Assembly: GCA_048938855.1 (NCBI GenBank)
Contig: JBHLLT010000015.1
Coordinates: forward strand, 10,833 to 74,832
Origin: Promethearchaeota archaeon
GTDB lineage: Archaea; Asgardarchaeota; Lokiarchaeia; Sigyniarchaeales; SOKP01
Reading direction: 5' to 3'
DNA: 64,000 bases
Part shown: positions 1 to 64,000 of the stretch, one piece after another
How the letters are laid out: each line of letters opens with the position of its first letter
How positions within the stretch are numbered: the first letter of the stretch is position 1
Notes under the pieces: generated by a model
The model's input: only the letters and a program-made list of their open reading frames with translations
The model's database searches: none
What the model was told of the DNA's origin: nothing
Program-made: the position numbers and the translations under genes

Positions 1-403
1 GCTTTAAAATCTTTAATCTCTTATAGACTAAACGGGTATACCAAATTGCAAAAATAGTTGTAAGGATAATGGTTAATCCTCCAATAAGAAACACACCTTT
101 ATCCAAGGGTTCATCCAAAAAAAAGAAACTTAGAAGTGAGACCCATGAGACATTTTCAGGATTTAAGTAATAAAAAAAAGCATTTCTTAATTCTAGAGGT
201 GTAGGATTTTGATAAAGACTTACCATCAAAGCAAAACCTATAGGAATAAACACAAACAGTATCAACGATAAATATGCGGGTATTAGGAATAGAACATCTC
301 CTATACTCTCTCGTAAAGATTTTTTTTCCGTTTTAGCATGTTTTCGTAGCTTTCTTTTTTTCTTTAAACTAGGTTCAAGTAGTAACTCGTTTTCGATTTC
401 CAA
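1..403 (-). CDS. Carbohydrate ABC transporter permease, N-terminal part (runs off window start)
   Basis: Manual translation from TTG at 403: MEIENELLLEPSLKKKRK...GDVLFLIPAYLSLILFVFIPIGFALMVSLY..., a MalF/UgpA-like first TM motif. Frame is open to the window edge and lies directly downstream of the sugar-binding protein gene. Confidence 0.75.
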   Translation of the reverse strand, partial: MEIENELLLEPSLKKKRKLRKHAKTEKKSLRESIGDVLFLIPAYLSLILFVFIPIGFALMVSLYQNPTPLELRNAFFYYLNPENVSWVSLLSFFFLDEPLDKGVFLIGGLTIILTTIFAIWYTRLVYKRLKILK

Positions 404-483
404 TTAAATCACTTGCTTATAATTTATAAAATTTTGATGTTATTTAATATAAATAAAAAAAAAAAGGAATTAAGTACTAATTT

Positions 484-1902
484 TCATTTTCTCCTTCTCA
501 TCGTATAAACAATGACTCCTAGAATACCTGTTAAGAGTATGCCTAATACTACAGGAACCGCATATCCAGGGATATTAAGTACTTCTGTTCTACCCCACCC
601 AGGCAAAATGTCCTCCCACTCTCGTATTGTGCGTGAAAGAACGGTATCTAAATTAATTTGTCCAGCTAGGTATTGGTCAACATAACCACCAAGTACATTT
701 TCCATTTGCCCATAAAATGGTGAAGGGGATAGTAAATGAGCATTAAGACATTGATTGAAGTAGGGTTCAACATATTGAAATGAAGGAGCTGCCATAAAGG
801 ATGTATTAGTCATTGCACTTAATCTTGCTGGAACGTGATAATTTTCAATCCCAGACTTAGCCATCATTCGTTCAGATGATAAGAACTTAGCTAATAGCAC
901 TGCTTCATCATAATGGTCAGATTGTGAGGAAACCGTATAGTAATTTCCTCCAATTAATGCACCATAGTTATTATCAGCATCATGAGGTACTAACATGAAT
1001 CCAAGATTACTATTTCCATGAATAGTCCCATTGAATTGTGGATAGTTAGTGAGGAGGTTAGTAATTTCCCAAGGTCCGGTCGCTACCATTGCAACTTTTC
1101 CGTTACCAAAATCAGGGATATAATTACCCCAACCTTGTTCTACCCATGGAGGTGTCAAACTTGAATCTGTTAAATTTTTAAGAAATTCCAATGCAAACTG
1201 TGATTTAGCGTCATCAACAGCAATATGTCTGGTATCGTATATGTATCGTTCCACAAATTTAGCACCATGTCCGTAATAATAAGGTTGAGCTCCATAAAAC
1301 ATACCCTGAATTGATAAAGCATAAACACCCGGTGTAGAATTCAATAACACTGTATTACTAGAAAATTCAGGCCACGTCCAAGAAACATTAAACGAGATAT
1401 AATTGGGGTCAATCCCAGCTGTACTAAACAAATCTTTATTAAAAAGGAACATAGGGCAATCTATGGCTTGTGGAAAGCCCCATAATTCTCCACCAAATCT
1501 CATAAGAGCTAGTGATGCTGGAATAAAATCTTCCAAATCTGCCTGAGTAAATTCGGCTGTTAATGGATCAATCAATCCATCATAAGCAAAACGGACAACA
1601 TCATCTCTAGGTGTTCTTAATACATCTGGTTCAGTTCCTGCTATAAACGCAGTTGCAAATTCGTCACCAACGCCAAAAAATCCGTGTTGTGTTGCTGTAA
1701 CAGTTATACCAGGATTTGCTGCTTCAAAAGCGGCTACTTTTTCTAATAATCCTGGTTTTTCAACATCATTCTCAGTATACCAAAATGTTAAAGTCACCTG
1801 AGAAGGTTTTGGTCCATTAGCCACTGCATTCCACGCTAAGGGCATACATAAACTAAAAATTACTAATGTAGCAAGAATAAGTGAATTCTTATATTTTTTC
1901 AA
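484..1902 (-). CDS. Sugar ABC transporter substrate-binding protein (SBP_bac_1/8) with C-terminal Loki-CTERM anchor
   Basis: Signal peptide; TLTFWY...FEAANPGITV, FGNGKVAMVATGPW and GGNYYTVS motifs; C-terminus IPGY + TM helix + RRRK. Confidence 0.9.
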   Translation of the reverse strand: MKKYKNSLILATLVIFSLCMPLAWNAVANGPKPSQVTLTFWYTENDVEKPGLLEKVAAFEAANPGITVTATQHGFFGVGDEFATAFIAGTEPDVLRTPRDDVVRFAYDGLIDPLTAEFTQADLEDFIPASLALMRFGGELWGFPQAIDCPMFLFNKDLFSTAGIDPNYISFNVSWTWPEFSSNTVLLNSTPGVYALSIQGMFYGAQPYYYGHGAKFVERYIYDTRHIAVDDAKSQFALEFLKNLTDSSLTPPWVEQGWGNYIPDFGNGKVAMVATGPWEITNLLTNYPQFNGTIHGNSNLGFMLVPHDADNNYGALIGGNYYTVSSQSDHYDEAVLLAKFLSSERMMAKSGIENYHVPARLSAMTNTSFMAAPSFQYVEPYFNQCLNAHLLSPSPFYGQMENVLGGYVDQYLAGQINLDTVLSRTIREWEDILPGWGRTEVLNIPGYAVPVVLGILLTGILGVIVYTMRRRK

Positions 1903-2171
1903 AATTTTCGCCTTTTTTTTTTAGGTTTTGTTTCATATTTTTTTAATTAAATTTGATTCAAGCTTGCAAATTTGTGCCATTATATTTAATGATTCTTTTT
2001 TTTTTTTATAAGGTATAGATCAGTTAAATCCATCTTGAGGGCTTTTATAAATTTAGACATTTTTTGTTCGTATTGCAGAAAGAAATAAAAATCCAATTTC
2101 ATTTTTCATCAAAATAGTAATGTTCTAATATAAATTAGTTAACTTGAAAATCTAAATTTAAGAATATACTT

Positions 2172-4136
2172 ATGCCAATAGTACTGGGTATTTTGTTCCA
2201 TGGTAATTTTCCTTTTTCTATGCATTATACTATTGCTTATAATAGTTGTTATAAGCATTTACCAATTATTTTACGAGAATTCCCTGAAATACCAGTGAAT
2301 TGGCATTTATCTGCAACACTGTTACAACAATTAGCATGGAAGAATCCAGAAACCTTGAAAATCTTTAGTGAAGGTTTAAATAATAATCAATTTGAACTTC
2401 TGGGTTCTTCATATGCTCAGAATATACTTTATATTTGTTCTGAATGGGTAAACAGGGAACAAATCAAATGGAATCGTTCTATAATATATAAGTTGTTCCC
2501 AGATTTAAAATTCCTGCATGGTTATTGGAATCCTGAAAGAGTTTTTTACGAAGATCTAGTTAATTTACTGGTAGATTATGGTTATAATTACACATTGGTT
2601 GAAAGTGATATTTTGGAGAGTGCATTAGCAACAAATAATAAAACGGCTGATTATTTATGGAAACATAAAATAAAAGATAAGGAGAAAAATTTCTATTTCT
2701 TTCCTGATAATCAAAAATTAAAAGAAAATGTAGACACAGTGATTCAAACAGGTCAAGTTGATGAATTTATTAAATTCTTAGATAATAAGATGGAGTCTGA
2801 TTCCGATAGATTAATAATGTGTTATGCTGAAGATGCCGAAGTATCAGGTTTCTGGCAGATAGCTAAAGGTTTGGATTATAAAAAAGCTCATAATAACTTG
2901 AGATTATTATTAAATGAATTGATGGAGAATGACTGGATTGAGGTTAAACTGTTATCAGAGATGATCAAAAAAGAGAAATCATTTGAATTAGGAACAATAC
3001 CTGCTGGACAAGCTACTTGGATGATAGAAAGTGTAAAAGTAGATGGCTATAAAGATTGGTTTGATTATGTGGAAAAAGCTCCTGAAGTACAATACTATAA
3101 AAAATATTATGAACAAAGAGAAAATCAATTGAAATTACTCCCAAATAATAAGAAAAAAAGAAATCTTATGAAGGAATTATTATCTTTTTATTTATCTCAG
3201 CAATTTGAATTTGGATGTTCACCTGGTTCCTTTGGTACGTTAGATACGCGCTATTTGATGAATGTACCAGGGATGCAGTTATGGGATGATCGTATAACTT
3301 TTGACATAATTTATGACTGGTTAATGTTTGATAAAAAGAATATGAACACGCCTAATTGGAAATTTCGAGGTTCAATGCCAACAATCGAATGGTCTACATC
3401 GAAGTGGATTTGTCAATTTAATCCATTCGGTGGTAGATGTACGTTTTTGGTGAACAAAGATAAAGATTCCATTTTCTCACCAAATCCTTACTTCTCATCA
3501 CAAGATAGAAACGTGTTATTTAATAATATGCCCTATCTGAAAGTTCACATTAATTATCTTGATATTGAAGAAAAGTTAAATTATCATGGGAATCTCTTGA
3601 TGGATAATTGTTATGTTAATAGTAAACCGATTGGGAGTTTAGAAACTTATAAGGTTGAATTAAAACAGAAGAGTAAAGAATACATTGAAAAGAAATCTCT
3701 AAAACATACTTATTTTAACTCTTTAATATTACCCAATAAAAATTCAATATTATTTTGGTATTCGGAGTCAGGAATATTATTAACAAAAGAAATACGTGAA
3801 TATGAGTCTAACTTAAGGATAGATTATAAAATTCGAAATTTATCAAACGATTCTAAAAATATCAAATTTTCTATTACAAACGAATTTTCTCCAAATCCCG
3901 TAACAGTGCTTGATTATGGACGAGATAGTCTAGATATGGTAGAATCGCACGAAAAGAATGGAATTAAGATTGTAACTAGGAATAATCTTACTAATTCTGA
4001 AGTTACAGTTATTAGTAATGTGGAACCTAATAGAATCAAGAAAGTTCCTTCTGAATTTGCTTTACGACACGAATTAATCTATAATTTTACTCTCAATGAA
4101 GGTGGGATAAAAGTTATACCACTCACGATTTTATAA
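2172..4136 (+). CDS. Glycoside hydrolase family 57 (alpha-amylase/4-alpha-glucanotransferase-like)
   Basis: N-terminal FHGNFP, FELLGSSY, WNPERV (nucleophile Glu) and EDAEVSG (acid/base region); C-terminal beta-sandwich; divergent from the sugar ABC genes. Confidence 0.8.
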   Translation: MPIVLGILFHGNFPFSMHYTIAYNSCYKHLPIILREFPEIPVNWHLSATLLQQLAWKNPETLKIFSEGLNNNQFELLGSSYAQNILYICSEWVNREQIKWNRSIIYKLFPDLKFLHGYWNPERVFYEDLVNLLVDYGYNYTLVESDILESALATNNKTADYLWKHKIKDKEKNFYFFPDNQKLKENVDTVIQTGQVDEFIKFLDNKMESDSDRLIMCYAEDAEVSGFWQIAKGLDYKKAHNNLRLLLNELMENDWIEVKLLSEMIKKEKSFELGTIPAGQATWMIESVKVDGYKDWFDYVEKAPEVQYYKKYYEQRENQLKLLPNNKKKRNLMKELLSFYLSQQFEFGCSPGSFGTLDTRYLMNVPGMQLWDDRITFDIIYDWLMFDKKNMNTPNWKFRGSMPTIEWSTSKWICQFNPFGGRCTFLVNKDKDSIFSPNPYFSSQDRNVLFNNMPYLKVHINYLDIEEKLNYHGNLLMDNCYVNSKPIGSLETYKVELKQKSKEYIEKKSLKHTYFNSLILPNKNSILFWYSESGILLTKEIREYESNLRIDYKIRNLSNDSKNIKFSITNEFSPNPVTVLDYGRDSLDMVESHEKNGIKIVTRNNLTNSEVTVISNVEPNRIKKVPSEFALRHELIYNFTLNEGGIKVIPLTIL

Positions 4137-4258
4137 CATAATTTTCTTATTTCCTGTACATGAAAATATTACTATTTTGTTTCCATGGTAGCCATAAAGC
4201 TAAATTAGATGTTTAATTTATACTAAATAATAGAGAATATAACTGAAATTTCTATTCT

Positions 4259-5683
4259 ATGTTTGTTGAATATTTTTATTATCTAAAAGATCGCTTACCA
4301 ATAAGCATCACAGAGTATATGACATTAATGGAAGCCCTTGATAAAGGATTAATCCATAACATGGTTGAGTTTTATTACACCTCTCGCTCAATTTTGTGTA
4401 AAAATGAACATCATTTTGATATCTATGATATTGCCTTTGCAAATTTTTTTAAAGAAGCAATGTTAAAATTCCCTGAGGATATAAAACAAGAAATATGGGA
4501 CTGGCTTAATAAAGAAATCACACTTCCGGAACTTATTGAAGGATTACAACTAATTCTACGTGAATACCAACAATATATTAATATGGATAACTTGGAAGAA
4601 TTCCTTGAGAATATTCTGGAGAAATTTAAAGCAAAATATGGAGATACTAGATTAATTAATGCCCCAAATGAAATAAAAGATGAAATATGGAAATGGTTAG
4701 AGAAAAACTTTGATTTATCTGAGGTTGGTGGTAATTTTCAGGAAATGATGAGTCAGTTTTTTGACCTTGAAGAAATGCAAAAAAGATTCGAAGAATTAAT
4801 GCAAATGCAAAATGAAGAACATAATGGTGGAGATCATTGGATTGGCACTCAGGGTTCATCTGCATTTGGTCATGGAGGACAAAATCCAGCTGGAATGAGG
4901 GTTGGAGGTTCATCTGGCATGCGAATGGCTATGCAAATTGCGCAAAAAAGGATTTTTAAAGATTACCGCAAAGATATTGTTCTCGATACAAGACAAATAA
5001 AAGTTGCTTTAAAACGTCTTAAAAAACTTGAAGAAATAGGGAAAAAAGATGAATTAGACCTGGATAAGACAATTGACAAAACTGCTAAAAATTGTGGGGA
5101 TATTGAAATAGTATTTGATAAAAAAAGGAAAAATAATGTTCGAATGGTTCTCTTAATGGATGTTGGGGGAAGTATGACTCCGTATGCCCACTTAGTTAAC
5201 CTTCTTTTCTCAGCTGCCAATAATATGTCGCATTGGCGTGAATTTAAGTACTATTATTTTCATAATTGTATCTATGAATCACTTTATTTTAATGCTCGAA
5301 GGAATCCAGATGAAGCTATTGAATTTACCGAATTTTTAAAAAAATTTGATAATAAGTATAAAGTAGTACTTGTTGGAGATGCTGCAATGGCAAGTTGGGA
5401 ACTGACTGAGAAATATGGATCTATATATTATTATCATCGAAACGAACTTCCAGGGATATATTATATTAAAGAATTAGCAAATCATTTTAAAAATAATATA
5501 GTTTGGTTAAATCCAGAACTAATAAGACCTGAATGGGCACCTTGGACCCGAAAAATCATAGCAAGTATAATCCCCATGTTTAATTTGACTGTTGAAGGCA
5601 TTGAAGAGGCAATGGATTACCTTCGAAAAAGTGGTAAAAATATGTATACAACAGTCCAGATGTTAAAAGGATTAAATTATTAA
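4259..5683 (+). CDS. VWA (CoxE-like) domain protein
   Basis: HNGGDHWIGTQGSSAFGHGG motif, MIDAS-like DVGGSM, YYFHNCIY and VGDAAM motifs typical of MoxR-associated VWA proteins. Confidence 0.85.
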   Translation: MFVEYFYYLKDRLPISITEYMTLMEALDKGLIHNMVEFYYTSRSILCKNEHHFDIYDIAFANFFKEAMLKFPEDIKQEIWDWLNKEITLPELIEGLQLILREYQQYINMDNLEEFLENILEKFKAKYGDTRLINAPNEIKDEIWKWLEKNFDLSEVGGNFQEMMSQFFDLEEMQKRFEELMQMQNEEHNGGDHWIGTQGSSAFGHGGQNPAGMRVGGSSGMRMAMQIAQKRIFKDYRKDIVLDTRQIKVALKRLKKLEEIGKKDELDLDKTIDKTAKNCGDIEIVFDKKRKNNVRMVLLMDVGGSMTPYAHLVNLLFSAANNMSHWREFKYYYFHNCIYESLYFNARRNPDEAIEFTEFLKKFDNKYKVVLVGDAAMASWELTEKYGSIYYYHRNELPGIYYIKELANHFKNNIVWLNPELIRPEWAPWTRKIIASIIPMFNLTVEGIEEAMDYLRKSGKNMYTTVQMLKGLNY

Positions 5684-5712
5684 GCATTTAAATTCAGGAT
5701 TTTTATTTAAAA

Positions 5713-6243
5713 TTAAGAATTGTAAATTGGTTTTGGTATCTTTTCTGTTAACATAAACTGTAGTATAAAAAAACTTATCAATATCATCATAATTGCTAAT
5801 ATCATTATTATATTTGCCATTCTTTTATCATATACATATTTTGTAGCTTGATAAAGGAGAAAAAATCCAATAGAAAACAAAAACATTAAAATTGAGGCAA
5901 CTATGCTTTCAATTATGAAAGCTTCATGAATATTTTCAGGCCATATGAAAATAGGATTGTCATATGAATCAACTCCAAATGCAGAAGAATCACTAAGAAT
6001 TAAATATACTACACCGGTCTGAAGGACAAATAGAATCGTAAAAATAATTATAAATCCTAATGATCTGGGTGGAAGCGGTAAAGTTAACTTTCGAAATTTT
6101 AATTTGGGAATGATATACTTAGGTTTCCTTATCCACGTTCCGAATATCCACGGTGTTCTCTTTTTTATTTTTTCTAGTATTGTCTCTGATCCTGAAATTT
6201 CTATTCTAATTTCCTTTTTTTTTGGTTTTTCATGCTTCTGCAT
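5713..6243 (-). CDS. OSTC/DC2-like (OST3/OST6 family) oligosaccharyltransferase accessory subunit
   Basis: Three TM helices; colinear similarity to eukaryotic OSTC as recalled: PKLKFRK..LPLP, FVLQTGVVYLI, FIIESIVASILMFLFSIGFFLL, SFFILQFMLTEKIP. Confidence 0.7.
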   Translation of the reverse strand: MQKHEKPKKKEIRIEISGSETILEKIKKRTPWIFGTWIRKPKYIIPKLKFRKLTLPLPPRSLGFIIIFTILFVLQTGVVYLILSDSSAFGVDSYDNPIFIWPENIHEAFIIESIVASILMFLFSIGFFLLYQATKYVYDKRMANIIMILAIMMILISFFILQFMLTEKIPKPIYNS

Positions 6244-6548
6244 TGAATATCAATCTTAAAAGTTTGAATAAAATGTAATTTCTCTTTTTTATCTTTATAC
6301 ATTATACATTCTTATTTAAATCAATAAATACAAAAACTGAGGGAATAAGAGAGAAATCTTAAAAGTATTCACTTTATAGATTGATGAATTTATAAGGGTG
6401 TGTAAATTTAAAGTGAACAAAGTTATTGATAATTCATAAAATTGTTACATTTTCATGACAGAAAGAAAAAGCTATAATCATACTTAAAAATACTCTTGAA
6501 TGTTTATTTAAAAACTCAATTTAAAAAAAATTTAGTAGGAATCTGTGT

Positions 6549-7556
6549 ATGAAAAATAGCCGAAAAGCTCATCTTATTATCTGCATATTAATTCTTTATT
6601 CGGTTATATCAGTTTTTTTATATGTAAATTCTAATCGTTTAGAAGTATCAGAAGATCATAAAACAGATAGTATCTCAGAAATAAATACTTCAGATGAGCT
6701 AATATTAATTAAATCTATAAAAGACCCTCAAAAATCGGAGATTTCAATTTTTATTGAAAACCTTCTGAAAAAAAGTACGGAAATTTTACAATTAATTTCA
6801 ATTAATTGCTTATTTTCATCTGGGATTTTTATTGTAATAAAATTTGTATGCACAAATAAAGAAAACAAGGAAGAAACTCAACTAGATATTAAAGGTGTAA
6901 ATGTTTCTGAAGATGAATATATGATCTTTAATCTGATAGAAGATTTTCTAAATCAGAAAAAAATATTCGATAAAGAAAAGGTTTTTTTTTATGTTAAGTC
7001 AAGAGCGAATAATCACTTGAATAAAAATGGCATAAATTTAGCAATAAACAATTTATTAAAAAAAAACCTTATTATTGAAGGATCACGGCTAACGCGAAGA
7101 ACAGTATTACTTAATATTAATAGAGAGAAAATCTTTAAAATAATTGGGCAATATCCAGGAATTTATAAACATAAGATTTCAAAAATGGTGAATTTAAGTC
7201 AATACGTTACAAATTGGCACTTGACAAAGCTAATAGCATTTGATTTCATCCGAGAACGAAACATAAATGGGCACAAATGTTATTTTAATTATTCATTAGG
7301 AAAAGAAAACGATACTTTATATGTTACTATCAATAAAGAAAAATGTCGAAAAATAATTGAATTTCTACACGAAACAAAGCATAGTTGTACCAAAAATCAG
7401 ATTTCGAAAGAACTTAATATGCATTATAATACAATAGTACGCTATATTAAGGAAATTGAGAACCATAATTTATTGAATCGAATAAAATTGAATAATAGAG
7501 AATTTTTCACTTTAGATAAACAAGAATATCAGCAGATATCAAAACGGCTTCATTAA
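6549..7556 (+). CDS. Membrane-anchored winged-helix (ArsR-like) transcriptional regulator
   Basis: Two N-terminal hydrophobic segments; NREKIFKIIGQYPGIY...WHLTKL and a second HTH (KNQISKELNMHYNTIVRYIKE). Confidence 0.75.
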   Translation: MKNSRKAHLIICILILYSVISVFLYVNSNRLEVSEDHKTDSISEINTSDELILIKSIKDPQKSEISIFIENLLKKSTEILQLISINCLFSSGIFIVIKFVCTNKENKEETQLDIKGVNVSEDEYMIFNLIEDFLNQKKIFDKEKVFFYVKSRANNHLNKNGINLAINNLLKKNLIIEGSRLTRRTVLLNINREKIFKIIGQYPGIYKHKISKMVNLSQYVTNWHLTKLIAFDFIRERNINGHKCYFNYSLGKENDTLYVTINKEKCRKIIEFLHETKHSCTKNQISKELNMHYNTIVRYIKEIENHNLLNRIKLNNREFFTLDKQEYQQISKRLH

Positions 7557-7582
7557 ATATGCAATGGGAAAAAGGAACAATT

Positions 7583-8182
7583 TTATTTTATTATTTTTTT
7601 TAAGTTACTTATTTCTTTAAGAGATTCCCAATTAGTTATAGGATTATCTTTAAGTTCAAGAACTTCTAAGTTAGGTAATTCCAATAATCCTTTTATCTCT
7701 TCAATTTTATTATATGAAAGATTTAAATATTTAAGGTTTTTCAACGTCTCTAAACCTTTAATTTCTTCAATCCTATTATTGCTTAAATTCAGATTTTCGA
7801 GATTAGACAATCCATCAACACCTTCAATATTAACTATTTTGTTATTATTCAAAAGAAGTTCTTTTAACCTATGAAGATGGTTGAGATTCTCGATTTTAGC
7901 GATTTGATTTCCACTTAATTCTAAATCTTCTAAATACTTAAGTGATTCTAATCCACTTATATCAGGAATATGGTTGAATTCCAAATGGAGTTTTCTTAAA
8001 TCAGTTAATTTATCTAACCCTTCAATTGCTTTAATGTTGTTTTTTTCTAAATAAAGAGCTTTTAAATTAGTGTGACGCCCCAACCTTTTAATATCACTTA
8101 TCTTATTTATCTTAAAACTTTCTAAATATAAATTCCCATCGTTGATAAACACTTTCTTTTTATTCACATTTACATAATTCAT
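7583..8182 (-). CDS. Leucine-rich repeat protein (SDS22-like)
   Basis: About seven 22-aa LxxLxLxxNxIxxIEGL repeats. Confidence 0.9.
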   Translation of the reverse strand: MNYVNVNKKKVFINDGNLYLESFKINKISDIKRLGRHTNLKALYLEKNNIKAIEGLDKLTDLRKLHLEFNHIPDISGLESLKYLEDLELSGNQIAKIENLNHLHRLKELLLNNNKIVNIEGVDGLSNLENLNLSNNRIEEIKGLETLKNLKYLNLSYNKIEEIKGLLELPNLEVLELKDNPITNWESLKEISNLKKIIK

Positions 8183-8292
8183 ATAGCTAAGCTATCACTT
8201 TACCTTTATTAGTGAATCTTATAGGATTTATAAAAAAAATGGTATTTTTACTTATAAAATAAAAATTAGAAATCTGAGATTTTAATAATTAA

Positions 8293-9969
8293 TTATTCAA
8301 TTTGCCTTAGATATTTTTCCTCAATAGAAACCTTTAAAGAATCATAGAATATTGATGAAAACTTCTGGTAAAATTCATTTTTCTTTGACATAATGAAATC
8401 TTTTCCTTCAATTTTAGCAATACTATCATACCAAAAGATTTTACCTTCTAAATCTAGATTAAGCTTTTTTCCAGCTTTGACAACAATTCCTGCTTTTACA
8501 ACATAATCTAAGTTTGACAACGCTTTTTTTAAAAGCTGATGTTCTTTTGAAATTTCTATATCATTTATATTTATATCTAAAATATTTATATCACCATCTG
8601 CCCCAGTACCGAGATTACCTTTAATATTGCCTAATCCTAGGGATTTTACTGGACTTACTCTAGAAATAATCACAAATTCTGAAAAGTTTAAAACTTTTTC
8701 ATTATTTTGGAGAGGATTAGTATTTAGAAATTCATTGTTCATTCCATCCATAAAATTCTGGCGAGCCTCAGTACTTACTAACCAAGTTACAATTTCATGA
8801 ATATCTGTAATATTAGCATAATTTGGGAAATTTAAAGCAAAACTAACTTGGTATTTATCTTTAACATTCAGAGCCAAATCAATAGCATTAGCCCATAATA
8901 CACAATCATGATAATTATTTTTACTGAAATTCCTCATTGAAATAAATGAATCTCCTTCAAATTCTATAGCCGAACTTATCAATTTATGAGGATTTCCTAG
9001 AATATCTTCCATTAACATAGAATTTATTATTCTTCTGTCTGAAGTTATTAATGGATTTACTTGATTGAATCCTAAAAATGCTAGATCAATATCAAAACGT
9101 TTATTCTGATTTAAGAAATCAATAAATTTTTTATTATCACCATCGGGTGCATAAGTATTAGCATGAGCAATATGAAATATTTGGTTTCTTTTAAATTTTG
9201 AATCATTCTTTTGATAATCCTCGAAATTTAGAGACTTTATTCTATCTAATAAAGAAAAAAGATTACTTTTCCCAACCTGAGTTTCATATCCTCCTATATG
9301 AGCGTGAATTGAGTGAGGTAAACCTAATCTTTCATTGCATTTAATCAAGCTTTCATAAACATCTAAAGCTGAAAAATTATATAATCTTCCAGACTGTGAA
9401 ATAGTCTCTTTTAATTCCCTAAAATTCCATGCTTCATTCTCAAAAGGATTATATACTTTAAATCCAAAACCATATGTTTTCGATAAAAGATCGGATAAAA
9501 ATATAGCCATATCATCAGTTTTTCCTCTCTGAAACTCAAGTTCTAAAGGCCAGAAGTTACTAACGTTCAATAACATTGCTTTATCGAGAACAGGTAAATG
9601 TCTGAAGTTAAATATTGTCTGTCTTGCTAAGGATGGGAAGACATTTGCTTCAAGAATAAAAGTATATCCATTTGAAAGATAAGCTTTTGCAATACTTTTC
9701 AAAGTAAGGCCATTCCAAATTTCTTTAAATCTAGTATCATTTGTACCTAATAGTCGTGCCCAGTTGACTTGTTGAGATGCTACATGTGTATGAATATCCG
9801 TTGCTGCAGGTATAATTGTTTTATCTTTTGCATCAATTTCTTTAACATCTTTTTGATTGCTAAATTTTTCCACGATTTTGCCAGATTCAATTAGAATATC
9901 TTTAATTTCACCATTAATATTATTTAAAGGATCAAACACTAATCCATTTTTAATAATTAATTTACTCAT
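8293..9969 (-). CDS. fwdA: Formylmethanofuran dehydrogenase subunit A-like amidohydrolase
   Basis: IIKNGLVFDPLN, DIHTHV, GFKVYNP, LGLPHSIHAH and KGNLGTGADGD motifs; in operon with fwdD/B. Confidence 0.88.
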   Translation of the reverse strand: MSKLIIKNGLVFDPLNNINGEIKDILIESGKIVEKFSNQKDVKEIDAKDKTIIPAATDIHTHVASQQVNWARLLGTNDTRFKEIWNGLTLKSIAKAYLSNGYTFILEANVFPSLARQTIFNFRHLPVLDKAMLLNVSNFWPLELEFQRGKTDDMAIFLSDLLSKTYGFGFKVYNPFENEAWNFRELKETISQSGRLYNFSALDVYESLIKCNERLGLPHSIHAHIGGYETQVGKSNLFSLLDRIKSLNFEDYQKNDSKFKRNQIFHIAHANTYAPDGDNKKFIDFLNQNKRFDIDLAFLGFNQVNPLITSDRRIINSMLMEDILGNPHKLISSAIEFEGDSFISMRNFSKNNYHDCVLWANAIDLALNVKDKYQVSFALNFPNYANITDIHEIVTWLVSTEARQNFMDGMNNEFLNTNPLQNNEKVLNFSEFVIISRVSPVKSLGLGNIKGNLGTGADGDINILDININDIEISKEHQLLKKALSNLDYVVKAGIVVKAGKKLNLDLEGKIFWYDSIAKIEGKDFIMSKKNEFYQKFSSIFYDSLKVSIEEKYLRQIE

Positions 9970-9988
9970 TTCTACAATTCCCTAAATA

Positions 9989-10360
9989 TCATTCTTTAAT
10001 TATATTCAATATTTCATTTATTCCAAGAATAAGATCGTTTGTAACCTCAACATCAACACGAATATTTTTATAAACTGGTTCCTCATTAACAATTCCAGTT
10101 ATTTGATTTGCCCAAATTGAGACAGGCATGTTTATGAATCCAACTGGAACATTCTTATCCTCTTCTGGTCTGATGACAACAGAGCCAAAATTATTTATTA
10201 ATCTGAGATTTAACTTTGGAGTTAAGTTTAACTTTTTGAAATCATCAGGATTGATGAATCCAATAGCTAATTTTTCTTTCAAAGAATTAAAATCTCCAAA
10301 AGAATATTCCCTGACTTGATCATTATCTACCCTCCTTATAGTATTTACAATCAGTTTCAT
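9989..10360 (-). CDS. fwdD: Formylmethanofuran dehydrogenase subunit D (molybdopterin dinucleotide-binding domain)
   Basis: INPDDFKKLNL, GSVVIR, PVGFINMPVSIWAN and YKNIRVDVE motifs; operon context. Confidence 0.85.
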   Translation of the reverse strand: MKLIVNTIRRVDNDQVREYSFGDFNSLKEKLAIGFINPDDFKKLNLTPKLNLRLINNFGSVVIRPEEDKNVPVGFINMPVSIWANQITGIVNEEPVYKNIRVDVEVTNDLILGINEILNIIKE

Positions 10361-10364
10361 ATTT

Positions 10365-11669
10365 TCAACTCTCCCTTAATCTATTAAAAATATTATTTAA
10401 AATTTCTACATCAGAAAGAACCTCACTTGGTGGGTTTAATATCTTTTTTAGCTCTATAGGGACATGATCTAATCGATAAACTAGTCCTTCACATTCAATA
10501 CCAGTTATAGCTGAAGGGATGATAACATCCGCAGCTAAGGATGATGCAGATTGTTTATTGTCAATAAGAATTAAAGGTCTTTTCAACAATTTCTTACTCA
10601 AACTTAAAGGTAAGTGTGAAACTGGATCAGTTCCTACAATTATCGAGCAATCAAAATCCTCTTTATCTATTTTAGAAATAATTGTATCGGTAGTTTCACT
10701 TAACTGACTGTTTGAAAATTGCAAACTATGATTCTTTCCATAACTTGATAGAGCAACATGCTCAAATCCTACCATATTATAATGTCCACCTAACATTATT
10801 ACAGAGATTCGTCCTTTTTCCTGCTTAACATTTACTAACTGTACCAACTCAAGCAGTTCTTTAATAACATCTTCTCCCGATTGAGGTTTTAAAAGTCCTT
10901 GCCCTATAAAAATAACACCATTCTCCGCTCCAGTTAAATGAAGCAATAATCTCTTGAGATCATGTTTATCAATACCAGCTACGCCCATTTCTGGGATACT
11001 GTCTGTAGTACAACATTCTTCTTTCAAAACACGTATTAAATCAATATCTTTTCCACTTTCAATTTGAAGTGCTACATCTCTTACACCCATAACACCAAAT
11101 GAAGCAGTTTTTACTGGATCTATTACAATCAAAGTTTTAATTTCCCTTCCCGTCATTCTAAACTTTCCTCTAGAAAAGAGAGTTTTATTTAATAAACGTG
11201 GAATAGATTCTGCAGCATTAGCGCCCCATAAGATTAATAAATCTGCTTTATTAATAATTTCTGTTATCGTAGTTAGAGTTATTCCAGTTTCTTTTGCTTT
11301 ATTTAATATTTTTCCTTGACATATCACAGAATTAGAATCTATAAACCCATTAATTAACTCTGCTAACTCAATACCCTTTAGTTGAGCTTCACAACTCGTA
11401 GTGGAAAAACCATATAATAGAGGTTTAGAAGATTTTTTTATAATATTAATGGCTTTATCTATAGATTCTTCTAATGTTACTTTCTCTAATTCACCATTTT
11501 TTCTAATAAGAGGATTTAAGATTCGATTTTTGGCGGTAATTTGATCAAATCTTTCTTTTCCTTTCAAACATGCCCCTACGACCTCATCAATATATAAACC
11601 ATCACTTCTTATAATTATATCATCACATAAAAGTGAACAACCTGAACATGTAACTCGTTTACTAACCAT
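10365..11669 (-). CDS. fwdB: Formylmethanofuran dehydrogenase subunit B-like
   Basis: CSGCSLLCDD...ACLKG Fe-S motif, PLLYGFSTTSCEAQ, ADLLILWGAN, GHYN and YRLDHVP motifs. Confidence 0.88.
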   Translation of the reverse strand: MVSKRVTCSGCSLLCDDIIIRSDGLYIDEVVGACLKGKERFDQITAKNRILNPLIRKNGELEKVTLEESIDKAINIIKKSSKPLLYGFSTTSCEAQLKGIELAELINGFIDSNSVICQGKILNKAKETGITLTTITEIINKADLLILWGANAAESIPRLLNKTLFSRGKFRMTGREIKTLIVIDPVKTASFGVMGVRDVALQIESGKDIDLIRVLKEECCTTDSIPEMGVAGIDKHDLKRLLLHLTGAENGVIFIGQGLLKPQSGEDVIKELLELVQLVNVKQEKGRISVIMLGGHYNMVGFEHVALSSYGKNHSLQFSNSQLSETTDTIISKIDKEDFDCSIIVGTDPVSHLPLSLSKKLLKRPLILIDNKQSASSLAADVIIPSAITGIECEGLVYRLDHVPIELKKILNPPSEVLSDVEILNNIFNRLRES

Positions 11670-11711
11670 ATTTCACAACCTTTTTAACTAAATCAAATAA
11701 AGATTAAATAC

Positions 11712-12179
11712 TCACACATAATCAATTTTTACAGCTTCACGTGGACAATAAGTCTCACAAACTCGACATTCTCTTTCTCTTCCTTCTGCTTCAATCCTTC
11801 GACAATGCTCTATTGCTAATAATTCACACTTCCCTCCCTTAACTTGAAACAATTGATGTTTTTCAGGGGGATAATCAGGAGCTTTACCGCTTAAAGTTGG
11901 AGGACAATACCTTGCATTAACGGGGCATACGGTAACACAAATTCCACAACCGTCACATAATTCAGTATCTACATCGATTTTAAGCTCTTTTTCTTTTCCT
12001 TCTTCAGCACCTATTAGATCTTTTAACATGTCATAATTTTTTTTATATTTGGGCTCTAAAAGTGGAGTACAATCATCAATTTTTACTTTTCCCTGTAATA
12101 AATCTAAAGCAAAAGCCATACAGGTTGGTTTCCCACACTTTTTGCAATTAGTTTTCGGTAGAAATTTATACAGTTCCAT
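11712..12179 (-). CDS. fwdH: FwdH-like Fe-S protein (N-terminal FeS-cluster domain plus ferredoxin motifs)
   Basis: LPKTNCKKCGKPTCMAFA...CTPL, CDGCGICVTVCP and CRVCETYCP motifs; first gene of the fwd cluster. Confidence 0.75.
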   Translation of the reverse strand: MELYKFLPKTNCKKCGKPTCMAFALDLLQGKVKIDDCTPLLEPKYKKNYDMLKDLIGAEEGKEKELKIDVDTELCDGCGICVTVCPVNARYCPPTLSGKAPDYPPEKHQLFQVKGGKCELLAIEHCRRIEAEGRERECRVCETYCPREAVKIDYV

Positions 12180-12421
12180 AAAATTACTTACTGGAATTTA
12201 AAATCACCTTCAAAAATTATTTATTCTACGCATTTCAGTATTGAAGAATATTCATAGATTTATTAATTTCTTTAGTTTATGTATTATAAAATACTCATTA
12301 TATGAATTAAATTTAGAAACTGAAACTGGGTAAAATTTCATATTTTATTAACAAAAAAATTAAAACGACTCAATTTTTCTTTTAATCAACTATTTATAAG
12401 TTTAAGATAAAATCATTAAAA

Positions 12422-13285
12422 TTGAGGATAATTATGTCTGAAGAAGAGATTCCGGATATTAATTTAAAAGAAATGATGTTAGATGAAAGAGAGAAGAATA
12501 TCAGAAAAAACATGGAAAATATTAAACATAAAATCGTAATAATATCTGGGAAGGGTGGTGTAGGAAAAACTACAGTTGCCACCAACCTTGCCATGAGTTT
12601 AGCTAGTGTAGGATTGAGAGTTGGTATTCTTGATGTAGATATTACAGGCCCAAATGTTATTAAAATGCTTGGTGTCAGTTCAGAGTTAAAACCTCGAGTT
12701 GATGTGGAAGCTAAAAAATTTTACCCTATTGATGGTCCTTTAAAACTAAAAGTTATGAGTATGGCATTTTTGACACTTACTCCGGATGAGCCTGTTATTT
12801 GGCGTGGTCCTATGAAGATGAGTGCTGTCAGACAATTTTTAGGGGACGCAGAATGGGGTGAGCTTGATTATTTGATATGTGATTTACCTCCTGGCACATC
12901 TGATGAAACTTTAGATATTTTACAATTAATACCTGATGAGAATGTTGTTATAGTTACAACTCCTCAAGAAGTTGCCTTGATGGATGCTAGAAAGACTATT
13001 AAAATGGCTATGGTGATGCAAAGAAAGATACTTGGAATAATTGAGAATATGGCTGGTTTTAATTGTCCACATTGTGGAGAATTCATCGACTTATATCCTC
13101 CTGGTGGTGCTCAAAAAGCAAGTACTGATTTTAATATTCCAGTAATAGGCACAATCCCATTTGAAACTGAAGTTAGCCAACAAGGTGATCAAGGGTTACC
13201 ATTTATTTTAAAATATCCTGAGAGTAAATCTGCTAAAGCATTTAAGGAAACAGTTAAAAAAATAAGAGAATTACTAGAAAAATAA
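12422..13285 (+). CDS. Mrp/NBP35 (ApbC) Fe-S cluster carrier ATPase
   Basis: SGKGGVGKTT, DVDITGPN, VIWRGPMK, DLPPGTSD, ENM and CPHC motifs. Confidence 0.95.
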   Translation: MRIIMSEEEIPDINLKEMMLDEREKNIRKNMENIKHKIVIISGKGGVGKTTVATNLAMSLASVGLRVGILDVDITGPNVIKMLGVSSELKPRVDVEAKKFYPIDGPLKLKVMSMAFLTLTPDEPVIWRGPMKMSAVRQFLGDAEWGELDYLICDLPPGTSDETLDILQLIPDENVVIVTTPQEVALMDARKTIKMAMVMQRKILGIIENMAGFNCPHCGEFIDLYPPGGAQKASTDFNIPVIGTIPFETEVSQQGDQGLPFILKYPESKSAKAFKETVKKIRELLEK

Positions 13286-13715
13286 TATTTTTCAACTTTT
13301 TTATAAGAGTAACATAAAAATTTTAAAAGGTAAGCTAATTCCATGAGTAGGACAAGATAAAATTAATTAAAGTCCAAGACTCTGAGCATTTCAATTTAGC
13401 CTCCGCAATTACTTGCCCACGTTTAAAACACAGAAGTATTTTATTTATGAAATAGTATATGAAGTTATCAAAATTTCAAAATTTTAATTAACTATTTTTT
13501 CCTCCGAGCAACTTTGTTTGTACCACCAACACGAAATTATAAAGCTTCATAACTTCAACTATCAGAGTGTATACCTATTTTCCAGATAATATATCCTATT
13601 ATTAGATTATAATTTAGATGATTTTATTAACGTAAATAGACTTTAGTTTTATAGGTATTTACTAATAATAACGGGGATTATTATTACTGAGGATTATAAA
13701 CTTCTAAAGGGTATT

Positions 13716-14171
13716 GTGATTTGTAAAGAATCTGGGGAGTATCTTCTTGATCTTATTTTAGATTCAAAAATTAATCCAGTTTTATTGTCGTCTTTTGTAG
13801 GTGCTTTAGGATTATTCGGCGAAAATTTAGGACAGATTGAAGAAATCACCATTAAGGGTCTCGATGTAGAGATGATTATAGTATATAAATATAATTTAAT
13901 TTTCGTAGCGATTCTTGACAAAGAATTTGTAAAACACGATATGAGACAAGAGGCAGAAAAATCATTAGATATGTTCTACTCATTATATCATAGAGAAATT
14001 GAAGAAAACTGTAATGAAGTTAGTCAATTTACATCGTTTAAAAATATTTTATTCACACAAATAGAAGAATACTTCAATAGAATCAAAGAATCAGAAAGGC
14101 GTCTTGAAATTGGTGATTTTGGATTCTTTACCGATGCTATTAAAAAATTGAGAACTAACACTATCAACTAA
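13716..14171 (+). CDS. Longin-like domain protein (true start probably ~11 codons upstream at ATT)
   Basis: beta-beta-alpha(LLSSFVGALGLFG)-beta-beta-beta-alpha(SLDMFYSLY) pattern typical of Asgard longin domains; the in-frame upstream sequence adds the first strand LLKGIV. Confidence 0.65.
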   Translation: MICKESGEYLLDLILDSKINPVLLSSFVGALGLFGENLGQIEEITIKGLDVEMIIVYKYNLIFVAILDKEFVKHDMRQEAEKSLDMFYSLYHREIEENCNEVSQFTSFKNILFTQIEEYFNRIKESERRLEIGDFGFFTDAIKKLRTNTIN

Positions 14172-15052
14172 AAATCTTTATTCTTTTTTTTGAAGATTAA
14201 ATCTCCAATTTTCACTTTAAAGATTCTTTCCATTAGGTTACATTTTGCTTTTAATAAATAGTAGACCTCTTTTTGAGGAATCTCCATACCATATAGACTC
14301 TCAAAATTTCCTTGACCTTTGGATAAAATCACACCATTCTCCATAAAAAAATGCTTTTTAAATTTCTCTGTTGCTTCAGATAGAATTATTCCTGGAGCAT
14401 CATTTGATTCAATTACTTCTATTAAATCGGTCAAACTAATAAATTTAGCATCTTCAAGGGTGGCATCATTAATTATTGGTTTTGATCTCACAGAATAAAC
14501 AATTTCTAAATCGGGGTAATACTTTTTAAGGATCAGAATTAGAATTTTATCGAAGACTATTTCACCAGCATTATCACCAAGAATTAATAAATGTGTGGTA
14601 TTATCAAGTGATTTTCGAAATTTTATATAGTCATTTATAACTAAATCCTCCATAGCAAAATTATAGACATCAGATATGAGGTCAATTTCATGTTGACTGG
14701 CAAAATCAATTGTATTTCCTAAAGCTGATGCCAAAATAGCTTTAGATAGTGGGTCGTTCGCATTTTCAATTACATTTACAATTTCTCCAAAATATTTCAT
14801 AACTAGGCTATTATATTGCATTTTTAAATTATAATATGGATCATTATCATTCAAAAGATCTGAAATTATATTGTATGTAATTTTCCCTAGATAAGGAGCT
14901 GCTCGTTGTTCTATGTCAAAATTTATTAAATATTCCATGAGTTCTTTCTGAGCTTTAATAATTACCTTTCTAGAAAAATCAGGCTTTAGTAATCTAAAGG
15001 CTTTAAGCATTTGATTAAAAAGACAACCAATACACTCTGGTTCTAATTTCAT
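14168..15052 (-). CDS. DUF89/ARMT1-like damage-control metal-dependent phosphatase
   Basis: ECIGC, DPY, GNTIDF, DNAGEIVFD, PIINDAT, SKGQGNFESL and LKAKC motifs. Confidence 0.92.
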   Translation of the reverse strand: MKLEPECIGCLFNQMLKAFRLLKPDFSRKVIIKAQKELMEYLINFDIEQRAAPYLGKITYNIISDLLNDNDPYYNLKMQYNSLVMKYFGEIVNVIENANDPLSKAILASALGNTIDFASQHEIDLISDVYNFAMEDLVINDYIKFRKSLDNTTHLLILGDNAGEIVFDKILILILKKYYPDLEIVYSVRSKPIINDATLEDAKFISLTDLIEVIESNDAPGIILSEATEKFKKHFFMENGVILSKGQGNFESLYGMEIPQKEVYYLLKAKCNLMERIFKVKIGDLIFKKKNKDF

Positions 15053-15129
15053 AATTGTTCATTTGAGATTATTATAAATAATAAAAAAAAAGAAAAAATA
15101 TAAAGATTAAAAATTCAAACTTCGAGATG

Positions 15130-16458
15130 TTATAATTCTTGGATTGCTTTTTGTTTCGCAAGTTTTTCTTCTTCTGTAAGTTGGGGCTCTCCACGCTTTA
15201 CAAAGAACATAAGGACTAATGCAATTATTAAAAAGATTGCTCCATTTAAAACTAAAGTATAAGGAGGGCTGATTAAAGGATTATTGAATAGATCTGTTAA
15301 CGCTCCTAAGATATATGGACCAGTAATCGCAGCTAGGAAAGAAAAGAAGTAATAGATACCTGTATATGTTCCTATTTTTTCACTAGATGGTGCTAATTCC
15401 CAAATTATTACAATTGAATTGACATTCACAAAGGACCAGCCAATTCCAGCAAATACTAACAGAATAATTACAGGGATTAATGCCGCAGCTCTCATAAATC
15501 CAACAAAGAATATTACGAAAAGGCAAGTAATCATGATTGCTAGACCTATCTTGATCGCATTTCTTCTACCAATTTTTCCTGCAATAATCGCAAAAGGATA
15601 CGCAAATATTATTATAGGTAAAGCTACAAAAAATGCTAGAAAACCTGAGAAGTCATCAGATTGTAATAATACATTAGTTCCATATAAAGTGAGTAAAGCT
15701 GCTAAACCTTGGAAAGCAACAAACCATGAGAAAATAGCAAGCCCCATAATCAATGTACTTTTATCTTTTTCCCGTAAAATATCTTTAAAGCTACTAATTA
15801 ATCCTGGTCTTTCTGATCCGCCTTTAATTTTTCTACCTTCTAATTTTTCTTTTTCTAATAAAGCCTGATAACTATACGAATCTTTTTCTTTTACTTTCCA
15901 TACCAAGACGAATAAAGAAATTATCATTAAAACAGAAGCGATAATGAATGATCCTTGTAATGTTATTAATCCTGCTATCAAACTTAAGCCATAGCCAAAT
16001 ACACCCCCAAGACCACCCATCATATTAATAATTGCATTCCCCTTACTCCTATTTACAGGTTTAACAAAATCTGGCATCAATGAAACCGCTTGTGATCGAT
16101 AGAAGCCCATAGCTACACTAAAAAAAAACATCCAGATAATTAATTGGAATAAATTCTGTTGAGTCGGTAATAAAGTAAAAAAGACTGCAGCTGAAGGTAT
16201 TCCAATGATGATATAAGGCATTCTTCTACCTAATTTTGTACGTGTGTTATCAGAAACTGACCCCATAATTGGTTGGAGAATCACACCGATGATATTATCA
16301 AGTGCCATCCACACTCCCACGAATCCTAGAAAGACTAAATAAGTTTCTAAGAGCCTACTCACTCTCGCATTATATAAGCTCCATGCTATTTCAGTTGTAA
16401 AGAATGCTAGGCCTATGAAAAAAATAAGACTTGTTTTAATCTTTTTTTCTTCTCCCAT
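15130..16458 (-). CDS. MFS transporter (SLC45/GPH sugar-type)
   Basis: 12 TM; QPIMGSVSDNTRTKLGRRMPY signature. Confidence 0.88.
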   Translation of the reverse strand: MGEEKKIKTSLIFFIGLAFFTTEIAWSLYNARVSRLLETYLVFLGFVGVWMALDNIIGVILQPIMGSVSDNTRTKLGRRMPYIIIGIPSAAVFFTLLPTQQNLFQLIIWMFFFSVAMGFYRSQAVSLMPDFVKPVNRSKGNAIINMMGGLGGVFGYGLSLIAGLITLQGSFIIASVLMIISLFVLVWKVKEKDSYSYQALLEKEKLEGRKIKGGSERPGLISSFKDILREKDKSTLIMGLAIFSWFVAFQGLAALLTLYGTNVLLQSDDFSGFLAFFVALPIIIFAYPFAIIAGKIGRRNAIKIGLAIMITCLFVIFFVGFMRAAALIPVIILLVFAGIGWSFVNVNSIVIIWELAPSSEKIGTYTGIYYFFSFLAAITGPYILGALTDLFNNPLISPPYTLVLNGAIFLIIALVLMFFVKRGEPQLTEEEKLAKQKAIQEL

Positions 16459-16588
16459 ATCTTTTCACTAGACTAAATTTTTTGTTTAATAAATGAGTTT
16501 AAAATTATCTTGTTTCTTCTTATATTTATATGTTCTATATAATTTGACCATAGAATTTTTTGACATTAGAAACATAAAAAAAGAAAAA

Positions 16589-16741
16589 TTAAAAATTAAT
16601 TTCAATTTTAATATTTTCTATCTTTTCAGGCATTCCCTTTGTGGTCTTTAAATAACCAAGGATAATATTAGCTAACATCTCTTGCATAAAATCTTTTAAA
16701 GGGATTTTCCGCTCATTTACAGTTAGGTTTGTGGTAGTCAT
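16589..16741 (-). CDS. Small protein (50 aa) resembling the C-terminal domain of archaeal MobB
   Basis: Manual translation MTTTNLTVNERKIPLKDFMQEMLANIILGYLKTTKGMPEKIENIKIEINF; the LxVNxxxIPLxxF...IILG pattern fits; below the ORF-track size cutoff. Confidence 0.6.
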   Translation of the reverse strand: MTTTNLTVNERKIPLKDFMQEMLANIILGYLKTTKGMPEKIENIKIEINF

Positions 16742-16842
16742 ACTTGAATTAAAATTTCTGATTTTTTAAAATTTGGGATTATGAAATGAATAATATCAAA
16801 AAAGAGTTTGAATTATTCTTATTATTAAAAATAGCAACTATG

Positions 16843-16910
16843 ACCGAAACCATTGCTTGGTAGGTCTTCTTGTTACTAATCTTTTTTTAACAAGATTCAT
16901 TCCTTTCGGT
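16843..16910 (-). promoter_or_regulatory. Eukaryote-type SECIS element (AUGA_AA_GA)
   Basis: Minus strand reads ACCGAAA GGA AUGA A UCUUGUUA AAAAAAGAUUAG UAACAAGA A GA C CUACCAAGCAAUGG UUUCGGU. Perfect 8-bp upper helix, UGAA/AGAC quartet, A-rich apical loop and 7-bp basal helix; begins 2 nt after the stop of the TGA-containing ORF. Confidence 0.8.
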
Positions 16911-16912
16911 TT

Positions 16913-17125
16913 TTATATTAGAATTATAAAGTAAATCAGTATTTGGTAATTAATAAAATAATTTGTCATCGACTGGATGATTTGAGGAGGAAGTATGAAA
17001 CCACCTCAACCACAACTTCCATTCGTACCCGCATTTACTAGAATCATAGTAACAACTGTAATAATTGCCCCAAGTCCTACTACACTTAAAATAATCACGA
17101 GTAATTTTCTAAGATCTTCTCTCAT
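16913..17125 (-). CDS. Candidate small membrane selenoprotein (70 aa, Sec at codon 40, C-G-U-G-G motif)
   Basis: MREDLRKLLVIILSVVGLGAIITVVTMILVNAGTNGSCG-U(TGA 17006-17008)-GGFILPPQIIQSMTNYFINYQILIYFIILI-TAA; SECIS immediately 3'. Confidence 0.75.
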
Positions 17126-17220
17126 TATTTTTATATCTAAACCAATTTGATTAATATTATATTTTATTAGGAAGCTTTTCCTAAAAATATTAACTGAAAG
17201 TAAATGCTAAAGCGTCTAGT

Positions 17221-18246
17221 TTAAGAACTTGAGCCTTCTTTATGTTTAAATATTGTATAAATTCCTATAATAAGCGTAAATAGTGCAAAGAAAATCCATA
17301 ATATTTGAACCTGAAGTATTCGTTGTTCTAATATTATTCCAGGGGCGAGAGGAGTAATTACTGCTTGCCAAATTTTCATAATTTGAGTTACAAGTTTAGT
17401 GAGAACTAAGAATAATGCTATGTTATCAACTCTAAATATCTTAAGTTTCTCCTTTATATAGTCAACTCTTTCATAGATTGAACCGATAATATATATGAAT
17501 AATAGTAAATCGATGAAAAATGAAAAAATATCATAAGGGCCACTGTCGCTAAAGATGATTTCTGCTAAAATATCCACAACAAGATAAACAACATAAAAGT
17601 AGGTTAACATCATAAATAACGAAATATAAGCAGCTAATTTCTTAGTAAATATTAATCTAATTAGAGTAATCCCTATTATTGTTACTACGATTAGAAAAAG
17701 CCAAAAGAAACTTCTGGGTATATTAGAAGTTGCTGTGAGGGGGATACTAGTAAAAAATCTAATTGCTAGAGAGATAAACCACCATATGAGAAAGAAGAAA
17801 AAAGAAAATTCGAGAATTCGTGTGAATACTCTGGAGCGTTTTTTCTTGTACAAGTAATCATCAACTTTTATTGAACTATCCATACATAGTTTATAAGCAA
17901 AAAACGCAATTAAAATGGAATCTGTAATGGCAAAAAATCTATATATATAAATTACGATCCATCTAAAAATCCAGAAAACGGGTATTGCTAATATTGCAAA
18001 AATTATGGCGATAATTATTATTAGGGCGCCCATTTCATTAATCGGTTTGAAAAATGAGATTATAAATAACACGAGTGTAAATACTGCTAATGTTCCAATA
18101 AAAAATAAAAAATAAAAACCAAGTTCATAATTTCTAAAAATATCAATTATAAAAGTGAAGAGAAACCAAGATATGATGAATATAATAGCAATAATCAATA
18201 AGAGGGTTTTTTTTGAAAGGTTCTTTAGACCTTTAATAAATCTCAT
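17221..18246 (-). CDS. Polytopic membrane protein, unknown function
   Basis: 341-aa ORF with about 10 hydrophobic helices. Confidence 0.7.
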   Translation of the reverse strand: MRFIKGLKNLSKKTLLLIIAIIFIISWFLFTFIIDIFRNYELGFYFLFFIGTLAVFTLVLFIISFFKPINEMGALIIIIAIIFAILAIPVFWIFRWIVIYIYRFFAITDSILIAFFAYKLCMDSSIKVDDYLYKKKRSRVFTRILEFSFFFFLIWWFISLAIRFFTSIPLTATSNIPRSFFWLFLIVVTIIGITLIRLIFTKKLAAYISLFMMLTYFYVVYLVVDILAEIIFSDSGPYDIFSFFIDLLLFIYIIGSIYERVDYIKEKLKIFRVDNIALFLVLTKLVTQIMKIWQAVITPLAPGIILEQRILQVQILWIFFALFTLIIGIYTIFKHKEGSSS

Positions 18247-18436
18247 TTTAACTTTCTCATGATGTTTTGATATAAAATTTGTAAATATCCAATGTGTTAA
18301 ATAATTTTATTATAAAACTACCTAAAAATTCACTTTTGTGTATAAAACCAATAAAAACTTTTGCTTTACTCTTTTTAAATTATTAAAAAAATCTTTTTAT
18401 CTTTCAAATAATTCTCAAACATATAATAATATTTAA

Positions 18437-19735
18437 GTGAATAGGTTAATGTCTGAAGAACAAAAAGTTAGAAATCGTTGGATTGTAGTCATCGGAGCAA
18501 TCTTGATTCAACTCGCGCTAGGAACAATTTATTCATGGGGAACACTTACTGTTTTTGTTAGTCCATATTTAAATGAAATTAAGGAAGTAACTGTCTACAT
18601 ATTTGGTGTAGGATTATTATCATTTGCAATCACCATGATTTTTGCCGGAAAGTTACAGCAGAGATATGGACCACGAAATATAGCTATCCTTGGTGGAATT
18701 TTGATGGGTGGAGGTGTAATTCTTTCTGCATTTATGACCACATTTATAGGTCTATTAATTACTTATGGCATTATTTTTGGTGCAGGAATTGGATTTGGAT
18801 ATGTTTGTCCTATAGCATCAGCAGGTAAATGGTTTCCAGATAAAAAAGGTTTAATAAATGGAATTGCTGTAGCCGGATTTGGAGCAGGTTCATTCATATT
18901 CAATTATGTAATAAAAGCAATAGCAAATCCCACAGGTTTAGAAACAGATGATCCAAATTTTCTATCAACAATATCCCCAAATATCCCTATTATGTTCATT
19001 ATACTAGGGATTATATATTTAGTTCTTATAGTCGGAGGTGCTATGAGTTTAAGTAATCCTCCCGAAGGATGGGCCCCAAGAGGTTGGAATCCTCCTCCCC
19101 CTTCAGAAGAAAGTGGAGTTTCAGGTCTTGAATTCGAGAGAAAACAGACTATAAAATTATCACAATTTTGGATGCTGTGGGCAACATTTATTCTAAGTGC
19201 AATATCTGGATTAATGGTAATTGGCTCTTATTCTTCTTTTGCAAAAACAGTCGATATTAGTGATAATTTCATTTATGTGATAGGGACGGCAGATTTCGTC
19301 CTAATTGGTAGCTTAGCAGCGCTCTTTAATGGTTTGGGAAGAATAGTTTGGGGACAACTTGCTGATTTAATTACTTACAAGAAATCTATGATGATAATGT
19401 TCATTACTCAGGCGATATTGATGTTTATATACTTTACAACAAATCTGAATGCTATATATTTCTTAATAATGACTTGTGCAATATATTTCTGTTTTGGAGG
19501 GAATTTCAGCTTGTTTCCAACCGCTACAACTGATTTATTTGGCTCAAAAAATTTAGGACCAAATTATGGAATCGTATTTACAGCATACGGAATTGCCGGA
19601 TTTATGGGTGCGACAATGGTAAATACATTTGTTTTATTATTTGGTGGTTATTTAACCTTGTTTATTGTTATGGGGATTATGTCATTAGGAGCTGCCTTAT
19701 TAGCTTTTTTGATAAAACCTCCTACTCGCAAATAA
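18437..19735 (+). CDS. OFA-family (oxalate/formate antiporter-like) MFS transporter
   Basis: RWIVVIGAILIQLALGTIYSW, KWFPDKKGL..G.AVAGFGAG, FNGLGRIVWG and FGGNFSLFP...FGSKNLGPNYG motifs. Confidence 0.9.
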   Translation: MNRLMSEEQKVRNRWIVVIGAILIQLALGTIYSWGTLTVFVSPYLNEIKEVTVYIFGVGLLSFAITMIFAGKLQQRYGPRNIAILGGILMGGGVILSAFMTTFIGLLITYGIIFGAGIGFGYVCPIASAGKWFPDKKGLINGIAVAGFGAGSFIFNYVIKAIANPTGLETDDPNFLSTISPNIPIMFIILGIIYLVLIVGGAMSLSNPPEGWAPRGWNPPPPSEESGVSGLEFERKQTIKLSQFWMLWATFILSAISGLMVIGSYSSFAKTVDISDNFIYVIGTADFVLIGSLAALFNGLGRIVWGQLADLITYKKSMMIMFITQAILMFIYFTTNLNAIYFLIMTCAIYFCFGGNFSLFPTATTDLFGSKNLGPNYGIVFTAYGIAGFMGATMVNTFVLLFGGYLTLFIVMGIMSLGAALLAFLIKPPTRK

Positions 19736-19740
19736 AATAA

Positions 19741-19760
19741 TTTTTTTTTTTTTTTTTTTT
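19741..19760 (+). terminator. Oligo-T tract between convergent genes (archaeal-type terminator)
   Basis: 20 consecutive T just after the stop of the OFA transporter. Confidence 0.5.
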
Positions 19761-20571
19761 ATTTCTGAGTTAAAGTAATAGCGTGGTTCGGACATTTTGA
19801 AACACAAATACCACATCCAAAACATTTAATTGGATTAAATTGGATTATATCATTGATAATTTTCCGTGCTCCGAAATGACACCATTTCTCACACGTTCCA
19901 CAATTAATGCAACTCTCTAAATTTGTTGTCGCGATAAAATCGCTTTTAATCATCTGTGGAGATCCATAGTTAAGGAATTTATTCAACACCACACAGCAAC
20001 AAGAACAACAATTACATATTATATAGTAAAACTGAGGAGTTGGAAAATAGATTAATTGGTGAATTAGTCCTCTTTCATCGCATTCTTCAAGAAGATCTTC
20101 AACTTCTTTTTTTGAAACTTTCTTTAAGTTATGAGACTTATAAGGAATTTCATAAAGAGATTTCCCAAAACTTAGATGAATACATGAAAATAAGGGATGA
20201 TCACAGTTCGGCTCATTGTATTTTCTTTGAACAGAACGACAATAGCACCAACTTATCCCTACTACATTTGAACGCTTTATTATTTCCAAAATTTCTTGAG
20301 AAGAGATAAATTTTGATTCAAAATTAATATTTTTACCCAAGGGAACAACTCTTCCACCCCAACGTCCTTTTAATAGATATTTATTAATTTTTCCCCATGA
20401 ATATATATTAAATTTGTAATCAATTCTTCTAAAAAACTCAAGAATATATACTTCAAAGGCTCCAAATAGACTTGATAATAATTTCCCAATGGCTGGAACC
20501 TTTTTCAGGATATTATCAATCCAAGTTTTAAATTCTCGATATGGTAATGAATCCTTGTTATTTTTTATCAT
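19759..20571 (-). CDS. 4Fe-4S binding protein (CxC / ICNCCxCCC motif plus 2[4Fe-4S] ferredoxin domain)
   Basis: CYCR, ICNCCSCCC, CINCGTCEKWC and CFGCGICVSKCP motifs. Confidence 0.85.
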   Translation of the reverse strand: MIKNNKDSLPYREFKTWIDNILKKVPAIGKLLSSLFGAFEVYILEFFRRIDYKFNIYSWGKINKYLLKGRWGGRVVPLGKNINFESKFISSQEILEIIKRSNVVGISWCYCRSVQRKYNEPNCDHPLFSCIHLSFGKSLYEIPYKSHNLKKVSKKEVEDLLEECDERGLIHQLIYFPTPQFYYIICNCCSCCCVVLNKFLNYGSPQMIKSDFIATTNLESCINCGTCEKWCHFGARKIINDIIQFNPIKCFGCGICVSKCPNHAITLTQK

Positions 20572-20827
20572 CTTACCTTCCGGGTTCTATTCAGAGGTTT
20601 TTGTCCAAAAATTTATAAATACTTTTTAGCTGTAGTATACATAAATGTAATTTAATCCAAATAGATATTCAAAATCTTTTTCCCATTTGTACATTCCATT
20701 TAAAAAGAATGCTATCTAATTGTATATCTTAAATAATAGTATTAAAATAAATATAACCTATTTAATGTAAATCCAGTGATAAGGTAAGAAAGAAAATTTA
20801 ACTGAAAATTAAATAGATGACAATTTA

Positions 20828-23329
20828 ATGACTGCAAAGAGTTTAAGCCTTTATGCAATAGCAAAATATGCCAATCAGGAACTTTTATTAGAATCTTTAC
20901 TTCAAGCAAAGGGTTCTTTTCAATCATTGTTTTTAGAAAAATTTCGAAAAAGACAAAGAACTCTTAAAATTAAAGTAATTGCCACAAAAATATTATACTC
21001 TGTTATCTTTGGGATTTTACCTGTGATGTTGATTTTTACATATATAGAAATCATCCAAAGCGCTGATTTATACCCATTTTCACCCGATAATATTATATTT
21101 ACGGGCGTAATTTTTTTTGGGTTGTATTTTGTTCTGCAGTTTTTTAATTTTTTCCTCATGGGTATATTAGAGTCCAGTATGGTGATGTCAGGCTTAATTT
21201 TCAGCTGGTTCGAAACATTACCTATTCCAAGAGAAAAACTAAGGAAATTAGCATATTTAACGATTTTTCGAACTTTTGATCTACCGATTATATGCATAAT
21301 ATTTGGATTTCCAATTACAATGCTAATACAAACTCAAAATATTTTAATTTTTTTTATCAGTCTTGGTATTTCCTTTGTAAATATACTATTTTCATTCGAT
21401 TTACTTATATTATTTGGGGAAAGACTGCATCGCGTTTTATATTCTAATAAAACTAGCCCTAAAAAAGCTCTTTTAGTTAGATTAATCAACATATTAAGTT
21501 ATATTGCCGTAATACTTGGGACTATTTATATTATCCAATGGGTTTTTGGGTCAATAGAATATGTTTTTAGTACAATGATCTTATTTCCTCATGCTCAATT
21601 GCTAAATATAATCTTTAGTACACTTCCTTATCCATTTAATCCTAGTTATATATTGTCATTAGCAATTACTCCAACTCTTCTTTCAGTTAATTTATGGATT
21701 AGTACTTTTGTTGGATTAGGACTTTTTATTATAATAACCTATGTAGTTCATAGGAAAACGTCAAAAACTCTCTTTAAAATTACCAACTATAGTTCGCTTA
21801 ACTCTCGACAAGTGTACCAGAAAGAAGAAATCGAAATTAAAATCAAGATACGTACTTCTATTGGTGCATTTTTAAGAAAAGATCTTGCTGTAGCATCTCA
21901 TGATATTAAAGTCTTTCTCTCATTAATTATGCCTATAATATTAGCATGCATATTCACTTTCTCTTTTAATATTGGATTAGTTTCTAGTCCTATTATATTC
22001 GAAAGGGATGTTATAATCTATTGCTTAGGTATATTATTATTTTGTCCTATAATCTCTAGTATGCTGGTTTATGGAATATCTTATATAGATTTGTCAGGAG
22101 AAACTGTTTTGGCGGGATTACCTATTATTCCTCGAGATAGAGTTAAAGCTAAATTAATCCTGATGATAATCCTTCAGACTATAGCTTTAATTTCTCCTTC
22201 TTTAATGTATTTATTCACTCCAAAATTTTCTAGTTTCTTTTTTGCTACTATTATAATGGCTCCATTTGTGTGGATTTTTCTTCTTTTGACTTATGAATTA
22301 AAAATTTATTTTTTTAACAAGTTTGGAAAGCGTTATGTAATTGGTGATATAAATCCAGAGAAAAGAATTGTAAAATGGGCACTAATTATTTGCGTACAAT
22401 ATGTAATTAATTTTTGGATTACATCTTTTGTGCTTATTTTTTTTATTAGTCAATTAACTTCTGTAATTGCTACATTTTATCTTATAATAACAATTGTAAG
22501 TGCCCTATTGAGTATTTTAATCCTAAATAGTATGTTTCCAATTATTCGAGAAAGAAGATCTAAGCATTTGAAAGACACAGGTTCAACCTATTTCACACGC
22601 CATACATGGGTAAGTCTATTTGTTTTATTTGTTTTATACAATATACATTTATATATATCAATATTTTTAACTAACATTTTTGCTCAACCAGTTTATATTG
22701 ATATCTTTAATGATTATTATTTTAATGCTTTTAGCTTAATTGGCTTACTTTTACTTAATTTGAGTTTTGCTCCACTATTTTTTATCCTAATTCCAAAATA
22801 TTTAGGCTTACCATATGGAAAACGACCATTACGTCAATACTTACCCAATATTAAAGCAGGGTGGTTAATAAAATTCTCAAAAATTCTTCTTTGGTCAATA
22901 TTAGGATTAATACTATTCTACGTTACAACATTTATAACAAATATAGGGTATTTAATTTCACCTGGTATTATTGCTATTAATATGATGGTATTTATAGTAA
23001 TTCTAAATACAAATTTTTCTTTTTGGTCAGAATTATTTTATAGAGGAATAGTTTTGACTATACTTCTAAAGAACAATAGGAAGAAATCAACTGCAATCAT
23101 ATTAAACGCATTAATTGTTTTAATATCTTTTATAATAATTCAAAATTTATTGTATCGCCAACTAATTATCTTTTATTCCCCTTTTAATTATTTAATAATG
23201 TTTCTTCAGCAAGCTTTACTAGCCTACTTATGTATTAAAACAAAGAGTATTTTTCCAGGAATTATAATAAGAGTGGTTTTAATAAGTATACTTAATTTAA
23301 CAATAGTTCCTATTTTTGTTATATATTAA
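20828..23329 (+). CDS. Large membrane protein: ABC-2-type permease-like region fused to a degenerate CPBP (Abi/Rce1) domain
   Basis: About 20 TM; TLPIPR and FLRKDL permease-like motifs; C-terminal FWSELFYRG and KTKSIFPGII resemble CPBP motifs 1 and 3 without the catalytic residues. Confidence 0.6.
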   Translation: MTAKSLSLYAIAKYANQELLLESLLQAKGSFQSLFLEKFRKRQRTLKIKVIATKILYSVIFGILPVMLIFTYIEIIQSADLYPFSPDNIIFTGVIFFGLYFVLQFFNFFLMGILESSMVMSGLIFSWFETLPIPREKLRKLAYLTIFRTFDLPIICIIFGFPITMLIQTQNILIFFISLGISFVNILFSFDLLILFGERLHRVLYSNKTSPKKALLVRLINILSYIAVILGTIYIIQWVFGSIEYVFSTMILFPHAQLLNIIFSTLPYPFNPSYILSLAITPTLLSVNLWISTFVGLGLFIIITYVVHRKTSKTLFKITNYSSLNSRQVYQKEEIEIKIKIRTSIGAFLRKDLAVASHDIKVFLSLIMPIILACIFTFSFNIGLVSSPIIFERDVIIYCLGILLFCPIISSMLVYGISYIDLSGETVLAGLPIIPRDRVKAKLILMIILQTIALISPSLMYLFTPKFSSFFFATIIMAPFVWIFLLLTYELKIYFFNKFGKRYVIGDINPEKRIVKWALIICVQYVINFWITSFVLIFFISQLTSVIATFYLIITIVSALLSILILNSMFPIIRERRSKHLKDTGSTYFTRHTWVSLFVLFVLYNIHLYISIFLTNIFAQPVYIDIFNDYYFNAFSLIGLLLLNLSFAPLFFILIPKYLGLPYGKRPLRQYLPNIKAGWLIKFSKILLWSILGLILFYVTTFITNIGYLISPGIIAINMMVFIVILNTNFSFWSELFYRGIVLTILLKNNRKKSTAIILNALIVLISFIIIQNLLYRQLIIFYSPFNYLIMFLQQALLAYLCIKTKSIFPGIIIRVVLISILNLTIVPIFVIY

Positions 23330-23405
23330 TTTAAAAATTATATTGTATAAATTATTGATTAAAAAGATAGTTAAATTCTTTTAGAATCCTATTTATTGAT
23401 TAATT

Positions 23406-23885
23406 ATGAAAATAAGTATAACCTATGAAGAAAAACTTCAAATCGATACTCAGAAGGCTTTTGAACTAACACAACAATGGTTAGGAGGACAATATAAGGC
23501 GAAGATTAAGAAATCAATACCTCCTACATTTATTGAGGCAAAACAAGGAACAATGTTGACTAACACGGGTCATGATCCGAATTGGAAAAAGAGAATTACT
23601 ATTAATTTCTATGCATTGGAAGGAGACCAAACGTTAGTTAGAGTTGAAGCGATTCCCCTTGCCAGAAATATTTTTAGAGTAGAAAAACTAAAACAATCTT
23701 GGTATAATGGACTATTTTCTCATCTATTCTCACTTTTAAAAACATATGACCAATCCACAAAACATGAAAAAATCAAAGAAACTAATATTATCGAAGGAAC
23801 GAAAATTAGATATTGTACATATTGTGGAAATAAAATTGAAGAAAATGTTAAAATATGTCCTAGTTGTGGTATACAGATAGACTAG
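23406..23885 (+). CDS. Zinc-ribbon domain protein
   Basis: C-terminal CTYCG...CPSCG. Confidence 0.75.
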   Translation: MKISITYEEKLQIDTQKAFELTQQWLGGQYKAKIKKSIPPTFIEAKQGTMLTNTGHDPNWKKRITINFYALEGDQTLVRVEAIPLARNIFRVEKLKQSWYNGLFSHLFSLLKTYDQSTKHEKIKETNIIEGTKIRYCTYCGNKIEENVKICPSCGIQID

Positions 23886-24282
23886 TTAATGAAAATGTTT
23901 CTTCTCATAAGTTTTTATAGTAATTATTTCTAAAATTTGTCGGACTCTTTCAACTTAAATGAAAGAGGATCATTTATCCTCTTGTGACAAGTACAGATTC
24001 TTTTTATGATTGGGAATTAAGAATAAGAACTAAACCCCATTATCTTAAAAAAAAGAAAAAAAGTAAAAATGAAAATTGTTTAGGTATCTCTACTGAGGAC
24101 TTTAAAAAATACATAAAATTATGGAAAAGTAAAAATATTGCATTCTAATTCTTTTCTCAAATTCTTCTCTTTTCTCACTCATAATCCTGTTTGCAATTGA
24201 AAAAGAATTTTGCTTTTTATAATAATTATTGTTCAATAATAATAGTTAAGATTAGAAGTATTAGTGGTATAGAAAGAAGGGA

Positions 24283-24627
24283 CGAGAAGTTGCCAATGAA
24301 TCCCAGAAGGTTTTCATAAGCAAACGGTATTGTTATTTTTCACTTTCATGAAAAAATTACAAAACATTAAATCATTTTGCGTCATGAAGAGAAATACCAT
24401 ACAATGAATAATTTCTTACTCGTCGGATGGTGTTATCGTTTGATAACCTTACCAATTCTTGCGAATCAGCCAGATCGAACACCGAATATAAACCAAATGG
24501 CTTACATTTTAGTTCAAATTATGCTTTTACACATAATCTCTTTCCATATCGCAACAGATTACCTTGCGGTGCCAATGCTTTGAGGTAACAATACCTCTTC
24601 TCGACGTTCAAACCGTTAGGATTGAAC
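24283..24627 (-). ncRNA. Unclassified ~345-nt highly structured non-coding RNA
   Basis: Nested long-range helices (24283-89/24597-603; 24326-35/24586-95; 24377-81/24550-54) and at least 7 local hairpins with GCAA, GCAA, GAAA and UAAC tetraloops; G-U pairs form only on the minus strand; TATA box upstream. Confidence 0.7.
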
Positions 24628-24649
24628 AATATATGTTTTGAAGGATTCA

Positions 24650-24657
24650 TATTTAAA
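24650..24657 (-). promoter_or_regulatory. TATA box for the structured RNA
   Basis: TTTAAATA on the minus strand, ending 22 nt before the first paired base of the RNA (24627), consistent with archaeal TATA-to-TSS spacing. Confidence 0.5.
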
Positions 24658-24787
24658 TCACACTATTAAGGGATTATTATATATTTTTGTCGAAGAAAAC
24701 AGTTTATGTAATTTTTATGTCGGAGTTTTAAAACTTGGTTTTTTCAACATAAATACGAGTCATAAGATAAAAAAAGAAGGAGGAGAT

Positions 24788-25165
24788 TTAGAATGGCCAT
24801 ATATTTATTGTTACGTTCAATAGCGTACTTAGTAACAGAACCACAAGAACATATAACAGAAAAGCTATAACAGTTATTACAATTGCACTTAGAAATCCTA
24901 CATTATGGCTTACACAAATTAGTATCCAAGTTACTATTAAAGCAACTAACCAAGCGACCCAACCTTCTAAAAACAAAAATACTAAAGCAAAAGTGATAGT
25001 AATTAAGAAGGCTGTTAAAAAGACATTACCAAAATTAGTATGTTGTGCTTTACTAAAGAAACTTAAAGTAAGTTTCAAAAAAATTGTTATTACCAACAGG
25101 ACTATAAGGTAAAAGACTAAAAACCACATAACTTCTTCAAATGTTAGTAAAATCATTTTATTCAA
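24788..25165 (-). CDS. Small membrane protein (4 TM)
   Basis: Hydrophobic 125-aa ORF. Confidence 0.65.
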   Translation of the reverse strand: MNKMILLTFEEVMWFLVFYLIVLLVITIFLKLTLSFFSKAQHTNFGNVFLTAFLITITFALVFLFLEGWVAWLVALIVTWILICVSHNVGFLSAIVITVIAFLLYVLVVLLLSTLLNVTINIWPF

Positions 25166-25275
25166 ATCTGAGTTTATATTTAGTACTTTAAATCTTTAGA
25201 ATATTCTATATGGATAGAATAAAAAAATTAACATAGTATATAAGATAAATCTTATTTTGACAAAAGTGATTTTTA

Positions 25276-25641
25276 ATGAATTTAAGAGATCCAAAACTAA
25301 TAGCTCTTCAGTTTAATGAATATATTAATAATCAAGATATTAAGGGATTATCGAAGCTTATGACTGAAGGTCATATATTTATTGATAGAGCTAATGATCA
25401 TTATGGAGATATGGTTAATGGGTGGAAGGACTTCTTCAGCAGTTTTCCAACATATAAAAACTATTTTCATAGAGTAGATTCGCGAGGTAATATAGTAATT
25501 CTATTAGGTTATGCAAAATGGTCAAAAGACTCCTTAGAAAAAGATTATGCAATATGGACAGCTAAAATTGAAAATGATCTTGTATCTGAATGGCGTATTT
25601 ATGAAGATACGGAGGAAAATAGAAAATTACTAGAACTCTAA
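25276..25641 (+). CDS. NTF2/SnoaL-like protein
   Basis: FNEYINNQDIKGLSKLMTE...F.D and VSEWRIYED motifs. Confidence 0.8.
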   Translation: MNLRDPKLIALQFNEYINNQDIKGLSKLMTEGHIFIDRANDHYGDMVNGWKDFFSSFPTYKNYFHRVDSRGNIVILLGYAKWSKDSLEKDYAIWTAKIENDLVSEWRIYEDTEENRKLLEL

Positions 25642-25646
25642 AATAA

Positions 25647-25751
25647 CTATAAAAATATACCTGCGAGTAACATAAAAAGAAGACAAAGACCAGCTAAGCT
25701 TGAAAAACCAATAATAGTTAGTAGAACTTGATACCAATCTTTAATAGTCAT
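25647..25751 (-). CDS. Single-TM microprotein (34 aa)
   Basis: MTIKDWYQVLLTIIGFSSLAGLCLLFMLLAGIFL, with AAGGAG about 12 nt upstream. Confidence 0.45.
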   Translation of the reverse strand: MTIKDWYQVLLTIIGFSSLAGLCLLFMLLAGIFL

Positions 25752-25986
25752 AATTTTATATTTCTCCTTTATTTATTTTTCAAAAATATACTTATATCCA
25801 CTATTATATATAAAAGTATATATTTAAAAGTTATGATTTAACCTTATTAACTTCCCTCATCTATATGAGAATATTATATAATTTAAACTAGTATATATTT
25901 ATATATATTTTTATATACTAAATATTATTTAGATTTAAACTAATGTATTAAAAAATCTCTAAAAATATTATCCGAATGAGCTTAAT

Positions 25987-26946
25987 TTAAAATAAAATGA
26001 TTAAAACTCCGATAAAAGTTACTATAATTCCAATAAATTCAGTTTTCGAAATTGATTCCTTATTGATTAAGTAAGAAAAAGGGATTGTAAATAAAGGTAA
26101 TGCAGTAGAGATGATAGACATAAATATAGCACCTGCAGTATGAACTGCTTCTCCGAAAAAGACACTTCCAATTGAATAACTAAGTAAAGCAGATATAATA
26201 AGGATACTCCAAGTATTTTTTTTCTTTGGGATTGGAGTTTTTCTACTCTCTATAAATGCAATAATACTTAATGAAAGAGATGCGAATAGAAATCTTATCA
26301 TCATGGCTATCATTGTACTTAAAATTCCTAAACTTAATACTTGATCGACTTGGTTAATAGAGTAATCTGTAAGAGAAATACCTATTGCCCAAGAAATTGC
26401 CGTAGTCACTGCTAATAGCGTTCCTTTAATGCTTTTTGATATCCTATTTCTTTTTAAATCCTCCTGGTTACTATCTGTAAAAGAATCTGAATTGCTAAAA
26501 TCATGTTTCGAATTGATATTATTTTTTCCTTTTGTAATTATAATTACCCCAATTCCAATTAAGATTATCGAAAATACCATTAGAAGTGTAAAAGGTCGAT
26601 TCAAAAAGAAAGTAGAAAACAGCAATGTGAATAGTGGAGTTGTTGTTGAAATCGCAAGAGCTTTAGCAGGACCTAACATTTTTTGTGATTGAAGATATAC
26701 CGTATCCCCTATTATCACTGTAAACAAAATACTCATTATAAGAAATAAAACAATTAGTATCGAAAGAGAAAAGGTTTGTAAAAAGATACCCAATGATAAA
26801 GAGATAATTAAAAATGTGAAAAAACCAATAATTGAACGAATTGTAGTCTGAAAAATTGGTGTTGCATCATTTTGTATCCTCCTTGCTAATACAAATGAAA
26901 TAGCAAATGAAACATTGGTAAGAATTGCCATGATTTCCCCATACAT
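25987..26946 (-). CDS. DMT/EamA family transporter
   Basis: Two 5-TM repeats with GPAKALAISTTTPLF and PLFTIPFSYLINKESI. Confidence 0.88.
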   Translation of the reverse strand: MYGEIMAILTNVSFAISFVLARRIQNDATPIFQTTIRSIIGFFTFLIISLSLGIFLQTFSLSILIVLFLIMSILFTVIIGDTVYLQSQKMLGPAKALAISTTTPLFTLLFSTFFLNRPFTLLMVFSIILIGIGVIIITKGKNNINSKHDFSNSDSFTDSNQEDLKRNRISKSIKGTLLAVTTAISWAIGISLTDYSINQVDQVLSLGILSTMIAMMIRFLFASLSLSIIAFIESRKTPIPKKKNTWSILIISALLSYSIGSVFFGEAVHTAGAIFMSIISTALPLFTIPFSYLINKESISKTEFIGIIVTFIGVLIILF

Positions 26947-27141
26947 TTTTTAACATATCTCCTTCTTTCTTGTTGAATTTTCTAACTTTCCTTTTAAATT
27001 TTTACTATTCTCATAATTTATTTACCTCTCTTGCATTTTTAAAGAGAATTGTGTCTTTAATTGTTTATGCTTTAAATTTAAGGATATTATCCACAAGTGT
27101 CAATGGAATAGAAACTAGTCCAATGGATTTTTATATCAAAA

Positions 27142-27891
27142 ATGATAAAAAAAAATAGGAATCTAAAAAGTAATATAGATAGATTGTTGACTTGTAGTGC
27201 TTATAATTCTTGCAATTTTAATAAGATCCCTCCTTTAATCGGTTTTTTAATTGGAGATCAATTTGGAAATACCTTGATGGTAATTGAGTATGATTCAAAT
27301 GATAAAACCAACTTTAATCCAATTAAATCATATCTATCTGAAAATGAAAAAAGTCTTTTAGAAATGGATTTAATTTCGATGTATTTTAGCTCGTTAAAAG
27401 TATTTGCAGGTCAAACAAATATAAAGAATCTATCGAATTTGGAAGTACATGGTTCTAATATTAAGGTTCAAATTTTCTTTCTTTTAGATAAATACATGGT
27501 CATCTTATTTTTAAATTCCAAAACTGAACTAAATTTGAAAGAAAAGACACTTATTGTAAAATATTTTAATGAAATACTAACCAAATATGAATTTGAATTT
27601 AAACATTTTAATGCGGCAAAATCCAGGCAAATAATTGCTATGTTAGAAACTAAAGGAAAGGTATGGCTTAAACAATTAAATAATCATCATTTACATAGTT
27701 TTGAAGATACATATTTGAAAAAACATGAAATTATTGATGAATTAACAAGTGATATTGAGCCGATAATTAAAAAAGTACTTGTAGAATATCTAAAATACAT
27801 TCCAGAAGAAATTATGCAAAATATATCCAAAGAGATTAATAATAAAATTCAAGATTTATTATTTGGATTTGATTCTAATCTTAATTGCTAG
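27142..27891 (+). CDS. Longin-like domain protein with helical C-terminal extension
   Basis: GFLIGDQFGNTL (strands), DLISMYFSSLKVFA (helix), then NLEVHGSNIKVQIF...YMVILFLN (strands). Confidence 0.55.
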   Translation: MIKKNRNLKSNIDRLLTCSAYNSCNFNKIPPLIGFLIGDQFGNTLMVIEYDSNDKTNFNPIKSYLSENEKSLLEMDLISMYFSSLKVFAGQTNIKNLSNLEVHGSNIKVQIFFLLDKYMVILFLNSKTELNLKEKTLIVKYFNEILTKYEFEFKHFNAAKSRQIIAMLETKGKVWLKQLNNHHLHSFEDTYLKKHEIIDELTSDIEPIIKKVLVEYLKYIPEEIMQNISKEINNKIQDLLFGFDSNLNC

Positions 27892-27898
27892 ATATATA

Positions 27899-28279
27899 TT
27901 ATTTAATTTTATGAGAGAGTTTATGGACGATCCACCACTTATTCCCTATTTTCATTAAATTAAAGTAATCAATATAACCCACTTCTTCACATTTGATTTT
28001 AAGTTTAACAGCAGCATTATTCCCAGTAACATCAATACTGTAAAATTCAGTATTCCAAGTTAAATCCTCATTCACATTTTTAGGATTATACCATGACATA
28101 TATTCTTCTCTATCTACAATTCTAAATTGCCCCTCCTTATCATAAAAGAAAAATTTCCATTGTTCATGTAAAATCTTCTTATATAGCTCTGGATCGTTTT
28201 TAACATGACCCTCATGATAATAATCGAGTATATCTTTTTTAATTGCTAATATTTCTTCTTCATTGCTAGTGTTTGGCAT
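27899..28279 (-). CDS. NTF2-family (lumazine-binding-like) protein
   Basis: DYYHEGH, IDVTGNNAAVKL and YIDYFNLMKIGNKWWIVHK motifs. Confidence 0.85.
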   Translation of the reverse strand: MPNTSNEEEILAIKKDILDYYHEGHVKNDPELYKKILHEQWKFFFYDKEGQFRIVDREEYMSWYNPKNVNEDLTWNTEFYSIDVTGNNAAVKLKIKCEEVGYIDYFNLMKIGNKWWIVHKLSHKIK

Positions 28280-28555
28280 AATGTCTTTTTTTTCTTAGTA
28301 ATTTAAATAATGGTGAGTGAATAATGAGCAAGAAATATTTATATATTATTTAAAAAAAGCTTAATATACTCAATAATGAGATTTTTCAGTACAAATAATT
28401 CCGACTTATTTTGTTTTAATTATTGATCATATAATATTATAGAATTATAAATCTCAGGGCAATATTGAAAGAACTTAAAGAAGGAACAATAAATGCTAAT
28501 TGAATTAAGATTATAATTGAAAACTAAAATATTATCAATATCGTTAATATCTTTT

Positions 28556-28765
28556 TTACATTTCCGTTCTATGTTTTCTAATAATAATAAAACCGAGAAG
28601 GATAAAAACCAATTCAAAAAGAATATCTTTCACATATAAAACAATCCCGGTATACCAAATGAATAAACCTATTATTAGAGTAATAACGCTGTACACAACA
28701 GTTATTAAACCAATTGAAAATATTAAATATCCGATGATTAAATTAAGATCAGTTTTTCTACTCAA
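28556..28765 (-). CDS. Small 2-TM membrane protein
   Basis: 69-aa hydrophobic ORF with TTG start. Confidence 0.5.
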   Translation of the reverse strand: MSRKTDLNLIIGYLIFSIGLITVVYSVITLIIGLFIWYTGIVLYVKDILFELVFILLGFIIIRKHRTEM

Positions 28766-28906
28766 TTTTAATTCTCTAAAAAATGGGAGCTAATTTTTAA
28801 CTCTTGAGCTATTAAAGAATTTGATTATTAATATGAAAAGATACTATTTAAAATTCATCTAGAATATTTGAAATTTTCAAATTAACAGAATAAATAGGTT
28901 AGAATG

Positions 28907-29200
28907 CTAATCAAAACCAGAATATGTATTAAAATTTCGATATTTCTCGTGATAATTAAAATTCCTTCTTTTTGCCCTAAAGGGTCTTTCAGGCAGATTA
29001 AAATAACATTCAGGGCAAAAAATAATTACCATAGAATCATTCCAAAGCTCTTTAGCTCTTAATTCTGAAATTGATGAATTATCCCTCATAAATTCTGAAA
29101 ATGATATTGATTTTTTACATACCATACAGGCTTTATCTTCTCTAATCATATAAAAACTATTTTTATTCTCTTTTAGTAAATGAATATTTAAGTTTATCAT
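28907..29200 (-). CDS. Small CxxC...CxxC zinc-binding protein
   Basis: CMVC...FCPEC. Confidence 0.65.
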   Translation of the reverse strand: MINLNIHLLKENKNSFYMIREDKACMVCKKSISFSEFMRDNSSISELRAKELWNDSMVIIFCPECYFNLPERPFRAKRRNFNYHEKYRNFNTYSGFD

Positions 29201-29245
29201 ATAAAAAGATGGGACTCAGGTTATTTTTCATTAGAAATCTTATAG

Positions 29246-29340
29246 CATATTTATGTGAAGATCAAAAGAATCTTTTAGAAATGGACTTAATTTCGATGTA
29301 TTTTAGCTCATTAAGAGCATTTGCAGGACAAACAAATATT
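29246..29340 (+). pseudogene. Fragment paralogous to the longin-like gene at 27142-27891
   Basis: 29271-29339 matches 27354-27422 at 64/69 nt; encodes LLEMDLISMYFSSLRAFAGQTNI followed by an early stop. Confidence 0.8.
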
Positions 29341-29485
29341 CAAAAAATTTATTAAATTTTACATTAATGTATAATCCTTAAAAATAAAGGAATTTTATAT
29401 TCTTTTTAGTGAAATCTATTTAAAAATGTAATTAAAATTAGATAAAATAGTTTGAAAAAAAATAAAAAAGATGAGTTGATAAAAA

Positions 29486-31624
29486 ATGAGAAAAAAAACA
29501 ATAATTTTATTGGTACTAGTAGTAGCACTCTTAAATGTCGTTAATTTTGGAATTTTCTCTCTCCCAACTGCAGCCAAAAATACTCATGAACTTCCTGAAT
29601 ATATCGGTGTAGACTGGAACAGCAACCTTGCAGGTGATGTGAAGATGCCTGTAATCGATCCAACAATTTCAATGTCAGAAAGAACTGGATTATCCATGTC
29701 AACACCTCCGGTAGGAACTACTGTAGATGATTGGTATATAGGATCGGTAACTGGTAATTCTCACATGACTCTTAGAGCTATTTCTACATATGCGGAAATA
29801 TGGGTGGCTGAAGATCTCGCATTTCCCGCGGGGGATCCAAGAAATTCTGATCCAAGAAATTATTTAATTACTGATGAAATGGCTGAATATCTAGCTGAAC
29901 AATTTGATTTGTTTATATACGAGAATTGTATCAATTATTTTGGCGCTCCTTATGATAGAGATGGTACTTATACTATTTTTGAGCTCATAGGTTTTCCTAT
30001 GTCATATTGGGATTGGATTGAAACAACTGATCCTTATAATCCTCAAAGAGTTATTTTAAAAATCTTAAATATACGCGATACTAACTATTATGATCCGACT
30101 TATCCGTATTACACGATTGGTTTCTATAGCATTACATATACTCAGCAATATTATAATAGGAACATGGTTCATATTGATTGTTGGCAATGGTTTGACAATT
30201 TAGGTCCGGAAGGATATGAATGGTACTCCGATACAGAAGTAACAGATCCATATACAATTGAACAAGCGACTGCTCATGAATATCAACATAATATTCATAG
30301 AGATTGGCAACCACATCCAGAAGCTTTTATGAACGAAGGCTGTTCTATGGCTGCTGAATTTCTATGTGGATATCCCTATCCATGGGGATATGTACCATAC
30401 TTCTTAGCAACCCCAGATAATTCCCTTGTTGAGTGGGGTGATCAAACTGATGATAACATAATTGCAGATTATGCTCATTCTCTATTATGGTGTACATATT
30501 TAGCAGATCACTTTGGAGCTGAATTCTTGACTGAATATATACAATCAGGAATCCCTGGCATTGAAGGTATTAATACCGCTCTTGACACTTTGGGTTATGC
30601 TGAATCTTTTAATGATCTATTCCATGATTGGAGGATTGCCAACTTAATCCATACAGATGATCCAGGAAATGGTAGATTTAACTATAAGTCAATTGATTTG
30701 AGTGAATTCTTAGCTGGTGATTTTGCTTCGGAAATACCGAGGGTTTATGAAGTAGGAGGAAGAGTTGTACCATGGACTTGGGGTTCAGATTTTGGCCATA
30801 CAGTTGTCTACGGTGGATTATTTGATTTATGGGATGTAATCAATGTTGGATCCTACGGTACCGATTACATTTCTTTTACTGACTTACGAGGTGTTAACGA
30901 GATATGGTTCGAGGGAGAACAGTTTGTAGTGACACCAGGATGGGAAGTTTTAAATAGTTTCTGGTATTCTGGAGCGCAAAATCTTATGAATACACTTATT
31001 GCAACTGAAGTTTATGTCGATCCTCTTGATCCATTCTTATATCTAACTACCTATTGGGATATAGAAGATTTCTGGGATTTTGGTTTTGTCCAAGTGTCAG
31101 AAGATGGAGGTAAATGGGATTCAACTTGGACTTCTTTAGAAAATATATACACTACTTATGATCATGATCCAAGTGCTATTATTTGGGCTATAGAAAATCT
31201 ACCAGGACTTACAAGCTGGAGTGGCTTTATAACACCAGATGGAATAGTTGAAATGACTTTTGATCTCTCTGCATACGCAGGACAGACGATACATCTGGGT
31301 TTCCGATACGTAACAGACTGGGGTACACTTTATGAAGGCTGGTATCTTTTGGAAGGAACAGTAGGTGGAACAGAGATCTTATCTACACTTGAACATGTAT
31401 ATCCTCCAGTTAATTGGATGGTTAGCATTGTGGAAAGAATGACACTTCCGACGGGAGATGTGAGCTACATTGTTAATGACATTGCTATGTCTGATGATGG
31501 TACATGGGGATTGGGTGTTATTAATGTAAATCATTTAGAAGATATTATCTTGGTTATAAGCCCTATAACGGATATAGGTGTCGCAGACTATCGCTTTAGA
31601 ACATATCATCCAAAGTTTTCGTAA
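29486..31624 (+). CDS. Secreted zinc metallopeptidase (M6 immune inhibitor A / M30-like)
   Basis: Signal peptide; AHEYQH...NEG zincin motif; C-terminal WDIEDFWDFGFVQVS...FDLSAYAGQTIHLGFRYVTD domain seen in InhA-type proteins. Confidence 0.85.
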   Translation: MRKKTIILLVLVVALLNVVNFGIFSLPTAAKNTHELPEYIGVDWNSNLAGDVKMPVIDPTISMSERTGLSMSTPPVGTTVDDWYIGSVTGNSHMTLRAISTYAEIWVAEDLAFPAGDPRNSDPRNYLITDEMAEYLAEQFDLFIYENCINYFGAPYDRDGTYTIFELIGFPMSYWDWIETTDPYNPQRVILKILNIRDTNYYDPTYPYYTIGFYSITYTQQYYNRNMVHIDCWQWFDNLGPEGYEWYSDTEVTDPYTIEQATAHEYQHNIHRDWQPHPEAFMNEGCSMAAEFLCGYPYPWGYVPYFLATPDNSLVEWGDQTDDNIIADYAHSLLWCTYLADHFGAEFLTEYIQSGIPGIEGINTALDTLGYAESFNDLFHDWRIANLIHTDDPGNGRFNYKSIDLSEFLAGDFASEIPRVYEVGGRVVPWTWGSDFGHTVVYGGLFDLWDVINVGSYGTDYISFTDLRGVNEIWFEGEQFVVTPGWEVLNSFWYSGAQNLMNTLIATEVYVDPLDPFLYLTTYWDIEDFWDFGFVQVSEDGGKWDSTWTSLENIYTTYDHDPSAIIWAIENLPGLTSWSGFITPDGIVEMTFDLSAYAGQTIHLGFRYVTDWGTLYEGWYLLEGTVGGTEILSTLEHVYPPVNWMVSIVERMTLPTGDVSYIVNDIAMSDDGTWGLGVINVNHLEDIILVISPITDIGVADYRFRTYHPKFS

Positions 31625-31740
31625 TGAAGAAAGTTGTTGTGTTTTATGTTTAAAAATAATCATTAATATTTTTTTTTTTAAATTTTCCTTTATCTTGTAA
31701 TATATATGATTTAATAAATTTGCATTCGTTTTCCTTTTTT

Positions 31741-31790
31741 AGATTAAAATAACAATCAGGACAAAAAATAGCTACTATAGAATTATTCCA
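31741..31790 (-). pseudogene. Fragment paralogous to the zinc-binding gene at 28907-29200
   Basis: 44/50 nt identical to 28995-29044; encodes WNNSIVAIFCPDCYFN versus WNDSMVIIFCPECYFN; the N-terminal CxxC half is missing. Confidence 0.75.
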
Positions 31791-31911
31791 GCCCAGTTGT
31801 TTTTTCTTAGCAAGACAGAAATATCACACTTTTAAACTTTGCCATTACTTCGAACTTCGCAAAAAGTTTTATAATAAAAACTATTAATCGAAGCCTGAAT
31901 ATATAATAATT

Positions 31912-32151
31912 ATGAGCCTAATTACAATTGGTAAAGAAATAAATATTGCAGAAATAACCATTCCTTTCTCTGAATTTGGAGAAACAAAAATTACTCCAGA
32001 TTTATATGAAGGTACTGAAAAAATTCCATTTTCAGATAGAGATCCCAAATACAAGAAGATTTTAAAGGATGAGTTTACTCAAGGATCTCTCTTCGAAATG
32101 TACAAACATCTAATCAAAATTGATTACATATTAACCAAACTGAGCGAGTAA
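31912..32151 (+). CDS. Hypothetical protein (79 aa)
   Basis: ATG ORF followed 3 nt later by a second small ORF. Confidence 0.5.
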   Translation: MSLITIGKEINIAEITIPFSEFGETKITPDLYEGTEKIPFSDRDPKYKKILKDEFTQGSLFEMYKHLIKIDYILTKLSE

Positions 32152-32154
32152 AAA

Positions 32155-32319
32155 ATGTCAGTTAATTATTATATGTTTTTGGAAGAAGTTAGGTTAATCA
32201 CTAGTCAATTAGACGTGATAGAAGAATCGAACAACGAAAAAGTGTTAAAATCATTTTTTTTCATAGATGACCTTATTTCAAAATTGAAAAATGTTAACAA
32301 TCTATTAATGGGGAAGTAA
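32155..32319 (+). CDS. Hypothetical protein (54 aa)
   Basis: MSVNYYMFLEEVRLITSQLDVIEES...LLMGK; appears translationally coupled to the previous ORF. Confidence 0.4.
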   Translation: MSVNYYMFLEEVRLITSQLDVIEESNNEKVLKSFFFIDDLISKLKNVNNLLMGK

Positions 32320-32391
32320 AAAAGATGACAGGAAAGGGAAATAGAATAATAATCATAAGGAATGAAGTAATTGTTCGGTTATGAATGAACT

Positions 32392-33237
32392 TCAAAAAAT
32401 TTGTAGATCATTCCCAGAAATCAATTTTCCAGTATATCCCTCTTTTACTTCTGCAACTAATTCTGCTTCACTAGCACCCCAGAAAAGTTGGTGATAAAGA
32501 ATTAATAACTTTGGTTTTACTTTAGAAGCTATCTCCGCAAGCTCATAAGATGAAGTATGTACACTCGAATGGTATTTTTTCCATTTTGGTGGCAAAGTCT
32601 CAAACTTTTTTGAAGAATAAACTTCATGGATTAAAATATCACACTCTTTATAAAAATCAATACACTCATCAAAGGGAGCAGTATCTCCTGAAATAACAAT
32701 CTTTTCATTATGTGTATTAAACTTATATCCAAACGATGTTAATGTTCCATGATTAACTGGAAACGCTTCAACTTTTATATTTTTATCCTCATAAACCACT
32801 CCAGGTGTTATTTCATTTACATTGACTTTATAACCTGAAGAATTTGCTGGTTCTAAGCCATCGATTCTTTCTTTTATATCTAAATTGTATGCTTTAATAA
32901 TATGATTCGTCATTTTCTGAGTGCCTTGAGGACCAAAAACGTCAAGAGGACGCGTTCTTCCCATTATCCAAGGAGTTAAAATTAGATCAGGATATCCAAG
33001 AGTATGATCAGAATGTAAATGAGTTAAAAAACCTTTTGTCAATTGAGAAGATTCTAGAGCTTTAATCCCAAGATTGAAATATGCAAAATCTGTTCTACGA
33101 GTAATACCTACTCCAAAATCGATTAAATAAGAGAGATTATTTACAATTATTGCTAGAGAGGGCCCCATTCTTTCGGGATCAGGATTTGGATTTCCAGTCC
33201 CTAAGAGAATAACTTTAGTATCTCTTGAATTGATCAT
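32392..33237 (-). CDS. MBL-fold metallo-hydrolase (RNase Z/arylsulfatase-like)
   Basis: LLGTG.P, THLHSDH, VISGDT, LIHEV, HTS and LYH motifs. Confidence 0.88.
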   Translation of the reverse strand: MINSRDTKVILLGTGNPNPDPERMGPSLAIIVNNLSYLIDFGVGITRRTDFAYFNLGIKALESSQLTKGFLTHLHSDHTLGYPDLILTPWIMGRTRPLDVFGPQGTQKMTNHIIKAYNLDIKERIDGLEPANSSGYKVNVNEITPGVVYEDKNIKVEAFPVNHGTLTSFGYKFNTHNEKIVISGDTAPFDECIDFYKECDILIHEVYSSKKFETLPPKWKKYHSSVHTSSYELAEIASKVKPKLLILYHQLFWGASEAELVAEVKEGYTGKLISGNDLQIF

Positions 33238-33324
33238 CTTTCATCCATTTCATTGAATTATAAAAAGAATATTAATATTATTCAATGAGATTCTATTTAG
33301 AAATTTATGTATTAGATTTTGACT

Positions 33325-35121
33325 TTATGCTCTGTAGGTTGGGTACCAATATAAATTCCTCATACAATTATATGGAAAACCCTTCAAGTTAGCAACATGT
33401 GTAAAGTAGATTTTATCGTACTCTAAAGGCATGTGGTAGTATTGTACATCGATAATATACCCTTGAAGTCTCTGGTACAAAATGTACCTCGCAGTAGTAT
33501 TAGTTTCAGCAACAGTCTGCTCTAAGAGATCTTGTAAATGAGGATCATTGATTCTAGCAAAGTTGGAAGCAGAAGCATTATTGACCAATGGATCAATCAT
33601 ATTGAAAGTCTCAAAATAATCAGGACCATATCCAAGATAATAAATGTGAAGTCTTTCGGGATGAAGTTGGCCCATCCTAATAAATTGATCCCAGGTTAAT
33701 ATCTGGGGGACAACATCGACTCCAATTAGATCCATATCTTCCGTGAATCGTTGGATAAGAAGTACCATAAAATGACTCCCTTGTCTATGACGGAAGTTCC
33801 ATTGATTATTTGAAAAGTTTCCTATATCTGGAATGAATTGTGCTGATGTCCATAGAGTTTCATTGGCTCCAGGAGTGAAGATATCTCCATGCATCGTACC
33901 TACATCCCATCCTACTCCAAAACCCATAGATTGCATAAAAGTTCTTGCTATAGGGATATTATAATCGGCTCCTCTGGTTGACGAGTTGTGAGCAGGAAAG
34001 CCTGATGGGACGAGTGAATTAGCTTTTACCTTGGTGCCTTCATCTATATCATGGATAAGATATGAATAATTAAACGCATGTGATATAGCTTTTCTCCAAG
34101 TTATATTAATACATATACTATTAAATGCTAAATACCAATAAATCGATCCATTGATATATGGATTGATTCCGTCTCCAGTTACAATGATATCTGGATCTAA
34201 CTCAAAATAAGGCTTGAGCGAAGCTAGACCTTGCCCTAAATAATCAATATCTAAGGCTAGCATTGCGTTATTAGCAGTAACAGCATCTCTATAATATACA
34301 TAGACAATTTGACCCCAATAAGCTCCAGTTCTCCAATATCTCTCCCATCGGGCAAATCGAATCTCTGAGTTAGGAATATATCTCACCAATTTGAAAGGAC
34401 CAGTCCCAATAACTAAATCTTCACTAGGATCTAACATTTCATACTTAGGAGTAGATGTATGCCCTACAATTGCGCTTGCGGTGTAGGCTATTAAACCTTC
34501 AAAAGGAGCGAATGGAGCATTTAAAAAGAGCATAACTGTATATGGATCAGATGTGTTATGAGCATTCCACCAGGCTCTACTGAGAGTATCATTAAAGATT
34601 GGAGTACCATCACCAAATTTATAGAGAAAATGTGGAGAGGCTTGGGTATAAATATTCGGATCTAACGTTCCTGTCCAGTTGCCAAAATAGTTAATTCTTT
34701 CGAAAGTATGAATAACATCTTCTCCAGTGAAAAGTTCACCGTCATGGAAATATACATTTTGACGAAGTGTAAATGTAATATTCGTGCCATGTTGAGTAGA
34801 CGCGAAATCCCAATCTTCAGCAAGTCTTCCTACAAGTGGTAAATCAGGATCGCTAAAATCATAAGCAATTAGGGTTTCAACGACCTGATCCAGCATATCA
34901 TTTGATACACTATCCCAAGAATCCATTGGATCCATAGTAACTGGATTAGACGTTCTCGCGACTTTCAGCACCTCTCCAGGATAAGGAACATAATCATTAT
35001 CAAAAGGACCAGAATACAAAAAAATACTTAAAGTGCTAAAAACAATACTGTTGACAACTATAGCAATACAGATCAATGAATTTAAAAAACTATCCTTGCT
35101 TCTATCCGTCATCTTAATCAC
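33325..35121 (-). CDS. Peptide/oligopeptide ABC substrate-binding protein (family 5)
   Basis: PVTMDP, TFTLRQNVYFHDG, GTGPFKL and WRKAISHAFN motifs; N-terminal TM anchor. Confidence 0.9.
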   Translation of the reverse strand: MIKMTDRSKDSFLNSLICIAIVVNSIVFSTLSIFLYSGPFDNDYVPYPGEVLKVARTSNPVTMDPMDSWDSVSNDMLDQVVETLIAYDFSDPDLPLVGRLAEDWDFASTQHGTNITFTLRQNVYFHDGELFTGEDVIHTFERINYFGNWTGTLDPNIYTQASPHFLYKFGDGTPIFNDTLSRAWWNAHNTSDPYTVMLFLNAPFAPFEGLIAYTASAIVGHTSTPKYEMLDPSEDLVIGTGPFKLVRYIPNSEIRFARWERYWRTGAYWGQIVYVYYRDAVTANNAMLALDIDYLGQGLASLKPYFELDPDIIVTGDGINPYINGSIYWYLAFNSICINITWRKAISHAFNYSYLIHDIDEGTKVKANSLVPSGFPAHNSSTRGADYNIPIARTFMQSMGFGVGWDVGTMHGDIFTPGANETLWTSAQFIPDIGNFSNNQWNFRHRQGSHFMVLLIQRFTEDMDLIGVDVVPQILTWDQFIRMGQLHPERLHIYYLGYGPDYFETFNMIDPLVNNASASNFARINDPHLQDLLEQTVAETNTTARYILYQRLQGYIIDVQYYHMPLEYDKIYFTHVANLKGFPYNCMRNLYWYPTYRA

Positions 35122-35140
35122 TTATCAATTATTAATTTCA

Positions 35141-35737
35141 TTAAAAAATTAAAAATATAGCAAAACCAATGGCAAAACTTGCTAAATTTGCAGAGATTGT
35201 AGCTTTTATAATAATCATGTTGTTTACTCTGTACTCAAAATAATGGAGATCATTGAATTTTCCATATATCTTTAGATTCAATAAACATTCTAATAAAAGT
35301 GGAAAAGCTTCAATTGCAATGCAAAAAAATAAAAAGTAATTTAAATCAATAAAATTTGGTCTGTATAAGAAAAAAGCAAAAAGTTGTGTTAGTGGAAATG
35401 TGACTAGATTAACTGCGAATACTGATTTGTAAAATTTTTTAGAATTTTCTTTAAATTTATTTGGTTTTAAAAAAATACTAATTATAAAACTTTCAATAAT
35501 AAACGTAATAATAAAAAGTAAAACTAATTCAAGAAGTATATAAGGATGCCATAATAAGACTTGGGGCAAAATTGAAAATAATGATACTAAAAAGGGTAAT
35601 ATAAAAAATGGTGTTATTACGAAGATTACTATTACCTTTTTTAATTTTTTAAAATTCATTCTAAAAAAAATACTATTTTTTGGTTTTCTATATAATTGGG
35701 AAATAATTTCTTTAGTCAAAATATAAATCTTTTTCAA
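35141..35737 (-). CDS. Membrane protein, unknown function
   Basis: About 5 TM; VNLVTFPL and ANLASFAIG motifs. Confidence 0.6.
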   Translation of the reverse strand: MKKIYILTKEIISQLYRKPKNSIFFRMNFKKLKKVIVIFVITPFFILPFLVSLFSILPQVLLWHPYILLELVLLFIITFIIESFIISIFLKPNKFKENSKKFYKSVFAVNLVTFPLTQLFAFFLYRPNFIDLNYFLFFCIAIEAFPLLLECLLNLKIYGKFNDLHYFEYRVNNMIIIKATISANLASFAIGFAIFLIF

Positions 35738-35932
35738 GTTTTGGGATTGTTTTATATTATCGTAACATTTATTGGGATTTTACGAGATTTTTTCCTTTTA
35801 TCATTAAAATAAGTTTTTTCGCTTGTATAATTATTTTAAATAGTCCCTTCTGTTATACCTATTAAAATTAACTAGGAGATTATTAGATAAACTTGAAAAT
35901 ATTTATAAAGCTTAAAATTGAAATCTTAAAAC

Positions 35933-38002
35933 ATGAAATTCAAAAATAATTTTTTTAAAAAATTTAATTCTGAACTCATTTTATTAACGGTGATGTTTCT
36001 ATTCTTTTTCCAATTACTCGGTGATTTAATTGAATCTGTTTATATGCTAGATCTCCTAAATTTAGAATTAGATGAAAAAGCAGCTGGACTATTTTTCTTA
36101 TTTACTCCTCTTATATTGTTATTTTTTAGAAGAAAGATTCCTAATTACTTTTTAGAGGCTGTAGCAATAATTTGCATTGTTTTTCGACTTATTTCACCAT
36201 TTTTGGATTCAGCAAATAGAATTATAACTTCTGGAATCGGTGTAGGAAGTTTTATGCTTTTCCTTCCGCTCTATTATTTTCATGGTATAAAAACTCAAAA
36301 TTCGGATAAAGCGGGACAATTAGGGTTAAAATTAGGTATTGGGCTTGCTTCTGCTATTTTGCTTTCTATTACTCTAAGAGCATTAAATTCTACTGTTGAT
36401 CTTTCAATATATGGATATTTTCAGTTTATAGGTTGGGTTCTTGGAATTATTGGGATTCTATCAATAATTAGTAGAATTAAAGAACCTCAAGTAGAAGAAG
36501 CTATAAATAATCCAAATAATTTAGAAACAACTAATCTAGCAAATAATCAAACTAGAAAGAGACTTTCTCTAAAGGGTGTTAAATTATTATCTCTAGGACT
36601 TGTGAGCGTATTGACCCTTAATTTCTTTGCATTCATCAGTCCTACCGTTATTTCAAGATGGACTGAGGGGGACTACATAACAATAACAATAAGCATAGCA
36701 GCCGTAATAGCCTTTACAATATTTATATTAGCTTTCAAACCAGGAATTCTTAGTAAATTGAATTCACGAATCTTATGGATTTGGAACCTACTATATGTGG
36801 TATCGCTTGTACTAACGATTGCAGTCCATACATTTCCATTTCCTGCAAATCCAAGTTCAGATCCTGTAATTATTAATCACCCTATAGGATGGTGGTATTA
36901 TATTCCATTAGTAGTAATGATCGCTTTGTTACCGATTATTTTCATTGATTTTACACTTCTTTCTAGAGAGATGATTAATAAACATCCAAAACCCTCAAAA
37001 TTGGGTGGAGGTTTTGCTATAGGGAGTCTATTTTTCGTATTTGTTATGTTTATGCTTGTATTTACAAATATCTGGGGATATGTCGATCCCATTAGTCAGC
37101 TTTTCCGAAATTTATATTGGCTTCCTTTCTTATTAGTGGGTGTAGCAATTCCAATAATGGGAAAGGCGATCTTTAAAAGAAACACATTGGAATTTAAATC
37201 TATAATTATTAATTTTAAAAATAAATTAATCGTCGGTTTATTCATCGGCCTTTTAATAATAGGAACTACTTTATCAGTAACAATATGGGAACTCCGTCCT
37301 AAAAATCAAGATACAAGCGGGATTACCTCAATAAAAGTAATGACATATAATATTCAACAAGGAGTAAACGTAAATGGAGAAAAAAATTATGACAGGCAAC
37401 TAGCAATTATTCAAGCCGTTAATCCAGATATTATAGGTTTACAAGAATGTGATACAGCAAGAATGACCCATGGTAGCTCTGATGTTGTGCGTTATTTTGC
37501 TAACCGATTAAATTATTATTCTTTTTATGGTCCAAGAACAGTAACAGGAACATACGGAACTGCTGTACTTTCTAAGTATCCAATTATTAGTGCTAAAACA
37601 ATTTTTACATACAGTAATGTGGATGAAATTGGAACAACTGAAGTTCAGATTAGAGTAGGAGCAACAACCTTTAATATTTATGTGAATCATCCCGCTGGAA
37701 GTGATGCTGCACATCTAGCACATATGCAAACCTTAATGGCTCAAATTGGAGTAAAGACGAATGTAATATCAATGGGAGATTTTAACACAGAACCAGATTC
37801 TATTTACTACAATATGTCTGTTGCAGTTTTAAAAGATGCCTGGGTAAATGCATCATTAAGTGGAGTTGAGGGGGCCAGTTTTAACATATCAGAACGCATT
37901 GATCATATATTTGTATCTCATAGTTTTATAGTGACAGAAACAAGATATCTCAATTATCTTGCATCAGATCATCCAGCGCTTTGGACTGAACTCCAATTTT
38001 AA
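35933..38002 (+). CDS. Polytopic membrane protein with C-terminal EEP phosphoesterase domain (Cwh43/PGAP2IP-like)
   Basis: About 13 TM, then MTYNIQQG, DIIGLQECD, GTAVLSKYPI, MGDFN, IDHIF and SDH. Confidence 0.85.
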   Translation: MKFKNNFFKKFNSELILLTVMFLFFFQLLGDLIESVYMLDLLNLELDEKAAGLFFLFTPLILLFFRRKIPNYFLEAVAIICIVFRLISPFLDSANRIITSGIGVGSFMLFLPLYYFHGIKTQNSDKAGQLGLKLGIGLASAILLSITLRALNSTVDLSIYGYFQFIGWVLGIIGILSIISRIKEPQVEEAINNPNNLETTNLANNQTRKRLSLKGVKLLSLGLVSVLTLNFFAFISPTVISRWTEGDYITITISIAAVIAFTIFILAFKPGILSKLNSRILWIWNLLYVVSLVLTIAVHTFPFPANPSSDPVIINHPIGWWYYIPLVVMIALLPIIFIDFTLLSREMINKHPKPSKLGGGFAIGSLFFVFVMFMLVFTNIWGYVDPISQLFRNLYWLPFLLVGVAIPIMGKAIFKRNTLEFKSIIINFKNKLIVGLFIGLLIIGTTLSVTIWELRPKNQDTSGITSIKVMTYNIQQGVNVNGEKNYDRQLAIIQAVNPDIIGLQECDTARMTHGSSDVVRYFANRLNYYSFYGPRTVTGTYGTAVLSKYPIISAKTIFTYSNVDEIGTTEVQIRVGATTFNIYVNHPAGSDAAHLAHMQTLMAQIGVKTNVISMGDFNTEPDSIYYNMSVAVLKDAWVNASLSGVEGASFNISERIDHIFVSHSFIVTETRYLNYLASDHPALWTELQF

Positions 38003-38174
38003 ATTTATTTTTTCTTAATTTTAATTGTTTCTGATGAAATCTTTTTTCCTAACCTTCAAAAACTTCAAAATCATTCCAAATGGATTTATAATATTTCTTT
38101 AATCCTATTTTATTAAGTATACAAAAATTTAGTATACAACAATTTAAATTAATAATAAATAAAAAGTGAAATGA

Positions 38175-38507
38175 ATGAGTTTTGATGAATTTGATGAAGA
38201 TTTAGGCGGAGAAGAGCCAATGAAATCTAAAACTCCCGCCTCTAAAACCCCCTCAAGTGGAAAGAAACTAACGTTATACTTTATGTCTACCATTGGTCCT
38301 GGTGAAAAAAAGGAAAAATTGACAGTGAATGACAGCAATCATGTGAGTGATATTAAGCAGACATTAGGAAATTTATATGGTCTTGATCCTAATGACTTTC
38401 ACTTATCTTCTGGTGGAGTTACCATGGATGAAAACAGCGCTTTAAGAGATTATAGTGTTAACGATGGTGATGATATTCTTTTAATCCCAGCAAGTACTGC
38501 TGGTTAG
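38175..38507 (+). CDS. Ubiquitin-like (beta-grasp) protein with acidic N-terminal extension, ending in a single Gly
   Basis: LTLYF...KLTVNDSNHVSDIKQTL...FHLSSGG...LRDYSVNDGDDILLIPASTAG follows the ubiquitin-fold pattern. Confidence 0.8.
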   Translation: MSFDEFDEDLGGEEPMKSKTPASKTPSSGKKLTLYFMSTIGPGEKKEKLTVNDSNHVSDIKQTLGNLYGLDPNDFHLSSGGVTMDENSALRDYSVNDGDDILLIPASTAG

Positions 38508-38578
38508 TATTCTTTCAAAATTTTTTTTCTTTTTTTTTTATTTATATTTTAAATTGCAGTTACAATTTTATTGATCAA

Positions 38579-38760
38579 TACACACTGAATGTAAATTTTT
38601 TTTCCATTACACACTCCTAAAATAATTAAGAAAATATGAGAAAAACGTCTCTTCTAGTTGTTTTTGAGGTTTAATAATAATTTAATACACACTCTGATCC
38701 ACAACATTTAAATATGATAATACACACTTTATGATCAGAGAATAAAAAATTATACACACT
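38579..38760 (+). promoter_or_regulatory. Five direct TACACACT repeats around a TATA box (putative operator array)
   Basis: Exact octamer at 38579, 38608, 38686, 38721 and 38753; TTTAAATA at 38707-38714. Confidence 0.7.
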
Positions 38761-38798
38761 CAAAAAAAAATAAAAATAAAAAAATGGTGAAAAAAAAA

Positions 38799-38882
38799 AT
38801 GGAAAATAGTTATGAATATTACAAGGATATTAAAGCCCATTTCGACGCTAAAAGAGCGTTTATTGGAAAAATGTATTATTAA
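38799..38882 (+). CDS. Putative leader peptide (27 aa, Tyr-rich)
   Basis: GGTGA SD at 38786-38790; MENSYEYYKDIKAHFDAKRAFIGKMYY; followed by T-tracts. Confidence 0.5.
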   Translation: MENSYEYYKDIKAHFDAKRAFIGKMYY

Positions 38883-38975
38883 ATACAATTTTTTTTATTT
38901 TTTTTTATCAAGATTATCAAAATTATTAAATTATACTAAAGAAAAGAAAAACAACAAATTAGAGGTAAAGAAAAA

Positions 38976-39659
38976 TTGAAAATATCTGGATCAGGAACCC
39001 TCTCAGAGGGAACAATAAATGATGAATTATATGTTTCCGGTTCAGCAAAAATAAAAGGAAATTTTGAATGTAATGGTTTTTATTCTTCTGGATCTTTGAG
39101 AGGACAAGGAAACTTAATTGTTCATGGCGACATTAAGAGTTCAGGCTCATTTAGACTCGCTGGAAACCTTTATGGAGATGGTGACCTCAGATCATCTGGT
39201 TCAACCTCCATTGATGGCGAAGTGATAATGAAAGGAAAACTTCATGTTTCAGGCTCATTAAGAGCTGGAAATAAAGTTGAAGCTCATGATGGAATCAAAG
39301 TATCTGGTTCTGCTAGAGTTCAAGGTGATATTTTAACTTTAGAGGCTTTGGATATTTCTGGATCAAGTCTAGTTAACGGAAATATAACAGGAACAGATGT
39401 AATTTTAGGACGTGAAAAAATATTAAGTAGAAGCATATATAAACATCCTAATAAGGTGTATGGTACGATACTCGCAAGAAACAATATTAGACTCATAAGT
39501 GCACTTGTTGATGGTGATGTAAAGGGTCGGGATGTATTTATAGGTCGAGGAACAGAAATTTCAGGAATTGTTTATTATGTTGATACTATTGAAGTTCACG
39601 ATAAGGCTACTTTAGCTCATGAGCCTGTTAAAATTTCAGAAGAAGAATTACATTTATAA
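38976..39659 (+). CDS. Polymer-forming cytoskeletal (bactofilin-like, YhbE/YhbF-type) beta-helix protein
   Basis: Repeated xSGSxxxxGxxxxxG units throughout. Confidence 0.8.
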   Translation: MKISGSGTLSEGTINDELYVSGSAKIKGNFECNGFYSSGSLRGQGNLIVHGDIKSSGSFRLAGNLYGDGDLRSSGSTSIDGEVIMKGKLHVSGSLRAGNKVEAHDGIKVSGSARVQGDILTLEALDISGSSLVNGNITGTDVILGREKILSRSIYKHPNKVYGTILARNNIRLISALVDGDVKGRDVFIGRGTEISGIVYYVDTIEVHDKATLAHEPVKISEEELHL

Positions 39660-39687
39660 AAATAAATTAGGTATGGTGGTTATTAGA

Positions 39688-40617
39688 ATGTCTTATAAAG
39701 ATAATTGGAAGGAAGAAAAAAAGAGTAATGAAGAGGAGAAAGAAAAAACTAAAGTTCGATGGGAATTAAATGACATTCGTGACGAGCTTATGTTCGAATT
39801 AGATGATTTGTACGATGATCTACAGGATGAGATTGAAGATATTAGAGATGACGCTGAAGATATTAAGGATGATTTATTAGATGATTTGGATGATCTTATG
39901 GATGAAAGAGAATCTTTACTAGAGGAAGTTGGGGATTTTAGAGGTGATGTAGCACAATATGGAGATGATGCAAGGGACAAAATAGAGAATGCTAAAGAAA
40001 AGCTTGAGCATTTAAAAGAAAAAATCAGAAATCATGAAGCCAAGTTTAACGCTAAAGTCATGAAAAAAGTAGATAAAGCAAAAAGGAAAGCATCTAGGAT
40101 TAACATATCTGTTGATCCCGGCATGAGTGAAGAGTGGAGAGATTGGGCGGATGGATTAGGCGCTTCTGTTTCAGAATTGGTTAGAAAGTCGATGAAATTT
40201 GTCAAAAATAATATTGGAGACATCGCAAAGTTGGAGAAATTAGGTCGAAATTTGGAGTTAATGGGAGAAGATATAGAAAAAGCAGTAAAAGAATCAGGTT
40301 TAGAGGAAATTGGTGAAAAAATTGAGAAAAAATTAAGCAAAAAGAAAGGTGAACATAAAATTAAATTTACAATTGATACTGAATCTAAAAAAGATCAAAT
40401 TAAAAAGAGAGTAAATGGTCTAATTAAACTCTATAAGAGTTTACCAATTGATAAATTGGCACAAGCACTAGAAAAATCCGATGAGGATGCTGAAAACATG
40501 ATATATGAATTAGTAGCGGAAGAAATTAAAGGGAGTCTTGAAGAAGGAGTATTTAAATTCACTAGTTCGGAAGAGGAAGTAATAGCAAAAATGAATGAAT
40601 TAATTGATAAAATGTAA
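39688..40617 (+). CDS. Acidic coiled-coil + ribbon-helix-helix + C-terminal winged-helix (PCI-like) protein
   Basis: D/E-rich helical N-terminus; RINISVDPGMSEEWRDWADGLGASVSELVRKSM (CopG/RHH pattern); LYKSLPIDKLAQAL...AENMIYELVAEEIKGSL (PCI-like). Start moved from 39619 to ATG 39688, which has GGTGG upstream and avoids overlap. Confidence 0.65.
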   Translation: MSYKDNWKEEKKSNEEEKEKTKVRWELNDIRDELMFELDDLYDDLQDEIEDIRDDAEDIKDDLLDDLDDLMDERESLLEEVGDFRGDVAQYGDDARDKIENAKEKLEHLKEKIRNHEAKFNAKVMKKVDKAKRKASRINISVDPGMSEEWRDWADGLGASVSELVRKSMKFVKNNIGDIAKLEKLGRNLELMGEDIEKAVKESGLEEIGEKIEKKLSKKKGEHKIKFTIDTESKKDQIKKRVNGLIKLYKSLPIDKLAQALEKSDEDAENMIYELVAEEIKGSLEEGVFKFTSSEEEVIAKMNELIDKM

Positions 40618-40637
40618 ATGAAAGAGTTAATATAAAA

Positions 40638-41747
40638 ATGATTAATCCGTTTTACACCAAATTGGCAAAATTGGCAATCAATTACTCTACAGACATTAAA
40701 AAAGGAGATAGAGTATTTATTAGTGGTCTCGCTTTAGCAAAAGATCTATTTCAAGCACTTTATGTTGAAGTTATCAAAGCAGGAGGTCATCCTCTTTTAC
40801 TTGTCGGAATTGAGGGAATTCAAGAATTAAATTATAAATATGCATCTGAAGAACAACTACAGTATGTAGATCCAGTAATTAAAAAAGCAATTAAAGAATT
40901 TGATGCATATATCGAAATATCAGGAGATTACAATACCCGAAAATTAAGTCTGGTTGACCCAAAATTAATTTCAAAATCTAAAGGATCACCTGCCTATAGA
41001 GAAATTTGGGAGATTTTAATGAGTAGGCTAGGTTCTAGAGAATTGAAATATCTTGCTTTACCTTTTCCATGTAATTCACTAGCTCAGGAGGCAAATATGG
41101 ATTTATTTTCCTATTTTGAATTTATTGAAAAAGCTTTATACTTGGATAAAGAAGATCCTGTGAAAGAATGGTTAGAATTGGAGAAGAAGCAAGAGACACT
41201 AGTCGAATATTTAAATAAAGTTGAAAAAATTCAAATTTTTGGAGAAGATACTGAGCTAGTTATATCAACTAAAGGTAGAATTTGGGAGAATGATTGTGGA
41301 CGGTTAAACTTACCTGATGGTGAAGTCGCTACTAGTCCGGTAGAAAATTCTGTTAATGGACATATTCGATTTACTTATCCTGGAATATTTCAAGCAAAAG
41401 AAATTGAAAATATATACTTAGAATTTAAAGATGGAAACGTAGTGAATTATTCAGCAGATAAAGGTCAAGAATTATTGGAGGAAATATTAAAAATAGATAA
41501 TGCTCAGAGATTAGGAGAATTCGCGATTGGCACAAATTATGGTATTACTCAATTTACAAAAAATATGCTTTTCGATGAGAAAATTGGGGGTACAATTCAT
41601 TGCGCTCTTGGGGCCGGGTTTAAAGAATTAGGGTCAGAGAATGATAGTGCAATACATTGGGATATTCTAAAGGATATGAAATCGCCCAATTCTAAAATTT
41701 TAGCTGACGGAAAGGTTATCTATGAAGAAGGAAAATGGAAAATTTAA
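40638..41747 (+). CDS. Aminopeptidase, M29 (AmpS/AmpT) family
   Basis: NLPDGEV, LGEFAIG, LFDEKIGGTIHCALG and SAIHWD motifs. Confidence 0.95.
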   Translation: MINPFYTKLAKLAINYSTDIKKGDRVFISGLALAKDLFQALYVEVIKAGGHPLLLVGIEGIQELNYKYASEEQLQYVDPVIKKAIKEFDAYIEISGDYNTRKLSLVDPKLISKSKGSPAYREIWEILMSRLGSRELKYLALPFPCNSLAQEANMDLFSYFEFIEKALYLDKEDPVKEWLELEKKQETLVEYLNKVEKIQIFGEDTELVISTKGRIWENDCGRLNLPDGEVATSPVENSVNGHIRFTYPGIFQAKEIENIYLEFKDGNVVNYSADKGQELLEEILKIDNAQRLGEFAIGTNYGITQFTKNMLFDEKIGGTIHCALGAGFKELGSENDSAIHWDILKDMKSPNSKILADGKVIYEEGKWKI

Positions 41748-41785
41748 AATTGAACTATAAAAGTTAGGAGATTAGGGGATAATAT

Positions 41786-43084
41786 ATGGCAGAATTAGCA
41801 GATAAGCACACTTTTAGAAAGTATCTCTTTTTTTGGACAGGACAATTATTTTCCTTGTTAGGTTCACTCATTGTTTTTTTTGTTATATTTGTTTGGATTA
41901 CAGATGTGACTGGCAGTGCGTTAATGTTAGCATTAGGAAATTTCATTTATTTAATTCCAATGTTAATTATTACGCCCTTCGCAGGGGTTATATCAGATCG
42001 ATATTATCGAAAGAATATAGTTTTAATCGCAGATTCATTACAAGCTTATTTTACATTAATATTAATAATATTTTTCATATTCAATGCTGCTCAAGTATGG
42101 ATTGTATTTATATTTATAGCTATTCGAAGTGTATTTCAATCGTTTCATTCACCAGTGGTAGGAGCTATATTACCTTCTATGGTTCCAAAAGATATGTTAG
42201 GTAGAATAAATGGTATTAATTACTTTTTTACCGGACTCATACAGTTAATAGGACCTGCTGTAGGTGCAACTTTATTATTCATTTTTCCAATACAAATAGT
42301 TTTATGGGTTGATGTAATAACTTATTTTATCGCGTTAATTCCATTAATACTCATTAAAATTCCAAGAGTTAAGGTTAAATTAGATAAGAATGAAAAAAGT
42401 AGCTTTTTTTCAGAAATGAAAGAAGGTTTTGTAGCAATTAGAACAATCCCAGGGCTCTTAACAATCATGTTAACTGCTATGCTATTAAATATGCTAATTC
42501 AACCATTAGTTGTTCTAATGCCCTATTATATCAAGATTGTAAATAATGGAAATAATTTCATATTAGCAATATTGGAGATGGTTTTACAGGGTGGTATGAT
42601 TGTAGGAGCAATTGTTCCTTCAATAAAGAAAAAATGGAATAATTCGATAAAAACTATGATTATTGGAATAGTGGTGTTAAATATTGGCTATTTAATGTAT
42701 GCAATTGCTCCAATTGGTTTTTATCCAATGATGGCTTTAGGAGCATTGCTTCTTGGTTTTGTTCTTCCTATAATAAATACCATAGTTCTAACAATTGTTC
42801 AAAAAACAATTCCCCAAAATAAGATGGGAAGAGTATTTTCAATTCTTAACACACTTTCTATGGTCGCTTCACCAATTGGAGCGATAGTATCAGGTCCGTT
42901 AAGTGAAATCTTTGGCATCTCCTGGCTTTATTTCTATTGTGCTATATTTGGTATAATTATAACAATATCTGCCTATTTGTTTACTAGCCTACGACATGTA
43001 AATTATGATAAAGAAATAAATGGTGATAAAGAAATGATAATTGAGAAAACAATAGCAAAAAGGGGTAATAGTATAAATGATTAA
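41786..43084 (+). CDS. MFS transporter (DHA3/MefA-like)
   Basis: FWTGQLFSLLGS, PFAGVISDR, MVPKDMLGRING and MGRVFS motifs. Confidence 0.9.
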   Translation: MAELADKHTFRKYLFFWTGQLFSLLGSLIVFFVIFVWITDVTGSALMLALGNFIYLIPMLIITPFAGVISDRYYRKNIVLIADSLQAYFTLILIIFFIFNAAQVWIVFIFIAIRSVFQSFHSPVVGAILPSMVPKDMLGRINGINYFFTGLIQLIGPAVGATLLFIFPIQIVLWVDVITYFIALIPLILIKIPRVKVKLDKNEKSSFFSEMKEGFVAIRTIPGLLTIMLTAMLLNMLIQPLVVLMPYYIKIVNNGNNFILAILEMVLQGGMIVGAIVPSIKKKWNNSIKTMIIGIVVLNIGYLMYAIAPIGFYPMMALGALLLGFVLPIINTIVLTIVQKTIPQNKMGRVFSILNTLSMVASPIGAIVSGPLSEIFGISWLYFYCAIFGIIITISAYLFTSLRHVNYDKEINGDKEMIIEKTIAKRGNSIND

Positions 43085-44186
43085 TCCAATTTATGAAAAA
43101 CTCGCAAAATTAGTAGTAGAATATTCACTTGAGATAGAAAAAGGACAAACAGTCTTTATTGGAGGTCCTGCTTTCGCTCAGGAATTATTCCAAGCATTAT
43201 ATATAGAATTAATTAAAACAGGCGCTCATGTTCTGGTAAGCCCTAAATTAGATGGTATTAGGGAAAGTCGATTCAAATATGGAACTAAAGAACAATTGCA
43301 ATATGTTAGTAAATTTGAAGAGATGGTATTTAAGGACTTTGATCGTCTAATTGAAATAAGAGCAGATTATAACACTCGTTCTTATAGTAATGTTGATCCT
43401 AAAAAACTGGCAATGTTTATGAATGTACCAAAAAGAAAAGAGTTAAGGGAGATTCAAGAAAAGAGGGCCTCACGGGGAGAACTAAAGTGGATTGTAATTC
43501 CTTTTCCTTGTAACGCTCATGCTCAGGAAGCAAATATGGATTTGTTTTCATATGCTGAATTCATAAATAAGAGTTTATTCTTAGATATAGACAATCCTGT
43601 GGATGAATGGAGAAAAATGCAGAAGACCCAAGATTTAATTATAGAGTATCTGAATAAGGTTAAAAACATTCAAGTTATTGGTGAAGATACTGATTTAAGG
43701 CTCTCTGTGAATGACCGTAAATGGATAAATTGCAGCGGACATAGAAATTTACCTGATGGAGAAGTATATACCGGTCCAGTCGAAGATTCAGTTAATGGGC
43801 ATATTAGGTTTACATATCCAGGGATTTATATGGGGAAAGAAGTAGAAAACATCTACTTAGAGTTTAAAGATGGAGAAGTAGTTAAAGCAACGGCAACAAT
43901 AGGGGAAGATGTTCTTCAAGAGGTATTGAAAGTGGAAAATGCAAAAATAATTGGAGAGTTCGCAATTGGAACAAATTTTGGGATCAATAAATTCACTAAA
44001 AATATACTCTTTGATGAAAAAATGGGAGGAACATTACACTGCGCTTTAGGTCTTGGGTTTGAACAAACAGGTTCAAAAAATAGATCTGCAATTCATTGGG
44101 ATATTTTAAAAGATATGAAAGTCCCAGGATCAAAAATAATTGCTGATGGTAATGTAATTTATGAAGAAGGAAATTGGAAAATTTAA
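43077..44186 (+). CDS. Aminopeptidase, M29 family (paralog)
   Basis: Same motifs; 369 aa like the first copy, ending IYEEGNWKI. Confidence 0.95.
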   Translation: MINPIYEKLAKLVVEYSLEIEKGQTVFIGGPAFAQELFQALYIELIKTGAHVLVSPKLDGIRESRFKYGTKEQLQYVSKFEEMVFKDFDRLIEIRADYNTRSYSNVDPKKLAMFMNVPKRKELREIQEKRASRGELKWIVIPFPCNAHAQEANMDLFSYAEFINKSLFLDIDNPVDEWRKMQKTQDLIIEYLNKVKNIQVIGEDTDLRLSVNDRKWINCSGHRNLPDGEVYTGPVEDSVNGHIRFTYPGIYMGKEVENIYLEFKDGEVVKATATIGEDVLQEVLKVENAKIIGEFAIGTNFGINKFTKNILFDEKMGGTLHCALGLGFEQTGSKNRSAIHWDILKDMKVPGSKIIADGNVIYEEGNWKI

Positions 44187-44254
44187 ATTGAATAATTTAA
44201 TAAAAAAAAAAATCAAACAAAAAAATAAAAAAAATAGGAAATTAGGGGAAAAAA

Positions 44255-45541
44255 ATGGAAGAAATTGCTAATAATAGCACTTTTAAGAGCTATATGTTCT
44301 TTTGGAGCGGTCAAATATTCTCTCTGCTTGGTTCGATGGTTGTATTTTTTGCAATTAATTTTTGGATTGCATTTATTTACAATGATCCAATAATAAGTGC
44401 TTTTGCATCATTTCTGGGAGTTTTAATGATGACAATTTGTATGCCTTTTGCTGGAGTATTAGCAGATAGACTTAATCGAAAAATACTCATTATAGTTGCA
44501 GATGCTTTACAAGCTTATGTTACAATCCTACTGATAATAATTTTTAATTTCGGGATGGCTAATATCTGGATTGTTTACATTTTTATCAGTCTTCGTTCAA
44601 TGTTTCAAGCTTTTCACGTCCCTACTGTAAATGCAATTATTCCTACTATGGTTCCAAAAGATAAGCTCTCAAGAATTAATGGGGTGAATTTTTTATTTAC
44701 AGGTGTAGTACAACTCCTTGCACCAGTTATAGGGGCATTGATGTTACTGTTTTTATCAGTAAATATGATTTTTTGGGTAGATATCATAACATTTTTTATT
44801 GCATTAATCCCTTTATTACTAATTTCTATCCCTTCAGTAAGACAAATCAATCATTCAGGGCAAAAAAAGGAAAAAAATTCATTTTTAAGAGATTTTAGAC
44901 TGGGGCTCAAAACATTGAAATTAATTCCAGGATTAGTCGTTTTGGTTATTTTATCAATGTTATTAAACTTTTTAGTCCAACCAATTAATTCACTTATGTC
45001 ATTGTTTATTATTGATGTACATGGAGGAGGTCCAGCGCAATTAGCACTAGCAGAAATTACTTTTACTAGTGGAATGATTATTGGAGCGATAGTAACTTCA
45101 ATTAAAAAAAACTGGAAAAATAAGATTAGAGTTATTTTTATTAGTCTTGTTATCGCCCTTCTTGGATACATGATATTTGCTGTTGCACCTAGAGGAAATT
45201 ATTATATAATGGGTCTTGGCGGAGCTATATTAGGATTTAATTTGCCAATCGTAAATGCACTCTATCAAACCTTTATGCAGACTACAGTACCTTTCGATAA
45301 ACTAGGAAGAGTAACATCAATTGATAGTACTTTATCTTCAGCGATCTCTCCGGTTGGTTCATTGTTAGCAGGACCAATAGCATTACTCATTGGTATTCCA
45401 TCGTTGTTTTTTTTCAGTGGATTTCTTGGTGTGGCATGTACGATCCTCTTTTGGACATTTACAGGTATTAGGAAAATTGATGTTGACAGTAAAAGTGCTT
45501 TAGAAGAAATCAATGGAAAAATTGAAAATATCGCAATCTAA
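44255..45541 (+). CDS. MFS transporter (DHA3/MefA-like)
   Basis: FWSGQIFSLLGS, PFAGVLADR and MVPKDKLSRING motifs. Confidence 0.9.
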   Translation: MEEIANNSTFKSYMFFWSGQIFSLLGSMVVFFAINFWIAFIYNDPIISAFASFLGVLMMTICMPFAGVLADRLNRKILIIVADALQAYVTILLIIIFNFGMANIWIVYIFISLRSMFQAFHVPTVNAIIPTMVPKDKLSRINGVNFLFTGVVQLLAPVIGALMLLFLSVNMIFWVDIITFFIALIPLLLISIPSVRQINHSGQKKEKNSFLRDFRLGLKTLKLIPGLVVLVILSMLLNFLVQPINSLMSLFIIDVHGGGPAQLALAEITFTSGMIIGAIVTSIKKNWKNKIRVIFISLVIALLGYMIFAVAPRGNYYIMGLGGAILGFNLPIVNALYQTFMQTTVPFDKLGRVTSIDSTLSSAISPVGSLLAGPIALLIGIPSLFFFSGFLGVACTILFWTFTGIRKIDVDSKSALEEINGKIENIAI

Positions 45542-45587
45542 TTTTTTTCTCTTTTTTAAAAAAAACTTTTAATTAAAGGTAAGAAAA

Positions 45588-46871
45588 ATGACAGAAAATT
45601 TAGCAAATAAACATACTTTTAACAATTATCTCATTTTTTGGGTAGGGCAATTATTTTCAGTGTTAGGATCATCAATTTCACAGTTTGCGATTATTTGGTG
45701 GATAACGGATACAACAGGGAGTACAACTCTTCTCTCATTAGCCAGTTTTCTTTATGTATTACCAATGACTATTGTGATCGCTTTATCTGGCGTAATAATT
45801 GATAAATGGAATCGGAAAGTAATTATTGTGATTGTAGATTCATTACAAGCATATGTTATGCTTTTAGTAATCATAATATTTAATTTAGGAGGAGCCAATC
45901 CAATATTAATAGTCTCAATAATGAGTCTACTGGGAATTTTTCAAGGTTTTCACATCCCTACTCTAGGAGCTATTGTTCCTACCATGGTTCCTAAGGATAA
46001 GCTGAGTAGAATGAATGGGCTAAACTTTTTCTTTAGAAGTTTTATTCAAATCATTGGTCCAGTGATTGGCGCTTTATTATTTTCATTTATTCCATTTGAA
46101 ACCATACTTTGGATTGATCCGCTTACATTTATTTTTGCTTTGATTCCATTATTGGCTATTAAGATTCCTAAAATCAAACAGAAAGTTTCAACTGTGGAGA
46201 AAAATTCATTTTTAGAAGACTTTAAAGATGGAATCCGAACATTAAAATCAATTCCAGAAGTTCTTATGATGCTTGTAATATCAATGTTTATTAACTTTCT
46301 TTTAGTCCCAGTGAATATTTTGATGCCGTATTTCATTAGATATAACCATTCTGGTGATGCATCCAATCTTGCATTTATTATTGCTTTTATGAATGGTGGT
46401 ATGCTTTTAGGGGCATTAATTACTTCGTTAAAGAAAGAATGGAAGCATGCTCTTTTCATCTATTTTGGGTTTGAGTTCATCTTAATGATGAATAGCGGCT
46501 TAATCGCCTTAACGCCATTTCAATTATTTCTAATGCTGGGTATTGTAGGTGGTATTACAGGCATTACAATCCCTATACTTAATACAATATATTTAACAAT
46601 CATGCAAACTAAAGTTCCTCCAGATAAAATGGGTAGGTTATCTTCTCTTGATTGGGCGATCTCATCTGCAATATCTCCAATTGCAACTATAATTACAGGG
46701 CCATTATCAGAACTAATTGGAATAACAAGTTTATTTCTTACGTGTTCAATTATGGGAATGATTATTACATTGATATTGTGGTGGATCGCACACATTCGAG
46801 TAAAAACGTACTATAAGAGGAAGGAAGTTAAAGAACTTAGTAGGGAAGCTGAAAGTATAATTCTAGAATAA
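45588..46871 (+). CDS. MFS transporter (DHA3/MefA-like)
   Basis: FWVGQLFSVLGS and MVPKDKLSRMNG motifs. Confidence 0.9.
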   Translation: MTENLANKHTFNNYLIFWVGQLFSVLGSSISQFAIIWWITDTTGSTTLLSLASFLYVLPMTIVIALSGVIIDKWNRKVIIVIVDSLQAYVMLLVIIIFNLGGANPILIVSIMSLLGIFQGFHIPTLGAIVPTMVPKDKLSRMNGLNFFFRSFIQIIGPVIGALLFSFIPFETILWIDPLTFIFALIPLLAIKIPKIKQKVSTVEKNSFLEDFKDGIRTLKSIPEVLMMLVISMFINFLLVPVNILMPYFIRYNHSGDASNLAFIIAFMNGGMLLGALITSLKKEWKHALFIYFGFEFILMMNSGLIALTPFQLFLMLGIVGGITGITIPILNTIYLTIMQTKVPPDKMGRLSSLDWAISSAISPIATIITGPLSELIGITSLFLTCSIMGMIITLILWWIAHIRVKTYYKRKEVKELSREAESIILE

Positions 46872-46895
46872 AAAAACAAACACTTCTTTTTTTTT

Positions 46896-47399
46896 TTACT
46901 TTAAATTATCATCTTGGGTATTTAACCAATTTAATAAATCTTTACTCTTTTTAGGGAACAAATTACTTAAAATCTCTCTTGCCGTTTTTACAACGTTAGG
47001 GTCTTCATCCGAAAGTACACAATTTTCCAAAAAATTATAAGCTTTATCACTTTTGAGTTCTAAAATTTTGAATGCTAGCAAACTTATCTTTCTAATTTCT
47101 TCATTATCATTGTTTTCAAGAAAATAATTTAACATTTCAACAGCATCTGATTTACTCATCTGATTTGTTGTAACATAATCATATATTTTAGCTACAGTTA
47201 GGTCTTTATTAATGAAATCAAGTGCATCTTGATATAAAGTTTTATTCAAAGAGTTAATACTTTTATTTTTTCTCCTTAAATCGAATGGACATGCATGATT
47301 CTCTGGTAATCTATGCTTGGTACAAAATATCATACCACAAAATTTGCATCTATATGGGATATCTTTTATATCAACATCACAAAAATAACAATTTAACAA
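46896..47399 (-). CDS. AN1-type zinc finger plus HEAT-like repeat protein
   Basis: CYFC...PYRCKFCGMIFCTKHRLPENHAC; C-terminal DNEEIR...SDEDPNVVKTA. Confidence 0.85.
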   Translation of the reverse strand: MLNCYFCDVDIKDIPYRCKFCGMIFCTKHRLPENHACPFDLRRKNKSINSLNKTLYQDALDFINKDLTVAKIYDYVTTNQMSKSDAVEMLNYFLENNDNEEIRKISLLAFKILELKSDKAYNFLENCVLSDEDPNVVKTAREILSNLFPKKSKDLLNWLNTQDDNLK

Positions 47400-47474
47400 G
47401 ATAAAAAAATTAGATTATGAATTTTATAATTTAATATCCATTAGGATAATTTCATTTAAAACTCCTATACAAAT

Positions 47475-49874
47475 TTACAATAAATGTTCCAATCTATCAA
47501 TAATATCATTCTGAATAGGAGTTCCAAGATCAATAAATGTAGCATTATAACCTCCTACTTTTACTATTAAATCTGGATATTTTTCAGGATTTTTCTGAGC
47601 ATCTCTCAAGGTCTCAGTTGAAACCGCATTTGGTTGGAGTTGCATACCTCCATTATCAAAATATCCTTTCAAAAGAAAATAAAATTTTTCAATATTTTCT
47701 TCATTTATTAGATTTTGAGGGTGGATTCTGATATTCAAAGCGATTCCATTTGTCGCATAATCATAATTTAATTTTGCGACTGAATTTAAAATTGCGGTAA
47801 GCCCTTCTTTTTCAACATTGTTCACGGGAGAAAGACTATTAGAGATAGCTTCCATCGCTTTCCTGCCATCTGCTGTAGGTTGAGTAAAAAATCCTTCCAT
47901 AACATGAATTCCCATGGAATACGCTCCTGCACTATATTTTCCTCCTCTTATCGTTTTCTGTTTACCTACTTCAGTACAAAATAAATACCATAGATTATTA
48001 GCAAATGAATCTATTTCTTCTTTGTCATTTCCCCATTTTTGATATTTATTTATTAGGTGTTGTCGAAAAGCTTCTTGGCCTTCAAAATTTGAATTTAAAA
48101 CTTTAATGAATTCGGGTAAAGAAATTAAATTTTCCTCATAAACAACTTTCTTAATATTATAGAGAGAATCAACTAAAGTAGCAAAGCCATAAGCAGTAAT
48201 AGATGAAAAATTATATTTTGCACCCCCACAAACATAATCTTTTCCATTTTCCATACATCCTTCTATACCTGCTGAAATGAATGGGTGTTGCATATATTTC
48301 ATTGCTTCCTCATCTCCTATTTGGGCGATCTCTGCAGATTTTTCAATATTGAATCTTAACTGCTCTTTAAAAGCTTTAAATAATTTGTCAAAGGTGGAAA
48401 AGTTTGCCGGATCTCCAGTTTGTAAACCATCAATCGTTTTTGATAAATTACTATAGCCATTATTCAAGACTAATTCAAGAATTCCTGGCAAGTTCATAAA
48501 CATACGACCAGTGGCAGAAAAACTATTACCTTGGCCCGAAGGTTCAACGCAACCAATAATTACATAATTTATAGCATCTTCTAATGAATAACCTGCTTTA
48601 ACCAACGCAGGAATATGTATATCATCATTGTAAAAAGCGATGCCTGACGTAGAGCTAAGAACCTTTAAAGCCTCCTTTAAAAATTCTTTTGGAGTATTTT
48701 TATGGATTCTAATTGACAGATCAGTAGTAAATATTTTAACTTTTTTATAAGCTTCAAGAAAAAGGTAAGATAATTCATTTGTTGCATCATTACCCTTTAT
48801 ATCCATACCAGAAATTGTAATTGTTTGAGTGTTTTGCCCAAGTGCATTAGCGACCATCGTAAAATCAATTGGTAATAACGTTAAATTCCACGTTAATTTT
48901 AGATTCAATTCTTCTATTAATTCTAGTGCGAATTGACGGTTAATTTTTCTTAATGATATGTCTTTTTGATAATATGGCCATAGGATTTGATCTAATCTTC
49001 CAAGAGCAAGAACACTGCGTTGGTAGATGATGTTTGCAATATTCTGAGAAAAATTAATATATTGAACCGCTTCATAAAAAGTCTCTGGAGGATTTTCAGT
49101 AAACTTTTGCATCATATCTCCAATATGTTTAAGTTCTGATTTTCTAGAAGCATTTTCCTCTGTTGCTGATAATTTGATTGCTAGATTGGAATATCTCTTA
49201 CAGAATTCTATTGCACTATTGTAATAAATTTTAACAGCTTCATAGAAGTTACTTTTCTCTTGGAAATTTTTATCACTTTTCTTCAAGTTGCGTTGAAAAG
49301 ATTCAGCTTCTTCAATAATACCTTTATAACCTAACTTCAATAGTTTTTCGTATCCTGCACATACATGCCCTTCAGTAGTTCCCTGATGAATAGCAATATT
49401 AGGAGCTAATGAGGTTATTTTTCCTTCTCCTGTTATTAAACCTTCTTTTAATAGTCGCTTGTTTATCCTATCTGCTACAAGCGATCTACCTTCCCAAAAT
49501 GGAATCATATCTAATAATTCATCACGATTTTCATCTGAAATAAAAAAGGGTTGTAGCTTTCTTCTAGCAAGCTTTTTGTATGTACTAGGTTTATCTAAAC
49601 TATTATCATATCTTAGAAGATCAAGATTGATTTTTTCTGCTAAAGGTTTACTTGTTTCATTTCCCACTAATAATTCATCATCTCTGATGAAAATAGTCAT
49701 GTTCTTTAAAGTGTGTGCTATTGCTTTAGCCCGCTTTATAACTTCTGGGTCATTAGAACATTGCTTATAAATTTCCGTAAAATACCTCATGCGTTCAATG
49801 CATATTTCATATTTACTGGATAGTAAGTTATTTTTTAGCCTAGTAATTCTATCTAATGATGCTTCAACTATCAT
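47475..49874 (-). CDS. Glycyl radical enzyme (PFL2/GRE family, substrate unknown)
   Basis: IRDDELLVG, LGRLDQILWPYY, IGCVEP (catalytic Cys), PTADGR and C-terminal YPDLIVKVGGYNA glycyl loop. Confidence 0.9.
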   Translation of the reverse strand: MIVEASLDRITRLKNNLLSSKYEICIERMRYFTEIYKQCSNDPEVIKRAKAIAHTLKNMTIFIRDDELLVGNETSKPLAEKINLDLLRYDNSLDKPSTYKKLARRKLQPFFISDENRDELLDMIPFWEGRSLVADRINKRLLKEGLITGEGKITSLAPNIAIHQGTTEGHVCAGYEKLLKLGYKGIIEEAESFQRNLKKSDKNFQEKSNFYEAVKIYYNSAIEFCKRYSNLAIKLSATEENASRKSELKHIGDMMQKFTENPPETFYEAVQYINFSQNIANIIYQRSVLALGRLDQILWPYYQKDISLRKINRQFALELIEELNLKLTWNLTLLPIDFTMVANALGQNTQTITISGMDIKGNDATNELSYLFLEAYKKVKIFTTDLSIRIHKNTPKEFLKEALKVLSSTSGIAFYNDDIHIPALVKAGYSLEDAINYVIIGCVEPSGQGNSFSATGRMFMNLPGILELVLNNGYSNLSKTIDGLQTGDPANFSTFDKLFKAFKEQLRFNIEKSAEIAQIGDEEAMKYMQHPFISAGIEGCMENGKDYVCGGAKYNFSSITAYGFATLVDSLYNIKKVVYEENLISLPEFIKVLNSNFEGQEAFRQHLINKYQKWGNDKEEIDSFANNLWYLFCTEVGKQKTIRGGKYSAGAYSMGIHVMEGFFTQPTADGRKAMEAISNSLSPVNNVEKEGLTAILNSVAKLNYDYATNGIALNIRIHPQNLINEENIEKFYFLLKGYFDNGGMQLQPNAVSTETLRDAQKNPEKYPDLIVKVGGYNATFIDLGTPIQNDIIDRLEHLL

Positions 49875-50009
49875 TGTCTGTCAATCAAATTGAATAATAA
49901 ATTATTTAAAATAATTTGAAAGCTAATTACTATTTATAATTAATGGTTCAATAAATTAATTGAAATTTAGGTAAATTATATCATATTAAAGTTATAATAA
50001 TTTAAAGAG

Positions 50010-50783
50010 ATGTCATATCCTAACTTTCCAAATAAATATCAGGAGAAATCTTTATCAACTGCTAAAAGATTTTGGAACTATAAAAGAAAAATAGGGAGAA
50101 CTCCTAAGATTGAGCCTCCTAAAGGTGTTATTATTTGTTATTCCACCCGACTTCTTAACTATATAATAGAAAATCATTCAGCGGAAAAAGTTGATTTTGT
50201 TTTTGGAGATTCTTTCTACCTTTTAGAGGAGGAGGGTCAACAATTAGGAGTATGTGGTGGTTTTGGAATTGGTGCTCCTATTGTTGGAATTATACTGGAG
50301 GAGCTAACTGAATTTGGTGTAAAATCGTTTTTATCAATAGGAACAGCAGGTGCTCTCCAAAAAGAATTAAAATTGGGAAGTTTAGTAATCTGTGATAGAG
50401 CAATCCGCGATGAGGGTACATCGCATCACTACTTAGAAGTTGAAAAGTATTCATATGCATCAAAAAAAATAACTAAAAAACTATGTGAAGTTATGAAAAA
50501 ATTACATCTAGAGTACACTATTGGAACTACTTGGACTATTGATGCCCCCTATCGGGAAACTTTCTCTGAGATTGCTAGGTATAAACAAGAGCATGTTTTA
50601 ACTGTTGATATGGAAGCTGCGGCTTTCTTCGCTGTAGCACAATATTTAGGTGTAGATGCTGGAGTAATATTTACAATAAGTGATTATTTAAGTGAGGATG
50701 ATTGGGAATTACACTTTCATTTAACTGAAGAATTTTTGCATAAATTATTTCTTATAGCAAAAGAAACCATAAATTCTCTTTAA
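50010..50783 (+). CDS. Nucleoside phosphorylase (PNP/UDP family 1)
   Basis: GIGAP, IGTAGAL, AIRDEGTSHHY, WTIDAPYRET and VDMEAA motifs. Confidence 0.92.
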   Translation: MSYPNFPNKYQEKSLSTAKRFWNYKRKIGRTPKIEPPKGVIICYSTRLLNYIIENHSAEKVDFVFGDSFYLLEEEGQQLGVCGGFGIGAPIVGIILEELTEFGVKSFLSIGTAGALQKELKLGSLVICDRAIRDEGTSHHYLEVEKYSYASKKITKKLCEVMKKLHLEYTIGTTWTIDAPYRETFSEIARYKQEHVLTVDMEAAAFFAVAQYLGVDAGVIFTISDYLSEDDWELHFHLTEEFLHKLFLIAKETINSL

Positions 50784-50822
50784 TATTTAATTATAACCTA
50801 AAATAAAATTATGTGATTTTAA

Positions 50823-51683
50823 ATGAAGTTTGAAACAATTAAATTTAATCTAAGAGAAGATGGGATAGGTTTATTAACCTTAAATAGACCAGATAAATTA
50901 AATGCTTTGAATTTTCAAATGATCGAAGATTTGCACTCATTACTTGACCATTTAATGGTAAATCTAGATTGTCGTGTTCTTATTCTAAAGGCAGCAGGAA
51001 AGGTTTTTTGTGCAGGTTTGGATCTCAAAGAATCTACTGTACTTCAATCCAAAAAAAAGCCTGAGGAACTAAAAGAGAAATTTTTCTTCATGAGGGCTCC
51101 AGATAAAGATACTATTAAAGCAAAAATATATGCACAAGCTCGTGCTAGTCAAATAATTGTCAAAATGAGAAAAATAAGTCAGCCTATTATTACCATTATA
51201 CAAGGACCAGCTACAGGAGCGGGATTTACATTGACTTTAGCGGCAGACATAAGAATTGCAGGTGAAAATGCCAAATTGGCGAACTCATTTATCAATGTTG
51301 GTTTTTCTGGTGCAGATTTAGCAAGTAGTTATCACTTACCTCGTTTAATAGGTATGTCTCGTGCTGCTGAGATACTTTATACTGGACGCTTTATTGAAGC
51401 TAAAGAAGCTGAAAAAATAGGACTGATTTTTAAAGTAGTAGAAGGTGATGAAATTAAATTACTTGAAGCTGCTATAGAAATTGCTGAAAATCTTCTTTCT
51501 AAAAGTCCACTAGGGCTACGAATGACCAAAGAAGCAATTAATATTTCACTTGATTCACCAAGTTTAGATACGATTATGCAAATAGAAAACCGAACACAGA
51601 TGTTATGTTCAACATCGACAGATCTCTTAGAAGGTGTTAATGCTTTTTTTGAGAAAAGAAAACCTAAGTATCCAAAATCATGA
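50823..51683 (+). CDS. Enoyl-CoA hydratase/isomerase (crotonase) family protein
   Basis: LNRPDKLNAL, FCAGLDL, ADIRIA and AFFEKRKP motifs. Confidence 0.92.
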   Translation: MKFETIKFNLREDGIGLLTLNRPDKLNALNFQMIEDLHSLLDHLMVNLDCRVLILKAAGKVFCAGLDLKESTVLQSKKKPEELKEKFFFMRAPDKDTIKAKIYAQARASQIIVKMRKISQPIITIIQGPATGAGFTLTLAADIRIAGENAKLANSFINVGFSGADLASSYHLPRLIGMSRAAEILYTGRFIEAKEAEKIGLIFKVVEGDEIKLLEAAIEIAENLLSKSPLGLRMTKEAINISLDSPSLDTIMQIENRTQMLCSTSTDLLEGVNAFFEKRKPKYPKS

Positions 51684-51707
51684 ATAAATATATAGCTGTG
51701 AATTTAT

Positions 51708-52553
51708 ATGAAATACAAAACAATTAAATTTGAACTACAAGAAAATGGCATCGGAATTTTAACTTTAAATAGGCCTGAAAAATTAAATGCGATTTCCTTT
51801 CAGATGGAAGAAGATCTTCATCTAATTTTTGATAATCTTATGACAAATATGGAATGCCGAGTATTAATATTTCGAGGAGAGGGAAGAGCATTTTCTGCAG
51901 GAACTGATTTACAAGAAGGTTTAATTCTCAATTCAAAGAAAACTCCGGAAGGATACGATAAATTTTATTTCTTAAATGTATCCGAGCCAATAAAAAGAAA
52001 AATATATCACCAATGGCGTATAACACAAATTATTGTGAAAATGAGAAAAATTCCTCAACCTATTATTGCTGCTGTCCATGGTGCTGTAGCAGGAGGGGGA
52101 CTAGGATTTGCTATGGCTTCTGATATTAGAATTGCTTGTGAAGATGTTAATTTTATTAATGCTTCCATCAATATTGGATTAACGGGAGCAGATATGGGAA
52201 GTAGTTATTTCCTACCTCGTCTTATTAATCTTTCAAGAGCTACTGAAATAGTTTATAGCGGGAGAGGGGTTTCTGGGAGGGAAGCTGAAAAAATAGGATT
52301 TATCTTAAAAATTGTGGAACAGAAAGATCTATTAGATAATGCTATAGAATTAGCAGAACTATTGTTGACTAAAAGCCCTTTAGGGTTGCGCATGACTAAA
52401 GAAGCTCTTAACTTATCACTCGATTCTCCAAGTCTAAATAACATGCTGCAATTTGAAAATAGTTCTATTGTTTTGAGTTTCTCTTCTAAAGATGTAAATG
52501 AAGCTTCAAGTGCTTTTTTTGGAAAAAGAAAACCAAAATATCCCTTAAGATGA
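51708..52553 (+). CDS. Enoyl-CoA hydratase/isomerase family protein (tandem paralog)
   Basis: LNRPEKLNAI, FSAGTDL, GAVAGGG and SDIRIA motifs. Confidence 0.92.
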   Translation: MKYKTIKFELQENGIGILTLNRPEKLNAISFQMEEDLHLIFDNLMTNMECRVLIFRGEGRAFSAGTDLQEGLILNSKKTPEGYDKFYFLNVSEPIKRKIYHQWRITQIIVKMRKIPQPIIAAVHGAVAGGGLGFAMASDIRIACEDVNFINASINIGLTGADMGSSYFLPRLINLSRATEIVYSGRGVSGREAEKIGFILKIVEQKDLLDNAIELAELLLTKSPLGLRMTKEALNLSLDSPSLNNMLQFENSSIVLSFSSKDVNEASSAFFGKRKPKYPLR

Positions 52554-52632
52554 TATTTTGAACACTAATTTTTAAATTCTATAAAATTTATATATTGCCT
52601 TTTATTCATAGAATTTAATAAAAATTCAGTAG

Positions 52633-53226
52633 GTGAGACAAAAAATTTCAGATATTTATGTCCCAATTGATTTTTCAGATCTTAAATCCGTGATCCCTCC
52701 AGGAGAAGACATTATATATAGTACATTATGTAAAGGCAGAGCAACTGTTATGAGTAAATGGGATGCTAGAAAGAATATTACAACTACTTGGGTTACACAT
52801 GTTCTGTTTACTGAGAATGGTGTTGCATGGGTTAAACCTAATTATTGGAAGAAAAAGAAACCTTCCACTCAAGAATATAATTCTCTAGTGGATATTGATT
52901 ATGTTTTTTATGATAAGGTACCTAGTTTCAGGATAAGTCCTGCAAGAATATTTCTTGCAAGAGAAGTAAATTTTGAAACTAAAGAAAAATTTGTGGAACG
53001 ATGTGAAGAGTTTTTACTTAAATTCGCACCACTAATAGTTCAGAAAAAAGAAGAATGGTTACAGCAAAATGAAAATAATCCAGAGATTAGAGAAAAATAT
53101 AAAAAAAGAGTTAGTAAGCATATAACGAAAATGAATAATCAATTGAGAGACGAGATGGTAAAAAGAGAAAGAAAAGCAGCAAAAATGGCAGCAAAAGCAG
53201 CGAAAAAGGCGGCAAAGGGAAAATAA
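52633..53226 (+). CDS. Hypothetical protein with Lys/Ala-rich C-terminal tail
   Basis: 197-aa ORF ending KAAKMAAKAAKKAAKGK. Confidence 0.6.
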   Translation: MRQKISDIYVPIDFSDLKSVIPPGEDIIYSTLCKGRATVMSKWDARKNITTTWVTHVLFTENGVAWVKPNYWKKKKPSTQEYNSLVDIDYVFYDKVPSFRISPARIFLAREVNFETKEKFVERCEEFLLKFAPLIVQKKEEWLQQNENNPEIREKYKKRVSKHITKMNNQLRDEMVKRERKAAKMAAKAAKKAAKGK

Positions 53227-53286
53227 TTTATTAAATTTAGTTTAAAATAAATATAATTAATTTTTAAGACTTTTTAGTCGATTAAA

Positions 53287-53850
53287 ATGAAATTTGAAGA
53301 TTTTCCAAAGAAATGCATTAAATGCAAGAAATCTGATGTGGAATTACATAAATTTACATATGCTTCATCCATAGGAAATCGCACAATATCGTTTAGTTTT
53401 CCTGTATGCTCATTATGTAAACCAAAGTTTGAAAGATCAAATAAAATCGAAAATGCCTTTAAAACTATGAGATATATAACTATAATTAGTGGCATCATTA
53501 CTATTTTTATGATTATAGCACTAATCAGTGGGTTCAGTTCTGCTGGAAATAATATAATATTATTTATAGCGGCGATAATAACTATTATTGGTTTAGGTCT
53601 CTATATAACATTGATGGTAGATGTGTACAGAATTAAACATTTTTTTATTTTGAAAAAAAGTGGTGAGATTATATTTAAAAATAAGGAATATCAACAAGAA
53701 ATTATAGACCATGTAGTTGAGGAAGAATTAGAAAAAGCGGAAAAATTAAAAACTGGAATAGGTACGATCTATTGTCCAAAATGTGGATCACAACAGATTA
53801 GGGGAATTGATTTTTGTAATAACTGTGGTAAAGAGTTAAGAGATCTATAA
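53287..53850 (+). CDS. Membrane protein with zinc-ribbon domains
   Basis: CIKC...CSLC, 2 TM, CPKCG...CNNCG. Confidence 0.75.
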   Translation: MKFEDFPKKCIKCKKSDVELHKFTYASSIGNRTISFSFPVCSLCKPKFERSNKIENAFKTMRYITIISGIITIFMIIALISGFSSAGNNIILFIAAIITIIGLGLYITLMVDVYRIKHFFILKKSGEIIFKNKEYQQEIIDHVVEEELEKAEKLKTGIGTIYCPKCGSQQIRGIDFCNNCGKELRDL

Positions 53851-53891
53851 TTTAATTTATCTAATTTAAAATCATTATCAGGTGATTAAAA

Positions 53892-54191
53892 ATAACAAGA
53901 ACCATTCGAGAATATTGTTTTTCATTCATATTAATTGGAATTATTGTTGTAACAGCTTTAATTCTTATGCCGTTTTTTGGACCACAACCTCTTTCAAATC
54001 CAGTCGCAGTAGTAATTTTGATTACTGTGGTTATAATTTCATGCTTATTATTAAGTTTTAATAGGTACATTTCAGCTTTTTTCAGATCAAAATCACAAGA
54101 GAAAAAGCAAGTTGAATTAATTTGCCCTAGATGCCAAATCCTTGTTGATAAAACATCAGGAATTTGTCCTCAATGTGGTAATAAATTGTAA
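53892..54191 (+). CDS. 2-TM membrane protein with C-terminal zinc ribbon (probable ATA start)
   Basis: ORF track starts at 53967; the frame is open 25 codons upstream to ATA 53892, preceded by AGGTGA; CPRC...CPQCG at the C-terminus. Confidence 0.6.
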   Translation: MTRTIREYCFSFILIGIIVVTALILMPFFGPQPLSNPVAVVILITVVIISCLLLSFNRYISAFFRSKSQEKKQVELICPRCQILVDKTSGICPQCGNKL

Positions 54192-54349
54192 ATTGTTTTT
54201 TTTATTTTTTTTTTTTCCAAATTACCCAAACTTATCAAAATAGCTCAAGAGAGTAAATATCTTTAACACTATATTTTCTTTAAGGAGTGATTAGAATCAC
54301 GTTATAAAAAACCATATTTTTTATAGAATTGAAATAATAATAATTTATA

Positions 54350-55699
54350 TTGAAAAAGGGAGTAATCATGGAAGAAGTTAAAAAGAAACCAAGATTAAAA
54401 CGTAAAGTGTCTTTATTTGCACTTACAATATATGGAGTAGGAAATATTTTAGGTGCTGGTATCTATGGACTAATAGGATCAGTTGCAGGGTTAACAGGAG
54501 ATCTTTCTTGGCTCTCTTTTATATTAGCTGCTATAACTGGGGCGTTTACAGGATTATCTTATGCAGAACTTTCTGCTATGTATCCAAAAAGTGCTGCTGA
54601 GTTTGTATATACAGAAGAAGCTTTTAAAAAACGAATATTATCCTTTAGTTTGGGTTGGATTATTATTTTTTCAGGAGTTTTATCTGCCTCTACAGTATCT
54701 TTAGTCTTTGGGGGGTATCTTTCTGATTTAATGGGCGTTAACTCGATTTTTCTTAATATCCTTTTTGCGATTATTCTCGTTGTAATTCTAAGTCTTATAA
54801 ATTTAATTGGAATTAAAACATCTACTCGTACCAATATAATATTTACTTTTATTGAAGCATCAGGTTTAATAATTATAATATTTTTAGGTTTGTTTGGAGA
54901 TAAGAATCCTAATTATTTTGCTCCTCCTCCAGGATCTTCCTTTCTAGTTGTCTTCTCTGCAGTGGCATTGGTATTTTTTGCCTATATAGGATTTGAAGAT
55001 ATTGCTAATATCGCTGAAGAAGTAAAAGAACCTCATAAAAACTTACCCAAGGCTATTATTTATTCGATTATTATTACTACTATTTTATATTGCTTTGTTG
55101 CAATTTCTATGGTTAAAATTTTGGATTTTCCTGCAATCGCAGCTTCTGATGCACCTTTACGAGACGTTGCTGAGGAAATCCTCGGACCATTCGGAGGCAT
55201 ACTTTTATCTCTAATTGCTCTATTTGCTACAGCTAATACAATTCTCATCATGTTAATTGTTACCTCTCGTATGATGTACGGGATGGCCAGAGATAAAGCT
55301 CTTCCAAGAGGGTTGAAAAAAATATCACCTAAATATAGAACACCTATAATTTCCGTTTTCTTAACTATGTGTTTCACAATTGTTCCAATCTTCTTTGGAG
55401 ATATTTCAATAGTCGCACATGCCACAGTCTTTGGCGTACTTATAAACTTCATCTTAGTTAATATAAGTTTACTTGCTTTACGCAGAAATAAACCTGATCA
55501 GGAAAGGCCTTTTATATTAAAGCCAACTATCAAGGGCTACCCAATAATAGCAATATTAGGAGCAGTTATATGTATTACTCTATTATTTACATTTAATTGG
55601 CTAACGGTTCTTATTCAGGTAATAATTATTATTGTTGGAATCGTAGTATTTTATGCAATGAAATCAAAAATTGAAACTAAAACCATAAGAAAATATTGA
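54350..55699 (+). CDS. APC-family amino acid permease
   Basis: GNILGAGIY, SYAELSAMYP, FAYIGFE..ANIAEE and SRMMYGMARD motifs. Confidence 0.93.
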   Translation: MKKGVIMEEVKKKPRLKRKVSLFALTIYGVGNILGAGIYGLIGSVAGLTGDLSWLSFILAAITGAFTGLSYAELSAMYPKSAAEFVYTEEAFKKRILSFSLGWIIIFSGVLSASTVSLVFGGYLSDLMGVNSIFLNILFAIILVVILSLINLIGIKTSTRTNIIFTFIEASGLIIIIFLGLFGDKNPNYFAPPPGSSFLVVFSAVALVFFAYIGFEDIANIAEEVKEPHKNLPKAIIYSIIITTILYCFVAISMVKILDFPAIAASDAPLRDVAEEILGPFGGILLSLIALFATANTILIMLIVTSRMMYGMARDKALPRGLKKISPKYRTPIISVFLTMCFTIVPIFFGDISIVAHATVFGVLINFILVNISLLALRRNKPDQERPFILKPTIKGYPIIAILGAVICITLLFTFNWLTVLIQVIIIIVGIVVFYAMKSKIETKTIRKY

Positions 55700-55706
55700 A
55701 AATAAG

Positions 55707-56447
55707 TTATAGTTCATCAATACTACAATATCCTATAAAATCATCTCGTAAAAACATTTTGAAAGGTAAATCTTTATGTTCATATTTTTTCAAAATGTCC
55801 ACTAGGATGTCATGCCCTGGTTTAGTAAAAACCTTTTTAAATTCTTCACCAACACCTTCAAAAAACTGATATTGCTGTAATACAAAATTGCCTTCAAATC
55901 CAACATTCTTAAGAAATAATAATATATGGTTTATATCATCCGCATTTAATAACTTACCTACAAAGGTAGTACGGATTTCAAAATCAACCTTTCTTTGACT
56001 ATTTACGAGATTTATTGTCTCTAGAATTTTATCAATATTTACATTGACTCCTGCGATTTTTCGAAGTTTATTTTGTTCTGGAGGCCCTTTTAAATCTAAA
56101 GCGACTCTATTAATGAACGGTGCGATTTTTTTTATCACTTCTGGATTTGATCCGTTAGTATCGATGCTTGAATATTTCCCTAATTTTTTAATTTCTTTAC
56201 ACAACTCAAATAGGTCAGGTTGCAAGGTTGGTTCACCCCCGGTAATGCTGACTCCGCTTACTAATAGGTTAGTACTGATTATATCTCTTAATTCTTCGAT
56301 TTTATAATCTCTTCCTACATTTGGATGTAATAAGTATTTATTGTGGCAAAATTCACATTTAAAATTGCACCCTACAGTGAAAAGAACCATACTGGATCTT
56401 CCTGGGATATCTTTAGTTGATATGTCAATGATTCCTCCGAGTCGCAT
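55707..56447 (-). CDS. Radical SAM glycyl-radical activating enzyme (NrdG-like)
   Basis: GCNFKCEFCHN, ITGGEPTLQ, IDTNGS, ALDLKG and FEIRTT motifs; N-terminus of the anaerobic-RNR-activase type. Confidence 0.85.
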   Translation of the reverse strand: MRLGGIIDISTKDIPGRSSMVLFTVGCNFKCEFCHNKYLLHPNVGRDYKIEELRDIISTNLLVSGVSITGGEPTLQPDLFELCKEIKKLGKYSSIDTNGSNPEVIKKIAPFINRVALDLKGPPEQNKLRKIAGVNVNIDKILETINLVNSQRKVDFEIRTTFVGKLLNADDINHILLFLKNVGFEGNFVLQQYQFFEGVGEEFKKVFTKPGHDILVDILKKYEHKDLPFKMFLRDDFIGYCSIDEL

Positions 56448-56454
56448 GGCTAGA

Positions 56455-57348
56455 TTAATATTTTTCTTTAATTAACTTTTCTACTTGATATAATGGTAAA
56501 TTGAAAGGTCCTGGAGATTCCAATTTAAGAGATGTTAGAGCTGCAGAATACTTTAAGGAATCTTCAGGATTTTTTTTTAATCTCGAACCTATATAGCTTA
56601 TTAAGGCAGTATCCCCTCTTCCAGTTCTCCCTATGGAACTATGATTTTTCCAAGGAAATGAAAATAATCTATTGGAAGCATATAAAGTAATTCCTCTCTC
56701 ATGAGTTACTAAAACTTCGTTTGGTCCAAAAGTTCCTAATTCTTTAGCCGCATTAGGAATACTTTGAAGACCAGTTAAAATTTGAGCTTCCTTTTGATCT
56801 AATTTTAAAACAGCTATATTAGACAGAATTTCTTTCTTTTCTTTTAGAGAAAGAGTTGAATAAAACACTTTTATATGATCTCTAAATCGAATAAATCCTT
56901 GTATATCAAGGCATATATTATTAAACTTACTTTTAAGATAATCCAATAGCTCTAAATCAACCTCTCCAGCAACAATATTACCAAGTACAAAAAACTTTGG
57001 AGGTACTTTAAACTCTGGTATATCTTCCTTTTTAAATAAACCAGCAAATCCTAAAGGAGTATACTCTCTAAATTCCATATTTTTTGATGAATATATATTT
57101 TTTAGGCCAGATGTTTCTTCAGAAGGATAAGCGACATATAAAACTCCATTTTTTTTAAGAATATCTAAAAGTGGAAAATCTTCCTTTTTCAATCTTGTAA
57201 TAACAATAATTTTTAATCCCATATGTGCCCCAGTTATTCCACCATAATAAACTGAACCTCCTAAACTTGTATTGCTGATTCCATCTATTTCAATGATATC
57301 TTTAGCAAAATGACCTAAAATTACGATATCTGCTGATCTAATGTTCAT
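56455..57348 (-). CDS. PfkB-family carbohydrate kinase
   Basis: GHFAKD...GGSVYYG, LDIQG and C-terminal RTGRGDT (anion hole/catalytic Asp). Start moved to ATG 57348. Confidence 0.85.
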   Translation of the reverse strand: MNIRSADIVILGHFAKDIIEIDGISNTSLGGSVYYGGITGAHMGLKIIVITRLKKEDFPLLDILKKNGVLYVAYPSEETSGLKNIYSSKNMEFREYTPLGFAGLFKKEDIPEFKVPPKFFVLGNIVAGEVDLELLDYLKSKFNNICLDIQGFIRFRDHIKVFYSTLSLKEKKEILSNIAVLKLDQKEAQILTGLQSIPNAAKELGTFGPNEVLVTHERGITLYASNRLFSFPWKNHSSIGRTGRGDTALISYIGSRLKKNPEDSLKYSAALTSLKLESPGPFNLPLYQVEKLIKEKY

Positions 57349-57428
57349 GAATATAATAAAAAATAAAATAAAAATTAAGAAATTATTGGTTAACAAGATA
57401 AAGAATTTGAGTTAGAAAAAGATTGAGT

Positions 57429-57590
57429 CTATGATGGGGAATTGATTTTTTTATTTTTATTTATCCCGTCAATAAAGCTTTCTAAAATTTTCTCCTTTAT
57501 CTTTAAATGCTCTAGGGAAGGAATTTTATTAATTTGCCTAGTACTTCCTTCGATACTTTTAATAATATCGGAACTCACTTTTTTTAGCAT
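57429..57590 (-). CDS. Possible small hypothetical protein (53 aa)
   Basis: MLKKVSSDIIKSIEGSTRQINKIPSLEHLKIKEKILESFIDGINKNKKINSPS; no recognisable motif. Confidence 0.3.
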   Translation of the reverse strand: MLKKVSSDIIKSIEGSTRQINKIPSLEHLKIKEKILESFIDGINKNKKINSPS

Positions 57591-57905
57591 TTTTTTTTAC
57601 TTTTTTTAATATTCCTCGCAATTTTGTTTAATTTTAAATCTGTTTTTTAATAGATCATATAGTTTTTCTTATATATAAACTTTGCCCACATCTTTCCCAC
57701 TCAAAACAATCTGATTAGAACATTAATACGCACCAAATTTTCATATAAACAATGTTCAGATATTTTTAAAGTTAATTCATTTTTTTCAAATCCACTTTAA
57801 TATAATATAGATATAAGTGAATATTTTCTAATCAAAAGGTTTTTTAATGGTTTTTAACTCTCTTTATTACAATTTAGTACATTTTAATTAGGTATAGTTT
57901 TTAAC

Positions 57906-58190
57906 ATGATTTTTGAAAACTTAATTGGATTATTAAAAAAGAAAGGTTTTAAAGACACCTTCGCTGTTCTCATTAACCAGAAAGACTATAAAACGGATAA
58001 GCATACATTCTATAATGAGTTGAATAAATTCTCATATTATAATTCATTTTTTCGGGTGAAAGAGGAATTAATAAAAAAAGGGTTAATTGTTTTTGAAAAT
58101 ACAAGTAAAGTAAAAACGATTAAACTTACGGAGAAAGGCCTAGAAGTTTATAACAAATTGAAAGACATTAGCGATATGCTTAAAAATTAA
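57906..58190 (+). CDS. Small winged-helix DNA-binding protein
   Basis: ELIKKGLI...IKLTEKGLEVY wing motif. Confidence 0.75.
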   Translation: MIFENLIGLLKKKGFKDTFAVLINQKDYKTDKHTFYNELNKFSYYNSFFRVKEELIKKGLIVFENTSKVKTIKLTEKGLEVYNKLKDISDMLKN

Positions 58191-58238
58191 TCCTCTTTTT
58201 TTTTTTCGATCTCTAATTCTAAAAGAAGTGCTGTTTTA

Positions 58239-58871
58239 TTGATAATAAAAAGATTTGTCATTGGACCTTTAGGTACAAATTCTTACATTTTTGGTTCCAG
58301 CAAAACAAAAAAAGTAGTTATTATTGATGTTGGTGGAGAACCTGAAATTATTTTCAGAACAATTGAAGAATTGAATTTAGAACCTATTGGACTACTATTA
58401 ACTCATGGTCATTATGATCACACATTAAAACTCGGGAAAGTTTTAAGACATTTCAACATTCCATTGATGTATAGTAAAAAAGAATTTGATTCTGGTATAT
58501 ATAAGCAAAAAGAAGCCAACCGTTGGCTCTCTGAGGGAGATATCATTGAGATTGGAGATTTTACTCTTTCTGTTTTAGAAACCCCTGGGCATTCTCCAGG
58601 TGCATTATCATATTATTCAAAAGATCCAAAGGAATTTGAAGCAAAAAAAATTGATGGTGTTATCTTTACTGGTGATTTAATTTTTCGACGAAGTATTGGA
58701 CGGTCTGATTTGGGAGGGGGAGATCCACAGTTATTATTTACCAGTATAAGAAATAAAATTATGTATAATCCAGATATTTCAGACAATTTTATTATATTTC
58801 CTGGGCATATGGGTATTACTTCTGTTAAAGAAGAGAGGGAACTAAATATGTTCAAAAATTATTTCTTATAA
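58239..58871 (+). CDS. MBL-fold metallo-hydrolase (glyoxalase II/YcbL-like)
   Basis: THGHYDH, TPGHSPG, FTGDLIF, GRSDL and PGH motifs. Confidence 0.92.
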   Translation: MIIKRFVIGPLGTNSYIFGSSKTKKVVIIDVGGEPEIIFRTIEELNLEPIGLLLTHGHYDHTLKLGKVLRHFNIPLMYSKKEFDSGIYKQKEANRWLSEGDIIEIGDFTLSVLETPGHSPGALSYYSKDPKEFEAKKIDGVIFTGDLIFRRSIGRSDLGGGDPQLLFTSIRNKIMYNPDISDNFIIFPGHMGITSVKEERELNMFKNYFL

Positions 58872-58987
58872 GCAGAGCAGGTCAAATTTTGAAAAAAAAT
58901 TGATAATAAAGAAAAGTTTATCTAAATTTTTAAAAAGACTAAATCTATAATAATTATAATAACAGATTATAAAATTATCGAAGAATC

Positions 58988-59275
58988 ATGATTAACCGTC
59001 AAGAAGTAAAAAATATAATACGGAAATTTGAAGAGCGGGATGAGATTCGTGGAGTGATTATCTGTGATTCGTCTGGCCTACCAATCGATTCAAATATGGA
59101 TATTGAACTGAGTGAAGAAGCAGCAGCTTATATTACATCATTAATAGGAAAAGGTAGGCAAGTTCTCGATGCCTTAAAAGAAGGAGAATTAAAGTTCATT
59201 AGATTAGAAACAGCTAAAAACACAGAAATAATGGTCGCATTGGAAGAGCAGCTGATTTTAATCATTCTAAAATAA
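58988..59275 (+). CDS. Roadblock/LC7 domain protein
   Basis: IRGVIICDSSGLPIDS...AAYITSL...LKFIRLET, a DYNLRB-like pattern. Confidence 0.88.
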   Translation: MINRQEVKNIIRKFEERDEIRGVIICDSSGLPIDSNMDIELSEEAAAYITSLIGKGRQVLDALKEGELKFIRLETAKNTEIMVALEEQLILIILK

Positions 59276-59423
59276 AAAGATATTTTTTCACTTTTCCTTT
59301 TTTATAATTTGATAAATTTAAATTCCTTAAACGATATATTTTACTATATATCTATTTAAGATAATTTCATTATCAATTTCAGAATTCAAATCTATAGAAA
59401 TGATTTTATAAGGGAAGGATACC

Positions 59424-59777
59424 ATGGTTGATAAAAAAACTCTTGAAAAGAAATTAGCTGAGCTAATGGATATTGTACCAGAAACAGAGGGCTTAATAGC
59501 TGCTGATGCTAATGGGAAAGTGATCATAGGTCAAACACTTACTGAGATGGATCACTCGAAAATTGCTAAAGCTTGTGCTACAATTATTAAAGACTCTAAT
59601 ACATTGGGTAAAGATATTGGAAAAGGGTCTTTAAAAACTACAACAATAGAACTGGATAATGGTTATGCTGTTTTAGTGGGTTCAGAGAAAACTGTGCTAA
59701 TTGCTTTAGCTGGAGTTGATGGAAGGAGTTCCCTTGGACTCTTAAAAAGAAATTTAATTTCAATTAGTAATCTCTAA
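59424..59777 (+). CDS. Roadblock/LC7 (MglB/LAMTOR-like) domain protein
   Basis: EGLIAADANGKVI...GSLKTTTIELDNGYAVL...SLGLLKRNL. Confidence 0.88.
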   Translation: MVDKKTLEKKLAELMDIVPETEGLIAADANGKVIIGQTLTEMDHSKIAKACATIIKDSNTLGKDIGKGSLKTTTIELDNGYAVLVGSEKTVLIALAGVDGRSSLGLLKRNLISISNL

Positions 59778-59846
59778 ATTTTATTCTCTTTTTTTTATCT
59801 GATTTGAATAATAAAAAAGTAGATGTTTAGATTCGTCAGATTCAAT

Positions 59847-62800
59847 TTATTTGTCTGAAAGTCCTCTTTCTTCAAGAAGAGAATCTAAATCTGTCTTTTC
59901 TTCCTTTTTAGGTTCTTCTTTCTTTTTTGCAGCTTTTTTAACAGGTGTAGGTTTTTTTAATTCAGCTACAGGAACATAACCTCTTCGTGGTTTTTTTGCA
60001 GGTGGTGCTTCTATAGGCTTTTCTAATTCTTTTTTAATATGTCTAGCATAAAAAAAGGTGATACACCAGACTAATGCAATAAAAGCTATCATAATACCAA
60101 GGAAATATTGAATAAAGTAGTCAAGTACAGATACTTGAAAAGTTGGATATGTATTTTCTAAAGTTACAAATATACTTTCATTTGTAAAAATATTTTGAGC
60201 CACTATTGACACTGATAGTCTAAGATTCAAAACATTTTTAACCGAAACTTCAATAATCATAAGAGAACTTTCTCCTACTGAAAGCCAGCTTAACTCAATG
60301 AGGTTTATTTCCACAATAGAATAGACTTGATTATTATTTAGCCCAATTGTTATGTTTGTGACCTTTAGATTTGAATTTCCAATGTTTTTAAGTAAAATAT
60401 TAAACGTTGTAGTTCTTTCTCTATAAATTAATACATTATTCTGCATAATTGTTATAGAGAGATTATTTCGTTCAGGGATAATACTCACAGTTATATTTTT
60501 TGAAACTCCATTTACACTATCACCGTCCCAATATAGTCTTAGTAATAATTCTTCTTCAATAGGGATAGTCTGAGTATTAATAAGAAATGATGTACTCCCA
60601 TTTGAATCTGTAATATCAGAACCTATATTATTCCACATATCGTCAGCAAAATACTGACAAGATACATTTTTTCCAGGTAAGATTTTGCCAAATTCTGTTG
60701 CTAAAGTAGAAGTTATATTGAATGATTCCCCCTTAATAGGGTGGGTAGGATCAATTACAATATTCGTAAATTTACTATTAAGATTCAGAGAAAATTCATT
60801 TGTAAACTGTTTATAACTACTTACATAATTCTGATCGATGATATTAACAAGAAATTTCGATGAATTTGGGAAATAAATACATTCATCCCTCTCGAAGTTA
60901 TATAAGATAGATCTACTTGTTGCTCCCTCGGCTACTCTCATTCCAAGAATATACCCATCAAAATTATTAGAAGTTTTATTACTCATCAATGAATAATCCG
61001 AACTTTCAAAAGTCCCAATAAGGACATCATCTATATATATATCAACTAATGTTTTCGCACCACCTAATCTGATTGGGGCATTTACACCTTCCCATACATT
61101 AGTTGCTACATCTAAATCTGGGATAGTCAAATTCATACTAAATTCTTCTGTATCATCGGGATGTCCTGAATATCGTAATAAAATGGGATTAGATGTTTCT
61201 TCTGCTATAATCCACTCCTCATTTATAAATGAGACTAATTTAACATCAACCTTCACATTTAATGATATAAACTCATGGAGATTCTGAATTGTTAAATTTA
61301 TTTTAACTGTTTCACCTGGATTTATAATATTTTCACTCTGGAGAAAAGAAGTCATCATAAGTTGTAAGTCTTGTCCTCCAATTTCATAAGAATACAATTG
61401 GTCTAAATTAGAATCATTAATTGGAAAGAAGTTAGGCCTCGAAATTCCTGTAGTTTCGTTGATGGAGGCGACTAACATCGTGTAATTTTGAAAAACTTTA
61501 TTTTTTATTTCTCCATCAAGGATATTAGCGTCTAAGAAAGGGTAATATTCAAGATTATACAATTCTACATCATATAAATCAATGTAAAGTGTTAATTTTT
61601 TACACCCAATAGCAGAACCATTACTCCAGAAAAATCCTAAATAATATTCTCCAGATGTAGTGAGATCTTTTGTAACATCAAGAATCGTTTGGTTATTAAA
61701 ATCATAATATAATATAGAGTCGTCAATAATACCACTTGAAGAATTCCATTCAATAAATTGCGTACCATTTGGATAATATAGAATTACATTTAAATCAGCA
61801 GATTTAGGTGCATTATTTCTATGATCTTGTATATCTGCACGAAGAGAGATGTTATCACCATTCATAAAACCATTTGATTCCCATAATTTTCCATGGTAGT
61901 TAATATAACTGTGCATATCATAGAGAAAATTATATGAAGTTAAATTAAGTGTATATAATCCACTTTGAGTGATAATATCATTTTGAACAATAATTTTATA
62001 TTTACTTGGATCTTCATCTAGGGCACTTTGTATTGTGTCATGAGCTAGAATCGGATTGTTATTTGGATCTGTTACATTATATGCGGTGAAATAATCATAA
62101 AAAATATACCAAAATTCAATTAGTTTCCAATACTTGAAATCTGGATCATTTTTATCTAAATAATAAGTAAATAACCATTCAGGATCATTATTATACAATG
62201 CGGTATATGCGCTTGAAGCTGTGTCAACCCAATATGCTTCTACTAAGTATGTCACATTAAATTTAAAGCCTTGCGTAATTGATTTATTCCATGTTAGATC
62301 TACTCTGAAATTATTAGAAGGGTCATCCTCAATAGAAGTAGTAAAATTATAGTTCCACTGCCCTAAACCCCATGTTAAATAGGAACTTTCATTATATGGA
62401 AAAGTACTTATTACAATATCCTCAAATGGTAAGTCTTGAATTCTTAAAGTCTGATTATCATTCACAATAAAATCTGAGGGCATGTAACCTCTTGTTACAT
62501 TTATCTTAAAAGAGCTAGCATCTAATTGTCCAGTATTATATGATGTTAAGGTGGTTGGAATTAATTGTTTAGCATTACTCCAGGTACTGCCATTATTAGT
62601 TGTCGTTTTTAATTGATGTTCAACTACTTTATCACCAAAATTAAAAAAAGGTAAAGTTACCAAACTATAAATTTCATTAATATTATCAGATTTGATTACA
62701 ATAAAATAATTAGAAACATTCATATTTCCAGTATTACTGTTGTCAAAACTAAAATATGTTAAGCTATCTCCTGTATACCCCATAATAGTTACAGAATCTA

Positions 62801-63923
62801 TCAATTCATTATAATCTGGATTCATATTAATATTCCTTAAATTTGCAGGAGTTCTTATGACTGTTCTATCAGCGCGATATAGTGTAATATTCAATTCTGT
62901 TGTAGCGGCTGCTACTGGATCAAGAGTTCTTATCCAAGCATAGAATCCATTGACTCTTGAGCTATCTCCTCTCAAGTCAAACTCGAGGGCTACATAATCT
63001 TGATTTGTAATAGGGAGATCAAACGCATAAGTGGATTGCATATCAAATTCATTAATTCTAGCATAGAATTGTGTATGGTCTGATCTTTCAAAAATAAATT
63101 GGATAAAGCAAGTGTCTGTCAGATCAATGAAATTTAAATTTTCATTAATAATGTGCTCTATAATTCTCTGTCTACCAAGAGAGCTGTTAATAGGGAGTGC
63201 TGATACTACATCCAACCAAGTAGATTGTGAATAATCATATATTTTTATGGTCAGATCAGCATCTGAAAGAACTCTAAATACCAATGATGAAATTAAACTC
63301 AAAATTTTCTCTCTATTAAATAAAATTAACCCATTCACAGCTGGTGAACTATATACAGTCCCAGTATACTTAGCTGAAATTGTAAAGTTGAGGAAACCAT
63401 TTGTAGCATTAAAATATATATAAGTTGCGTTATTATTATCTATTATCGAACTCCATCCTCCACTAAGTCGATTGCCCATTCCATATATAATTCCAGAAGA
63501 GCTTGTATGATAATTAAAATCAATATAATCTTCAGTATAAAGCGCACTGTTATCTTCAATTATATAGTCTGTAGTGAAATTATTTTGAAATGTAAAATTT
63601 AAATTTCCATATGAAAGAAACATATTTTGAGAAGCAAGTGAAGGAATTTCAAAAAATTCTTCATTATTTAAATTATTTATGGATGAGTTTTTAGTATAGA
63701 TTCTAACATCTTGATCTACTCCCGAATTTGTAAATGTATCATCAATATTACGGCTTGTACCAAGAAGTTTCTCATCTAGTAGATTGTTATCAGTATTGCT
63801 ATTTGCTTTTTCATCTTGAAATCGGCCTAAATTATTTAAAATCTGCACACTTGACAAACAAATTGTAACAATGAAAAAAGCAGTGAACAATATTCGTGTT
63901 ATTTCTTTTTTTCGTCGAATCAA
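59847..63923 (-). CDS. Large membrane-anchored surface glycoprotein (1358 aa)
   Basis: N-terminal signal/TM, beta-rich Ig-like ectodomain with many N-x-S/T sequons, C-terminal TM and a K/P/E-rich cytoplasmic tail. Confidence 0.75.
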   Translation of the reverse strand: MIRRKKEITRILFTAFFIVTICLSSVQILNNLGRFQDEKANSNTDNNLLDEKLLGTSRNIDDTFTNSGVDQDVRIYTKNSSINNLNNEEFFEIPSLASQNMFLSYGNLNFTFQNNFTTDYIIEDNSALYTEDYIDFNYHTSSSGIIYGMGNRLSGGWSSIIDNNNATYIYFNATNGFLNFTISAKYTGTVYSSPAVNGLILFNREKILSLISSLVFRVLSDADLTIKIYDYSQSTWLDVVSALPINSSLGRQRIIEHIINENLNFIDLTDTCFIQFIFERSDHTQFYARINEFDMQSTYAFDLPITNQDYVALEFDLRGDSSRVNGFYAWIRTLDPVAAATTELNITLYRADRTVIRTPANLRNINMNPDYNELIDSVTIMGYTGDSLTYFSFDNSNTGNMNVSNYFIVIKSDNINEIYSLVTLPFFNFGDKVVEHQLKTTTNNGSTWSNAKQLIPTTLTSYNTGQLDASSFKINVTRGYMPSDFIVNDNQTLRIQDLPFEDIVISTFPYNESSYLTWGLGQWNYNFTTSIEDDPSNNFRVDLTWNKSITQGFKFNVTYLVEAYWVDTASSAYTALYNNDPEWLFTYYLDKNDPDFKYWKLIEFWYIFYDYFTAYNVTDPNNNPILAHDTIQSALDEDPSKYKIIVQNDIITQSGLYTLNLTSYNFLYDMHSYINYHGKLWESNGFMNGDNISLRADIQDHRNNAPKSADLNVILYYPNGTQFIEWNSSSGIIDDSILYYDFNNQTILDVTKDLTTSGEYYLGFFWSNGSAIGCKKLTLYIDLYDVELYNLEYYPFLDANILDGEIKNKVFQNYTMLVASINETTGISRPNFFPINDSNLDQLYSYEIGGQDLQLMMTSFLQSENIINPGETVKINLTIQNLHEFISLNVKVDVKLVSFINEEWIIAEETSNPILLRYSGHPDDTEEFSMNLTIPDLDVATNVWEGVNAPIRLGGAKTLVDIYIDDVLIGTFESSDYSLMSNKTSNNFDGYILGMRVAEGATSRSILYNFERDECIYFPNSSKFLVNIIDQNYVSSYKQFTNEFSLNLNSKFTNIVIDPTHPIKGESFNITSTLATEFGKILPGKNVSCQYFADDMWNNIGSDITDSNGSTSFLINTQTIPIEEELLLRLYWDGDSVNGVSKNITVSIIPERNNLSITIMQNNVLIYRERTTTFNILLKNIGNSNLKVTNITIGLNNNQVYSIVEINLIELSWLSVGESSLMIIEVSVKNVLNLRLSVSIVAQNIFTNESIFVTLENTYPTFQVSVLDYFIQYFLGIMIAFIALVWCITFFYARHIKKELEKPIEAPPAKKPRRGYVPVAELKKPTPVKKAAKKKEEPKKEEKTDLDSLLEERGLSDK

Positions 63924-64000
63924 TAAAATTACCGTAATATCTAATTTTTGTTTATAAAATCATTTAAAAGTATTAAAATTTCCTAATTTTTAATAGTTGT

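Follow-up and report, generated by a model that had tools for sequence, protein, structure and literature searches.

A predicted family of small membrane-anchored selenoproteins with a eukaryote-like SECIS element in Lokiarchaeia

A UGA-containing gene overlooked by gene callers

Comparison with its homologs indicates that a UGA-interrupted gene of a Lokiarchaeial genome almost certainly encodes a membrane-anchored selenoprotein of 70 residues. The gene lies on the minus strand of the stretch of 64,000 nucleotides analyzed here (the window, to whose positions all unlabeled coordinates refer). It is highly probable that the UGA is read through, that the lokiSECIS behind the gene recruits the Sec machinery, and that the 70-residue selenoprotein is made. 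The frame (17125-16913) consists of 70 codons and TAA, with a single in-frame TGA at codon 40: it starts with ATG at 17125, reaches the Sec codon at 17008-17006, continues for 30 codons and stops with TAA at 16915-16913. The positions given in the original prediction were all confirmed by re-reading the sequence. With the standard code, no ORF of at least 60 aa was called at 16913-17125, and public assemblies call exactly the 39-aa product of the frame cut at TGA; the gene was overlooked because gene callers stop at this codon. The proposal of a 70-aa membrane selenoprotein that had escaped annotation and has a eukaryote-like SECIS is thus supported. In an alignment of 14 upstream regions, a conserved AT-rich block (17196-17180, minus strand) was observed about 55-70 nt 5' of the ATG, which is a possible promoter of the gene's own.

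SECIS element

The element behind the gene (16910-16843, minus strand) was assigned as a lokiSECIS of eukaryote-like type I from comparison of homologs, covariation and the features given in PMC4989117. The type of SECIS and the hdrA-mvhD layout of the genome are also in keeping with Lokiarchaeia. Its lower stem (16910-16904/16849-16843) begins 2 nt past the stop codon, the SECIS core is formed by AUGA (16900-16897) and GA (16866-16865), and an upper helix of 8 bp (16895-16888/16875-16868) carries an A-rich loop of 12 nt ending in AG. The hairpin is therefore present as first described, with its AUGA, 8-bp helix, A-rich loop and GA; the predicted distance of about 106 nt between UGA and core was measured as 105 nt from TGA to AUGA and 106 nt to the U of AUGA. 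Published criteria are a 9-bp stem with an 11-nt loop (PMC4989117) or, in the 2024 survey, a stem of 7-15 bp with a loop of 8-20 nt (PMC11227280). Here, 8 Watson-Crick pairs and a basal A-A accompany the 12-nt loop, AUGA precedes the stem and GA (for which AA may stand) follows it, the loop is A-rich at its start and has at its end a G that follows A, as is usual, and the element comes shortly after a coding sequence that contains UGA, in a genome equipped with Sec machinery. The Lokiarchaeial lokiSECIS genes of PMC4989117 have the same AUGA, stem of about nine positions, A-rich AG-ended loop, GA and placement right after the stop; their loop has 11 nt, in contrast to 12 here.

The fold of the hairpin alone had a z of -3.2, and a pattern restricted to the SECIS core gave 9 matches in the genome versus 3-5 in shuffles, which is weak and unspecific evidence; the case therefore rests on comparison and not on the single sequence. 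Among 25 homologs, 97% of stem cells were paired, versus 28-47% in slid controls, two-sided changes occurred in 10 of 14 stem pairs, the UGA of AUGA was invariant and GA was conserved in at least 90%. A SECIS model built from the elements of this family only found matches behind 40 of 42 further copies and then behind 14 of 15 more. The three copies that were missed belong to a distant family (L107, L108 and L157), which keeps G-U-x-C and whose 3' structures start with AUGA or a similar sequence and form a different hairpin. When this genome was scanned with the model, eight other sites were detected at E < 1e-4, each with an in-frame TGA upstream: four follow hdrA or hdrA-mvhD genes in which TGA stands at Cys positions, three belong to a cluster of small UGA genes, and the last follows a frame with two adjacent UGA codons. 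In an Rfam search of the element no SECIS family was matched, and Rfam seems to be without a fitting model.

A small 3' side hairpin (16861-16849), 96% paired in the family, sits between GA and the lower stem. An equivalent was also seen in hdrA/mvhD SECIS elements, and no description of it was found in the passages of the literature consulted. Across the family, the distance from UGA to SECIS varies from about 44 to 122 nt, a range that brackets the minimal distance proposed for the lokiSECIS by Mariotti et al. (PMC4989117).

Distribution and conservation of the family

Genomes of the same class were searched with single proteins and profiles (E up to 0.001). Within the genus, 46 of 53 genomes gave a match, and within the family 91 of 134, some matches covering the helix only; the gene also occurred in all three genomes of another family of the class. 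A profile search of 14 genomes of a neighboring family, closed ones included, did not find the selenoprotein family, and existing cultures may therefore lack it. Outside the class, the profile search gave no convincing TGA-bearing match, and one bacterial match of the single-protein scan was judged to be a chance match. Certain membrane proteins of other classes (L149-L152) have a basic start, one helix and C-x-x-x-C repeats; their similarity is limited to the start of the helix. Cys-rich membrane proteins of this kind were rejected as homologs, the match spanning only 17 columns of basic start and helix.

Altogether 82 TGA-bearing copies, drawn from about 70 genomes, were excised and read. 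TGA and SECIS occurred together in 79 of them, as a co-conserved element would; these copies are kin and not independent, so that this and the other conservation counts are not a statistical test. Two look-alikes without TGA end in TAA and have no SECIS. In a 40-member alignment, whose members are 13-62% identical to the window protein, the Sec column (17008-17006) is the only invariant one. The homology check of the read-through protein accordingly came out in its favor, with TGA retained in about 70 genomes and the frame past it under selection, and nothing that had been named in advance as speaking against a selenoprotein (homologs stopping at this position, an unconserved tail, missing machinery or a lost SECIS quartet) was encountered. 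One homolog (L020:1477-1716, minus strand) has a second in-frame TGA three codons past the first (U-P-C-U), which is either a second Sec or the end of a shortened tail.

An exchange between TGA and Cys codons was also looked for: a single all-Cys copy was seen in a group of acidic paralogs; the main family yielded no convincing Cys-type ortholog of full length, and no clear one turned up among 5.8 billion proteins and 1.84 billion representatives. Database homologs are labeled Promethearchaeota, and the matches are truncations of 39-62 aa or entries that read TGA as Trp. Searches of Pfam, NCBIfam and PDB with 40 members gave generic helix matches only. The acidic paralog group (L140-L148, L083 and L168) has the same basic start and helix, followed by an Asp-rich linker and C-x-U or C-x-x-U, and its members each have a SECIS. 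Its all-Cys copy, L141, reads C-N-C, lacks the TGA and has a weaker SECIS, which may mark a change from Sec to Cys.

Sec machinery and use of TGA

The genome has a tRNA-Sec with UCA anticodon directly before SecS, and about 5 kb away on the same contig an EFSec-like gene, whose match is below the curated cut-off. Two Sec-type selD genes, both interrupted by an in-frame TGA, were also present, as was a PSTK-like gene, whose match likewise falls below the curated cut-off. Of the machinery expected, tRNA-Sec, SecS and selD were thus found, and EFSec in the form of the EFSec-like gene. Within the class, SecS occurs in 153 of 161 genomes. Long ORFs of this genome stop at TGA in 334 of 2489 cases (about 13%) and at TAA in 70%; since TGA is a minor stop codon, one would expect TAA to replace it over time if it were a plain stop. 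Decoding of TGA as Trp, as in some database entries, was rejected, since 334 long ORFs end in TGA and tRNA-Sec is present.

Membrane anchor, orientation and tail

The protein begins with a short basic N-terminus (residues 1-7, 17125-17105), probably cytoplasmic by the charge census below and the positive-inside rule, followed by a single predicted transmembrane helix (about residues 8-30, 17104-17036) that is seen in all homologs and a polar Gly-rich linker (residues 31-39, 17035-17009). The first hydrophobic stretch has a 19-residue Kyte-Doolittle mean of 2.8. In the variable tail after Sec (residues 41-70, 17005-16916), a second hydrophobic stretch peaks at 1.38 on the same scale. A value of 1.6 was reached in only 4 of 50 long tails, and the tails look amphipathic. 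AlphaFold gave no strands and two helices joined by a loose linker (mean pLDDT 69, pTM 0.39); the first helix is confident, the second of low confidence (tail pLDDT 52-58). The suggestion that the two hydrophobic stretches form a hairpin with a CxU loop is not borne out by these tails, nor by seven homologs that end 1-2 residues past Sec; as far as these sequences indicate, the second stretch is not a conserved membrane helix.

Net charge before the helix is positive in 66 of 67 homologs, and the segment from helix to Sec has no net positive charge in any of the 67. An N-terminus inside and a Sec outside are therefore predicted, as originally proposed, a topology that rests solely on the charge rule. 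The protein is probably a single-pass anchor with its N-terminus inside and Sec on a flexible Gly-rich linker, most likely at the outer face of the membrane.

For 20 close pairs, pS was 0.28, pN 0.13 and dN/dS 0.40 before Sec, versus 0.35, 0.21 and 0.54 after Sec; these ratios derive from protein-guided pairwise alignments, which favor low dN. Second codon positions change least in the region past the TGA, and tail frames of 26-33 codons run without a stop up to the SECIS, which happens in 2-19% of shuffles. Moderate purifying selection on the frame past the TGA is suggested by these comparisons. Tail length varies from 1 to over 30 residues among homologs. The family can dispense with the tail, as shown by the seven copies that stop 1-2 residues past Sec; these nevertheless keep about 70-105 nt to the SECIS core, and part of the role of the tail therefore appears to be spacing.

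Cys residues near Sec

In 73 of 82 copies a Cys is present within 4 residues of Sec (at +2 in 48, at -2 in 11 and elsewhere in 14), and in 9 none is nearby. Most family members read G-U-x-C. The C-G-U of the window protein, with Cys38 at 17014-17012, occurs in 6 of 82 copies, which form a single clade (99/94 support) among U-x-C members of a tree that is short and, outside this clade, poorly resolved. C-G-U, as the tree indicates, is a derived motif of one clade, in which Cys was gained at -2 and lost at +2. This swap of Cys across Sec suggests selection for a selenium-sulfur pair. Selenoproteins SELENOF and SELENOM have CGU or CxxU in a thioredoxin-like fold. The tripeptide is shared with them in one clade only and absent from 76 of 82 copies, and the protein has a membrane anchor and, in the model, no thioredoxin fold; C-G-U can thus no longer be taken as the defining redox motif, and as it is derived, the likeness to SELENOF is a coincidence.

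Other predicted selenoprotein genes

Five genes of 67-74 aa with a helix-loop-helix layout were observed on another contig of the genome (C70, 123384-125526, minus strand; L116:658-2749). Each has one in-frame TGA, located in the loop, three read A-U-G, and three SECIS elements serve them. Homologs occur in tandem with SECIS in genomes G007 and G040 and singly in G017, G173 and G006. Kinship with the window family was rejected by profile comparison, and the five genes are predicted to represent a second unlisted family of membrane selenoproteins. A candidate for yet another family was seen on contig C49 (about 285070-285346, plus strand; L119, also L173), where two adjacent TGA codons (A-D-U-U-A) directly precede a SECIS-like element; this frame is conserved in G006. 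Four hdrA loci with 2-4 in-frame TGA codons each are located on contigs C20, C64, C74 and C77 (L113-L115 and L117), three of them with a two-Sec mvhD behind, an arrangement already described for the lineage. In the window itself, FwdA/D/B-like genes and an Fe-S protein gene occupy 8293-12179 (minus strand), and the FwdB-like protein has Cys and no in-frame TGA.

It is likely that Lokiarchaeia hold a hidden set of small membrane selenoproteins, comprising the window family, the acidic paralog group and the unrelated two-helix family, to which this genome contributes six genes. That a membrane-anchored family can be this common while having no enzyme fold and hardly any Cys homologs implies that surveys which start from homology overlook part of the Asgard selenoproteome.

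Possible function

The explanation that we favor overall, with somewhat better than even confidence, is a read-through selenoprotein with an outward membrane anchor and a tethered redox selenol. The last of these, drawn from general Sec chemistry, is the most likely job of the protein, at about even odds. The 3' lokiSECIS would recruit the Sec machinery of the cell and have UGA translated as Sec, which would sit on the flexible linker just beyond the membrane without a folded catalytic domain. It could then attack a disulfide, persulfide, peroxide or oxidized thiol on a partner at the cell surface. The nearby Cys would resolve the resulting bond by forming a selenenylsulfide; members without Cys would form a diselenide or mixed bond to a second molecule. 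The main task of the tail would be to keep UGA and SECIS apart, and it may rest on the membrane as an amphipathic helix. Since Sec is the sole invariant position, the linker is flexible, the Cys changes place and a fold is absent, a tethered selenol is the simplest reading; the nine copies without a nearby Cys and the seven that end 1-2 residues past Sec imply that a single mechanism may not account for the whole family.

No conserved redox partner gene was found, neighbors differing between genera. A single-copy gene for a multi-pass membrane protein of 341 aa with no Pfam match (17221-18246, minus strand) precedes the selenoprotein gene at a distance of about 100 nt in 25 of about 65 loci, all in one genus, and a fixed operon with it was therefore rejected. 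Downstream neighbors in that genus are MFS, ARMT1-like or other genes.

The main rival of the redox selenol is a surface ligand for metals or metalloids (Hg, Cu, As etc.) or a selenium sink, which we regard as unlikely: the model has no folded domain, Cys spacing is loose (-4 to +4), the acidic paralogs have an Asp run before C-x(x)-U, and bacterial Sec-Cys metal-binding proteins are known (table 1, PMC13188914). However, main-family linkers are Gly and not acidic, metal-resistance genes are not conserved nearby, and one Sec per chain would be a poor store of selenium. An adaptor resembling SELENOK/SELENOS, with a cytoplasmic Sec in a membrane complex for quality control or acyl transfer, is improbable. 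The short length, one helix and Gly-flanked Sec would suit it, as would seven homologs from at least two lineages that end in U-G, U-G-G, U-S-G, U-P-G or U-C, but the charges are opposite (basic before the helix, neutral or acidic after), 30 residues follow Sec in the window protein, neither eukaryotic family was among the Pfam matches listed, and the TGA form was found only within this class.

We give very little credence to a selenium sensor or switch, in which what counts would be the proportion of truncated 39-aa peptide to read-through product; it would explain a tail that is weakly conserved and sometimes nearly absent and a truncated form that is a complete membrane anchor, but Cys is kept next to Sec in most members, and downstream genes vary in identity and strand, leaving no fixed gene to regulate. 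The possibility that TGA is a plain stop ending a 39-aa peptide, with an unrelated or orphan hairpin behind, fits the truncated forms of 39-50 aa in public databases and is just as hard to sustain, given that TGA is kept even in members only 13-30% identical to the window protein, whose genome ends 70% of long ORFs with TAA, that the tail is under selection and that hdrA/mvhD genes are followed by this very element.

Comparison with known selenoproteins

With 40 members, searches of Pfam, NCBIfam and PDB revealed no match to the archaeal selenoprotein families listed in PMC13188914, among them SelD, Frh/Vhu, HdrA, Fdh/Fwd, HesB-like, Prx-like, AhpF-N and DsbA-like proteins. In MYXO-CTERM, CFI-box-CTERM and related Gly/Cys sorting signals, a motif is followed by a membrane helix and a basic tail at the end of a larger protein; such a signal was rejected here, where the helix precedes the motif and no NCBIfam match was obtained.

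According to two reports (PMC4989117; PMC11227280), HdrA-VhuD/FrhD, VhuU/FrhA and PrxL are soluble redox enzymes with a lokiSECIS; the RNA signal of the window family and its placement are like theirs, whereas the protein is unrelated. The 2024 Asgard survey of Huang, Xiao and Zhang started from known families, recovered seven and found no eukaryote-specific selenoprotein family (PMC11227280), and the SECIS search of one metagenome by Mariotti et al. in 2016 gave no further candidate (PMC4989117). Both surveys began with known families or Cys homologs, which the window family lacks. The 11 archaeal selenoprotein families of a 2026 inventory are without exception homologs of known enzymes, and nothing like the window family was found among the 119 families of that review (PMC13188914). 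A literature search, with most subscription papers outside its scope, found no description, and the family is absent from the published selenoprotein lists searched. Bacterial selenoproteins with U-x-C, C-x-U or C-U also have Sec beside Cys (table 1, PMC13188914); in contrast to these, none of which is described there as a bare membrane anchor with Sec, the window family has a different SECIS type and no NCBIfam match.

The closest parallel in layout is with SELENOK and SELENOS. Both these proteins and the window family are small, with one transmembrane helix, a Gly-rich stretch before Sec and no catalytic fold. SELENOK/SELENOS have a near-terminal Sec that faces the cytosol, and p97/Derlin or DHHC6-type partners (PMC9344019). 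Sec is second or third from the end in 7 of 82 window-family copies, but usually lies 15-33 residues from it. The orientation predicted from the charge bias is opposite, and a Gly-rich linker of about 10 residues replaces their long Gly/Pro/basic cytosolic region. The 25 Pfam families listed at E ≤ 0.1 include neither SELENOK nor SELENOS. The originally noted likeness thus holds for the layout, and membership fails on Sec position, linker and homology. An archaeal antecedent of SELENOK/SELENOS in this one-helix family, some members of which end in G-U-G, is very unlikely, with no support from sequence and a predicted orientation against it. Nevertheless, the window family offers a direct comparison for the poorly understood SELENOK/SELENOS layout, and brings Sec chemistry to the cell membrane in the archaea most closely related to eukaryotes.

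Follow-up and report, generated by a model that had tools for sequence, protein, structure and literature searches.

A modular family of stand-alone structured RNAs in Asgard archaea that is not catalogued in Rfam

Introduction

Does a short segment of an Asgard genome encode an RNA of its own, and if so, of what kind? Asgard archaea are the closest prokaryotic relatives of the eukaryotes, and to our knowledge almost no large non-coding RNAs have been catalogued in them beyond rRNA, RNase P RNA and SRP RNA. In the window, by which we mean the whole stretch of 64,000 nucleotides from a Promethearchaeota archaeon that was analysed, the original prediction placed an RNA of about 345 nt at 24283-24657. 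The analysis supports a non-coding RNA gene here, about 355 nt long and on the minus strand (Table 1), which stands alone and belongs to an Asgard family, uncatalogued in Rfam, of which it is a type A copy. The RNA as such is retained; its ends are corrected to about 24630-24276, and the promoter cassette extends to about 24722. The family is not described in the literature on Asgard RNAs within our coverage, which leaves out most subscription journals.

Results

Fold, strand and anatomy

The minus strand of a 371-nt stretch folds to a minimum free energy of -114 kcal/mol (z -8.18; 0 of 100 shuffles equally good), against z -3.59 for the plus strand in the same kind of comparison. The minus-strand bias is real, although the plus strand folds too, and the strand is fixed by one-sided changes rich in G-U, by RNA tetraloops and by the promoter. 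About 73% of the RNA is paired. The long-range helices and hairpins listed earlier were all found at their minus-strand coordinates, and the tenth pair of a helix described as 10 bp is not conserved (paired in 8/33); the 11-bp helix P3 and the 5-bp helix P5a were absent from that list. The segment is, as had been claimed, GC-richer than its flanks, its GC content being 0.33-0.365, compared with 0.285-0.32 on the upstream side and 0.245-0.27 on the downstream side.

The trunk is a stack of P1, P2, P3 and P5a with three three-way junctions, each carrying one side hairpin (H12, H11 and H4), and is preceded by the 5' hairpin H0. The strands of P1 are purine and pyrimidine respectively and near-invariant, and this helix is retained in types A and B and in the trimers described below, while two pairs of P2 show about 3 independent double changes each. 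H0 is dispensable, being missing in homologues L035 and L048, and H11 too has gone from some copies. The loops cap their hairpins stably, with GNRA prevailing in type A (26-27/34 for H8 and H10) and UNCG in type B. In seven copies (L050, L056, L059, L060, L062, L064 and L067) 22 nt are inserted in the 5' hairpin, resembling a local duplication of its own stem.

Table 1. Features of the type A copy in the window and of its promoter cassette
Feature	Position	Strand	Observation
Type A RNA gene	24276..24630	-	ends placed by promoter spacing, conservation and pyrimidine tract
CGAC-plus-A-run direct repeats (two, 30 bp apart)	24722-13, 24692-84 (24684..24722)	-	homologue conservation
Core promoter	BRE-like TTAATAG 24669-63, 5-bp spacer, TATA box 24657-50 (24650..24669)	-	homologue conservation
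5' hairpin H0, UAAC-type loop	24606..24627	-	94% paired
Closing helix P1	24605-24597 / 24289-24281 (24281..24605)	-	97% paired
Trunk helix P2	24595-87 / 24334-26 (24326..24595)	-	95% paired
Trunk helix P3	24583-73 / 24369-59 (24359..24583)	-	11 bp
Side hairpin H4	24570-61	-	GNRA loop in 26/34
Helix P5a	24560-56 / 24374-70	-	pairing in homologues
Head A	24376..24555	-	P5b/P5c close a six-way junction with five hairpins; 81-99% paired per helix
Head A hairpins	H6 24538-17; H7 24516-24476; H8 24473-48; H9 24447-32; H10 24431-24396	-	
Side hairpin H11	24336..24355	-	variable; unit 3 of trimers is without it
3' hairpin H12	24290..24324	-	in 740-nt forms the arm is extended and bears two more heads
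Pyrimidine/oligo-U tract	24262..24280	-	position conserved in homologues; probable archaeal terminator
68-aa antisense ORF	24377..24583	+	not a gene; intact in 2/34 homologues

Conservation of the structure

The fold of the window's copy alone was mapped on 34 homologues and changes were counted by parsimony on a tree, with 1000 controls in which partners were re-dealt among the paired columns. Type A shows 41.7 independent double compensatory changes where 8.2 +/- 2.9 are expected and the control maximum is 19, so the covariation on which the prediction was staked is present; type B shows 32.5 where 5.3 are expected. In the mapped fold 88% of the cells are paired, against 37-43% with the partners slid. 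An all-against-all, tree-corrected test of single pairs, which has low power, gave no significant pair in type A and one or two in type B, and the support from covariation is therefore at the level of the whole structure and not of each pair. The homologues also fold better on the same strand than on the opposite one, with median z of -8.0 vs -5.1 in type A and -6.9 vs -1.5 in type B. What is conserved is an RNA structure, not a protein or a position; the 68-aa ORF that overlaps it is disrupted in 32 of 34 copies.

Promoter and terminator

The promoter predicted upstream is there, its box being a TATA box of fixed position among the 72 copies (found in 69/72 homologues, at an identical distance to the RNA in 67, with the full motif in 66), and from archaeal TATA spacing transcription presumably starts near 24630. 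The 7-bp BRE-like element ahead of the TATA box is fixed as well. Both CGAC repeats are found in 52/72 homologues and at least one in 71/72, and they are probable dedicated sites for an upstream regulator. Within the genome the exact core promoter motif is unique and the paired CGAC motif has only one other occurrence; the idea that the promoter motif marks a regulon was rejected, as it is not common to the RNase P, SRP, tRNA or other promoters of the genome. The pyrimidine tract noted downstream does run from 24280 down, and its role is probably that of a terminator. Parts of 24000-24900 are contained in 24 metatranscriptome runs from 22 studies, a share of 0.20 being reached by two runs of one study. 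The 31-mers common to relatives are confined to the RNA and its promoter, and given where they fall it is at most plausible that these runs hold the RNA.

Known families

A search of the whole window against Rfam 15 was empty at the gathering score, which argues against a known Rfam family, and at E<=10 it gave chance matches only (E 0.44 and 7.9); types B and A+B, the trimer and the minimal forms had no match in Rfam 15. The absence of RNase P, SRP, tmRNA and group I/II motifs that had been read from the window sequence extends largely to the relatives. Among 77 aligned sequences neither CR-I (which forms the P4 pseudoknot with CR-V) nor the SRP54-binding motif of SRP helix 8 occurs (0/77 each), the T-loop motif is seen in 2/77 and the start motif of domain V in 4/77, ARAGORN finds nothing in the window, and group I/II introns have no Rfam match. 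Genome-wide, ARAGORN reports 13 tRNAs only, with one tRNA-Sec.

Neither the catalytic core nor the flanking exons of a group I/II intron or HYER were found, the element lying between promoter and terminator, and core motifs of hammerhead and hairpin ribozymes are only sporadic in the 77, with no Rfam match. Box C of the C/D box guide RNAs occurs in 0/77, in an RNA that is largely paired. No IscB, TnpB or IS110 gene, as would accompany a HEARO/omega RNA, reRNA or bridge RNA, is adjacent among the neighbours examined. In the alignments of type A, type B and the trimers no loop-loop pairing of at least 4 bp is kept in 80% of the sequences, and no conserved palindromic loop or guide was found. A candidate pseudoknot between the 5' loop and the 3' flank of P2 was rejected, being broken without compensation in many homologues.

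It would be hard to believe that the element is a structural feature of the DNA, or that it belongs to a known family from which it has diverged too far for Rfam to detect. The plus strand does fold (z -3.6), and Rfam models perform poorly on Asgard RNAs, the SRP RNA of this very genome (L042, contig 70 (C70), 155534-155862, E 4.8e-16) scoring 72.4 bits, under the Rfam archaeal cut-off of 96.5. The evidence that fixes the minus strand nevertheless speaks against a structure of the DNA, and nothing beyond chance was matched even at E<=10. Since the genome has that SRP RNA and a true RNase P RNA (contig C20, 134.9 bits), both on other contigs, the element is not a divergent stand-in for either.

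Modular forms of the family

Among the relatives the trunk is constant and the inner domain differs. Type B, of 260-300 nt, has a lengthened H4 and a different head with three hairpins, and H4/P5a is the point at which heads A and B are exchanged or fused. An A+B form of 668 nt unites, in a single frame, head B, an extra domain of several hairpins and head A; its loci (L043:2454-3121, L044, L233, L239, L242 and L250) lie downstream of an Hsp20 gene and ahead of a thioredoxin-reductase-like gene. Minimal forms of about 235 nt exist as well. At L062 two type B genes stand in tandem (2683-2979 and 3195-3491), each with a promoter of its own, and L185:2504-2568 is a 5'-only remnant that spans about 60 nt and lacks a TATA box, its genome having a full type B copy at another place.

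The largest form is a trimer of 740 nt, in which three diverged units, 46-59% identical, share one promoter. In the consensus fold of 13 trimers the units are nested, the 5' end of unit 1 closing with the 3' end of unit 3 and the 5' hairpins that were duplicated in units 2 and 3 re-pairing with each other. Pairs that join different units number 49; most are 90-100% canonical, and changes on both sides are seen in few of them. Folding the 13 trimers whole instead of as separate units gains 20-30 kcal/mol, although any longer RNA gains from being folded whole. As judged from these predicted folds, a single nested molecule is the most likely form of the triplicate. Two trimers from different genera, L183 (G068 contig 86) and L061, are 97% identical, which could reflect horizontal transfer or a misbinned 6-kb contig.

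Distribution

Homologues do exist. By BLASTN the element is found, usually as one copy per genome, in 56/161 genomes of the Promethearchaeia (Lokiarchaeia), all from the window's own family and nearly all from two genera. Profile searches, with sequence-only models and a 147-nt covariance model of head B with 18 pairs, which may miss remote homologues, raise the carriers to about 60 of the 161, essentially one family still, with one clear copy in a third genus. In a phylum-wide sample 13/25 members of the window's family carry the RNA, and it was found in none of the 125 Asgard genomes sampled from other families. Scanning all GTDB genomes for a pattern of the RNA gave carriers among MAGs of the Promethearchaeota/Promethearchaeia, and viral contigs gave 0 matches. 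Bacterial pattern matches (L125 and L143) were dismissed as chance, and carriers titled Hodarchaeota, Hermodarchaeota or Thorarchaeota do not widen the range beyond the window's own family, f1. The narrow and patchy range makes an ancestor of a eukaryotic RNA unlikely. Several genomes rated 100% complete, MAGs though they are, gave no match, and the RNA is therefore probably non-essential.

Genomic context

The cassette occurs in at least ten neighbourhoods of unrelated genes, those examined and in part annotated including polB, Hsp20, thioredoxin reductase, methyltransferases, a hydrolase, gelsolin, ArsR and unknowns. Its commonest site, with 24 loci in two genera, is directly behind the family-B DNA polymerase gene, in most cases 100-240 bp behind it and on the same strand. 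That proximity would suit a cis-regulatory element, a 3' UTR or leader belonging to an adjacent gene, polB in particular, yet such a role is highly improbable for an RNA that has its own promoter, is followed by a terminator-like tract and not by a gene, and changes neighbours between copies. In the window's genome polB directly adjoins its neighbour and the RNA lies on another contig, and a search for divergent copies behind polB left all 41 of 41 further polB loci without the RNA.

The promoter moves along with the RNA, and relocation thus takes place at the DNA level. It is unlikely, if less so than a cis element, that the RNA belongs to a DNA cassette that is selfish or mobile (a non-autonomous element, or an addiction or defence module) and moves among loci and lineages without benefit to the host. 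Sites are found both filled and empty, as with the polB site, empty in the window's genome, and with the window's own site, empty in G063 and G102; the neighbourhoods are many, some genomes have two loci, and the 5'-only remnant and the nearly identical trimers in two genera, which may be a matter of misbinning, would fit as well. Against this, most genomes have a single copy, the neighbours examined include no gene for a transposase, integrase, reverse transcriptase or nuclease, inspection by eye showed neither target duplications nor terminal inverted repeats, viral contigs gave no match, the travelling promoter excludes retroposition, and the cassette has resided long beside polB in two genera.

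In the window a 54-aa lysine-rich ORF without Pfam match (23984-24148, plus strand) is convergent on the RNA and has three paralogues in the genome, one about 3 kb behind polB. It was considered as the partner of the RNA and rejected, since it is also present at empty sites. Further off (20828-23329, plus strand) lies an 833-aa membrane protein with a C-terminal CAAX-protease-like (Rce1) domain.

Discussion

The homologues, the tree-corrected compensatory changes, the fixed promoter and the loss of the overlapping ORF together uphold a stand-alone, uncatalogued Asgard non-coding RNA, and the best explanation is a self-contained accessory RNA gene consisting of its own promoter, the RNA and a terminator. 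Transcription from the TATA box would give a stable RNA whose paired ends may resist exonucleases, and which could work in trans, as a platform for binding or as a decoy. The trunk and its junctions would then present a shape to a putative protein or RNP partner, while the type and number of heads would tune specificity and valency. We favour this trans-acting reading tentatively, at somewhat less than an even chance. No partner has been found and the reading is partly a conclusion by exclusion, a selfish element would explain the patchy presence and the relocation just as well, and the cross-unit pairs with two-sided changes in the trimers are few.

Since no pseudoknot, kissing loop, guide or catalytic motif was found to be conserved, we prefer a platform or decoy to a ribozyme. 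Of the functions originally guessed, a scaffold or platform fits better, and the lack of a conserved unpaired core and the exchangeable inner domain speak against catalysis. That the RNA represents a new class of ribozyme, with the junctions of the trunk as active site, is accordingly very unlikely, even if the size, the GNRA loops and the near-invariant bases of P1 and the P2 junction would suit one: the conserved bases are mostly paired, the few unpaired ones lie mostly in head A, a domain absent from type B, known motifs are not conserved, no Rfam ribozyme matches, and there are neither flanking exons nor a substrate.

ROOL, GOLLD and OLE form homo-oligomer or cage assemblies, which kissing loops and A-minor bridges stabilise (PMC12286853). 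The Asgard RNA has in common with them a stand-alone, large and covarying fold and, judging from near-complete MAGs, non-essentiality; it is moreover multi-helical, has no partner gene and has been triplicated in nature, so that the trimer could be the covalent version of an oligomer, and the conserved GNRA loops of type A could form A-minor bridges. An RNA-only homo-oligomer or cage is nonetheless quite improbable, as the alignments of type A, type B and the trimers show no conserved loop-loop complementarity, pseudoknot or palindromic loop, where ROOL-type cages use kissing loops (PMC12286853), and the loops of type B are mostly UNCG caps.

It is conceivable, if doubtful, that we have here an abundant archaeal RNA with stackable and interchangeable domains of 150-250 nt on a fixed trunk, its valency tuned by swapping and triplication, that works as a scaffold or an RNA-only assembly and forms a class without described counterpart. 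The natural series, from the minimal form of about 235 nt over type B (260-300 nt), type A (355 nt) and A+B (668 nt) to the trimer (740 nt), shows directly how a large RNA grows through domain swap and duplication, and it makes the questions of structure and partner testable with in-vitro transcripts.

Compared with known systems, the archaeal RNase P RNA (RF00373) and SRP RNA (RF01857) are alike in length, paired ends, own promoter and multi-branch fold, but their signature motifs are absent from all homologues, and the Asgard RNA is missing from near-complete genomes. HEARO/omega RNA, reRNA, IS110 bridge RNA and ORF-less group II introns are likewise structured, patchy and found at varied loci, whereas here no IscB, TnpB, IS110 or reverse transcriptase neighbour, no guide segment and no domain V was seen, and the copy is single. 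CsrB/RsmZ and adenovirus VA RNA are protein-sequestering or decoy RNAs. They offer an analogy of working only, being stable, paired and trans-acting, with repeated modules that raise valency; the Asgard modules are domains of 150-250 nt and not short GGA hairpins, and no homology is expected. The closest likeness in kind is to ROOL, GOLLD and OLE (PMC12286853), ARRPOF (PMC12990946) and the raiA motif, which are also stand-alone, large, multi-junction, patchy and apparently non-essential. These ornate orphan RNAs of bacteria and phages share with the Asgard RNA a low conservation of sequence and a high conservation of structure. They differ in that there is no sequence or covariance-model match between them, and the Asgard RNA has an archaeal host and promoter and a smaller monomer, of about 235-380 nt. 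Neither pseudoknots nor kissing loops were found conserved in it, viral contigs gave no match, and it has exchangeable heads and a nested triplication. We regard it as a new family, unusual in its modular design, among the large orphan structured RNAs, a loosely defined kind.
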